From Flaccisagitta enflata (lineage: Eukaryota), in the NCBI GenBank assembly GCA_965153355.1, contig OZ231126.1, forward strand, positions 12,400,001 to 12,464,000: DNA of 64,000 nt, read 5' to 3'. Of this stretch, positions 1 through 64,000 are shown piece by piece. The notes below the pieces were generated by a model. That model saw only the letters and a program-made list of their open reading frames with translations. It was not told the DNA's origin and did not search any database. Within the stretch, counting starts at the first letter, position 1; each line of letters opens with the position of its first letter. Both the position numbers and the translations under genes were made by a program.

Positions 1-49
<49 letters not shown>

Positions 50-89
50 GCTGTTGCTGTTGTTGTTGTTGTTGTCGTTGTCGTTGTCG

Positions 90-136
<47 letters not shown>

Positions 137-138
137 GC

Positions 139-185
<47 letters not shown>

Positions 186-199
186 TTGTTTTTGTTGTT

Positions 200-266
<67 letters not shown>

Positions 267-272
267 TTGTTT

Positions 273-303
<31 letters not shown>
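1..303. repeat. (TTG)n microsatellite
   Basis: Direct reading. Confidence 0.95.
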
Positions 304-304
<1 letters not shown>

Positions 305-578
305 CACGTAGGCAATGGGCTGGGTTTTAAGGGAATATAAATCGTTGATAACAGTGGCCTACACTACATATTTTGTCAAATGGGCAATGCGCAGAGTCGT
401 AGGCTGACGCTTACATGTTGAATATGTACATCGATGGTAAAAAGAGGTCACTCTAGATACACTGGATCTGGATGGAAAAAGAATTTCTTCCCAACGCCAT
501 TTTTTGCGCCCTCCAGTGCCACAGGGTCGGGGCATAAAATGTTTACGAGCAGGTCCGGAAAGAGAGAGAGGGAGAGAA

Positions 579-660
<82 letters not shown>

Positions 661-1514
661 AGACACAGACAGAGAGACAGAGAGAGACAGAGGAGACAGA
701 GAGAAGGTATGGAAGCATATAAAATTGGTCTTCTCATTTCTCATGTAAAGCGAATCATGTTTTCTCCTTGCAAAAGCTGACGTTAACAACTTCTGCATGG
801 GTGGGGGGGGGGGTGGGGGGGGGTAGGAAGAGGTTAGTATGAGCGGGATGAGCCGGATCAGAAGGGAGACCAAAGGGGGATAGCTGGCGGTATTGAGCCC
901 GCTAAGGTCAGGGCGCGGAAGTGGGGATAAGTCAAAGGGGACGGGAATCTGAGGGGGAAGTGGGAACGAAATGATGACGAAATCAAACACAACGTTATGT
1001 AAATGAGGATGAAGTAATGAACTGAAATACAGATTGTCCATCAACTATTGAAAAAAAGATGAAATCAAAACATAAAAAAACGGCTCAAAAGGCTTCGATA
1101 CGTGCGACTAGTTTCGTTCGTCAGCTCTTTAGAGACGTTTCTAAGTCTAGGCAAAGTGATAAGAAGATGATGAGAGCATTAATGCATTACTTCGAGAATG
1201 ACGTTATTTGCACATTGCAGCCCTTAATCGTTCTTTCCCCCGTCCGCGACTAAAGTGTAACCCCGCGTTACTTGTTTCATCCAATGTAGTCTTGGGAACG
1301 ACAATCAAAACGTCCAAGCAGACTATAGATTTAAAATGAAAATTGAATAACCCCCTCGTCGACCTAAAATGAGTTGCCTAAGTCCGAATTTCATTGTTTA
1401 TTGTTCCCCACACATTCTTCATCGCTAATAAAGAGATTATTCAAACAAAAACTAAAAGTCAACTAAATTTTTTCTACCGCCTCCAATAAATAAAAAAAAG
1501 AAATCCCCCAAATA

Positions 1515-1604
<90 letters not shown>

Positions 1605-1868
1605 CTCTCTCATTCCTCTCTCTCTCTCTCTCTCTCTCGCTCTCTCTCATTCCTAATCTTATTCTCTCTCTCTCGATTGCAAAAATGGTAATAAAACAAA
1701 TTTTTGGAAAAGGTGAAAAAAGTAAAACAAATTTTGCGGTTTAAACTTACGTCGGCCGATGAAATGTTAATTTGCTTAAAGATGTAAGGAAAAAAAAAGA
1801 AGGTGGAAACGGAACGAGACGGACAGCCTGTCTCCTTGGCGCCGGGGAGGGAATGGATGGGGAGGGAT

Positions 1869-1960
<92 letters not shown>

Positions 1961-2228
1961 ATTCATATTTTCATAATATTGTTATTCGTTATTGCATATT
2001 GTACCATGTTTTTCAGTGTGTTGTTGATCTGTGCCACACATTCAACAGTAAATAGATGCCAGTTATCATATACTATATAATATAAACGTCATATGTAGAC
2101 ACTTCTCTGTGACTTTCTTTGTATGCCTGCCCACCTGCCATTCCAGCTGATAACTGAACTGGTTTTTGGTCATTTGGCAGAGATAACACTTTTAAGATCT
2201 TTCTGCCCAGTAGATCAGAGAGAGAGAA

Positions 2229-2325
<97 letters not shown>

Positions 2326-2911
2326 ATAGAGATATCATTATGGCGCCTGGTGTCGGGGTGGAATTTGCTGGCAATCGTCGGTTGCCGTGAAATATCTCTC
2401 GATCACCTTTTTCCAGGTCTCAAGACCAAGGGGTCAACAACACATGATGATGATGGTCTCAGGCAAGAGAGAGGGTGGGGGTGAAGGATGAGGAGACGGG
2501 GAGGAAGAGAAGGGGCATCCGGGGGAGATGGAAAGGGATGGAAGGTGAAGTAGGGGTGGGGGTGGGGGTGAACGATGAGGAGGAGGGGTGAGGAAGAGGA
2601 GGAGGAAGAGGAAGGGGAAGAAGTGGCAGAGGGAAGAATAGTGGTGGTAATTAGAGTAGTTGGTGGTTTTTAAAAATCAAGCGAGGGGGATGCCAAGGGA
2701 AGAGAATGGAGGAAGTGGTGAAGGACCAAAGGACCAAGGTTAGTTGGGGAAGAAGAAAACGAGGAGCAGGAACAATGCCAAGGGCGTGAAGAGGAGAAGA
2801 TGGAGGGGAAAGTTGGGAAGGAAAATCACGAGAAAATTAAAGAGAAATTGACGGGGGAAAAAGATGAAGAGGGAGCGAATTCAGATACACAAAAACAATA
2901 AATAAAAGATT

Positions 2912-2958
<47 letters not shown>

Positions 2959-4003
2959 ATTATGAACAAACAGTAGAATGGACATAAAGAAAGAAACAGT
3001 AAGAAAGAATAACGCCAGACGGTATGAAAAAAAAAGATAAAACTATTATAGAGAGCGGGAAGCTGGTTGAAAAAAAGAAAGAAAACAAACTCTAGACATA
3101 TGTATATAAATCTAGAATAGACAGAGATTTGAAGTTGTCGAAAAACAAATGATAAGGAAGTTCGACTTTTGGCCGTCTCTCATCTTTCTCTCATCGATGT
3201 TCTTTTGTCATATTTTCTAAAATTGAAATGTGTTGAAAAGCCGCCAGGGGCCGCAAGCAGTCGAAGGAAAGGAAAATGACGCCCAATAGAGTTATAATAT
3301 CATATATACTATTTATTAATACTATCCTATTAGACCATCCAATTGTACTATACTATTCACGTCTTTTGTGTTTGCTACGCTTTGACAAATTCTTTTTAAA
3401 AGATGATAAATTTGGACTATTGCACCTCCTGCTACTGGTTCCCGCTTAAAGAAGGATTTTGTCAATGTTACATTCATTCGATAATCAAGGTAGATATGAC
3501 ATAATGATATTTGATAATGATAGTATGATAAAATGCGGCCAAACAATAATTGAGCGTCTGATTTTCATTTTGGCCGTGGTTAAGACAAATTTGGCTCGAG
3601 GTTTAAAAAGAAAACTGAGATATCGATTCCCATAAGAGATGCATTTAAATCACTGTTTTACATTCGAATTATATGTTTGGATTGAACCGCGAAATATTAT
3701 TGGGATTAAGGTGATGATTGATCCCAAATAGTTACGCCCTGCCAGAAAAGGCTCACTGAGGCATGAGTGCCGGAAAAGTGCCCGAAAATAAACTGAAATA
3801 CCCTTTAGGACTCTGAAGTACCCTTAAGTATCCTAGAGTACCTTAAGTACCTAGAGTGCCTTTACTGCCTTTAGTACCCTCAGGTACCCGCTAAAATACC
3901 CTGAAGTACCTTGGAGAACCCTAAAAAGTGCAAATTTTAAAGATGTTTCCGACGGACGGACCAACACAGCAAGTTCTGCTGTCGCGTGCACGCGACTAAA
4001 AAT

Positions 4004-4240
4004 AAACAAGGCCGGATACACGGCTACCCCAGCCGTGTGCGGGTGGGCAGGGGCTGTAGTTGAGGTCACTTGATCATTTGGGCAGGAGCAGTGAGGCCAA
4101 AGACTACAAAAAAACAAAAAAACAAAAAAAATAAAGTGTGACGGACAGACCAATGGACGGACGTGCCCACGGACGCACCGACGGACATACAGACGGACGG
4201 ACAAAGCGGGCTGTAGAGTCGCGTAGCACGCGACTAAAAA
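4004..4240 (-). mobile_element. DINE-1/HINE-like non-autonomous Helentron-type element, family A
   Basis: Terminal AGTCGCGT..ACGCGACT hairpin next to a T-run, (GTCC/GTCG)n microsatellite, and GGCC..GGCC-type stem-loop ending TTGTTT; many copies in the window. Confidence 0.7.
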
Positions 4241-4835
4241 CGCCAGGCGCACCATCCGCCTTTTGCATTGTTTACAGTAAACTGTACACTTATGTAGATA
4301 CAGGTAAGGTTCACTAAAGCGCATTTCAGCTAGAAGTATTCCTTGTAGTGAATCTTTGATGGGACATAAAGTTCCATGTCTTATAGGCGGGCAGGTTCGC
4401 CAAAGCGGTTTTCCAAAATACAAAATTGTATTATTGAGAAAAGTAAGCACGGAGCACGCAACTGTTTCTGTGTTGGGTTTGTAAATAATTAAACACAGAA
4501 ACAGTTTTTGATCTTTAAAAAAAAAAAAAGCTTCATCGAGCAAAAGTTATGTTGGTATCTACTATCTTCATGTTGGCAAAATTCGTTGGTAGTTGCTAAT
4601 TGATCCTTCTCTCCAGAGGTTCAACAAGAATGAAAAAAAAAGTTGGAATGATGTTATTGATGGAATTTATTTCCCACTTTTCACCCTCTTTTTATTCTGT
4701 CAAAAAGAAGAGAAATCAAGTGAGAATGATTCTGTTGGTGTTAATTCAGGATTGAGATGCAATTCATTTAACACTCACACTTCAGGTTTTGTTCAGAAAT
4801 TTGATATCCATTTTCTCACTATTTTGGTCTCAATC

Positions 4836-4892
<57 letters not shown>

Positions 4893-5064
4893 ATTCGCGG
4901 GCATATTTTGGGTTCGTTTTAGGTCCATTTTTTGTCCATTTTTGGCCCTTTTTAATTTTTTTGTCCGTGTGTCGGACCGAGGGCTTTCCAAGTTTTGTCA
5001 TATTTGCACTCCATAACATTTTCCAAGTTTGATGATGGCTGGGAAGACGAGACACAGAAAGGAC

Positions 5065-5138
<74 letters not shown>

Positions 5139-5263
5139 GAATAAACGAACGACAAAGATCAAGTTGTACATGGAATTTTCGCAGGTTAGACTTTGAAAAA
5201 TTTGGTGTTGATGGAACCAAAAATCAAATATGAACTAAAAAAAAGTATGAAATACAGGTTTGG

Positions 5264-5343
<80 letters not shown>

Positions 5344-6201
5344 TCTAATCGGCAGCCATGCTGGCGGCCGAATATCGAATATGACTTTTCATTATGTTTG
5401 GTTTAAAGTTGAAACCTTTTGAGGGGAAATTTTTTTTTTCTATCATTGAGGGGGATTTTTTTTTCTTTAATATTTCTTTTTTTCCTCTTCTTCTTCCTAT
5501 TCCCCTTTTGTTTAAATGTTTCTCCTCTGATTATTTGCAGACTTTTTGAGCCAAACAATGGTTTTGGAAAAGGGAGACAAGATCTCAGATTTCCATCTTT
5601 CTCTTTTTTTTTATTCTATTTTGCCTGTCAGCACTCAGAGACACAGATAATAACAAGCAGAGGTGGCTGGAGGAAGGGGGAGAAGGTGTAAGGGAGACAA
5701 TGAATATGCAGGTAAATACATTTGTTGACTGCTTGATCATCACCACCGCTGTTTATGTTTATGAAATGTTGATTGCGTGACCATCAATATACATGAAATG
5801 TTAATCTAGTGCAAAAAAAAAAAAAAAAGAAAAAAAAAAACTCAGCGGATTCTTATACTGCCATATCAAGATCAATCATGTCAAAATCAACAATGCAACA
5901 CAAGGATATGATGACATGACGATGGGAAAAAAGACATTGATTTTGGGATATGTAAATGAAGTTTTGATTACATCAAAACGAACAAATTGGGAATTTTCAA
6001 CACAAATGACTGTGAGATTTTCATTCGTGTCGGAAATTCTTCATGTGTTAAAAACTTAAGGAGTAAATCCCAGTACCTATTTCGTGTTTTTGCTTTTCAA
6101 CTTGAAGCATGTTAATAACATCAGGGATTTCACATTTTAGTCGCTTCCATTTGACTCTAGTATAGTGAATCCTCAATGATTATTCCTTTATAATTGCACC
6201 T

Positions 6202-6304
<103 letters not shown>

Positions 6305-6554
6305 CTCTCAATTACTACGCGTATATTCTGCGGGTTTCTTTAATCTCTTTCCTAAAAACACGGACAATTCCATTCTTCATAAACTTTCTTCTTTTCTTTC
6401 TTAAAAAATATTTCTTTCATCTTTCTTTGGGTTATTTTGACGTTTTGCGTGGCTCCTTTTATGTATTTTTGAGCCTTTTTAAGCGTCTTTGAATGATAAA
6501 AACGCGACAAAAATTCTTGTATCCTCACCTAACATAACGGACATACACAGGAGA

Positions 6555-6747
<193 letters not shown>

Positions 6748-7241
6748 GCGGGCTCTGCGACTCTATACCCCACTCTGTGTATCCATCGGTCAATCCGTCA
6801 CACCTTACTTTTGAGTTACGGACACGCAACTCTATTGGAGGCTTTTTGCTTCCGTCGGACCGTCCATCTGTTGGTCCATAATGATTGAGTCAAAAAATTT
6901 GAAAACGCACATTCAAGATGTGCTTGTAAATTGTATGTGGTGTGGATTGGGGGTTGCATTCCCCTGCTCACCCAAGTCTTTAATGTGTTGAGAAGGGTTT
7001 AAAAGTAAAAAGAGCTTTTAAGATGTAAGAAGGGTTAAATAGGTTAAAAAAAAAAAAAAGAATGAAAATGATGAAAAGATCAACAATTGCATTTAGTTAT
7101 TTACGTCTAGCATGCGACCTATAGGTGTTGGCCTTGTTTTTAGCTCGCCCCCACTTACCAATTGCCCCTCATTTGATCATACTGTTAACTCACTCTTCTT
7201 CCCCTCCTCCCTCACACCCTCCCCGTGCTTAGTCACTTTTA

Positions 7242-7335
<94 letters not shown>

Positions 7336-7906
7336 CTATTTTACTTTCTCTCACTTTCGAGTCTCTTATGTTTGTTCTTTTGTGTAAAGTCTGTCTGGCA
7401 TCAATTTGGCTCCTCCCATTCTGCTCCTCTCTCCCACTGATTTGCTCCTCTTCCTCTTTTTAACCTCACCCCCTTTTTCACCCTCTCTCCCTCTGCTTTA
7501 CACCTCTTCCTCTTTTTAACCAGGCAACCTTTTAATCACGAAAATCATGAGTAAGTTGTAATCAACTCCACTGAAGCACGACGTCGTGCATCAGTGGAAT
7601 GAAGAATAACTAATGCTCTTTGAAATTTGAGCTTCAGTGGAATTGGAAATAACTGAATTTGTCATATTAGCAAATATATTCAAAATAATCTTTATTTACT
7701 TTTATCTGAAGAAATCATCTTCTTTCTTTTTACCTCTTACTTTTTCTCCTAAGTAGACTTACTAAATAAAGAGAATGTTAACATCAAAAAGAAAATGCTT
7801 TTCAAACATCTACTTAGTTCTTATCATAGGAAAAAAATCAATGTGGGGAAACTTAATTTTTTCATAAAGACATTAATTTGTGTGATTGGAAAAAAGCTTT
7901 TACCAT

Positions 7907-8117
7907 AAACAAGGCCGGATACACGGCTACCGAAGTCGCGTGCGGGTGGGCAGGGGCCATTTTTGAGGTCACCAGATCATTTGAGCAAGAGCAGTGAGGT
8001 CAGAGAAATAAAATCATAAAAAAAAGTAAAGTGTGACGGACCGACCAACCAACCAACCGACCGACCGACCGACGGACAAAGCGGGTTGTAGAGTCGCGTG
8101 CACGCGACTAAAAAAAA
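7907..8117 (-). mobile_element. HINE-like family A copy
   Basis: aaacaaggccggatacacggc ... agagtcgcgtgcacgcgactaaaa. Confidence 0.75.
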
Positions 8118-8578
8118 CTGAGAAGAAAAAAAAATTAAGAGATATTTTCCAAAGGTAACAATGTACAATAGAAAAAAACATTCTTTAATCCCCATATGAA
8201 AAAAAGAAATAAAAAAAATTCTAATTCCGCTGAAATGTAAAGAAAAACTGAATTGCCTCTAAATTCCATTGCAATTTGAAAAGAGGTTGAGAGTCAATCC
8301 ACTGAAGCACAAATGCCAATTCCACTGAAGCACGACGTCGTGCTTCAGTGGAATGGGGCCTTACTGGCCTCATTTCCAGCTCAAAGTCCGTGATCCAGTG
8401 ACTAGCTCTTTTTAACCCCCTTTTTTTCTCCGTTTCCAACTTTCTCTGCGAAACGCCTTCATTTCCCAATTAGTGTAGTGTTCCTCTAGCTTTAGTTTGG
8501 AAGAACTACAAGTCTACATAACAGATAATTCCAGCAAAAACCTGCAAAATGTTTGACATGTATTTTTCTAGGTTGACG

Positions 8579-8778
8579 TTTTTAGTCGCGTGCTATGCGA
8601 CTCTACACCCTGCTTTGTCGGTCCGTCGGTCGGTCGGTCCGTCCGTCGGTCACACTTTACTTTTTTGGTTTTTTGCGGTCTTTGGCCTCACCACTCCTGC
8701 CCAAATGATCAAGTGACCTCAAATACGGCCCCTGCCCACCCGCACGCGACTGGGGTAGTCGTGTATCCGGCCTTGTTT
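8579..8778 (+). mobile_element. HINE-like family A copy
   Basis: ttttagtcgcgtgctatgcgactc, (gtcg)n, 3' subterminal cacgcgact, gtgtatccggccttgttt. Confidence 0.75.
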
Positions 8779-9509
8779 CCTTAAATGGGACATCTGTAAC
8801 GAACTGCCGCGTCAGACAGACTGATAGACGGATCGACTCAGCCTGCAACCAGCAGCGCATCATAAAGCCTAAAATTGCTTAATATGGCGCGTAGATGATG
8901 GTCAATGAATTGAAGGATACGAAAGTGATTGATTTTCATGCCGCTTCCATCGCCCCCGCTTTTGCTTCCGCTTCCATTTTACAAATACTGGTGGCTATCC
9001 CACCTACCAATTCAGAAGCAGTCAACCGCACCCACACACACATCTCTACTTGCCAGGGATCTACACTTTAGTTAAGGGTCAAAAAATGCTTAAAGAAATT
9101 TTGATTGTTGCACCACTTATTCTTAGATCATTCGAACACGGTTGCGATGCGATCTAAAACATAGAATAACATTTGAAAAAAGTTGTAACGACATTCTTTT
9201 TGCACTGTTTGACATTGTCCAGTAAGTCAATTCTAACAAGAAGAAATGAAGTTGATTTTGCTGCTTTTATTCTATTCAACAAGAGTAGGCGTTTTTTTAG
9301 TTGATATTCTAAGAGTTCATCAAGTTCTCCCAGAAGATCAAGTTGGTTCATTCAACAACAATTAGTTTGTTTGTCGCACCTTTAGAAATTCTATCATTAT
9401 CCGTTTTTTGCCATTACTCAGTCTAATTGCGAGCCAAAACTTTGCTCTACTTGTTTTTATTTGCCTCTACCACTCTCTCTGTTTCTCCTCCTCATGTTCT
9501 TTGTTTTCG

Positions 9510-11795
9510 CCTTCTTCTTTTTCTCTTCTTCTTATTTTCTTTTTCTTCTTCTTCTTCTCTTCTTCTTCTGCTTCTTCTTCTTCTTCTTCTTCTTCTTCTT
9601 CTTCTTCTTCTTCTTCTTCTTCTTCTTCTTTTTCTTCTTCTTCTTCTTCTTCTTTTTCTTCTTCTTGTTCCTTTTCTTTTTCTTTTTCTTTTTCTTTTTC
9701 TTCTTCTTCTTCTTCTTCTTCTTCTTCTTCTTCTTCTTCTTCTTCTTCTTCTTCTTCTTCTTCTTCTCCTTTTTCCTCCCCTTCTTCCCCTTCTTCTTTT
9801 CTTCTTCTTCTTCTTCTTCTTCTTCTTCTTCTTCTTCTTCTTCTTCTTCTTCTTCTTCTTCTTCATAGTCTTCTTCTTCTTCTTCTTCTTCTTCTTCTTC
9901 TTCTTCTTTCTTCTTCTTCTTCCCTCTTCTTCTTCTTCTTCTTCTTCTTCTTCTTCTTCTTCTTCTTCTTCTTCTTCTTCTTCTTCTTCTTCCCCTTCTT
10001 CTTCTACTTCTCCTTTTTCTTCCCCTTCTTCCTTCTTCTTCTTCTTCTTCTTCTTCTTCTTCTTCTTCTTCTTCTTCTTCTTCTTCTTCTTCTTCTTCTT
10101 CTTCTTCTTCTTCTTCTTCTTCTTCTTCTTCTTCTTCTTCTTCTTCTTCTTCTTCTTCTTTCTTCTTCTTCTTCTTCTTCTTCTTCTTCTTCTTCTTCTT
10201 CTTCTTCTTCTTCTTCTTCTTCTTCTTCTTCTTCTTCTTCTTCTTCTTCTTCTTCTTCTTCTTCTTCTTCTTCTTCTTCTTCTTCTTCTTCTTCTTCTTC
10301 TTCTTCTTCTTCTTCCCCCCTCTTCTTCTTCTTCTTCCCCATCTTCCCCTTCTTATTCTTCTTCTTCTTCATCTTCTTCTTCTTCTTCTTCTTCTTCTTC
10401 TTCTTCTTCTTCTTCTTCTTCTTCTCCTTCTTCCCCCTCTTCTTCTTCTTCTTCCCCTTCTTCTTCTACTTCTCCTTTTTCTTCCCCTTCTTCCTTCTTC
10501 TTCTTCTTTTTGGGCAGCGGCCCCGAAGGGGACGAAGTCCTGTAGAACACAGGGGGACTTTCGTTCGTTCGTCTGTTCGTTAGTTAGTTTGTTCGTTCGT
10601 TCGTCCCCCCCTTATCAGGCCCCTCAGGCCTCAAATCCGGCCTCTCTGGCCTCAAATCCAGCCTCTCATGCCTCAAATCCAGCCTCTCAGGCCTCAAATC
10701 CAGCCTCTCAGGCCTCTAATCCAGCCTCTCAGGCCTCTAATCCAGCCTCTCAGGCCTCTAATCCAGCCTCTCAGGCCTCAAATCCAGCCTCTCTAGCCTC
10801 AAATCCAGCCTCTCCGGCTTCAAATCCGGCCTCTCAGGCCTCAAAACTGGCCTTTCAGACCTCAAATTAGGCCTCGCAGGCCTCAAATCGAAATTCCCAT
10901 GCCTTAAACCTGTCCTCTCATGCCTCAAATTAGGCCTCAAGTTACGCCTCTCAAACTTCCAATTGGCATTCTCAGGCATTACATCAGCCTTCTTAGACCT
11001 TGATTTAAGCTCTTGAAGGCCTTCAGCCAACCCTCTATGTGACATCTCATCCACGTAAGGCAGGGCAAACGAAAGTCCCCCTGTGTTCTACAGGACTTCG
11101 TCCCCTTCGGGGCCGCTGCCCTGCTTCCCCTCACTCCAACTCACAATCACTCAAAGCAGGGCAAAGGGTATCGCTGACCATATATTGCCCTTGGGCGACC
11201 TGTTCTTTTTCTTTTTCTTTTTCTTTTTCCTCTTCTTCTTCTTCTTCTTCTTCTTCTTCTTCTTCTTCTTCTTCTTCTTCTTCTTCTTCTTTTCTTCATC
11301 ATCTTCTTCTTCTTTTCTTCATCATCTTCTTCTTCTTCTTCTTCTTCTTCTTCTTCTTCTTCTTCTTTTCTTCATCATCATCTTCTTCTTCTTCTTCTTC
11401 TTCTTCTTCTTCTTCTTCTTCTTCTTCTTCTTTTTCTTCTTCTTTCTTCTTCTTCTTCTTCTTCTTCTTCTTCTTCTTCTTCTTCTTCTTCTTCTTCTTC
11501 TTCTTCTTCTTCTTCTTCTTCTTCTTCTTCTTCTTCTTCTTCTTCTTCTTCTTCTTCTTCTTCTTCTTCTTCTTCTTCTTCTTCTTCTTCTTCTTCTTCT
11601 TCTTCTTCTTCTTCTTCTTCTTCTTCTTCTTCTTCTTCTTCTTCTTTTTCTTCTTTTTCTTCTTCTTCTTCTTCTTCTTCTTCTTCTTCTTCTTCTTCTT
11701 CTTCTTCTTCTTCTTCTTCTTCTTCTTCTTCTTCTTCTTCTCCTTCTTCTTTTTCTCCTTCTTCTTCTTCGCCTTCTTCTTCTTCTTCTTCTTTT
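9510..11795. repeat. Very long (CTT)n tract interrupted by a family B element
   Basis: Direct reading. Confidence 0.95.
10507..11204 (+). mobile_element. HINE-like family B: asymmetric ~55-bp inverted repeats with 21-bp internal minisatellite
   Basis: gggcagcggccccgaaggggacgaagtcctgtagaacacagggggactttcgtt (from 10512) recurs inverted at about 11068-11121; internal (aggcctcaaatccagcctctc)n; 3' GGGCAA..TTGCCC stem-loop; sits in a T-rich microsatellite. Confidence 0.7.
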
Positions 11796-12224
11796 CCCTC
11801 ATCTTCCTCTTCTATCTCCCCCTCCATCACGCCGCCGGAGCACTACAATGGCGCCAAGGGAAACATTTTTGCCGTTTTTCTCAGGTTCTGATCTTTTGCG
11901 GGAATTCTTTTTTTTTTCTTTTTTTGGATCTGTTCTTTTTTTTCTCTCTTTTTTCTCTCTTTTTTTCCCTTTCTTTTTCTTATTCGGCCACCAACTCAGA
12001 AGACAGAAAAATCGATCTCACCTCACAAATATCAGCTGGTACCGTTTCTTGGGTATCTTATCTGAGCTCAGCTAATTTGGTGAGAGTTCATCATACTTTG
12101 GCAGTGATCATTGATCAGTTTATCTGGCCTTAACTCGTTAATCAATGTGATTGATCATTCATGGAAGAAATGGACATCAGTGAATTGTATGGCCAGTTGA
12201 ACCAAGTCTAACTTTTTACATAAG

Positions 12225-12560
12225 AACAGGTCGGCCAAGGGCAATATGTGGTCAGCGAAACCCGTTGCCCCGCTTTGCAAGATTGTGAAATGGAGCGGCA
12301 GGAAGCAGGGCAGCAGCCCCAAAGGGGACGATTCCTGTAGACCACAAGGGTACTTTTCCCGTCTATCCGTCCAGTTTGAGGTTTGAGAGGGCAGATTTGA
12401 GGCCTGAGAGCAGATTTGAGGTCTGAGGGCTGAATTGATGGCGGACAAGCCAGATTTGAGGGCTGATTCGGGGCCTGGGGCTGAGAGGAAAGGCAGATTT
12501 CAGGCCTGAATGAGCAGATTTCCTCCCCAAGAGGGTGAATTTCAGGCTAGGTTGGTCGGT
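12225..12560 (-). mobile_element. HINE-like family B, partial copy
   Basis: aacaggtcggccaagggcaatatgtggtcagcg and one inverted-repeat arm, plus gatttgaggcctgagag repeats. Confidence 0.6.
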
Positions 12561-13190
12561 CGGGTTACGCATTTGTTGGAGGTAACACAAGGCTCAAATG
12601 TTGGCCCGCTTGGCCTTGTTAACTTACCATTAGCAACTCTCCATGCAAATGAAGGAAGTCTTCAGGACGCTGAAATTTTAATTTCAATTTAGATTTAAAT
12701 TTTAATTATTGTCTTGCTCACCCTAGCCTAACCAGCTCATCAATTTCATTTGAAAAGCAGTAGTTTGCCAATCAGCACAAAATTGCAAAACCAATTCGCT
12801 ATTTTCATATCATAAGCGAACCTTGCTCACCGTCACAAATGGCTCTGATACGTACGCAGTATCGTGGCATGTTTTACTAATAGACCTAGAGAGACAGACA
12901 AAGAGACAGAGACAGACCAAATGAGACAGAAAGGTAGACAGAGAGAGAAAGACCAAGAGAGATAAAAGAAGCGAAAGTAAATGATAAATGGGATCCCGCC
13001 CAAAGCCCTTGCCAAAGCTAATAACTGAATGATAATAAACGCCTCAAAAAAGTGTCAACCGCAGTAATAAGATTATGAAATTCATATTTTTGTAACAAAA
13101 ACATGCGCTCGAATTTCCAAAAACAAAACGTCTTTGAAGCATAATGTGACAAAGTACAAGGTTTACGTTAGTCCGTCCGCCATGGCGGTG

Positions 13191-13254
<64 letters not shown>

Positions 13255-13877
13255 AGAGAAATACTATAAATAATAGAAATGGGATTTTTCATATTTGTCC
13301 AATTAAAACAGTTATGCGCTTCATGTCTTGGCCTATCTACTCAAATTCATTTCTTTTTTTTTTTTCAAAGATTATTTTTACCAATTATCATTTTTTTTGG
13401 TGAATGTGAAAAAAAGAATGTTCTGAGGACAAGAGGACACTCAGAGTTCATCCAGGGATGACATTAAGAGAGAGAAAAAAAAGAAAAAAAGTATTGACAA
13501 GATTCTTGATCTTTCCCAAATTGATACCAATTTGGTAAGAACATGTCGTATGAAAGTTAACCAGAGTTGCTAGTAGCAACTTTCCACTCAACCCCTTATA
13601 AAAGAATGAAAGCCTTTGGGTTTGCAACATTTCTTGAAATCAGATACATGAGCTGAAATTTTCTAAATGTTTGCTTTGGAAGAACACCGTTTGCTAAAAT
13701 ATCATCCAGCTTAACCATTTCAAGAAATGCTGACCTAGTAAACACAAAATGGCTGCCGTATGGGCCGGTTGGAAGAGTGACAAACCGACGGACCGACCTA
13801 CAGTACAACAAATATGGTAGCTTGAAGAGTCGCAATAGTGATTCGTTGTATCGTTCATTCTTAATTTCTCTTGTACA

Positions 13878-13886
13878 GTGATGATA

Positions 13887-13942
<56 letters not shown>

Positions 13943-14121
13943 TGGTGATGGATGATGATGGATGATGATGAGAATGATGAAATGAATGATGATGTGTGTG
14001 TGTGTGTGATGATGATGATGATGATAGTAATGATGATGATGATGAGTATGATGATGGTGATGATGTAATGATGATGATGATGATAATGATGATGGATGAT
14101 GATAGATGATGATGATGATGC

Positions 14122-14156
<35 letters not shown>

Positions 14157-14260
14157 AGTGTAGTAGTGATGAATGATGATGGATGATGACCCGATGTGAT
14201 TGATGATGATGATGTGATGATGATGATGATGATGATGATGATGTGTGTTGTGTGATGATG

Positions 14261-14318
<58 letters not shown>

Positions 14319-14435
14319 ATGTGTGGTGTGAAGATGGATGATGATATGATGAAGATGATGTAATGTGTGTGTGTGTGTGTGTGTGTGAAAGATGATGATG
14401 TGATGTGTGTGTGTGTGTGTGTGTGTGACGTGTGG

Positions 14436-14481
<46 letters not shown>

Positions 14482-14507
14482 CGGTGAAGAGTATGATTGA
14501 TGGTGTG

Positions 14508-14539
<32 letters not shown>

Positions 14540-14678
14540 TGACGTGCTGTGATGATGATTGTGATGATGATGATGATGTGATGATGTGTGATGGATGATG
14601 ATGGGCGATGATGTGATGTGATGATGTGTGTGTGATGTGTGTGATGTGTGTGTGTGTGGTGGTGATGATGATGGTGAT

Positions 14679-14721
<43 letters not shown>

Positions 14722-14736
14722 CGATGATGAAGATGG

Positions 14737-14783
<47 letters not shown>

Positions 14784-14788
14784 TTGAT
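13878..14788. repeat. Mixed (GAT)n/(GT)n microsatellite; insertion site of the LTR element
   Basis: Direct reading; degenerate (GAT)n continues at 28875-28920. Confidence 0.9.
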
Positions 14789-15697
14789 TATATTCTCCCA
14801 CGTGAATACTAGTTTCGACTCTGGGTTAGCTTTGTTTGTAGATATCTCTGACTGACTGACGATGGTAGACGCAAAGGAATTTGGGCGTAGATTGGAAAAT
14901 GGCGTGACGATGGTCTCTTTGATGTGGTAAAAATTTCAACAATCTGAGATGGGGGAGAAAGTAAAAGGGGAAATTGGGCATGAATAAATGGTCAACCAAT
15001 GCATGAAAGCAACATGAGATCAGGATAGACATGGACAGAAACAGCCAATAACAACATGTACATCTTATGCAGAGGCCATGAAGCCAGATCCGTACACTGC
15101 CCCCGCCCTGCCCATCCCACTAAATTCACCCATATCACCCAATAGTTAGTTGACCGGACAGACGATAAAAACAGACGATAAAACGCCAAAAACAGACAAT
15201 AAAACAATAAAAAACCATACGACAAAAACAATGATAAAATACTAAAACGCTAAAACGATAAAACTTACTTTAGGCCCAATTTCCTTGGTTTCCAGCCAGC
15301 GTCGTGATCGTCAAATAAGTCAGGCGTCCGTACATAAGTCTCTGAAATAAAAGGATGAGAGACTTATGAAAGATGAGAAATTCCAAGGGCGCAAAACATA
15401 AAAATCAAGCAAAATATCAATCATTCCATTAAGAAGCGATGCCATAATAACGATATCTATCCGAGATAAAAATGCGAAGCATAAAAAACACGACGATGAA
15501 AAATGTAGAAGAAGAAAATACATGATAACATGTACTTCCAAGCGAATAAAAGAACATCAAAATCCATGCGCAACCATATGGTTCATGGTTAAATTAAATG
15601 GAAACAAAAGGCATCGAATTGGACAAAAAGAGAGAAAAAAGCATTCACGCGAAGAACATCATCATTCCCATACTTATAAATAGCACACATTTCCACA
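14789..15697 (-). repeat. 3' LTR (909 bp)
   Basis: Direct repeat of 27970-28874; on the minus strand it begins TGTGG immediately after the polypurine tract. Confidence 0.95.
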
Positions 15698-15712
15698 CTC
15701 TGCCCCATTTTT
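15698..15712 (-). other. Polypurine tract (plus-strand primer)
   Basis: Minus strand AAAAATGGGGCAGAG directly abuts the TG start of the 3' LTR. Confidence 0.9.
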
Positions 15713-16768
15713 GGAATTTCACAAATTTCAAAAATCCGACATCTAGTTTCTGGTCGCGGGAAACCATACTAAAAAACCCATCTGTCACGCTAAAAAAAAT
15801 TTACAATGATAATCTACAGCCCTCGCCTCCCTCCCCCGCCTCCGCCTCTTACATCCCCACCCCTCTTGCAGAAGGAGACCGACGAGCAACATGGCGGCGA
15901 AAGATTCCCGTCCCGGCAAGGGGGCGTCGACTAAGCGATGTGATCAATCCAACACCCGAGCGGAGACGAGACGGAGGCGAGGAAGAAAAGGCACCCGTTC
16001 TGAGGAAAAAGTTAAAAGGGAAGGGGGGGGGAGGGGGAACGGGCCTAGGAGCACCTCTCGACTGGGACTTGCCATCGAGGTGGAAAAGTATAAGTAGAGG
16101 GCATTGACTAAAATATCATAATACGAATACCTTCGTAATAAGATGCTAAAAAGACAATGTCAAATACAAAACAAGAAAAACACACATGTTCCGGGGAACA
16201 ACAAACAAATATAAAATAATAAATTACTACTCAGACTACATTAAAACCGAATCTGAAAAGCAAAAATTAAGTAAGATTCATGGGAACGATCACGTCACCT
16301 GCACCATTTCCAAAAGGAAATATGCGGACCATATCGGAAGCTCCAACAGCTCGTCAAATCATGGGTAAGAGACGAGAATGAAAGGCGCGAAATGGACACC
16401 GCGAAGTTGGGCAGATGGCGCCATCGTCTGAGAAGTTTTTCTCCCCTCGCGGGGAGATAAAAGAAAGGGGAAAAGGGGGGCAGATGGATTAGTAAAGTTC
16501 TTACCATATGCAGATTCAACCATAATAACAAGAAAATTCACACACCATCTCTTCCATGAAACTTACGCGGGCGTTTTCGCCAGGCCCCAGGGCGGATAAG
16601 AATCCCACGCCCCGGGTAGCGCCCCCGACAATGCCGGCCTGTCCATCGAGGGATGAGCGTCGCGATGAAATGATGACGACTCAGCGAAAATGGTGGCGCT
16701 CTCCACGTCGCGTTACTTGACGGTAATTAATAGGATGGTAACAATGGACGTGGCACCAAATTACAGCT

Positions 16769-18826
16769 TTACTGCGGCGGCTGCTGATGGTGTTGCTGCT
16801 GCTGCGGCTGGCGGCCTGGATTCCAAGGGCGCCTCTTTTTCTTTGGCGCTGTCTTGGGAGCGTCTTTGGCGCTTTGCGCAGTCGTCGAGACGGAAGGCCG
16901 ACTTCCAGTTTCTGCAGATGCTGCTGGAGATGAAGATGCTGTCGCAGTCACAGGAGCTAGAATGGCGCGAGGATCTTGCTGAATACAGACGACGTGTTTA
17001 ACAGATGCTGCCGCCGACGCCGTCTGCTGAGATCCCGCCGCCTCCTTTGCCTTTGCATCCGCACCCTTTCTCGCTGTCTCCAACTGCTTCTCCAGTTCCG
17101 TCACTCGCATATCGCTCTTGACCTTCGCATCAAGCGCAATCATTGCCTTTCTTCTCGAGTCCGCGATGTTGGTCTCAACTCGAGATTTTTCCGCCATGTC
17201 CCACAGCTGACGAGCACATTCAACTCGCTGAGCGTTGCTGAATGATTGGTAATATGTCGGCGGTAGGAACGATGCAAGTCTTGACAACTGTCGCTTAGAG
17301 GCATTGCTCCGAGTTGCCGCACATAGGCGTAGCAGATGTTCGCTGATGCGATGTCCAGTATCGGTGTCAAGAACCGTCGACGAGGAGATTGGCGAATCCG
17401 TCTCCTGTTGCTGAGGCGCTGTTGGTCCTTTAGCTTGCTGTTTAGGCGCCGCAGAACCACTCGCGCCCGCTGGAGGCTGAATATCGCCTTTTGCCTTCCC
17501 TTGCGCTGCTGCTGCTTCCGGCCGCTGTTTAAGCTCCTTTGCCTTCTTTGACGCGGACGCCGCTGAAGGCGCAGTTGCTCCCCCGCTACCCGAAGCTATT
17601 GCCGCTGCGCTGGGAACCTCCTGCTGCTGAGGAGGAAGTTGTTGCTTCTTTTTGTTGTTATTGTTTTTGCCTTTGCCTTTGCTTTTGTTATTGGCCGTGG
17701 CTTGAAGCTGTTGTTGCTGCAGCTGCTGCTGTTGTTGTTGCCGTTGCTGCTGTTGATGTTGTTGTTGCTGCTTTGGCTGCTGTTGTTGCTGCTGCTGCTG
17801 CTGAGGATGCGCCCTCTTCTCCTATCGACGCCTTTTTGGGTTGGGAGTTTCGTCACGAGGATCCGGCCGCTGCTGATTTGGGGGATGAACCAATGCCGGA
17901 CGCGTTTGACGATCTGATGCTGCATTGGTGGAAGAAGTCGCCGGTGAGTTTGCGGCTGCAGCAAGAGATGCTTGAGTCAAATTCTTCCTCGACGCTTGGA
18001 CGACACGTCGAGCCTCCTTGAAATTCTCCCTTTTCTTTTTCTGCCTTCCTTGTCTGCGATCCAGGGTTTCAAACCCTAACTCACACTGTGTAGCCGATGA
18101 TCGCATCTGCTTCTCCGAATTGCAGCATATATTGAGTTTGGAGAAGGCCTTGAAGACCAACGACTCTGACTCATCTGCTGGGTCAGTGCGATGGTAAAAC
18201 CAGCGTGCTTGCTTCCGCTGGATTCTGACCTCAGGAGAGTCTTTGTCCACTTCCGGGTCAATGGGCGCCTCCTCCTTTTCTTCTGCCACCACCACCACAT
18301 CCATCCCCTCCTCCTCCTCTGCCGCCTCCTCCCCATCGACCTGAGAGTCTTGATCTTTGCTTCCGCTGCGATGGTCTGCAGCTTTTAATCGCTCCTGAAG
18401 AAGGGCTCTCGCCTCCGGTGGAGCCGGTCCTCCAAATCCAGGAGTGAAAATGCGACGGGAAGCTTGTGGAAGGACGGATGATCCCGACGACGAGTTGGCG
18501 ATGGAGACGTCGTCGACGGGCCGCTGCAACTTCACTCTACGTTTGTTTCCTCCCGAGATGGCAACGACGAGGGGAGGGAGAGCGGAAGAAGAAGCGTGGT
18601 CGGCCGGCTGTTGGAAATTCGCCGACTCATCATCCTTTGAGAGGTTGAGGTCGCCGCTGAAGGCCGCTTTCGTAGCCGCCTCCACCTCCTCCTCAAGCGA
18701 CGCGACGGAATCCGTCTCGAAGTCTTCATCCCGCTCTGGAGACGCCATCAGACGATCGAGATCATAAGATCCACCCGCCGTCGACGAATCCATTTCGGCC
18801 TGAAGACGCTGCGCGCGCGATGGCAT
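16769..18826 (-). pseudogene. Extra ORF of the retrotransposon between pol and 3' LTR (about 685 codons, one internal TAG), unknown function
   Basis: Track ORFs 17822-18826 and 16769-17287 are in the same frame. The sequence between them translates without stops (poly-Q, K/A-rich) after the single TAG at 17822-17824. Confidence 0.75.
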
Positions 18827-19188
18827 CTTGACTCCGACGAATCGACTTCAAGATGCAGACTGACGTGATGTTGGAGTTCGACGTCAGCGGAAGCTTTGAA
18901 AATCACGTAAGACGAATGAACTGTGTTTGGACGAAAGCATAGGAAATAGCATGATATCTACATATATACAAAGCAGTGAACCAATGTTTAAATTTTGCAT
19001 GAAAATGAACATCACAATGTGCCAATATGAGGAAAGAGTTGAATGCATGGATGAATAGAACCAAATATGAAGACGTACATCTCTTTATGTCAGTTATGAG
19101 CAAACAGAGCAACAATCATTCACATCTATAGTTACTAATAGACAGGCCCATGCGCCTAAAATCTCTCTCTCTCAAAACTTAGCGTTTT

Positions 19189-22100
19189 TTATGAGTCCAT
19201 TTCCAGCCGCACAATCTTCGTGCGATCCCTCGTAACAATTCTTCCGTCAGCGCGTCGCACATGCGCCCGCCGGACATAGGGCGATGTGCCTTCAACGTCG
19301 ACGACCCTCCCTAGGCTCCAATTGTGTCTGGGAACAGCCTCGTGGACGATGACTACAAGATCATCAACCGCCAAGTTCCTCTCGGATTTTGTCCATTTAC
19401 TCCGCGCATGAAGAAGGCTCAAGTACTCAGAACGCCACTTTTTCTAAAAAGCATCCACTCGAGATTGGGCGCGCTTCCATTGGACACGTGTGGACTCTGC
19501 GTCGAAGTTGACGCCGTGCTGCAACAGATCCATAGGAGCGCTTCCGGAAGTGGATGGCGATAGGATGTGATTTGGCGTCAGCGCCGATGGATCACTTGGA
19601 TCATCACTCAGCGCTGTAAGAGGGCGGCGGTTGAGAATACCTTCCACTTCGATGACGGCAGTGTGGAAGGTGTCGACGTGCAACGTGGCGCCAGATGATA
19701 TGGAGGCGAGATGGCGCTTGAACATTGCCACAACTCGTTCCCAAACACCGCCATAATGCGGCGTTCGGGCGGTGATGAAATCCCATTGGAGGCCTCGTCG
19801 TTGACGAGCGATTCCACTCTTCCATCTCCTTCTTGAGGATATTGTTGGCGCCTATCAGGTTGGTTCCTCGATCAGACGTGAATCGTCTAATGCCCGGGCG
19901 CCTGGCTGCAAAGCGTATGATGGCGTTGATCATGGAGTCCGCAGACATGTTGTAGAGCAGTTCCACATGAACGGCGCGGGAGACAAAGCAAGTGAAAACT
20001 GCCACCCACACCTTATGGTCCGCTCTGCCATTCATTTTAACATTGAAATGTCCCATTACATCCAATCCCGTCTCTGCCAAGACAGGTGCAGGATTCACTC
20101 GATTGGATGGCAATGGCGCCATCTGCTGATCCGCGTGCCTTTTAAAGTTCCTCTGGCATCTAAAGCACGAGTGAACGACGCTTTTAAAGGCCTGAAGACC
20201 TCTAGTGATCCACGCGAATTGACGCAGTTGGCATAGGGTATGCTTTGCACCAGCATGGAAGTCATTATGATGAACATGGCGAATTAATGACTTCACGTTA
20301 TTGTCGTTTGGTGGAAGAATGAAGGGAAATTTGATGTCGTTTGAGATGTCGGCATTTACCAATCGGCTGCCGACTCGAAGGATATTGTCATTGTCGACGA
20401 AGGGGTTGAGCATCCGCATCTCTTTGTTCTTGACGATGAACTCATGACGACTATTTGGTGTATTCACTTTTCCCGCCTCCAATTGGGCTATCACCTCTCC
20501 ATAATTCTGCCGCTGCACGGTCTTGACGAGCTGTTTCTGCGCTTCCTCCAGATGGACTTGCGTCACTTCCGGTTTGGGGAGGAGATCCTTTGCCGCTCTA
20601 GTCTTCGCCTTTGGGAACAATCGCCATCGCCGGACTGCAATGAAGAGCATGGCGTTGACGCGGAGTTTGTGCGTCCACTTCCCCCGAGATGCGGCTGCAC
20701 GCAGCACCGCGTCGAATTCTTTACTCTTATCCTCGACAGCAGCATAGAGCGCCGCCACGTGGACAGAGACAGGGTACGTCGCGATGTTTGTCTGCGGCAA
20801 TTGATCTTCAGGGAGACGTAAAAAATCCGGACCGTTGTGGAATTGACGCCACTTTTCCGCCTCATGAGATTCGATTCCACGAGAGCAATGGTCGGCGGGG
20901 TTATTGGCGGAGTCAACCCACCGCCACTGCTCTGGAGTTGATCCTGCGTGGATTTGGGAGAGACGATTGGCGAGGAAGACAGGTCTTGGGCATGATGGGT
21001 TATATATCATCTTCAAAGCGGCCTCTGAATCTGACCATAGTCTGATGTTCTTCTCCTGCAGATTCAAAGTCTTGTTGACGAACCGCTTGAGCTGAATCGC
21101 CTTTTCAGCAGAGACGATTTCCACACGAGGTACACTATTGTGATGAGATGCCCTCTTTGGATTGAGAGGCACCACGTGTGACTTTGACCCCAATATTGTC
21201 ACATAGACCGAGCCGTCGGAGTTGACTTGACGACGATATGCAACAGCACCAAATCCACCTTTCGGCGCTGCATCGCAGAAAATCTCGATGGTGACGTTGT
21301 CAATGTCACCGTTCCACCACCTTTTGACTCGGTATTGCGAAAGAAGAGGCCAAGAGGAAGTGTATTTGAAGAATGATTCTTCCAACACCTCGTCAAGTGA
21401 AGAATCCCATCCTGTCTGTTGTGGACGACATAGTTGGAGATGACGTCGTCTTATGTATTGGCTTGGACTCCAAAAGCCGAGTGGATCATAGAGTTTGGCT
21501 TGCATGGAGACCAATTGACGTGGTGTTTTCGCCCTCATTGTCTTAAACTCGTCGTCGCAGATGAAGACAAAGGCGTCTTCAGACGGAAGCCACGAGACTC
21601 CCAACACTTTCGTCGGCTTGTCATCGTGGTCTTGTTTATCTGCGATGGGAATGGCGACGTTTGGATCTCCTTCCATAAGCTGATGATGATTACTTTTCCA
21701 CTTCACCAACTGGAATCCTCCATCACCCATTGCCGACTTCACTCCCACTTTCAACTCCAACGCCTCGTCGACTGTATCACCACCTCCGCTTCCGTCGTCG
21801 ACGTAAAAACCATGGCGGATAAAATCGTAGACGTTGGGAGGGTAATATGGTCGAATGACTTTGGCGTGGTGTCTGACGGTGAAGCTAGTGACAAACGAGC
21901 TGGAGAGGCTTCCAAAGACGTGGGAAAGAAACATTCAAAATGGCGAGGCGGAGGCTTTTATCCTTAAACCAGAAGAATCTGAAGAGATCAGCATCATCAG
22001 GGTGGACTCTTATTTGGTGGAAGAACGCCTTTATGTCACACATAAAGGCGATCTTCCACTGGCGAAAGCGCATCAGGATGTCCATTAAACTGTTCATCAA

Positions 22101-23187
22101 GTTTGGGCCACCTACCAACAGGTCATTTAAACATACTCCGTCGGTGGCAGCCCGTGCATCGTGACATACCCTGGTTTTACCCCTCAACTCCACTATGTCA
22201 CCGTGCATCAAAATCACCAACGACCAGCTAGAAATCCCACCAACCACCCAACCCACCCAAAACACCATCACCGTGCATCAAAATCACCAACGACCAGCTA
22301 GAAATCCCACCAACCACCCAACCCACCCAAAACACCATCACCGTGCATCAAAATCACCAACGACCAGCTAGAAATCCCACCAACCACCCAACCCACCCAA
22401 AACACCATCACCGTGCATCAAAATCACCAACGACCAGCTAGAAATCCCACCAACCACCCAACCCACCCAAAACACCATCACCGTGCATCAAAATCACCAA
22501 CAAGCTAGAAATCCCACCCCCACCCAAAACACCATCACCGTGCATCAAAATCACCAACGACCAGCTAGAAATCCCACCAACCACCCAACCCACCCAAAAC
22601 ACCATCACCGTGCATCAAAATCACCAACGACCAGCTAGAAATCCCACCAACCACCCAACCCACCCAAAACACCATCACCGTGCATCAAAATCACCAACGA
22701 CCAGCTAGAAATCCCACCAACCACCCAACCCACCCAAAACACCATCACCGTGCATCAAAATCACCAACGACCAGCTAGAAATCCCACCAACCACCCAACC
22801 CACCCAAAACACCATCACCGTGCATCAAAATCACCAACGACCAGCTAGAAATCCCACCAACCACCCAACCCACCCAAAACACCATCACCGTGCATCAAAA
22901 TCACCAACGACCAGCTAGAAATCCCACCAACCACCCAACCCACCCAAAACACCATATATGTGGAGAGGAAGGTACCAGCGCGGCTTAATGATATCCTCGT
23001 CGTCGTCAATGCTGTCAATCTCAACCGCCACGCCTGTTTCATAGAACTTCTCGACTTCTTTGAAGACACGCTCTTTGAAGGCCGGATCACGATTGAAGCG
23101 GAAGCGCTGGTTGACGAGCCGCTTCATGGCTGTAGGCCGAGACTTCACTTTGCGTAATATCTCCATGATCTTTTCAAATGCGAATTT
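19189..23187 (-). pseudogene. pol: pol: reverse transcriptase, RNase H, integrase
   Basis: RT: RWYLPLH/IVELRGKTRVCHDA, CDIKAFFHQI, FYVDD. RNase H: IFCDAA, RVEI, WSDS, NPADHCSRG. Integrase: H..H/C..C, LDVMG, SDRGTN, VWERVV, LNRRPL, WSLGRV. Lesions: tandem insertion 22199-22956, frameshifts near 21940 and 19790, TAG at 19444-19446. Confidence 0.95.
22199..22956. repeat. Tandem array of a 70-bp unit (about 11 copies, one internally deleted) inserted in RT
   Basis: Unit ccgtgcatcaaaatcaccaacgaccagctagaaatcccaccaaccacccaacccacccaaaacaccatca starts at 22201, 22271, 22341, 22411, 22481 (short), 22538, 22608, 22678, 22748, 22818 and 22888; flanked by tatgt at 22194-22198 and 22957-22961. Confidence 0.95.
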
Positions 23188-23937
23188 CTATGTCACAGGC
23201 GCAAAATACTTTTTAGTCACATTGCAGAAATAGATCTTTTTTTCCAGCGTATCACAGGCGCGTTTATTTTCAATCGAATCGCCCATTTCTTCAGAGGAGA
23301 CGACAGATCCATAATCATGGTAGAAAATTCGGTCAAAACTTTGATGTAAGTCGCTGTTATCCACCGAAATAGCGTTAATTGATGCGACATCTAAACCTTT
23401 CTTCCCAGTTTTTCCACTAATCGTCCAACCGAAACTGCATCTGAAGCATGTTAAAGACCCTGGAGGACCTCGACGAAGCTCTTGAGCGATGGCTGCGTCC
23501 GAATGAGCGGCGCCAACAATCATTTTGACGCCTCCTGTCACCTCCGGGAATCTTATGCCTCTGACGTGAGGTTGGTCGGAAAGATCTCGTAGAAATGGGG
23601 GCATGTCTTTTTCACTCGTAAGTAAATCCCCCACCAGCGTGTCGTTGACATCAATGATGTATTCCGAGTTGGTGGAGCGAAGAGTGAATGACGCTAAAAG
23701 ACGGTTTTCAGTCACACAATTGTCCACTGTAACTACTTTCATTTGGACCATATTCGTTGAAATGCGCAGATGTTTGATGACGTCGTGGCTGATGACATCG
23801 CGATCTGCGCCACTATCTATCATCGCAAAGATTGTCATTTCTTCTCCAGACGCACAATTTACAATCACTACAGGGACGATGGGACGGACGACGTCGTCGA
23901 AAGATGACACGGATCGCGACGCGGCCGTCGCCGCCAG
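23188..23937 (-). pseudogene. pol: pol: aspartic protease region
   Basis: FAMIDSGADRDVI (D-S-G active site) and SFGWTISG. Same frame as Gag past the TGA at 23938-23940; ends at TAG 23188-23190, probably a Trp-to-stop mutation. Confidence 0.9.
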
Positions 23938-26900
23938 TCATGCCTCGACGGGGGGAGTGATGACATTGGCGTTTGTAGCGGTCGTCGTTGGAGGTGCTGA
24001 AGCTGGAGTGGTGGAGGTGGAGGAAGATTGGTCGAAGTTGGCGAATGGAATGCCATTGTTAGTCTTTTCTCCTCCTTTTTTCGCCTCTTTACCATCCCCT
24101 TTCTTCACCCATGTGCGTCCGTGGAGAATGGTGGCGTGCTGTTTCTTGCAGGTTTGACAGGTTGGTCTGTTGGTGCAACCCTTTGCCGAGTGGCCACTGG
24201 TGAAACAGTGGAAGCAGAGTCGGCATGATGCCAATTTTTGTACGCGTGCGTCGACGTCGAGTGAAAGGAGCTGATTGCACTCTTCCGTCGGATGCATACC
24301 GCTGCAGACGTTGCATTTGTCGGTCGACTGCATCCTTTGCTTCCCGTTGGTCAAAACGTCGTTGTAGGTTGGTGGATTTTCACCCGTTGCCACCGCTGCC
24401 ACCGCTGCGGGCTTACTCTCCACCCCTTTATTGCGTTGGATGACAGCCCAAGTTTCAATCATGTTGACCAAATTATCAAATGAAAAAGGGATGCCTTGCA
24501 ATTCAAACTCGTGTTGTTTTTCCCAAAACTTGTCCGCCAGATGTGGCACTCGTTTGTTAATAACTTCCTGCAAGATTTCCTTTCTGTAGCACTGTGGCAA
24601 TTCTCCACATGTCTGCGCAATTTTCTTTGTCTTCAGCAGTCGTGATGCGAGATGAAAATGTCTCTTGTGATCAGCGGATGAGATTTTCGATTCAGCGGCG
24701 ATCTCATGGAATAGCGCTGGGATGTTGGCTCGTGAAGCCATGAAGATGACGTCCATCTTCTTGAAGGCAGCATTAACCTCCTCCTCTGCAACTGCTTCCG
24801 TAGTTCCAATAGCCGCCGTTTCAACTATCTCCTTCGCCGGACCAGAAAACCATTTTGGCAATTCTTGCAGAATGTCCATCTCGGTCAAACCCTCATGTTT
24901 TGCAGCATCTTTAAATTTGCGTTTCCACATCATATAATCCGTCGACGAGAGCTCCTGAAGCGGCTTCTCAGGCCTTGCTTTCTCCATTGCCTTCAAGCCG
25001 ACCTCTCTTGCCCGCATTCGATTGTCATCAGAAGCTCTCTTCAGAAACATCTGCAATGCTTCACTTTGATGAAATTGTTGCACCACTTCCGGTTGACGGG
25101 CAGTTGGATGATTGTGGTACTCTTGGTATGTGGGAGGAGGACTGATGGAGACGTATTGACCTCCCACTTTCACCGGAGATTGTTTCTTTGTGGTTTTAGT
25201 GTACCACACATCGTTGTCTTGCTGTTGTTGCTGTTGCTGATGTTGCTGTTGCTGATGTTGATGACTTCTTGGCGCATCGAAGTCTTGACGGATATATTGA
25301 TGTTTCTGCAATTCTGCTATTTGAGCTTTCGCCGCATGCAGATCAAACTGATTCTGTTGAAGAAGTTGTTGTTGTGCCGCATTTGCTTGTTTAAGATCTG
25401 CAGCATCCTTCTTAAGACGATCCATCTGACGATCTACTTCGGGAAGACGTTGAGCTGGAGCTGCCGCTGGAGTCTGGGACTTTCTTTTCTCTTCCTCTTG
25501 CATTCGTCGCGCAAACTCCTCGTCAGCTGCTTCCTGCTCTCTCCTCCTGCTCCTCACGCCATCTACATCGTCTATCAACAGTTGATCAAGCTTCAACATG
25601 TCCGCCGCCGTCGACGGAGGGTTTGGCGCCGTGGTCATGAATTCTCTCTCGAAGATCACTTCCGGCGCCGATGGGGGAATGACGGCAGACGGCGGTTGCT
25701 GATGAAGAGGAAAGGATTGAGGCTGAGGTGTAGATTTAACTTTTCCTCCTCTCTTTCCTTCCCCAGCCTTCACACTTGATATTTGCTGCTTAACATGGGT
25801 TTGCGTTGGTTGTTGATGTTGAGGATTGGATGCTATTTGAGGATGTTGACGCGTTGCAGGGATATGCTGTGGCTGCTTCCTCGGCGCCATATTCTGCCGC
25901 TTCACCGCATCACCTGCCTGTATCTCACCCTTAAATTGCTCGGAAGAGACCCACTTGAAATGAGTTGTTCTTGCCGCCTCCTCCTCTTTCAACTGATTGA
26001 AGCGCAGAGACATTTGTTTATATTGCTGTTCTTCTTCTGGTGATTTGTTGCTCTGCTGACATTTAATTGGGACTGCAACCACCATTTCTGAAGTATCTGT
26101 CGCAGTAACCATTGTTGTTGCTGAAGCATCTTTATCACCTCCTTCCAACATACAGATCCTTTGCTCCGCTAACTGCTGTTGATGAAGATGTTCAGCTTCC
26201 GAGGAAGTTTTGCTACCGACAGAGAGAGGATTAAAAGCAGAAGGATTGACGACTGTAGCTACACTGAAGGCAACGTTCTGTTGCTGCAACTGGTGTTGGT
26301 GAACCTGCTGCTGCCGCTGAAGACCTGCTTGCTGTTGCAGCTGCTGCTGCTTCTCCTCCTCCTGTTGCTGCAACTGGGCTTCTTGCTGCTTTCTTTGTTG
26401 CTCAGCGCCTTTGCTCTTGCTCTTGGATCTGTTGCTGCAGCCTTTCTTGCTCCTTTTGCACCTGCTGCATCTCGATTCTTCCTTGTTGCAACTGTTGGTG
26501 ATTTTGTTGCTGTTCTTGTTGCTGCTGTTGTTGATGCGCTTGTGCTTGCTGTTGTTGCTGCTGTCTCGCTTGATCCTGCTGTTGCTGCTGCTGTTGCAAC
26601 TGTTGATGGCGTTGCTGCTCTTGCTGCTGTTGTTGTTGCTGCTGCTGCAGTTGCTGCTGCTGCTGTTGCTGTTGCTGCTGCTGTTGTTGCTGCCGAATGT
26701 TTTCTTGTTGGAGCTGTTGTTGACGCAGTTGCTCCTGCTGCACTTGTTGTTGGCGCAATTGTTCTTGCTGTTGTTGTTGATCTCGCAGCTGCTGTTGTTG
26801 TCTTTGCTGTTCTGCAGCCGCCTGTTGTTGCCTCAGCTGCTCTTGTTGAAGCCTCTGTTGCTCCTCAGCATCTTTTCTCTGTTGTTCCTGCTGCAATCGT

Positions 26901-27901
26901 TGCTGCTCTGCTTCTTGCTGTTCCTGAAGTTGTTGCTGCCGCTGCCGCTGCTGCTGCTCCTGCTGTTCGCGTTGTTGCTGCTGTTGCTGCTGCTGCTGCT
27001 CCAATCTTCGCTGTTGCTCTCGCAGATCAGCCTGAAGAGCTTCATCTCGTTTCCTTTGCTCTTGCAGCATCCATCCTGCTCTCTCTCTTTCTCTGCTTCT
27101 GTCGGCGTTGCGACGTCTTGATCTTTCCCTCGGCGTCAAACCGTCGGCCGGCTTTGATTTTGCCAACGTTGCCGCTTCGTCGAGATCATCCAAATCCGCA
27201 TCTTGTTGAGATTGCCCGCCTGGATTGACGGGTTCAATTTCGGAGATGTATCTCTCGACGTATTCATTTGCGTTTCTTGGAGGGAGAAGATGACCGTCAG
27301 GAGATTGGGCGCCATGGCGCGCCGGCGGTAGTCCCATGTATTCTGACAATCCCGGAAGTGGCGAGGACGTTCTCATCCGCGATGGAGGAGCGCCCGCGCC
27401 GTCGCGAGCCGATTCAGTCGGTATACTATTCCACGAAAACTGATGTACATTCCTCTTTCGTTGGCCGAAGTCGCCTTCACGCGCGTTGATGACGTCAGCA
27501 TGCGCCGGAAATCCCTCGCTATACGTTTCTCGGTCGAAGAACCTCATGGCGTCCCATTCACGTCTGATTCGACACAAACTCGACGCCGCGTAACGCAAGG
27601 GGTCGCTGGGCATCTCGTCGATTGCCATTTGACAAGCGAAAGCGATGTAATCGTAGACGTAGTCGCGTAGACCGTTTCTGGCGCTGTCTGAGTCCAGCGA
27701 CGCGTCTTCGTAATCGTTAGAGCCTTCTGTCGTCGCCAAAGCGGCGTCGAAGAGTTGACGACACTGATCCATTTCCTATGACAGTTCGCCCTTCATGACG
27801 CGGAGTTTTTCGGTTTTGAGACATTGGTTTAACCCAAAAAAGGACACCCGAGATGACGTAGACGCAGTTGAACGGTTATCGTCGTCGTTGAAAGCCGCCA
27901 T
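23938..27901 (-). pseudogene. gag: gag with long glutamine-rich N-terminal extension (about 1320 codons reconstructed)
   Basis: Probable start aaaATGG at 27901 (MAAFNDDD); in-frame TAG at 27776-27778; frameshift near 26400. C-terminal knuckles CNVCSGMHPTEEC, CFHCFTSGHSAKGC and CQTCKKQHATILH are typical of BEL/Pao Gag. Confidence 0.9.
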
Positions 27902-27957
27902 TTGACACAATATGCCCCGGGATGTCGGAAGAAATGTTCGAGAGGAGTCGAGTTTTA

Positions 27958-27970
27958 AAATTGTTGAAAT
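27958..27970 (-). other. Primer-binding-site position: non-tRNA, complementary to the element's own LTR
   Basis: Sense reads A|TTTCAACAATTT, and no TGG occurs until the gag start codon. Plus-strand 27960-27970 attgttgaaat is the exact reverse complement of 28114-28124 atttcaacaat. Confidence 0.7.
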
Positions 27971-28874
27971 ATATTCTCCCACGTGAATACTAGTTTCGAC
28001 TCTGGGTTAGCTTTGTTTGTAGAGATCTCTGACTGACTGACGATAGTAGACGCAAAGGAATTTGGGCGTAGATTGGAAAATGGCGTGACGATGGTCTCTT
28101 TGATGTGGTAAAAATTTCAACAATCTGAGATGGGGGAGAAAGTAAAAGGGGAAATTGGGCATGAATAAATGGTCAACCAATGCATGAAAGCAACATGAGA
28201 GATAGACATGGACAGAAACAGCCAATAACAACATGTACATCTTATGCAGAGGCCATGAAGCCAGATCCGTACACTGCCCCCGCCCTGCCCATCCCACTAA
28301 ATTCACCCATATCACCCAATATTTAGTTGACCGGACAGACGATAAAAACAGACGATAAAACGCCAAAAACAGACAATAAAACAATAAAAAACCATACGAC
28401 AAAAACAATGATAGAATACTAAAACGCTAAACCGATAAAACTTACTTTAGGCCCAATTTCCTTGGTTTCCAGCCAGCGTCGTGATTGTCAAATAAGTCAG
28501 GCGTCCGTACATAAGTCTGTGAAATAAAAGGATGAGAGACTTATGAAAGATGAGAAATTCCAAGGGCGCAAAACATAAAAATCAAGCAAAATATCAATCA
28601 TTCCATTAAGAAGCGATGCCATAATAACGATATCTATCCGAGATAAAAATGCGAAGCATAAAAAACACGACGATGAAAAATGTAGAAGAAGAAAATACAT
28701 GATAACATGTACTTCCAAGCGAATAAAAGAACATCAAAATCCATGCGCAACCATATGGTTCATGGTTAAATTAAATGGAAACAAAAGGCATCGAATTGGA
28801 CAAAAAGAGAGAAAAACGCATTCACGCGAAGAACATCATCATTCACTTACTTATAAATAGCACACATTTCCACA
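27970..28874 (-). repeat. 5' LTR (905 bp), sense TGTGGAAA...GGGAGAATATA
   Basis: By eye differs from the other LTR at about 10 substitutions plus one 4-bp indel (TCAG); lies upstream of the gag ATG at 27901. Confidence 0.95.
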
Positions 28875-29178
28875 TTGATTGATGATGAAGATGAGGATGA
28901 TGATGATTGATGATGGTGTTGGTCATGATAGTTGTGGTGATAATGAGGCTGAAAAGGAGGAGGAAAAGATGCAAGAGTTAATGGCGTTGGTATCAGTAAC
29001 CATCGATAGTGGTGGTGGAGCTAGAGTGTGTTGAATGTTGAAAAAAGCATTAATGAATGTCTCCTTTCATTAGGTTTCTCTCGTTCTCAATTCTTAATAC
29101 GCAAAAACATTTTGAGTTCTGCTAACTGGTGACATTTGATATTCTTTTTTTAAAGGATCTTCTTTTTTTATGAGAGAG

Positions 29179-29249
<71 letters not shown>

Positions 29250-29360
29250 CCATCAGTCCATAACGAGGTTAGCAATAATACACCAATCAATTACGCATCC
29301 ATAAATTCTGATGATAGATGAAAATTTTTCATTTTTTACAATTTTTCATCATTTAAACGA

Positions 29361-29500
29361 TTTTTAGTCGCGTGCACGCGACTCTACAACCCGCTCTGTC
29401 CGTCTGTCTGTCTGTCTGTTGGTCGGTCACACTTTGCTTTTTTCGCGGCCCCTGCCCACCCGCACGCGACTAAGCAAGCCGTGTATCCGGCCTTGTTTTT
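29361..29500 (+). mobile_element. HINE-like family A copy (short)
   Basis: Same termini and (gtct)n microsatellite as other family A copies. Confidence 0.75.
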
Positions 29501-29678
29501 ATTAGTATCGCCACGACGTCTACTACTTCTCTCTCTCCCCTTCTATCTCTGTCTATATTTGTCTGTCTGTCTTTCTGCCTTTCTGTCTGTCTGTCTGTCT
29601 GTCTTGTCATTCGGCATTTCTACCTTTCTGTCTGTCTGTATTTCAGTCTGTGTGTCTGTGTGTCTGTGTGTCTCTGGT

Positions 29679-29832
<154 letters not shown>

Positions 29833-31491
29833 GTGTCTGTGTGTGTCTGTGTGTGTGTTTGTTGTCTGTTTGTCTCTCAGTCATTCTGTCTGTCACTGTA
29901 CTTTATGATTCCAGATATCGAGACATTCCATCAGCCTTGCCAAGACGAGCCGTGCCGTGAGGGGCTATATCAGTTAGAACTTAGTAGCCATAAGTCTTGT
30001 TCAATGGTTATTTGAATATAGGAGAAATAATTGATAAATTGCTTTATGGTTGAAACATCGAGTAATGCAGTCAAAGCAAATTCAAAAATCTGTGAATTCG
30101 CTTTCGTTAGATTGGTTTGTATCTTTAAAAATGACCTTCAGAAGCCAGTACCTGTGTTGTAAGAGTGCCACCTCACAAAAAAAACCTCACTCGATTACGG
30201 ACAAGCCGCAATAGGCAATTCTACCCGAAGAAAAAGATCAAATTAGACTGCACCGTAGCCCGTGAGCAGTTGCGACTCATCAGTCATCAAGCGGTCGCCA
30301 GGAGAAAACTGATAGAGATCAATGACGAAACAAGCAAGCATTTCCACCGGTGGACATTCACTCAGAGACTCTTTCATGCCGATACACCAGATAGGTTCGG
30401 CATCATATAACAATCATTGCAGGGTTGGTATAACTTCTGTCCATACAAATCTTTATAAAAACAAACCTTTTCCTCCGTTTATACGCAAAAAATCTATCAT
30501 TTGTATCCTTGCACTTGGCTACATTTCTATCTTCGACAAATTAGACAGCGAAAAAATAACGACTGCATTAAGCATATTAAGTATTGGCGTTGTCTTTTCC
30601 CAATATCCACTGCTCTCCGCGTATTTGTATTGTCATATGATTTTATTCACCACAAATGCAGTCAAGACTGTAAGTGGGGTTGTTAGTGGGGCTGTTTGTG
30701 GGCTGATACAGTGTAAAGGATGTTAACTACTTGTAATTTCGTTCTCTTTTCCCGCGGGGGGGGGGGGGGGACAAAAGGGGGAGGAAAGGAAACGGGAAAC
30801 AAATAATTGACAACAATGACAGAAACAAGTATTAAATCATGTGAAAAAAGGGTGTAAGAAAACGAAAAGGGTCGTTAAGAAAGAAGGAAGCTATTGATCA
30901 TTACATCAATTTCAAAGAAAAAAAATCCAACACCGAGGCGGTTTATTTTTTTGGTCAATGATTGTCTCCGCCGCGAAAAAAGATTTTCCGACTCTCATTA
31001 ACCAATTTCTCAAATGTCAACAAATACTCAGGAAAACGTTTTTCATTGGAAGTGGGATGAAAAGCACTGAATTGAGTCATAAGGGCCATTAAAGATGAAA
31101 GAGTGTTATATTAAATGATGTGGATTGCAAGAGACCTGAATTGAGTCAGGAAGGATACTTGGAAAATGAACTGAGTCGTACCTAGACTAAATTGAGTCGT
31201 TTAGATTCTGTTTTATCGAAAACTAGGAGTGGTGGATTCACAAGGCCCATTTATTTCAGATTGGGTATAGTGAAGGATATTATTTCGCTCATCATACATG
31301 TACATCTAAATACATATGGACGAAGAAAAGACATTTAGGCTTATGTGGATCAAAATAGATCATGATGGATGCAATAAGAAATGAGTAATATGAAATGGCA
31401 TGACAATGACATGTATGACAATATATTTGTATAAGCAATATGGGAGGGAAAAGGACTAAGGATGAGTTGTTCAAGAGCGAGCTTGAAGGTA

Positions 31492-31703
31492 TAACAAGGC
31501 CGGATACACTTCAATCGAATTCGGTTGCGGGTGGGCAGGGACAGTGATCCCCTTTCACTGACTGATGCAACTGGACCTAAGCAGTAATGCAAAATACGCC
31601 TAACAACGCTCGATGTAAAAGCTGAAGCAGACCGACCGACTGTTGGACTGGAGACTGACCGACAAACTTAGTGGGTTATAGAGTCGCGCGCACGCGACAA
31701 ATA
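31492..31703 (-). mobile_element. HINE-like family A copy (diverged)
   Basis: aacaaggccggatacac ... agagtcgcgcgcacgcgac. Confidence 0.65.
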
Positions 31704-32113
31704 AATGGACTTTCAAAGTAGCAATTTGAACTTGTTGAGTCATATGATCCTTGAGACTAATGGAATGAATAGATATAAAATCATGTTGATAATGTTGAGT
31801 CATTTACCACGAAAAAAGCATTTACTTTGTACAACCTTTATTCTTTTTTGACTAATCATTATCTAGCTCATAGCTCAGTTAGGTCACTTAAATGTTGGTG
31901 TGGAAAAGGAATATTTGTCCCAAGAAGCTGATAAATCGGCTCTCCCAATATTTCCCCCTTCTCTCGAGTTGCAAAAGAGTCATAATTAACAGTTTGTGTT
32001 TGGACAAAATTGAATTAGTGCTCAACAGATGTGATGAATACTAAGTAGAAAATGTTATTATAAGTGAATGACATAAGGTTTCGGTTTTCAAAGGAGTTAA
32101 ACTGTTTGTCTGG

Positions 32114-32227
<114 letters not shown>

Positions 32228-33800
32228 AATTGGTTCTCGCACATGTCATGTGCAGCTATTAACTTTATTCAATTATTTCCAGCAACACTTTATGATCTAT
32301 TTAATGTATCTTTTTGAGAATATTCATTGGGTTAAAGGGAGGCCTAAACTTTGCCAAATATAGCCGCAAAAAATGCGCCAACACCCAAGATAAAAAAGTG
32401 AAATGTAGGCATAGATAAGAAGAAAAAAGAAAAAGAAAAAAAAACTCAGACGGAAGTAGACAAATATTAAGACAAAAAAAAAAAAAAGAAAAAAAAAAAA
32501 AAGAAAACAAGAAAGGATAAAAAAAGAGAAAGAAAGGAAGAATGATAAAAAGATAGAGAGAAAGACAGAAAGAAAAAACTAAAGAAAAAGGAAGAGAAAG
32601 CAGGGAGTCAGTACTAAAGGTGAGAATAATGGATAGACGTAGAATTCGACGAATCAACAACGGCAAAAGCGAAAGAGAGACAAGAAGCTTAAACACCCAT
32701 GGATACAAAACAAGAAAAGGATTTATAGAAAAAAGATAAACAAAGAGAGTGAATGAAAACTAGCCAAAAGAAAGCAGAAACCAACGAGTCATTGGCAATG
32801 ACAAAGGGGAAAAATGGCTGTTAATTGTTGTGGGTTGATTACCGCATTTCTCCTATTTAGCGCAAAAAAAAAGACAATAAAAAAATCGACATGTTTAAGA
32901 TTAATGATATTTTTTTTTCTTGCTTGAGCATATATTTTCTCTTTCTTTCTTACTTCCTCTTTGATTTTCTTTATTTTCCTGAAAAATGATGAGATCAATA
33001 GTACTTAAAGGGGCGCTAACTAGGGGTAAAAATGGCAATGTCAGTAAGTAATTTCAAAAGCGCCCGGGGCGCTAATTGGGAGAAACTAATAGTTGAAAAT
33101 GTCCATGTGGGTGCGCAATATGCAAACCTTGTTAGCGTACCACCCTCGGTTAACGGTGGAAATACAATGGAGAACTCCACAAATGCGGTTGTCAATTTCT
33201 GGTCTTAGAGTCAAATGAGAATTCCATGAACACAATTTTAGTTTCCCTTCACAACATCAAAAATAGCCATTCAGAACAACTGTAAATTTATGAACTCACC
33301 AGCAGACCGACCGACCAATGTAATGACCAATTACTGAAAAAAATATCCTCCTAAAAAGTTGTAAAAATGATATTCAGAGCAATATTGGGTTTCGCATTGC
33401 GTCTTGTTATGTTATGAAATGCTAGATTTCTGGAAGCGATAGAAACTTACAGACACAAGCATTTCATGAGGTTTTGCCTTTAAAAAAGCTGCCATAGATA
33501 AATTCTGCTTAAAGAAGGAACTTCTAACTAAAAAACTACCAAATAAGATAAAAACACTACTGCATAGATGGAGTTTTTGCCATACTTTATTCTATTTCTA
33601 ACAAAAAGCCAAATTAAGGAGCGTGGTACAAGTGGTGACTTTGGGGAAGGAAATTTAGCCACAGACCAGGGCCATGTCTAATCTGCTGTAAAAAGCAAAG
33701 AAAAGATAATGAAAGAAAAGGAAAAAAAGAAATGAAAAGATAAAAGAAAGTAAAAGAAAGAAAGAAAAAAGAATGAAAGAAAGAAAGAAAGAAAGAAAGC

Positions 33801-33852
<52 letters not shown>

Positions 33853-33965
33853 AAAAAAGAAAGAGAAAAAGAAAGCAAGAAAGCAAGAAAGCCACCAAGC
33901 AAGCAAGCAAGCAAGCAAGAAAGAAAGAAAGAAAGAAAGAAAGCAAGAAAGAAAGAAAGAAAGAA

Positions 33966-34000
<35 letters not shown>

Positions 34001-34106
34001 AAGGAAGAAAGAAAAAGAAAAGAAAGAAAGAAGAAAGAAAGAAAGAAAGAAAGAAAAGAAAGAAAGAAAGAAAGAAAGAAAGAAGAAAAGAAGGAAGAAA
34101 ATGAAA

Positions 34107-34157
<51 letters not shown>

Positions 34158-34403
34158 GAAAAAAGAAGGAAAGGAAGAAGAGAAAGAAAGAAGAAAGAAA
34201 GAAGAAAGAAAGAAAGAAGAAAGAAAAAGAAAAGAAAGAAAGAAAGAAAGAATGAGAGAGAGAAAATAAAAATTTAAAAAAAAAAAGAGTTTTAAAAGGC
34301 GAGCATTTCCCACTATTTTGTTTTATTGGTGTATGTGATGGATTACGCTAATTTCATTACGTCTCTTATCAATATCGCGTGGATAGATCTCAAAGGCAGA
34401 AAG

Positions 34404-34577
34404 AAACAAGGCTGGATACACGGCTACCTTAGCTGCGTGCAGGTGGGCAGGGGCGGCGAAGAAAGCAAAGTGTGACCGAAACACCGACAGACCGACAGAC
34501 CAACCGACTGACAGACCGACCGACCGACAGACCGACAGAGCGAGTTGTAGAGTCGCGTGCATGCGACCAAAAAAAAG
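34404..34577 (-). mobile_element. HINE-like family A copy
   Basis: aacaaggctggatacacggc ... (gacc/gaca)n ... agagtcgcgtgcatgcgacc. Confidence 0.7.
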
Positions 34578-34954
34578 CCCAAAAGAAAATGAGGGTGAAA
34601 ATTTGTTGGGATACCGTAAACTCTTTTCTATATTGCCGGACTGATAAAGTCTTGATGAAACCTTTTGGATACAATACAAACAAATCTAGATGACCTACCA
34701 CCTAAATCATATATTTGTCACATTGCCCCTCTTGAATTAGTCATACAAAAATAATTTTGATCAATGGAATTGATAAGGCCACTGAAAAATTATATTGAGG
34801 TTGTAATTTTCTTCCCAATTACCATTGAGATTCAGTTTTATGAAGGTGACAAACTTTTTATCTATTTTTTTTAGGGACAATGATACGGCAAATTGCATAA
34901 GTGATGGATACATGGACCAACTGATGGACTAACAGATCAACAGCTAAATCAACC

Positions 34955-37042
<2,088 letters not shown>

Positions 37043-37073
37043 ATGTGTGTGTGTTTGTGTGTGTTTGTGTGTG

Positions 37074-37157
<84 letters not shown>

Positions 37158-37204
37158 TGTGTGTATATGTTTGTACATGTGTGTGTGTGTGTATAGCTAG
37201 TACA

Positions 37205-37298
<94 letters not shown>

Positions 37299-37733
37299 GG
37301 ATAGGGCTTGGTTAGAACAGGAAGGGGGTTGGGAGACTTTATTTCATCACGTTCGCTGTCAAAAAAGAAGGGGGGGGGTTGCTCGACTTGATAATAATAA
37401 CAATTGCTGCCAAAACAAAACGGTTTGAGTGTGTTAGTGAGTACATGAGTGTGGCAATGTGTGGGTAGGGGATGGGGATGGGGTGAAAAGAGATGGAGGT
37501 GGTGATGGGGCACTCGAAATCACTGCCTCTGCTTAAAGAGATGGAAGAAGAGAAAGAAGAAGAAACAGGAAAGGGGGGGGGGAGGAATGCTCGACTCAAT
37601 CACGGCTGGAGCCAAACTTTTGACAATTCAATTAGTCGAAGCCAAAGGCAAAAACCTTGAAGCTCCCAGCGTCCCATCTATGTCTGCATATGCCTTCACG
37701 TGACTTGAAAGAGAAGAAACGGGGAACGGAAGT

Positions 37734-37792
<59 letters not shown>

Positions 37793-37804
37793 AGGAGCTA
37801 GGGC

Positions 37805-37860
<56 letters not shown>

Positions 37861-37934
37861 TGACAGACGGGTGAAAGCGAAAAGAAAGAGAAAGAAAAGA
37901 AAGAAAAGAGAGAGAGAGAGAGAGCGCTCGCACA

Positions 37935-38010
<76 letters not shown>

Positions 38011-38456
38011 CGGCCGGAGCCGACCAGCAAAGAGAGAGAGAGAGAGAGAGAAGGAGAGAGCGAGAAATAAGCTTGAAAAGACAGTCATTTTTCATTCAAG
38101 AGACAAAGACGCTTTGGCAAAAACAAATGAAAACATACCTACTAACAAATCAACAGCGGCAAACAGTGAAGAAGGAATCATAGAAGAGATAACCGTGAAG
38201 ATGGAGATGAAGACATGGTGGATGTTCAAATGCAGCCAGAGAAGATAATTTTGATTAACAGAAAACGAAAACAATAACCAAAGATTAAAAAAAAAAACCA
38301 AACCAAACAAACAAAAAAAAAAAAAAAAAGAAAAAGAAAAGAAAAGAAAAGAAGAGAAGAGAAAAAAACTGCTGAAAATGAAGGATTTTTACCATTTTTT
38401 TCAAAACAGAAGAATATGAGAAACCATGGACATCTACCATGTTTGAAAAGTTATTT

Positions 38457-38633
38457 AACAAGGCCGGATGCATGGCCAATACCAGTTGCGGACAGTAGGC
38501 AGGGGCGGAAATGCGCGTTTTCAACTTGCACTAAACTCGTGTTCACGGACCAACCACCGACCGACCAACCGACGGACAGACGGACGGACACAGACCAAAG
38601 CCTCTTATAGAGTTGCGTGTCCGCAACTAAAAA
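38457..38633 (-). mobile_element. HINE-like family A-related copy
   Basis: aacaaggccggatgcatggcc ... agagttgcgtgtccgcaactaaaa. Confidence 0.65.
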
Positions 38634-38934
38634 CAGAAGAATATGAGAAACTAAACAAAGTCAAAGAGTCCGAGACAGAGTCAGAGTCAGAGACAGAGAC
38701 AGAGTCAGAGAGAAAGAGAGAATAAAGAGACGTGTTTTGACATCTTTGGTTTGGGGAATTGAAAGACATTGGACGGATGTAAGAAGGATCGGCAACTACT
38801 TTTCCGGACTTCTGCTTCTTTCATCATTGCCTCTTCTCTTTACCCCTTCCTCTTCTTGGCTTATTTTTTTTCCTCACCCTTGTCTTTCTTTCTTTCATTC
38901 GTCCTTTCTTTCTTTCTTTCTTTCTTTCTTTTTT

Positions 38935-39010
<76 letters not shown>

Positions 39011-39070
39011 TCACTCATTCATTCATTCATTCATTCATTCATTCATTCATTCATTCATTCATCCATTCAT

Positions 39071-39125
<55 letters not shown>

Positions 39126-39505
39126 CTCTCTCTCTCTTTCTTTCTTCCTTTCTTTCTCTTTCTAGCTTTCTTTTGTTCTTTAGGTTATAACTATCATTCT
39201 TTTTATTTGTTTTTTTTTTACCTTTTCTTCTTCTTTTTTTATGCTCCTCATCTCGTCTTCTTCTTCTTGTCTTCTTAGCCTTGCCCAATTCTTAATTTTT
39301 TACTCTTGAATTTTGATTCTTAGATTTTGCCTCCTATTTCACTTCCTCTTCCGCTCTCTAGCGCCCGTATCTTTGCCTTGTAACAAAACAGGTTCTCGCC
39401 ATTGTTGTTGTTTATCTCTTTACTTCTTGTTTTTATTTTTCTTTTTCTTCTTCTTGACTCAACTTCTTCTGCTTCTTTCTTTTTTCTTCTTCTTCTTCTT
39501 CTTCT

Positions 39506-39540
<35 letters not shown>

Positions 39541-39667
39541 TTCTTCTTTTTCTTTTTCTTTTTCTTTTTCTTTTTCTTTTTCTTTTTCTTTTTCTTTTTC
39601 TTCTTCTCCTTCTTCTTCTTCTTCTTCTTCTTCTTCTTCTTCTTCTTCTTCTTCTTCTTCTTCTTCT

Positions 39668-39700
<33 letters not shown>

Positions 39701-40625
39701 CAATTCACCACACTTCTTCACCTGTTTGTATCTTGTTTGTCCTTAATTTTGGATATCTAAATTCTTACACTCTACCAAGCTCTACCAAGTTCTACCAAGC
39801 TCTACCAAGCTCTACCCAATTTCTACGCTTTCCTCTTTACCAAGCTCTCCCCCCCCCCCACTCCCTCCCCCCTCCCACCGTACAGAAATTGCAACAATAT
39901 TTCAGATTTCTGTCAAATCAGCTCTCTTAGGTGGGAAATCGAACTAAAGTTGTAAAACCAACTAACATATGGGAAGAGATAGAATTACGGACACATGAAA
40001 TTCAACAAAAAAAGTATGAAAAAATACATATTCTGTCTATTTCTATCTAATTCTGTCTTCACCTTCCTCTACTTCATGTTTTTGACCTTGAGCAAGCAGT
40101 GACTTTCTGACGATGACAGCTTCGGTCTCCCAAGAGAAAAACCAAAGCAAGAACAATTTCACATCTTTTACTCACACAACTTTTTTTACCTCCATGCGGA
40201 ATTCTATATATAAAACCCCTTTTCCATCCACCCATCATCCTATCCCTTTTTCTTCTTCCACTTTTTTTCTTATTCTTCTTTTTCTGCTTTTTCTGCTTTT
40301 TCTGCTTCTTCCTCTTCTTCTTTTTCTTTTTCTTTTTCTTTTTCTTTTTCTTTTTCTTTTTCTTTTTCTTTTTCTTTTTCTTTTTCTTTTTCTTATTCAT
40401 CCTCTTTTTCTTTTTCTTTTTCTTTTTCTTTTTGTGTTTGTATCTCTAGATCTTTTTATTTTTTCTCTCTCTTCCTTGGTTTCTCTTTCTTCTTGTCTTC
40501 TTTTTCTTCATCATCTTCTTCTTTTCTTCCTTTTCCTATCCTTATTCCGTTTCTTTTTCTTTTTCTTCCTCCTCTTTTTTTCTGCAGCATGAACCTTATC
40601 ATCTGTCTGTCTGTTTGACTGCCTC

Positions 40626-40766
<141 letters not shown>

Positions 40767-41138
40767 GCCGCGTCTTGCCAATAAAGGGAGTGTTTAGCAG
40801 CATGAGAAGGAAAAAAAAAAAAGAATCTGTTGAAGAAAGATCGTCCTGAGAGATGGTTGGGGAGTTTCCAGAGAAACATGTTTATGAATTCTTTATTTCT
40901 TTCGCGATCCTCTCTCAGTCCGTGACAACCGAATGATGACAACACACAAAATAGGAAATAGAGATGGAGAAGGCGAGACAACGGAGAAGATGAAGATAAG
41001 TTGAGAAGGGAAGTTACTTGGCTATTGTAGTACACCTTCAGTAACACAGATAAAGACAGACAGATATTTACAGACAAGTGGCAGATATGTCATAAATCTC
41101 ATATTGTATGTCATATATATGAAAGTTGGTCAACATTA

Positions 41139-41829
41139 CTACTCAACCCCACTTTACTGAAGATGAGAGCCTTTGGAGCTCTCAATGGTGTTTAATCCGG
41201 ACCCATCACTAAGGTGGTCACGAAATAGGGTCAAATTTCAAAAATTGATATACTCTAGTTTTTTGCATAAATGTACCAAAAAAGAAGGTTTTCCCACAAG
41301 TAGAGGTCTGAATTTGAAGATTAAACCATGGTGGCAAAACTATAGGCTTCCTATGGCAATATAAAATTCCTCATAGCAAGCCTATGGTTTTCCAACAAGA
41401 TTTCTTGTTTGATTTCAAACCCCAACTTGTGAGAAATCCTTCTTTTTTTAGATATTTGTGCAAAGGGCTCAAGTATATCAATATATGAAATTTGACCCAA
41501 TTCCGGACCACCCTACCCATCACAATTATCCTTAAAAGTCAACATATATATATATATATATCATATATATCTTTTACGTCTCCATCGAGAGTTGAAATGG
41601 TTCAAACCTATCAGTGTTTTTTTTTTTTGTGATCTGCACATCTTAAGTTTAGACAGGAATCGGTAACCTTCTCTAAATGATGCATAATTTCTGAGATGTC
41701 TTATGATAAATTGGGAAAAGGGAAGTTTCTTTCATAAATTCTAAGGATCATTGTGATGGGTCCGGTTTTAAGATTTAAACACCATTGAGAGCTCCAAAAG
41801 CTCTTGTCCTGAACTAAATGTGGAGTAGT
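41139..41829. mobile_element. Older MITE with ~90-bp imperfect TIRs, host of the hAT MITE
   Basis: ttggagctctcaatggtgttt..ccggacccatcac at the left recurs inverted at about 41750-41800. Confidence 0.6.
41210..41515. mobile_element. hAT-type MITE (306 bp) with 8-bp TSD
   Basis: TIRs taaggtggtc..gggtcaaatttca / tgaaatttgaccc..gaccacccta; cccatcac at 41202-41209 and 41516-41523. Confidence 0.8.
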
Positions 41830-42406
41830 TTTGTTGTCCAGCCTTCATCCCAAGTTTTTAAGTACTTCGAATTAAAGATGGTCCCGCCGCTAAGCTGAAG
41901 CCACAACTCCATCCGGAGGGAAAAAAGATTAGGGTTACCGTATTTCTCCAAATTCTTAAGCGACTCCCCCTCAAATAGCCTTGTTAATTGAAATGGTAAA
42001 TGTTCCAGTATGTTCAACCCAGTAATACTTTTCATGCGACCCAGCGTATGCGTATGCGTAAACGACCCAGTAATCAATATGAAATTGCAACTTACATGGT
42101 CATGAGGAAACGCATTGGCTGGTTTTGGCGAGAAGGTCATTCCTAAGCCACGCATGTGTTGGAGGTAGGCTTGAGTGATTGGCCAATTAGAATCCACCAA
42201 TGATGACGTCACTGACCCTGTATGACATATATCAATATTTATCATAAAATGGTCATGCTAATATGCTAAGGTTACCTAAAATGAAACGCGCAATGCAGTA
42301 TGAGTTGTAATAATTTTTCACTAATTCATGAATATTTCTCTAATTCATAGTCAATGAATTTTTTTTCTAAATGACAGTCAATGCATATTTTCCATTGGCT
42401 TCTTAC

Positions 42407-42812
42407 CGGCGTTATTTCCGACTGGGACTGATGATTGAGCGGAAGTTTGGGTGGAGCCTCCTCCTCCTCCTCCACCGCCGCCGACGACGACATCGTCATT
42501 CTCGTCAACCACCACCATCTTGACGTCCTCCCCTTCGCTGGTGGGAGTGGTGGCCGGCGCGGGAGTGGTGGCGGCGCTGGCGGAAGTGGCGATGGTGCTG
42601 CCGGCGCTGCTGGCGTTGGAGGCGGCGCCGGTGATGGCGAGTGTCGGCGTGGCGGTGGTGGCGTTGGCAGCGGTGGTGGCGTTGGTGGCGGAAGAGGAAG
42701 AGGAGGAGGAGGAGGATGTGGCGGTGAGATGCATCCGTTTTTGGCAATCGGAGCAGGACATCAAAAAGCGCGTCACCGCCTCTCGCGGAAGAAACGAAAA
42801 AGTCTCGGCAAT
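42407..42812 (-). CDS. NOL4: NOL4/NOL4L-like protein, next exon
   Basis: ccttcacag|ATT acceptor joins in phase 0 to give IAETFSFLPREAVTRFLMSCSDCQKRMHL (NOL4: ISESYAFLPREAVTRFLMSCSECQKRMHL), then an S/T/A/G-rich tract. Probable donor CCG|gtaaga at 42406; otherwise the frame ends at TGA 42378-42380. Confidence 0.85.
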
Positions 42813-42979
42813 CTGTGAAGGAAAGTGAGAGAGAGAGAGAGAGAGAGAGAGAGTAAACAGACGTCAAGTCAGATAAAAAACAAACAAACAAAAAAAAACA
42901 AAAAAAACAAGACAACAAAGTGGAGGATAGGAGGAAGCATTATGTGGATGATGGGTTATTCACGGTCTTTCCCTCCATG

Positions 42980-43032
42980 ACTTACACAGGTCTGTAGGTC
43001 CTTTTCTGTCCGGCGTGTTTGCCTTCACGGCC
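42980..43032 (-). other. Diverged intronic duplicate of the 3' end and splice donor of the NOL4-like exon
   Basis: GGCCGTGAAGGCAAACACGCCGGACAGAAAAGGACCTACAGACCTGTGTAAGT versus exon GGCCGAGGAGGCAAACACGCCGGACAAAAAAGAACCTACAGAGCTGTAAGT. Confidence 0.85.
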
Positions 43033-43051
43033 ACCACTCCCACTCTCTTTC

Positions 43052-43164
<113 letters not shown>

Positions 43165-43173
43165 GCCACTTAC

Positions 43174-43320
43174 AGCTCTGTAGGTTCTTTTTTGTCCGGC
43201 GTGTTTGCCTCCTCGGCCGTCCATTTCCACGTGAACTCCGTAAATGATGCTGAAAAAGTCTTCGACGATCGCCACCATTTTAAACCCGTTGTTTAAAGAC
43301 GGAAGCATGTCCGGTTGAGC
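43174..43320 (-). CDS. NOL4: NOL4/NOL4L-like protein, internal exon (49 codons)
   Basis: ttcctctcag|GCT...GCT|gtaagt. Encodes AQPDMLPSLNNGFKMVAIVEDFFSIIYGVHVEMDGRGGKHAGQKRTYRA, matching the recalled NOL4 motif VAVVEDFFDIIY.MHVE...KHAGQKRTYKA. Confidence 0.88.
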
Positions 43321-44164
43321 CTGAGAGGAAATGGGTGGAAACGGGGGGGGGGGGGAGGAGAGGGGAAGGAAATTGGTGGAAGTCACTTTTAAACATAAGA
43401 TAAAGCTGATTTCCATTCTAAAAATTGAGACGTTATTGATATGTTGGATATTTGACGATGTATGAAATTCCATTGACTTTGTTAACATATATTTTGATTT
43501 GCGGTTTAAGTGCCATCTAAAGTGAAAAAAAGATAAAAAGGTCAAGTAGGCCAACACTTGCGCTTTGTGGGAAGTTTAACGAATTCGCGACCGGTTTAGC
43601 GAGATTTGGAAGCGTATGAGGAGGCTCTAGTAGAGCCTCTAGTGTAAAACAAACTTAACAAAGGCAGTTTTATTATATTGCACATTACCAAATTGCGAAC
43701 GGGTAGGCAGGGGCGCACAGCCCCCATCCATATCCTCTTTACAAACACTCACACAGACTGACAGAATGTAGTATCTCAAGTGTGCATTTTTCTCACTTTT
43801 CAACACGATCACCGGTGGTGATTCACCATGGGCCCACGGGCCGACGGATGGACCATCGGAGGGACGGACAAAGCCTCCGCGACTAAAAACTCCATAGCTT
43901 TCATAAAAAATCCCGGCGCCACCTCGTCGACAAGCAGCGCTCTCTTGTGCCAATCTGCGACACTCTTTTAATATCTGAGGCGCAAGCGCACAAATGTGAC
44001 AATAGCGAGGAAGAGATCCGAGCTTTTCCTATGGTGTCAGTCTGTGGGGTCTCCATCTCGGTTTCCTGCATGAAATCTTTATCGACTTGTCCCATTATCT
44101 CCCTCCTCAGCCGAAAATTTTGTCACTATGGATTTGAGAATAGAATCTTTCTCGGGAGAGAGCT

Positions 44165-44264
<100 letters not shown>

Positions 44265-44481
44265 GAGGCATGGAAGCATCGAAGGTGGTAGGTATGGTAG
44301 TGGCAGTGGATTCTGGATATTGTTCTGGTAGCTTGAGTGGCTAACGCTACCGAGAATTCTCGGTAGCGTCAACAATGACAACTACGCATTTTGACGCTAC
44401 TGAGAATTCTCTATAGCGTCAATATCTATTCTCTGTTGTAATGATTTGGAAACTAATGATTGACACTACTGAGAATAGTTT

Positions 44482-44665
<184 letters not shown>

Positions 44666-46348
44666 GTTTTCTTGCAAACATATTTATGCATTGAATTTTT
44701 TTTTATCAGTGGAGGGACTTAAGCGGATTGTCTAAACCAACCTGGAAAAAAATGTATCCTTAGGTTTTTTATATAGTTTTATATTGTTTAGCAGTAACTT
44801 GTAAATTTTTTTTTTCTCTTCTTTATTCTCTATCTTTTAAATTTCATTTTCACTCTTTATTCAACTTTTTACTATAGACTTATAATCACTTATTCTTTTT
44901 TTATTCATGTCATATTTCATCTTTTATATCTCCAACTTTCTTTTTTCATTTTTTACTGTTCATTTTTGAATTTTCATTTTTCACCTTTATAATTTGTCAC
45001 TTTTCAAGCCTCACTTTTTATTCTTCACCGTTTTTTAATTTTTAATTTCTATATTTCATTTTTTATCATATACTTTTTATTATTCAATTTTTTTAAAGAA
45101 TTGTTAATCATTGAATTTTTCTAATTAGATAATCATATATTTTGATGATTTTTTTTTTAATTTTCAACATTTTTTTATATCCATCAAGTAAAGAAATTAA
45201 TAAAACTCAGGGTTACAATTTTTTCCTCATGGATTATGTCAAATCCCCCTCTATATTTACAATACATTTATAAGTAGCTATATCAGGTTTAAGATGCATA
45301 TCCATCCATTTGTTTTTTTGTCCATACATCCATCCATCCATCCATCTATCTTTCCATCCCTCTGTCCATCCATCCACCCATCCAACTTATTGCTTCCTCA
45401 ACATGTGTTATTCTGGGTTTCAATTGTACTTGTCTGTAGGAAGAGTTAGCGTGTGTATGAGTGAGTGTGTGAGTGAGAAAGAAAGAAAGAGAGAAAAAAA
45501 GGAAGAAAGAAAAAAGGAAAGTAAGAAAGAAGGAAGGAAAAAAAAAGAGGAAAAAACAATGATAGAAAGAAAGAAAAAGAAAGAAAGAAAAAAAAAGAAA
45601 GGAAAAAAAAGAAAAGAAAGAAAGTAAGAAATTAAAAGGAAGACAGAGAGAGAGAAAGAGAGAGAGAGAGAGACAGAGACAGCTGAGAGAGAATAAAGAA
45701 GTGGGAATTCTCGGTAGTGGTATGAAATCTTTCTACCATTTTGACGCAATAGGAATTCTCTATTGCATCAAAAACACCAATTCTCCGTAGCGTCAATTTT
45801 GCGAATTCTCGATTGCGTCAAACTCCCGGTAGGTTGTTGATAAAATCCGTTGCTGTCGGTTGGAGTGGAAGATGATATTGAGTGGCGGTAGGTTATGGTG
45901 CGCTGCTTTTGATTAAGTTGCGATGTATGTTGTTCGATTGCTTGGTAACATCAATTATGGATGTGGATAAAGCGACATTCGGATTTTGTGGTTTTCATTT
46001 TTAATTTAATCTGGTGGTTGTGATGTTCGTGGCGGTGGTTATGCAAATACAGTGTCAATGGTCTGTGAGGGGTGGGCTAGTCGTAGCTTCAGGGGGTGCT
46101 AAAGAGGTTGCACCATTAAAGGTCGGGGTGATTTTTTATACTTGAGCAAAAAAAACTTCTCGATGAGGCCCTCCCACATTGGATAAGATGTGGAATAATT
46201 GATAGAGACAGAATAATGGAGGAAATAACCAATAAGGAGAAAGAAAGGGAGGGTGAATCGCAGATAGAACAGATGGAGGCTTTCTCTCATTGGATTCAAC
46301 TGTATATTTGTCTTTGTATGTACTGTGTCCAGTGTAAGAGAGAGAGAG

Positions 46349-46661
<313 letters not shown>

Positions 46662-46685
46662 TTCTTTCTTTTTCTCTCTCTCCTC

Positions 46686-46768
<83 letters not shown>

Positions 46769-47176
46769 TAACTCTCTCTCTCTTTCTCTCTCCGTAACGA
46801 TTCCTCGTTGGGATGCGCCCGAGCAAATTAGGCAAGTTTTTATGACATTCTGGAAGAGGAGACAAAAATTTTAATGTTCTTTCCTGATTTTTTTACGCTC
46901 ATCAATCAGACCTCAGACTGAAAATGAAGTTGTAAAATTCTCTCAAGTTGAGTAATTTGTAGGAAACAAATTTCAGTGCAGTTTCTGTCTCTCTCTCTGA
47001 CTCCCTTTTCAATTGTCTTGCTGACTCGTCGTGTGTCCTCTTTCTTCTGTCTCTTTGTGTTTTTGTCTATCTTTCCTCCATCATTTTTTTTTAGTTACGT
47101 GACGACTTTTTTTCACTATCCTGTTCCACATTTGGGATTTTGACTTTTTGCTTCCCAGAAGATTAGAAAAAATAGG

Positions 47177-47267
<91 letters not shown>

Positions 47268-47447
47268 GGAGGGAGAGAGAGAGAGCGAGCGAATAAAACA
47301 GAGATGGGGAAAATAGAGTCTGTAAGAGTAACAGACATAGACAGAGCCTCATACATTATTAAATCCCATCAAGTAGAGATGATCTGACGTCACAACCCTC
47401 TCTTGACACCCAAAATTCCCCATTCCTAATTCCTTCACATTCACTCT

Positions 47448-47542
<95 letters not shown>

Positions 47543-47712
47543 CTAATGGCGAAAACGCCTAATGGCGAAAATATCTTCGTCAGAATTGGCCTGATGTAAA
47601 TATTTTCACTATAAGAAACGATTCAAGGTGAAAGTACACAAAGCCTAGATGTGTGAGCGATGCAGAAAAAAGATAAAAAAAAAGAGGAACAAGAAGGAAT
47701 TAAAAAGAAGAT

Positions 47713-47805
<93 letters not shown>

Positions 47806-48243
47806 TGGATAATAAATAAAAAAAAGATGACAGAGACAAAGAAAGACAAAAAAAGATTAAGAAAGAAAACAGAATAAGGCAAAGATACAAATAGAGATAA
47901 AAACAAAAAAATATGCATGACAGAAATAAATGAGAAAAAAAACTGTTTTTGGTTGAATTTAAGTGTTTTTGTTGCTCGATGAAGTGTTTTTCTTTTTAGA
48001 TTAGTTCTTGAAAAAAAATATTGATGAAAGGGCAATGTAAGTATTGTTAGTAACAATGATTTTATGAATATATAAAAATAACAAGAGTGGATACAAGGCT
48101 ACCCCAGTAGAGGCAGTGATAAAAAAGGTCATTATGGCATTTTTGCTAGAGCAGTGAGTATTTTTTTTTTTTGCCTTCCTTTTTTTTATATTTATTACTT
48201 TTAATCTCTCTTATTGTTCAACCCTTTGTCTCTGTTTTTCAGG

Positions 48244-48357
<114 letters not shown>

Positions 48358-48570
48358 GCTACTTCTACTACTCACTCTAATAAACTATTTCCCTTAGGTG
48401 AAAGAGCCTTTCTCCCAATTTTTTTTTTCTTAGTTGAAGCGCATAGATTTTTGTATCCAGTCATGCTTTTTGTTAAAATTCAGCACAATGGAGAAAAAAA
48501 AATTTTCCTTATCAAGTAAGAAATAAATTTTTTCGAAAATTGACAGGAAAATTTTCGAGGACAGGCGCTT

Positions 48571-48669
<99 letters not shown>

Positions 48670-48739
48670 CTGTGTCGAAGCCTTTACACACATTGATCGT
48701 CACTTTACTCGATGCAGGACGCTCAATCTTCTTTCTTTC

Positions 48740-49298
48740 TTTTTAGTCGCGTGCTACGCGACTCTACACCCCGCTTTGTCCGTCGGTCGGTCGGTCGGTT
48801 GGTCGGTTGGTCACACTTTACTTTTTTATTCGTTTATTCCTACTAACTGATTTTAAGTCAATTAGATCATTTTAAGTCAAACATCAGGAACAATTGCTCG
48901 TAAGTTCCTGAGATGGTTTGTTTTAAGTCAGTTTAAGTCAATTTAAGTCATTTGAGTTATTTTAATAGTTTTCATCATTTTTTTGGTGATTTTAGGTCAA
49001 TTTAAGTCAGTTTAGGTCAGTTAAGTTCAATTTAAGTCATTCTAGGTCAATTTTGAGTCATTTAAAGTCATTTTAAGTCATTTTAAGTCAATTTAAGTCA
49101 TTTTAGTCACTAAGTCATTTTAGTCATTTTAGGTCAATTCAAGTCAATTTAGGTCATTTGAAGTCATTTTAGGTCATTTTAAATCATTTTAAGTCATCTT
49201 ATATCAATTAAATTCAATGAAAGTCATTTTAGTTATGTGGTTATGTAATAAAGTAATTATTTAAGTCTCGCACGCGACTTATAGGTGTTGGCCTTGTT
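48740..49298 (+). mobile_element. HINE-like family A copy with internal 10-11 bp tandem repeats
   Basis: Family A 5' hairpin and microsatellite, internal (ttaagtcatt)n at about 48850-49230, 3' cgcacgcgact...ggccttgtt. Confidence 0.7.
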
Positions 49299-49528
49299 CA
49301 TAAAAAAGGTAAAGAGGAAAAGAAAGGAGGAGCAAGGTAGAAGGAAAAAAATCTTCGCTGTTATCTGTGACACATTCTTATATTGAGTTGACCTCCGTTC
49401 AAGACTTACTTTCTTTTTTCTCTCCAAGCAATTTTATATATCCTTTGCCTATGGCACATTCAATACAAGGAATCTGCACACGGAAGGGAAAGGTTCGCAT
49501 AGATGTTAGATGGATAGAGGGACAGAAA

Positions 49529-49668
<140 letters not shown>

Positions 49669-49958
49669 TCTTTACGATATAGTTGTTAGCATAAATATTA
49701 CATCAATCAGGACCTGCATATATGGCAAAGAAAGGAAAAAAGAGGTTTTTTTCTTCTTTTCTTCTTTTCTTCCTTTTCTTTTCTTCTTCCAAAGAATGAG
49801 AGCATTTATGATGGTTTTGGTTTTTTGCGGCACCATCAACCTCGCTTTTGATCTCATCCCAGGATTCTGATGATGCCATAAAAAGATCCCAGTCTCCTAT
49901 CAATTGCTTTCCTTTTTCTCCATCTACCTCGCATTCTTATGACTTTTCGTGTGTGTGT

Positions 49959-50065
<107 letters not shown>

Positions 50066-52290
50066 TGTGTGTTAATGTGTGTGTGCGTGCGTGTGTGTGT
50101 GTGTGTTTCTGTTACATCTCTGTGTGAATTAAGATGCATGCTTCGTATTGTTTTGTGATTGTATGGTCTCTCTCTCTGTTTTATTTTAGTCTTGAGGGAA
50201 ATATTCTACATTGATAATACCTACCGACACCATGTAAAAAAACTATTCATAAAGATATAATGTATTTTCAAGTTTATCCGTAATATCTATGAGCAGATCG
50301 GTTCTGCGGTACCGCGTACTTTTTCCAAACAAAGAAGATATATTGTTTGTTTGCGCACATTTCTTTTTATTTACTTTATTCTCTTTGCTTTTTCTGTCTC
50401 TCTCTCTTCTTCCCAACTTTTTCTCATTTTCCTCTTTGTCCCATCAGAGGCCGCAATTGCTCGTCATAGAATATCTTTTTCAGAAACTCAGTCGATTAAG
50501 TCAAGGAAAAACGTAAGTTTAAACCTAAAGAAATTCACAGTGCCATCGGCCTGGCTCTTCTTATAATGATTGAAAATGCCCATCATCAAGAAGAAATTTT
50601 CTTCTGTCAGTCACAGAGTTCGAATCTTGGGAGTTTTTCCACTTGCTTTCAGTGATAAACGTGTTTGTTTTTGTTTTATTCTAAACTCACTTGGGGACAA
50701 CAAGACATCAAGATCTTTCAAACAAACTATGCATCATGATATAATAGATTAATTTTAAATGCTTAATCGCTGCCTCCAGTGTAGGCCGTCATTCCATGAA
50801 CCCCACTGTAGAGGGATGCAGTTTGCATAGAACTCTTGCAAATTTGAAGGGATTTAATTATCTTACCAATTTTTTTATGATTGGCTGATTCTAACCTGAG
50901 ATATACATATAAACGTGCCAGAGGATTTTTTTTAGCAAGATAGTACATTCTTGCTTTGAGTATATCAGCATCTGAAACGAAGCATCAACTTTAAAAGAGT
51001 GATGCTCCTAGACAAATTGAGCTACGAACTCCAGGTTGGTTGCATTTCAAAAAAGTTTAACAAATATTCAAAATGAGACCAATCTGGTAATTATAGTTTT
51101 TTTTCAGATGCTGATATGTTTATTAGCAAGATAGTAGATAGATTTCGGCGATTTGTTCCAGTCCCGATTTTTTTTTCTTTTTTTTCTTTATTTTTGTAGC
51201 TGCAGGTGCATCTTCCACAAACTAAAAAAAATCTGTCTAGATGAGATCTACTGTGTATACATTTATTTGGAAATGAACGGTTTCAAAAAGTGACTCAATG
51301 TACAGATGATGTAAAGAGAAACTGAAAATTAGAAAGATACTGGCCAACGAGCAAAAAAACAGACAGAAAGAGAAACAGACATACATACAGACAGATACAC
51401 AATCAAAAAGACAAGCAGCAGACAGAAAGACAGACAGAATATCAAGGAAGTTACAAGGAAAACAAAACGAGATTTATACCTCTGCCGTTATTCTCAAGAA
51501 ATATCCTGAAGATGTCATCATTTTTGGAACATGTCAAAAATTAGATCTAAGATGTCAGAAGTGGAAAGTCAGAAAGGGGACGAGGAAGAGGAGGAGGAAG
51601 AGGAGGATGAAGAGGAGGAGGCAGTGGCGGTGGCAGTGGCGGAAGATGAGAAAGAGGATGAGGAGAGAGAGGTGGTGGTGATGGAATCGGCGTCGAAATC
51701 AGAGTCATTCGATGATTATCCAACGGCACAAATGACTCAAAAGATGGTCTTAAGATTGCACTGTGGGATCAGAGATAGTACGTTATAAGTTTACATAAGC
51801 AAATGCATCAGCAAATACCGCGCCAATAATGATAACAGGGATAAACTTCATTTGATATAATGGTGTCAATGGCTTCATAGCTAACAGAGCCAATTTCATT
51901 AAGTTATTATGCAAAGATGAAAGTGTTTGATATTGAAATGATTGATATACATATAATAGCCACAAGGTGAATTTTCAATTACTTTCCAAACGGTTCAAAC
52001 CAACGTGAGATGGACTTAAGATTAATCTGAAAACCGACGGAGCAAATCTTTGAAAGGAAGAAATCAAGAATCGATGACCGGTGGTCTCGCAGCCGTAAAA
52101 ACAAATAGAAAACCACACAGCTTGCTTCTTTCTCTCTGTCTGTCTCTCTCTCTCTATGCCATCATCGTCGTCGTCTTTATGCAAATTATATTCTCATCCG
52201 TTTCTCTGGATTTTGTCAATGTCGGGATTTTGCGTGCCAAAAGTAGGTTTAAATCTCCGCAATGAGGGATGAGTCTCTATGTCTCTCAGT

Positions 52291-52451
<161 letters not shown>

Positions 52452-52609
52452 TCTCTCTCTCTCTCTCTCTCTCTCTGCAATGAGAGATGAGACAGTCCCC
52501 CATCCTGACTTGTCAACTGATCTGATAATCAGGATATGACACAGAGAGAGACAGAAAAACAGACATAGGAAAAAAATTGGGAACTGAACCAGGTACATGA
52601 AAAGAAAGA

Positions 52610-53340
52610 CAGAAGAAAGGAAGGAAGGTAGGAAGGTAGGAAGGTAAGAAGAGAGTAAGGAAGGAAGGAAGGAAGGAAAGAAGGAAGGAAGGCAGGAAGG
52701 AAGGAAGGAAGGAAGAAAGGAAGGAAGGAAGTTAGGATGGAATGAAGGAGGGAAGGAAGGATGGAAGGTAGGAAGGAAGGAAAGAAGGAGGGAAGGTAAA
52801 AAGGAGGGCAGGAAGAAAGGTTGGAAGTAAGGAAGGAAGGAAGGAAGTAGGAAGCAAGCAAGCAAGCAAGCAAGGAAGTAAAGAAGGAAGATAGGAAGGA
52901 AGGAAGGAAGGAAGGAAAGGGAGGAAGGAAGGAAGGAAGGAAGGAAGGGAAGGGAAGGAAGAAGGAAGGAAGGAAGGAAGGATGGAAGGAAGGAAGAAAA
53001 GAAGGATGGAAGGAAGGAAGAGTGAGAAAGGAAAGGGAGAAGGGAAGCAAGCAAACGTCAAGCAAGAAGGGAGGAAGGAAGGAAGGAAGGAAGAAGGAAG
53101 GAAGGAAGGAAGGAAGGAAGGAAGGAAGGAAGAAAGGAAGAAGGAAGTTGGGGGATGGAATGAAGGAAGGAAGGAAGGAAGGATGGAAGGTAGGAAGGAA
53201 GGAAGGAAGAAAGGAAAGAAAGGAAGGAAGGAAGGTAAAAAGGAAGGCAGGGAAGGAAGGATGGAAGGAAGGAAGGAAAGGAAGGAAGGAAGGAAGGAAG
53301 GGAGGAAGGAAGTTAAGGAGGATGAAAGGTAGGAAAAGAA
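52610..53340. repeat. Degenerate (AAGG)n tract
   Basis: Direct reading. Confidence 0.9.
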
Positions 53341-53349
53341 GAAAAATAA

Positions 53350-53893
53350 AACAGGTCGCCCAAGGGCAATATGTAGTCAGCGATACCCGTTGCCCTGCTT
53401 TGCATGATTGCAAATTTGTGTGAGGGGAAGCAGGGCAGCGGCCCCGGAGGGGGCGAAGTCCTGTAGAACACAGGGGGACTTTCGTTTGTCCTGCCTGAAA
53501 ATGTTGAGATGCTAAAGTCAGCTGATTGAAAGCTTTCAAGAATCTGAAGGCTTTTCAAATTTCAGATTTGAGGCCTGAGAGGCCAGATTTGAGGCCTGAG
53601 AGACCGGATTTGAGAGGCCAGATATAAGGTCTGAGTGGCCTAATATGGGGCCTAAGAGCCTGATTTGAGGCCTGCAGCATGGAGTCTTAGGCCTGAAGGC
53701 AGGAGTTTGAGGCCTAACAGACCAGATTTGAGGCCTGAGAGGCCAGATTTTCAAAGCCTGAGAGCCCAGTTTGAGGCCTGAGAGGCCCAATTTGAGGCAT
53801 GAGAAGGCCTAGATGGGAGGACAGTGACGGACGAACGAAAGTCCCCTTGTGTTCTACAGGACTTCGTCCCCTTCGGGGCCGCTGCCCAAAAAA
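53350..53893 (-). mobile_element. HINE-like family B copy
   Basis: Reverse-complement match to 10507-11204 including both inverted repeats and the 21-bp repeats. Confidence 0.75.
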
Positions 53894-54229
53894 CCCAGGG
53901 AGAGACAGTAAAAAAGACAAAAAGCGGAAGCGAGTATGAATACAGAGCCCTCTATCCTTACTCTAACTTTACCATTATCCTCCCATTATCCCTTCTCTGA
54001 AATTCTCTAAACATTCTCCTCCTCCTTCTCCTTCTCCTCCATCTCCCCTTCCTCCTTGCTCCTTCCTCCTCAATCTTTAATCCCGACTCCTGTGTCCTGA
54101 CATTGTAGGATTACAGTAATTTGGATGGATATCCGTGCCGAAAGGCTTATTTAACATACATTCCCAGATGTCTTTCTCTTGTTCATTTCCCTTTGAACTC
54201 TCATGTCTCTTCTTCTTCCTTTTGCTTCT

Positions 54230-54261
<32 letters not shown>

Positions 54262-54911
54262 TTCTTCTTCTTCTTCTTCTTCTTCTTCTTCTTCTTCTTC
54301 TTTTTCTTCTTCTTCTTCTTTTTCTTCTTCTTCTTCTTCTTCTTCTTCTTTTCTTCTTCCTCTTTGTGTTCTTCTTCTTCTTCCTCTTCTTCTTCTCCTT
54401 CTTCCTTTTTTCTTCTTCCTCTTCTTCTCCTTTTATTTTTTCTTTTTCAATTTCATCTTGATCTTCTTGTTTTTCTACTTTTTCTTCTTGTTTTTTTTCT
54501 TCTTCTTCTTCTTCTTCTTCTTCTTTTTCTTCTTCTTCTTCTTCTTCTTCTTCTTCTTCTTCTTCTTCTTCTTCTTCTTCTTCTTCTTCTTCTTCTTCTT
54601 CTTCTTCTTCTTCTTCTTTATTTTCATCTTCACCTATTCATCCTATAGATGTAATCACCTTTACTCTCTCCTCTTCTTCAACTGTCATCTTTTTTTCTTC
54701 TTATTCTCTAATTTTCTTTGTCCGTCTTTATCCCGCAACATTTCCCTACCTCAATAAGGCTCAAATGATCATTAATATCTTCCGATGAAAAGACAGCAAA
54801 ATAAGTTTAGGCACTTAACATATTTTCTTTCATCTCCAAATTAATAAATTATCTATCTTGCTTCCTGACACAAACTCAAAAAATGTATTAGACATAACGA
54901 CATAAAATGGG

Positions 54912-54982
<71 letters not shown>

Positions 54983-55113
54983 AGAGAATTAGAGAATCAG
55001 TGGCAGACAGCCTAGCCTGGGGCTACTCAGGTGGCGACCATTAATGCGTATTACCTTTTATCTCTTTGTATCATCAAACAGTTTTGACAATATTCAAGAA
55101 GATCCTTTCTTCC

Positions 55114-55392
<279 letters not shown>

Positions 55393-56013
55393 AGTGAAAT
55401 TTGATAAAATTGAAAAGCGCGCGCGGAGAAATTTGTTCTCTTAAAATCCCACCACTCAAAATTGCCTGATTTGGAAGAAATAAGCTGCACTTGATCCAGA
55501 CTGCTTTTACATATTGAGAAACACTTAAGTCATTGAAAAAAAAAAACAGCCAAGGCCAAGTTACACAATCATTACGAGAATTCTTCATTCCACTACGTTA
55601 CTTTGCCCACCGGATTCATTTCAAGGAGCGCCAACGCACCTCTATGCTGTGTTCGTCTGTTGATCAGAAGGGTTGGTCGTTGGCGCAAAAGGTTTGACCA
55701 TCCACACTACGTTGAGTCAGAATATGTTGCTTTTATTTTACCACCATGATCAATAGCTCATTATATAGATCTCCGCGAATTGATTTTAAAGTTCAAATCT
55801 CATTGCAGTGAGAATCCTAAACCCTTAGGCGCAGAGCATGCAAAAAATGAATGAAATCATTTTTTACCTTTTTCAAAATTTTACTTCTCCAATTACATTC
55901 TGTGTCATTCTGCTTAGTTTACCAGATCATTGGAGAATGTGGGAAATACATTTAGACGTGAGATGATTCAGCCAAGCATAACGGTGAAAAAAACTAGAGC
56001 ACTAAGTGACTTA

Positions 56014-57303
56014 AAATAGCAGCCCAAAGGCAGAAAATGGTGAGCGGTTCCCATGCCCTGCTTGAGTACTTAGCATATGATTTAGGTTGAGGGGGAGCAG
56101 GGCAGCGGCCTTGAAGGGGACATAGTCCTGTGGAACACGGGGGGGGAGAGAATCTGTCTGTCTGTCCATCCAAATAGCCCAAATCCAAGCAATATGGCCC
56201 AAATCCAAGCAAAATGGGCCAAATCTAAGCAAAATGGGCCAAATCCAAGCAAAATGGGCCAAATCCAAGTAAAATGGCCCAAGTCTGGTCGGTATTGGTA
56301 GGTATTGGAGGCTACAATATAGGTCTAAAGGGCCAAAATGATGGACCTCAGGCCTGAATTGGGATTTTATGGTTTAGATTTTGGCCATTTTGCTTGGATT
56401 TGGGCCATTGTGTTTTTATTTGGGCCATTTTGTTTTGATTTTGGCTATATTGCTTGGATTTAGGCTATTTGGCAGAATTTAGGTAAGAAGAGGCCCCAAA
56501 GAAGAAGCCCTGAGGATGAGGCGGGGGGGGATGGGCGAATGTACAGATGGACAAACGGACAGATTCCCCCTGTATTCTACAGGACTTTGTCCCCTTTGGG
56601 GCCGCTGCCCAAAAAGAAATAGCAGCCCAAAGGCAGTAAATGGTCAGCGGTACCCTTGCCCTACTTGAGTAGTGTTTGATTTATGTTGAAGGGGAGCAGG
56701 GCAGCGGCCCTGAAGGGGACAAAGTCCTATAAAACACAGGGAAAATCTGCCCATCCATCCATCCGTCTGTCCATCCGTTCTGCCAAAAAGCCCAAAAATG
56801 GCCTAAATCCAAGCATAATGGCTCAAATTCAAGCAAAATCTGGTCAGAACCTAGATATTGGAGGCCACAACATAGATCTAAGGGGCCAATATGATGGACC
56901 TAGTATTGGGGTTTTCTGGCTAGATTTGGGCCTTTTTGCTTGAATTTGGGCAATTATGCTTGGATTTGGGACGTTTTGCTTAGATTTAGGTCATATTGCT
57001 TGGATTTGGGCTATTTAGCAGAATTTGGGTCAGAAATGATGGACCTCGGGCCAGAATTGGGGTTTTCTGGCTAGATTTGGGCCACTTTGCTTGAATTTGG
57101 GCCATTATGCTTGGATTTGGGCTATTTTGCTTAGATTTGGGCCATGTTGCTTGGATTTGGGCTATTTAGCAGAATTTTGGTCAGAATAGGGCTTGAAAAA
57201 ACAATGAAGATAGGGGGGATGGATGTACGGATGTACGTACAGACGGACAGATTCTCCCTGTGTTCTTCAGGACTTTGTCCCCTTCGGGGCCACTGCCTAA
57301 AAA
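56014..57303 (-). mobile_element. Two head-to-tail HINE-like family B variants (56014-56615, 56617-57303)
   Basis: Each starts aatagcagcccaaaggcag and carries the family B inverted repeats, with a different internal ~20-bp repeat (gcttggatttgggccatttt). Confidence 0.65.
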
Positions 57304-57489
57304 CAAACAGAAGGATGTTTCATTTTCCATTTTGGGCGGCTGCCATAGGAACACATCTCTATTTTTGCTAAAATGTGAATATTTCAAACAGAGGATATTT
57401 AGGAACCTTGCTCAGTCCAATTTGTTACAATTTTTCCATAGTAGGTTCTGTAAGGGGCCCCTAAGTTTGCATATTTGGGAATGAGATGA

Positions 57490-58495
57490 TGAGAAGCTGG
57501 TTTTGAGGGCTGAGAGGGAGGGTTTTGAGTCTTAAGGTCTAATGTAGGATCTGAGAGGCATGATTTAGGGTCTGAAAGGCTCGATTTTGGGTCTGAGAGG
57601 TAATATTGAGTCCAAAGGCTTGACATGAGGTTTCAGAGGCCTAATTTTGGGTCTGACTGGCTTGATTTTTGGTTAGAGTGGACTGATTTGGGATCTGAGC
57701 GGCCTGGTTTGGGGTCTGAGAGTCTTGATATGTCTGAGAAGCCTAATTTGAAGTCTTAGAGGTCTAGTTTTGGGTCTGAGTGGGCTGATTTGGGGTCTGA
57801 AAGGCCTGTGAGGTCTAGCTTGGGGTCTGAGTGGCCTAATTTGGGGTCTGAGAGAGGCCTTATTTGGGGTCTTGTGGGCCTAAGCGACGTAATCTGGGAC
57901 TTAGCAACCTAATCTGGGTCTCAGCAACCTACTCTTAGCCTCAGCAACCTAATCTGGGTCCCAGCAACCTACTCTTAGCCTCAGCAACCTGATCTGGGCC
58001 TCAGCAGTGTAATTGGGGCATCAGCAACTTAATCTAAGCCTATGCGACCTAATGATGGCCTCAGCGACCTAATACTGGCCTAAGCAACATAATGCCAGCC
58101 TCAGAGACCTTATCCTAACATCAACGACCTAATACCAGCATCAGCAACTTAATAATAGCCCTAGCAACCTTATCACAACCTTATAGCCTCAACATCCTAA
58201 TAGTGACCTTAGCAACCTAATACCTGCGTTTGCGACCTAATTCCTGTTTCAGCAACCTAATCCAACTTAATGCCAGCCTTAGAAACCTAATCCCAGTCTC
58301 AGCAACTTAATGCCAGTCTCAGCAACCTAATCCTGCTTTCAACAAGTCAACTTATCTTAGACTCACTGACCATTTCCCAGCCTCACTGACCTAATCCCGG
58401 CCTAAGCAACCTAATGCCAGCCTCAGAGACCTTATCCAGGTAGCAACCTAGTCCCTGCCTCAGAAATTTAATCCTAGCCTCAATAACCTAATCCC
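57490..58495. repeat. Two adjoining degenerate ~21-bp minisatellite arrays
   Basis: (gggtctgagaggcctaatttg)-like units to about 57880, then (cctcagcaacctaatctgggc)-like units. Confidence 0.7.
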
Positions 58496-59371
58496 AGCCC
58501 CTTTCTTATCTTCAGCTCAAACATAGGTCTCACCGCGCCTAAGGGTTCCGTCATGCTAAGACTGCAAGGTTTAAATTTTCAATTCAGTTTGCCATGTCTA
58601 ATCGATGGAGCGTCTGAAGCATGACGGAATTTGAGATTTTTTCAGGCTGAATCAACGTAATCCACACGGCGCACCTTCTGGCCTTCTTGGCCTTATTTTT
58701 CTTATTTGTCTTTAGATCAGACTGCAAAAACTGCACTTTACCGTTGTTCATATTTTATGTATTCTTCTAATCACACAAGTTGCTTGGCCATAACCTGTTA
58801 ACAATGCCCAATTGGATGGGTTGTTTACAGAAACACTGAAATAAAAAGTTAAAAGTATATGATTCAAAATTGAGTGATCGCTCAATTAGAACAACGAGTC
58901 GACTATCTATTTGCATGACTTTTTTCTTACTGTTATTTCTTGTATTTATTTTTTGTAATGTTTCCGTGTTTTGCTGCGTTCCTATATGCTTCCTTCATTT
59001 TTTAAGATGAGAGGCCCTCCAGGCACCTTAAAAATCATATCATCTTCATACCATATCATACATAATCGCATCTTGAAAGAAAAAAGAATGTTGTGTGAAT
59101 GGGAGGCGATATATCAGAGAGAGATAAAGGATCTATATAAAGCTGTCAGAGCTAGTAAAAGATCGAATGTCACCCCAAATCAACTCAGATGACAAGATAG
59201 AATTGAGGCATCCATAAAAATTTGGGAAGGAAAAGAAGCCTCAACTTTGGGTGATAATAATTTGTTATCATAAACGTCACCAACATGCCACCTGCTCTTC
59301 AGCTTCTCACCCAAAATATTACATATATTCATCCACACTAAAACTGAGAACACAACATCTGGGTACTATTT

Positions 59372-59423
<52 letters not shown>

Positions 59424-59521
59424 CAGAGAGACAGAGAGACAGAGAGAAAGAAAGACAGGCAGACAGAGAGATTGAAAGAGACAAAGAGACAGAGCGACGA
59501 AGACAGAGAGTGAGAGTTAAC

Positions 59522-62500
59522 CGGTCTTACGCACGGGTCCTGAAAAGTCGATAAAAAATTGGCAGAGATACACTATTCTTAAAAATGGTACCAATGTGTC
59601 CGGAATAACTCCCTCTAGCACACTGAACACTTTTTGGCCCAAAAAATGGGCCAAAAAAAATAGTTACAAAAAAAACCTCAAAAAATGGCCATTTTAGGCT
59701 ATTTTTTAAGGTTTTGACCCTGAAAACCACATCAAAAAGTATCCAAATATCTTCAAATTGGGTATTTACGTGTACCTGCATCCAATTCATCATTCTCAGA
59801 AAAAAAAATGACAATTTTGAAAATTCTAGGCACCTATAATGGCCCAAAATTGATTTTTCGACACTACCAAACACAGAAAAAAAGGGCTTTCCCATGCTTA
59901 AACTAGTCCGATTGTCATAAAATTTGAACTAAAGCTTCTCAACTTCCACTGCTAGTACCCCATAAAATTTTATGACAATCGGAGCAAGTTAAGATGCCTA
60001 AATTGGACCTCAAAGTCCAAAAATGAAATTTCAAAATCAAAAATCGACTTTTAGGCTGTAACAATGTCAATGTATGGCAAAAATGACTAAACCATGACCC
60101 AAAAACTGATCTTCAGGTTGATGGTGAACTAAAAAAAAATATCAGCCCTTGTTTTGCATTCCTGGCCCTCCCCCAAAAAAAAACAATCAAGGTGTTGTCA
60201 CTTGAAAACTGGCATTTTTGGCTATATTTTGAGGTTTTGACCCTAAAATCACATCATAAAGGGTCCAAATAACTTAAAATTGGGCATTCACGTGTAACTG
60301 AATCCTATTGATCATTCTCAGAAAAAAAAATGACAATTTTGAAAATTTTGGGTACCCATAATGGCCCAAAATTGATTTTTTGACACTACCAAACACAGGA
60401 AAAAAGGACTTTCTCATGCTTAAACTAGTCCGATTGTCATAAAATTTGAACTGTAGCTTCACAACTTCCACTGCCAGTGCCACATAAAATTTCATGACAA
60501 TCGGAGCAAGTTAAGATGCCTAAATTGGACCTCAAAGTCCAAAAATGAAACTTGAAATAATTGACTTCAGGTTGTAACAATGTCAATGTATGGCAAAAAT
60601 GATTAAACCATGACCCAAAAACTGATCTTCAGGTTGATGGTGAACTAAAACACAAATATCAGCTCTTGTTTTGCATTCCTGGCGCCCCTCAAAAAAAAAT
60701 GAACAAAGTGTTGTCACTCAAAAACTGTCTACTTAAAGTCTTTAGATAAAATACTTTAAGAGACATCTTTTACTACCGAGATAGCTCCAATCCATTTATC
60801 ATACGCTTTTATAGCTATTGTTGGTGCTCTGCCTGTAAGGAGACTAGTCAACCAATAATTGCAGTGATGCAAGAACAACCGGAAATACCTATAAATGCAA
60901 ACTGATCATCGAAGTGTAAGCTTCTTGTGTGGCAGAGCAGGGAACCAACCTCAATAGCCCTTTTTGGGCAGCGGCCTTGAAGGGGACAAAGTTCTGTAGA
61001 ACACAGGGGACTTTTGTTCATTCATCAATCCGTCCGTTTGTTTGTCCCCCCCCAGGCCCTCTCATGCCTGAAATCTGCCATCTCAGGCCTAAAATCTGCC
61101 CTCTCAGGCCTAAAATCTGCTCTCTCAGGCCTGAAATCTGCTCTCAGGCCTGAAACCTGTCCCTCCCAGGCCTTAAATTTGGCCTCTCTCAGGCCTGAAA
61201 TCTGCCCTCTCAGATTCGAGGCCTGAGAGGGCAGATTTCAGCCCTGCAGGAAGTTTTAGGTCTGAGAGGGCTGATTTCTGGCCTGAGAGGGCCTGGGGGC
61301 TGATGGACGGAAGGATGGACAAATGAACAAATGAACGAACAAAAGTTCCCTGTGTTCTAGAGGACTTTGTCCCTTTTGGGGCCGCTGCCCTGCCTATCAT
61401 TCCAATTTACAACTATGTGAAGCAGGGCAACGGGTATCGCTGACCACCTATTGCCCTTGGGCGACCTGTTTCATTTCAAAATAATCAAGTTTAGAAAAGA
61501 TCCAACGATTACTGTCTGTTGAGTAAATCTGACTATTGATATATTTGTCTAATGAGGGCTTTGGCTACGCGTCCCCATTGCACCTCTGGCTCCGGTAAAT
61601 GATGTCTTTTTAAGTGTCTCTGTTAAATACTATGAATTACATCATCTACTACCATTATAGGTCTGATTGTCATACAAAACTTTCTGTGGTATCAGCAGTG
61701 GCGGTTAAGAAGATATATCTCAAATCTTTTAACAATCTGACTAGTTTAAGCATGGGAAAGCCCTTTTTTTCTGAGTTTGGTAGTGTCAAAAAAACAATTT
61801 TGGGCCATTATAGGTACCTAAAATTTTCAAAATTGTCATTTTCTTTTCTGAGAATGATGAATAAGATGCAGTTAGATGTAAATGCTCAAATTAAAGTTAT
61901 TTGGACCCTTTTTGGTGTGGTTTTCAGGGTCAAAACCTAAAAAAATAGCCAAAAATATCAGTTTTTGAGTGACAACAGCTTGTTGTTTTTTGTTTTTTTT
62001 TTTGGGGGGGGGGCAGGAATGCAAAACAAGGGCTGATATTTTTTTTAGTTCACCATAAACCTCAAGATCAGTTTTGGGTCATGGTTTGTCATTTTACATA
62101 CATTGACATTGTTATTTACACCTAAGTCGATTATTTTTGATTTTCAAATTTCATTTTTGGACTTTGACCTCCAATATAGGCGTCTTAACTTGCTCCGATT
62201 GTCATAAAATTTCATGGGGGACTAGCAGTGGAAGTTGAGAAGCTACAGTTCAAATTTAATGACAATTGGACTAGTTTAACCATGGGAAGGCCCTTTTTTC
62301 TGTGTTTGGTAGTGTCAAAAAATCAATTTTGGGCCATTATAGGTACCTAAAATTTTTAATATTGTCATTTTCTTTCTCAGAATGATGAATAGGATGCAGT
62401 TACATGTAAATGTTCAATTTCAAGTTATTTGGACCCTTTATGATGTGATTTTAGGGTCAAAACCTCAAAAAATAGCCAAAAATGCCAGTTTTTGAGTGAC

Positions 62501-63690
62501 AACACTTTGTTCATTTTTTTTGAGGGGCGCCAGGAATGCAAAATAAGAGCTGATATTTGTGTTTTAGTTCACCATCAACCTGAAGATCAGTTTTTGGGTC
62601 ATGGTTTATTCATTTTTGCCATACATTGACATTGTTACAACCTAAAGTCAATTATTTTTGAATTTCAAATTTCATTTTTGGACTTTGAGGTCCAATTTAG
62701 GCATCTTAACTTGCTTCGATTGTCATGAAATTTTATGTGGCACTGGCAGTGGAAGTTGTGAAGCTACAGTTCAAATTTTATGACAATCGGACTAGTTTAA
62801 GCATGAAAGTCCTTTTTTCCTGTGTTTGGTAGTGTCAAAAAATCAATTTTGGGCCATTATGGGTACCCAAAATTTTCAAAATTGTCCTTTTTTTTCTGAG
62901 AATGATGAATAGGACTCAGTTACACGTAAATGCCCAATTTTAAGTTATTTGGACCCTTTATGATGTGATTTTAGGGTCAAAACCTCAAAATATAGCCAAA
63001 AATGCCAGTTTTCGATTGACAACACCTTGTTTGTTTTTTTTGGGGGAGGGCCAGGAATGCAAAACAAGGGCTGATATTTTTTTTTAGTTCACCATCAACC
63101 TGAAGATCAGTTTTGGGTCATGGTTTAGTCATTTTTGCCATACATTGACATTGTTACAACCTAAAAGTCGATTTTTCGATTTTGAAATTTCATTTTTGGA
63201 CTTTGAGGTCCAATTTAGGCATCTTAACTTGCTCCGATTGTCATAAAATTTTAAAGGTACTAGCAGTGGAAGTTGAGAAGCTTCAGTTCAAATTATATGA
63301 CAATCGGACTAGTTTAAGCATGGGAAAGCCTTTTTCTGTGTTTGGTAGTGTCGAAAAATCAATTTTGGGCCATTATAGGTGCCTAGAATTTTCAAAATTG
63401 TCATTTTTTTTTCTGAGAATGATGAATTGGATGCAGGTACACGTGAATACCCAATTTGAAGATATTTGGATACTTTTTGATGTGGTTTTCAGGGTCAAAA
63501 CCTTAAAAAATAGCCTAAAATGGCCATTTTTGAGGTTTTTTTTGTAACTATTTTTTTTGGCCCATTTTTTGGGCCAAAAAAGTGTTCAGTGTGCTAGAGG
63601 GAGTTATTCCGGACACATTGGTACCATTTTTAAGAATAGTGTATCTCTGCCAATTTTTTATCGACTTTTCAGGACCCGTGCGTAAGACCG
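59522..63690. mobile_element. Foldback-type non-autonomous DNA transposon, long modular TIRs of ~520-bp units, 4-bp TSD
   Basis: Ends cggtcttacgcacgggtcc / ggacccgtgcgtaagaccg; TAAC at 59518-59521 and 63691-63694; about 2 units in the left arm and about 4 inverted units in the right arm; no transposase ORF. Confidence 0.85.
60961..61471 (+). mobile_element. HINE-like family B copy nested in the foldback element
   Basis: ttttgggcagcggcc ... ggccgctgccc ... attgcccttgggcgacctgttt. Confidence 0.75.
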
Positions 63691-64000
63691 TAACTGTGGC
63701 GGTGCAAAGCGTTTTAAGGTAGTTAAATCAATTTTATTGATTTAGAGCCTCTAAAATTTTTTCTTGTAATTGACGTTAAAACGCTGAATATTTTCTCGCC
63801 CTGAATGCTTATCCACTTTCTGCTTTATAAAACAAAAACATACAATTGGAACGGTTTCATTGCGTCTGTGATGATTTTGATTGTGTCTATGTCTAAACAA
63901 TTATTTTCGCCTCAGTCAAATGCATGTGACACAAAAAGCAACTTAGTGGTCAGTTGATCGGTCCATTGGTTTGTTGGAAAATTCATTGGTCCATCGGCTC

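Follow-up and report, generated by a model that had tools for sequence, protein, structure and literature searches.

How is reverse transcription primed in an LTR retrotransposon of the BEL/Pao superfamily whose leader offers no recognisable binding site for the 3′ end of a tRNA? The question is raised by a 14.1-kb BEL/Pao element that lies on the minus strand of the 64-kb stretch of DNA analysed here (the window), and that represents a high-copy family of a marine animal. Belpaoviridae are described as tRNA-primed, with an 18-nt primer binding site (PBS) complementary to the 3′ end of tRNA-Arg or tRNA-Gly (PMC8742986), which agrees with what the original prediction had said of this superfamily. 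The element is organised as follows, from its upstream to its downstream end.

28875-28879, minus strand: upstream copy of the target-site duplication ATCAA.
27970-28874, minus strand: 5′ LTR, 905 nt; starts TGTGGAAATG and, by the target-duplication reading, ends ...GGGAGAATATA.
26402-27772, minus strand: ORF1, starting 198 nt past the LTR; its C-terminal half is glutamine-rich and of low complexity; no Pfam match.
23938-26832, minus strand: gag-like ORF, Cys/His knuckles located towards its end; without a Pfam match.
23188-23937, minus strand: ORF with an aspartic-protease DSG motif, past an in-frame stop.
22198-22955, no strand assigned: 70-bp tandem repeat in 11 copies, between two reverse transcriptase (RT) fragments.
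19604-21934, minus strand: Pol ORF of 776 aa, with the RT motif YVDD, PF05380, and the integrase zinc-binding and core domains.
15698-15712, minus strand: purine-rich tract AAAAATGGGGCAGAG, adjoining the 3′ LTR; by direct reading, the putative plus-strand primer.
14789-15697, minus strand: 3′ LTR, 909 nt; starts TGTGGAAATG; the internal arm described below is repeated at 14945-14933.
14784-14788, minus strand: downstream copy of the target-site duplication ATCAA, the sole ATCAA among 185 five-mers downstream.

A Pfam search of the ORF at 19604-21934 returned PF05380 (E 4.9e-28), Integrase_H2C2 (E 3.6e-07) and rve (E 4.8e-05), and the ORF with the DSG protease motif and the RT fragments lie upstream of this Pol ORF, giving the BEL/Pao domain order PR-RT-RH-IN. 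The Pao domain and the integrase domains thus bear out the original assignment of the element to BEL/Pao. The same Pfam search of the Pol ORF gave no chromodomain, and membership of the Ty3/gypsy chromoviruses is not indicated. Canonical BEL/Pao elements (Belpaoviridae, Semotivirus: Pao, BEL, Tas and roo, among others) share with this element the Pol domains and their order, the gag knuckles, the LTRs and the 5-bp target duplication; they differ from it in being described as carriers of a tRNA PBS (PMC8742986), whereas no TGG-initiated PBS is found here, and in a length of 4.2-10 kb (PMC8742986), as against 14.1 kb here. Two further minus-strand ORFs (350 and 341 aa), located at 16769-18847 between the integrase and the 3′ LTR and without a Pfam match at E 0.01, contribute to this excess length. 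A long CAG/CAA-rich tract coding for glutamine extends over 26269-26830, across ORF1 and the start of the gag-like ORF, and is unusual for the 5′ region of a BEL/Pao element.

The 5′ and 3′ LTRs align with 10 substitutions and one 4-nt indel as far as ...GGGAGAATATA, where similarity collapses; BLAST of the element ends gave an alignment of 917 columns, 98.3% alike. The copy in the window is not autonomous, since its RT is broken by the 758-bp tandem repeat and by frame changes. This repeat is a minisatellite that has grown inside pol (70-bp unit, 11 copies with 96% matches, 22198-22955), splitting the RT. The element as a whole is embedded in a trinucleotide microsatellite of the ATC/GAT type (14550-14788 and 28875-28990; 85 units on one side), and a (GA)39 tract is situated 300 nt upstream of it, at 29172-29249. 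Neither further copies nor solo LTRs of the element were found within the 64-kb window. Other repeat families occupy 34962-37042 and 58715-63988, with inverted copies that are 94-97% alike (for example 59522-60727 with 63690-62486).

The first TGG downstream of the 5′ LTR is found at 70 nt, so that, by the TGG/CCA requirement only, a host tRNA would have no canonical PBS to which its 3′ end could anneal; the absence of a TGG-initiated PBS after the 5′ LTR, which had been noted originally, is thereby confirmed for the 69 nt that precede this triplet. Two other sequences were considered as a PBS and rejected: TGGGAGAATATA, located within the LTR, is present in both LTRs and is therefore LTR sequence, and TGGCGGCTTTCAACG, at +70, is too distant from the LTR edge.

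In place of a tRNA PBS, the bases that follow the 5′ LTR are complementary to a segment of the LTR itself. The two arms of this pairing, and the candidate stems that flank it, are located as follows.

28114-28126, minus strand: candidate self-primer AGAUUGUUGAAAU, inside the LTR and preceded by TC (TCAGA, initiator-like).
27958-27970, minus strand: arm at the PBS position, (A)UUUCAACAAUUU; 27969-27958 are the first 12 post-LTR bases.
27972-27989, minus strand: U5 hairpin UAUUC-8 nt-GAAUA (27989-27985 with 27976-27972), ending 2 nt before the PBS arm.
27996-28002, minus strand: GAGUCGA, the U5 arm of a 7-bp stem that crosses the central duplex.
27945-27951, minus strand: UCGACUC, the leader arm of the same 7-bp stem, 6 nt past the PBS arm.

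On the sense strand, the LTR ends in ...GGGAGAAUAUA and the leader starts with UUUCAACAAUUUUAAAAC. The minus-strand bases 28124-28114, ATTGTTGAAAT, and 27970-27960, ATTTCAACAAT, are perfect complements over 11 nt, and the pairing of 28126-28114 with 27958-27970 comprises 13 bp, of which 11 are perfect and one is a G-U pair, with the last pair using the final base of the LTR. The inverted pair that had been reported (11 bp, or 13 bp with one G-U) is thus reproduced in both coordinates and sequence. Viewed from the leader, the first 12 bases past the 5′ LTR, UUUCAACAAUUU, have their pairing partner in AGAUUGUUGAAA (28126-28115), which lies within the LTR, 144 nt upstream. A primer ending in ...GUUGAAA-3′ had been expected to stop exactly at the LTR edge; the duplex overlaps the LTR by one base (A27970), and its post-LTR portion measures 12 nt, A27970 being the last LTR base by the target-duplication reading. 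A second CUUUCAAC is present in the leader at 27885-27897, 70-80 nt in and beside the first TGG, and can compete for the GUUGAAA arm. A reading of the two arms as the boundaries of a MITE-like insertion was rejected, as there is no fitting target duplication and the 3′ LTR is without the right arm.

Self-primers have been predicted in other elements from a complement of at least 10 bp that starts 0-5 bp after the 5′ LTR (PMC6317226); with 12 nt past the edge, 11 perfect pairs and no tRNA PBS, the element described here falls within that definition. This arrangement makes it plausible, at a probability that we place slightly short of even, that the BEL/Pao element self-primes reverse transcription from its own LTR RNA, as a variant of a known mechanism. 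We infer pairing in vivo, cleavage, the start site and priming as follows. AGAUUGUUGAAA (28126-28115), in the 3′ part of the LTR and at or near the RNA 5′ end, would fold onto UUUCAACAAUUU past the 5′ LTR; the element RNase H would cleave the RNA on the duplex's 3′ side, freeing a 3′-OH; and this 3′-OH would be extended through U5 to yield a strong-stop cDNA of ~145 nt ending at the cut. Two nearby stems, the U5 hairpin beside the PBS and the 7-bp stem between U5 and the leader, may keep this duplex folded as a pretzel like that of Tf1.

How often such a complement would arise by chance bears directly on this proposal. A chance level of 2e-4 had been put forward, which is 50-150 times too low. 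A perfect complement of at least 11 nt to the 21-nt zone at the LTR edge appeared in 49 of 5000 dinucleotide shuffles of the LTR (~1%), and in real window sequence outside the element, where pseudo-edges were sampled on either strand at 37-nt intervals, such a complement was present at 61 of 1935 non-low-complexity pseudo-edges (~3%), or at 157 of 2638 when all were counted. When many LTR elements are scanned, a chance level of 1-3% cannot be called small.

The complement within the LTR could therefore be coincidental, with the primer supplied by a host RNA (an internal tRNA fragment, a tRNA half or another small RNA) whose 3′ end is complementary to TTTCAACAATTT...; we regard this as unlikely, although it is the alternative that survives best. 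Priming by half-tRNAs is employed by copia and Ty5. Half-molecule tRNA primers are also documented in Ty1/copia lineages, and 6% of plant elements are without a detectable PBS (PMC6317226); a survey of metazoan elements detected a tRNA PBS in no more than 1151 of 1512, so that the absence of a recognisable PBS is common (PMC13524379). The half-tRNA-primed elements of the Osser, Bryco and Bianca lineages resemble the element in the window in having a PBS that does not start with TGG; in these lineages, the PBS matches an internal tRNA segment (PMC6317226). A host primer would also accommodate the 1-3% of controls with a perfect complement of at least 11 nt, and a self-duplex that is without robust folding support (see below). 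Against it, the window contains no tRNA gene and no Rfam family matches the LTR or leader; by eye, the PBS complement does not show the T-arm/acceptor arrangement in which a nuclear tRNA ends; and a coincidental match need not start, as this complement does, exactly at the LTR edge. The only Rfam hit in the LTR/leader, to a lncRNA, was rejected as sub-threshold (E 0.44).

For self-priming from LTR RNA, the flanking stems and the predicted RNA folds were considered next to the central duplex. The U5 hairpin and the U5-leader stem of the original prediction are both present, but each is weak alone and near chance: the 7-bp stem arises in 869 of 5000 shuffles (P 0.17) and the 5-bp hairpin abutting the PBS has P 0.024 by shuffles, in both cases under a criterion chosen post hoc. 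The candidate stems and the central duplex together would give a Tf1-like pretzel topology, with duplex energies of -12.0 and -11.3 kcal/mol. Folding of the sense RNA 28126-27930 (197 nt), which had been suggested as a check, came out no better than shuffles (z -0.31; 64 of 200 shuffles at least as stable). The pair probability of the central duplex was 0.85-1.0 within 197 nt, 0.05 within 327 nt, 0.77 within 401 nt, and 0 in the 701-nt and 1054-nt contexts; its loss in the longer contexts may be due to competition from the second CUUUCAAC. Because folding swings with context and is no better than that of shuffled sequence, the thermodynamic prediction is neutral.

The position of the candidate primer relative to the RNA 5′ end depends on where transcription starts. 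TCAGA at 28128 would set A+1 at 28126, which is the first paired base. The suggestion that the initiator-like TCAGAT would place the primer at the RNA 5′ end did not hold up as specific, given the rival TCAGT motifs at 28040 and 28036; TCAGA also occurs again at 28032. To the arthropod initiator, TCAGT is a better match than TCAGA. The TCAGT motifs at 28040 and 28036 would put the start downstream of the candidate primer. A TATA-like TATTTATA is located at 28859. Neither AATAAA nor ATTAAA, either of which would serve to define R, occurs anywhere in the LTR, where the sole variant poly(A) signals are AATATA at 27975 and ACTAAA at 28327. One contig from an RNA library (run X18, record 16) joins the leader to the LTR and reaches 28056, upstream of the TCAGT motifs, and a second (run X13, record 11) crosses 28126; since contigs cannot show starts and the libraries may hold DNA, the former shows no more than that contigs of RNA libraries extend to 28056. 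Self-priming would not strictly call for a primer at the very 5′ end, as cleavage on the 3′ side of the duplex would be enough, and any start upstream of 28114 is compatible with it.

The second alternative concerns the LTR edge itself, for which two features, each at about the 0.5% level, indicate different positions. Among 185 five-mers in the microsatellite flank downstream, ATCAA is met once, precisely at the ...ATATA junction (for one five-mer drawn at random from each side, the probability of identity is 0.033); an LTR with this edge starts with TG, ends with TA in place of CA, and lacks a terminal inverted repeat. The rival edge, at 27962 (...ATTTCAACA), lies 8 nt past the ...ATATA edge and offers a CA end with an 8/9 inverted repeat. 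Either edge leaves the element without a TGG PBS. We favour the ...ATATA edge over the 27962 edge.

If the edge has been misplaced, the LTR would be a canonical TG...CA repeat ending ...ATTTCAACA (27962), which repeats its start TGTGGAAAT in inverted form; most of the PBS arm would be an integrase recognition end, and the internal TGTTGAAAT match a by-product of a repeated terminal-like motif. The first 9 bases of the LTR, when reverse-complemented, match ATTTCAACA at 8 of 9 positions, a likeness that shuffling reproduced in 0.59% of 20000 zones of 36 nt and that 3 of 679 zones within the element show; the termini become TGT...ACA, and gapped BLAST carries the LTR pair to 27962/14782. We nevertheless consider this reading improbable. 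It needs two changes in the last 8 nt, as against a difference of ~1.2% between the LTRs otherwise (10 substitutions and one indel in 905 nt); it comes without a target duplication, unlike the ...ATATA edge with its flanking ATCAA; it leaves a perfect internal match that reaches 2-4 nt beyond the CA and that a terminal repeat does not explain; and it supplies no TGG PBS either. It is, moreover, compatible with self-priming in which a copy of the primer is retained, as in Tf1.

Roughly half of Tf1 cDNA retains a copy of the PBS at its 3′ end, and integrase-independent insertions occur at PBS-like targets (PMC11042837). By analogy, under self-priming a copy of the primer may persist on the cDNA of the element in the window. 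Retention of a self-primer copy would likewise give rise to the 27962 edge, and such a copy would explain both the mimicry of the inverted LTR start (the integrase-binding end) by the post-LTR bases and the PBS-like 3′ flank. This flank, ATCAACA (14781-14790), resembles the PBS-position bases TTTCAACA (27958-27970), and recalls the insertion of Tf1 cDNA with a retained PBS, which is suggestive only; the PBS-like flank and the clean 5-bp target duplication are conflicting signals. Three related nonamers are found in this part of the element: the LTR start TGTGGAAAT at 28866-28874, the internal TGTTGAAAT at 28114-28122, and the inverse ATTTCAACA at 27962-27970.

Other copies of the family were sought among public sequencing runs. 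Part of the stretch is present in 20 of the 24 rows listed, from 11 studies that comprise one coded organism together with marine metagenomes and metatranscriptomes, in all cases as contigs. Four of the 24 runs were compared over 27400-29000 (X1, X3, X13 and X18, with 2659, 118, 82 and 262 pieces, respectively), and the 2659 contig pieces from run X1 alone show that the family is very abundant. Among the best 40 of 145 variant rows from these four runs, no variant falls in 27958-27970 or 28114-28126, nor anywhere in 27936-28023 or 28046-28150. A 393-nt DNA contig (run X3, record 25) spans both arms and has 7 differing letters, the 6 that are listed lying outside the arms. The absence of arm variants among the best 40 of the 145 rows suggests that most copies share the post-LTR sequence, with no hint of a lost PBS; the concern raised originally, that other copies might carry a normal PBS, thus found no support in these rows. 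In these same 40 rows the arms are invariant, and offer no covariation either for or against pairing. Holes in contig cover (28057-28200 in X18 and 27886-27993 in X13) carry no weight, and the LTR edge is fixed neither by the depth steps nor by a break in the contigs at 27902/27903. A loose end at 27978 (3 contigs of X1, median 10 letters) diverges after ...GGG, but its length does not allow a subfamily to be distinguished from a flank. Many family copies have a TCAG insertion behind 28200, comparable to the 4-nt insertion in the 3′ LTR; at this position, the 5′ LTR in the window is the minority form. No relatives were found with the gag core and Pol proteins among viral contigs, with the ORF1 N-terminus among metagenome contigs, or with a 21-nt U5-end pattern among genome, viral and metagenome contigs.

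That the region has no priming role, the family being mobilised in trans via an unrecognised PBS or being an inactive lineage spread by segmental duplication, would fit an RT interrupted in the window copy by the 758-bp tandem repeat and frame changes, but is very improbable in view of LTRs ~98.8% alike with a clean 5-bp duplication, which indicate fairly recent retrotransposition, of the thousands of X1 contig pieces and the runs from 11 studies, which indicate a large dispersed family, and of the need of non-autonomous copies for a PBS in cis. An active, abundant family must have a primer for the post-LTR bases, and the only visible candidate is its own LTR RNA.

Self-priming of this kind has its closest parallel in Tf1, in which the RNA's initial 11 bases anneal to the PBS and RNase H cleaves the RNA between bases 11 and 12 (PMC7175516), and in which a three-duplex pretzel is required that is common to Tf1/sushi elements (PMC10085805). 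Like the Tf1/sushi elements (Tf1, Tf2, Maggy, Skippy, Cft-1, Boty and sushi; Tcn1 clade), the element in the window has no tRNA PBS; its own LTR RNA is complementary to the post-LTR bases over 12-13 nt, compared with 11 nt in Tf1 (PMC7175516); and its candidate flanking stems would complete a pretzel of three duplexes (PMC10085805). It differs from them in its Pol, which has the Pao domain PF05380 and is not a chromovirus Pol; in an LTR of 905 nt with the candidate primer ~750 nt in; and in an LTR that ends TA rather than CA at the target-duplication edge. The element belongs to BEL/Pao, not to Tf1/sushi, and by analogy it may work like Tf1. In plants, self-priming has been predicted for the Tcn1 clade of Ty3/gypsy and for the TAR lineage of Ty1/copia (PMC6317226). 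The TAR lineage (Houba, Osr-1) offers a second parallel, in that its self-primer was likewise predicted from the complement alone and within a superfamily that otherwise uses tRNAs (PMC6317226), although these are plant copia elements with an unrelated Pol.

The literature searched, which took in few subscription journals, gave no report of self-priming in BEL/Pao, Semotivirus or Belpaoviridae, and PMC3118150 makes no mention of PBS, primer binding, tRNA or target site. Since self-priming has already been predicted in Ty3/gypsy and Ty1/copia, BEL/Pao would be the third superfamily in which it is found, and the mechanism would not be new. It is conceivable, at rather less than an even chance, that a BEL/Pao lineage of a marine planktonic animal independently evolved Tf1-like self-priming. 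If so, the family would be a metazoan case of self-priming outside the chromoviruses, would counsel caution to annotation pipelines that label such elements “PBS-less”, and would bear on the idea that hairpin priming or self-priming predated tRNA priming (PMC3601003). Self-priming would then have been reached in all three superfamilies of LTR retrotransposons, and independence from host tRNAs would have arisen repeatedly in LTR retroelements.
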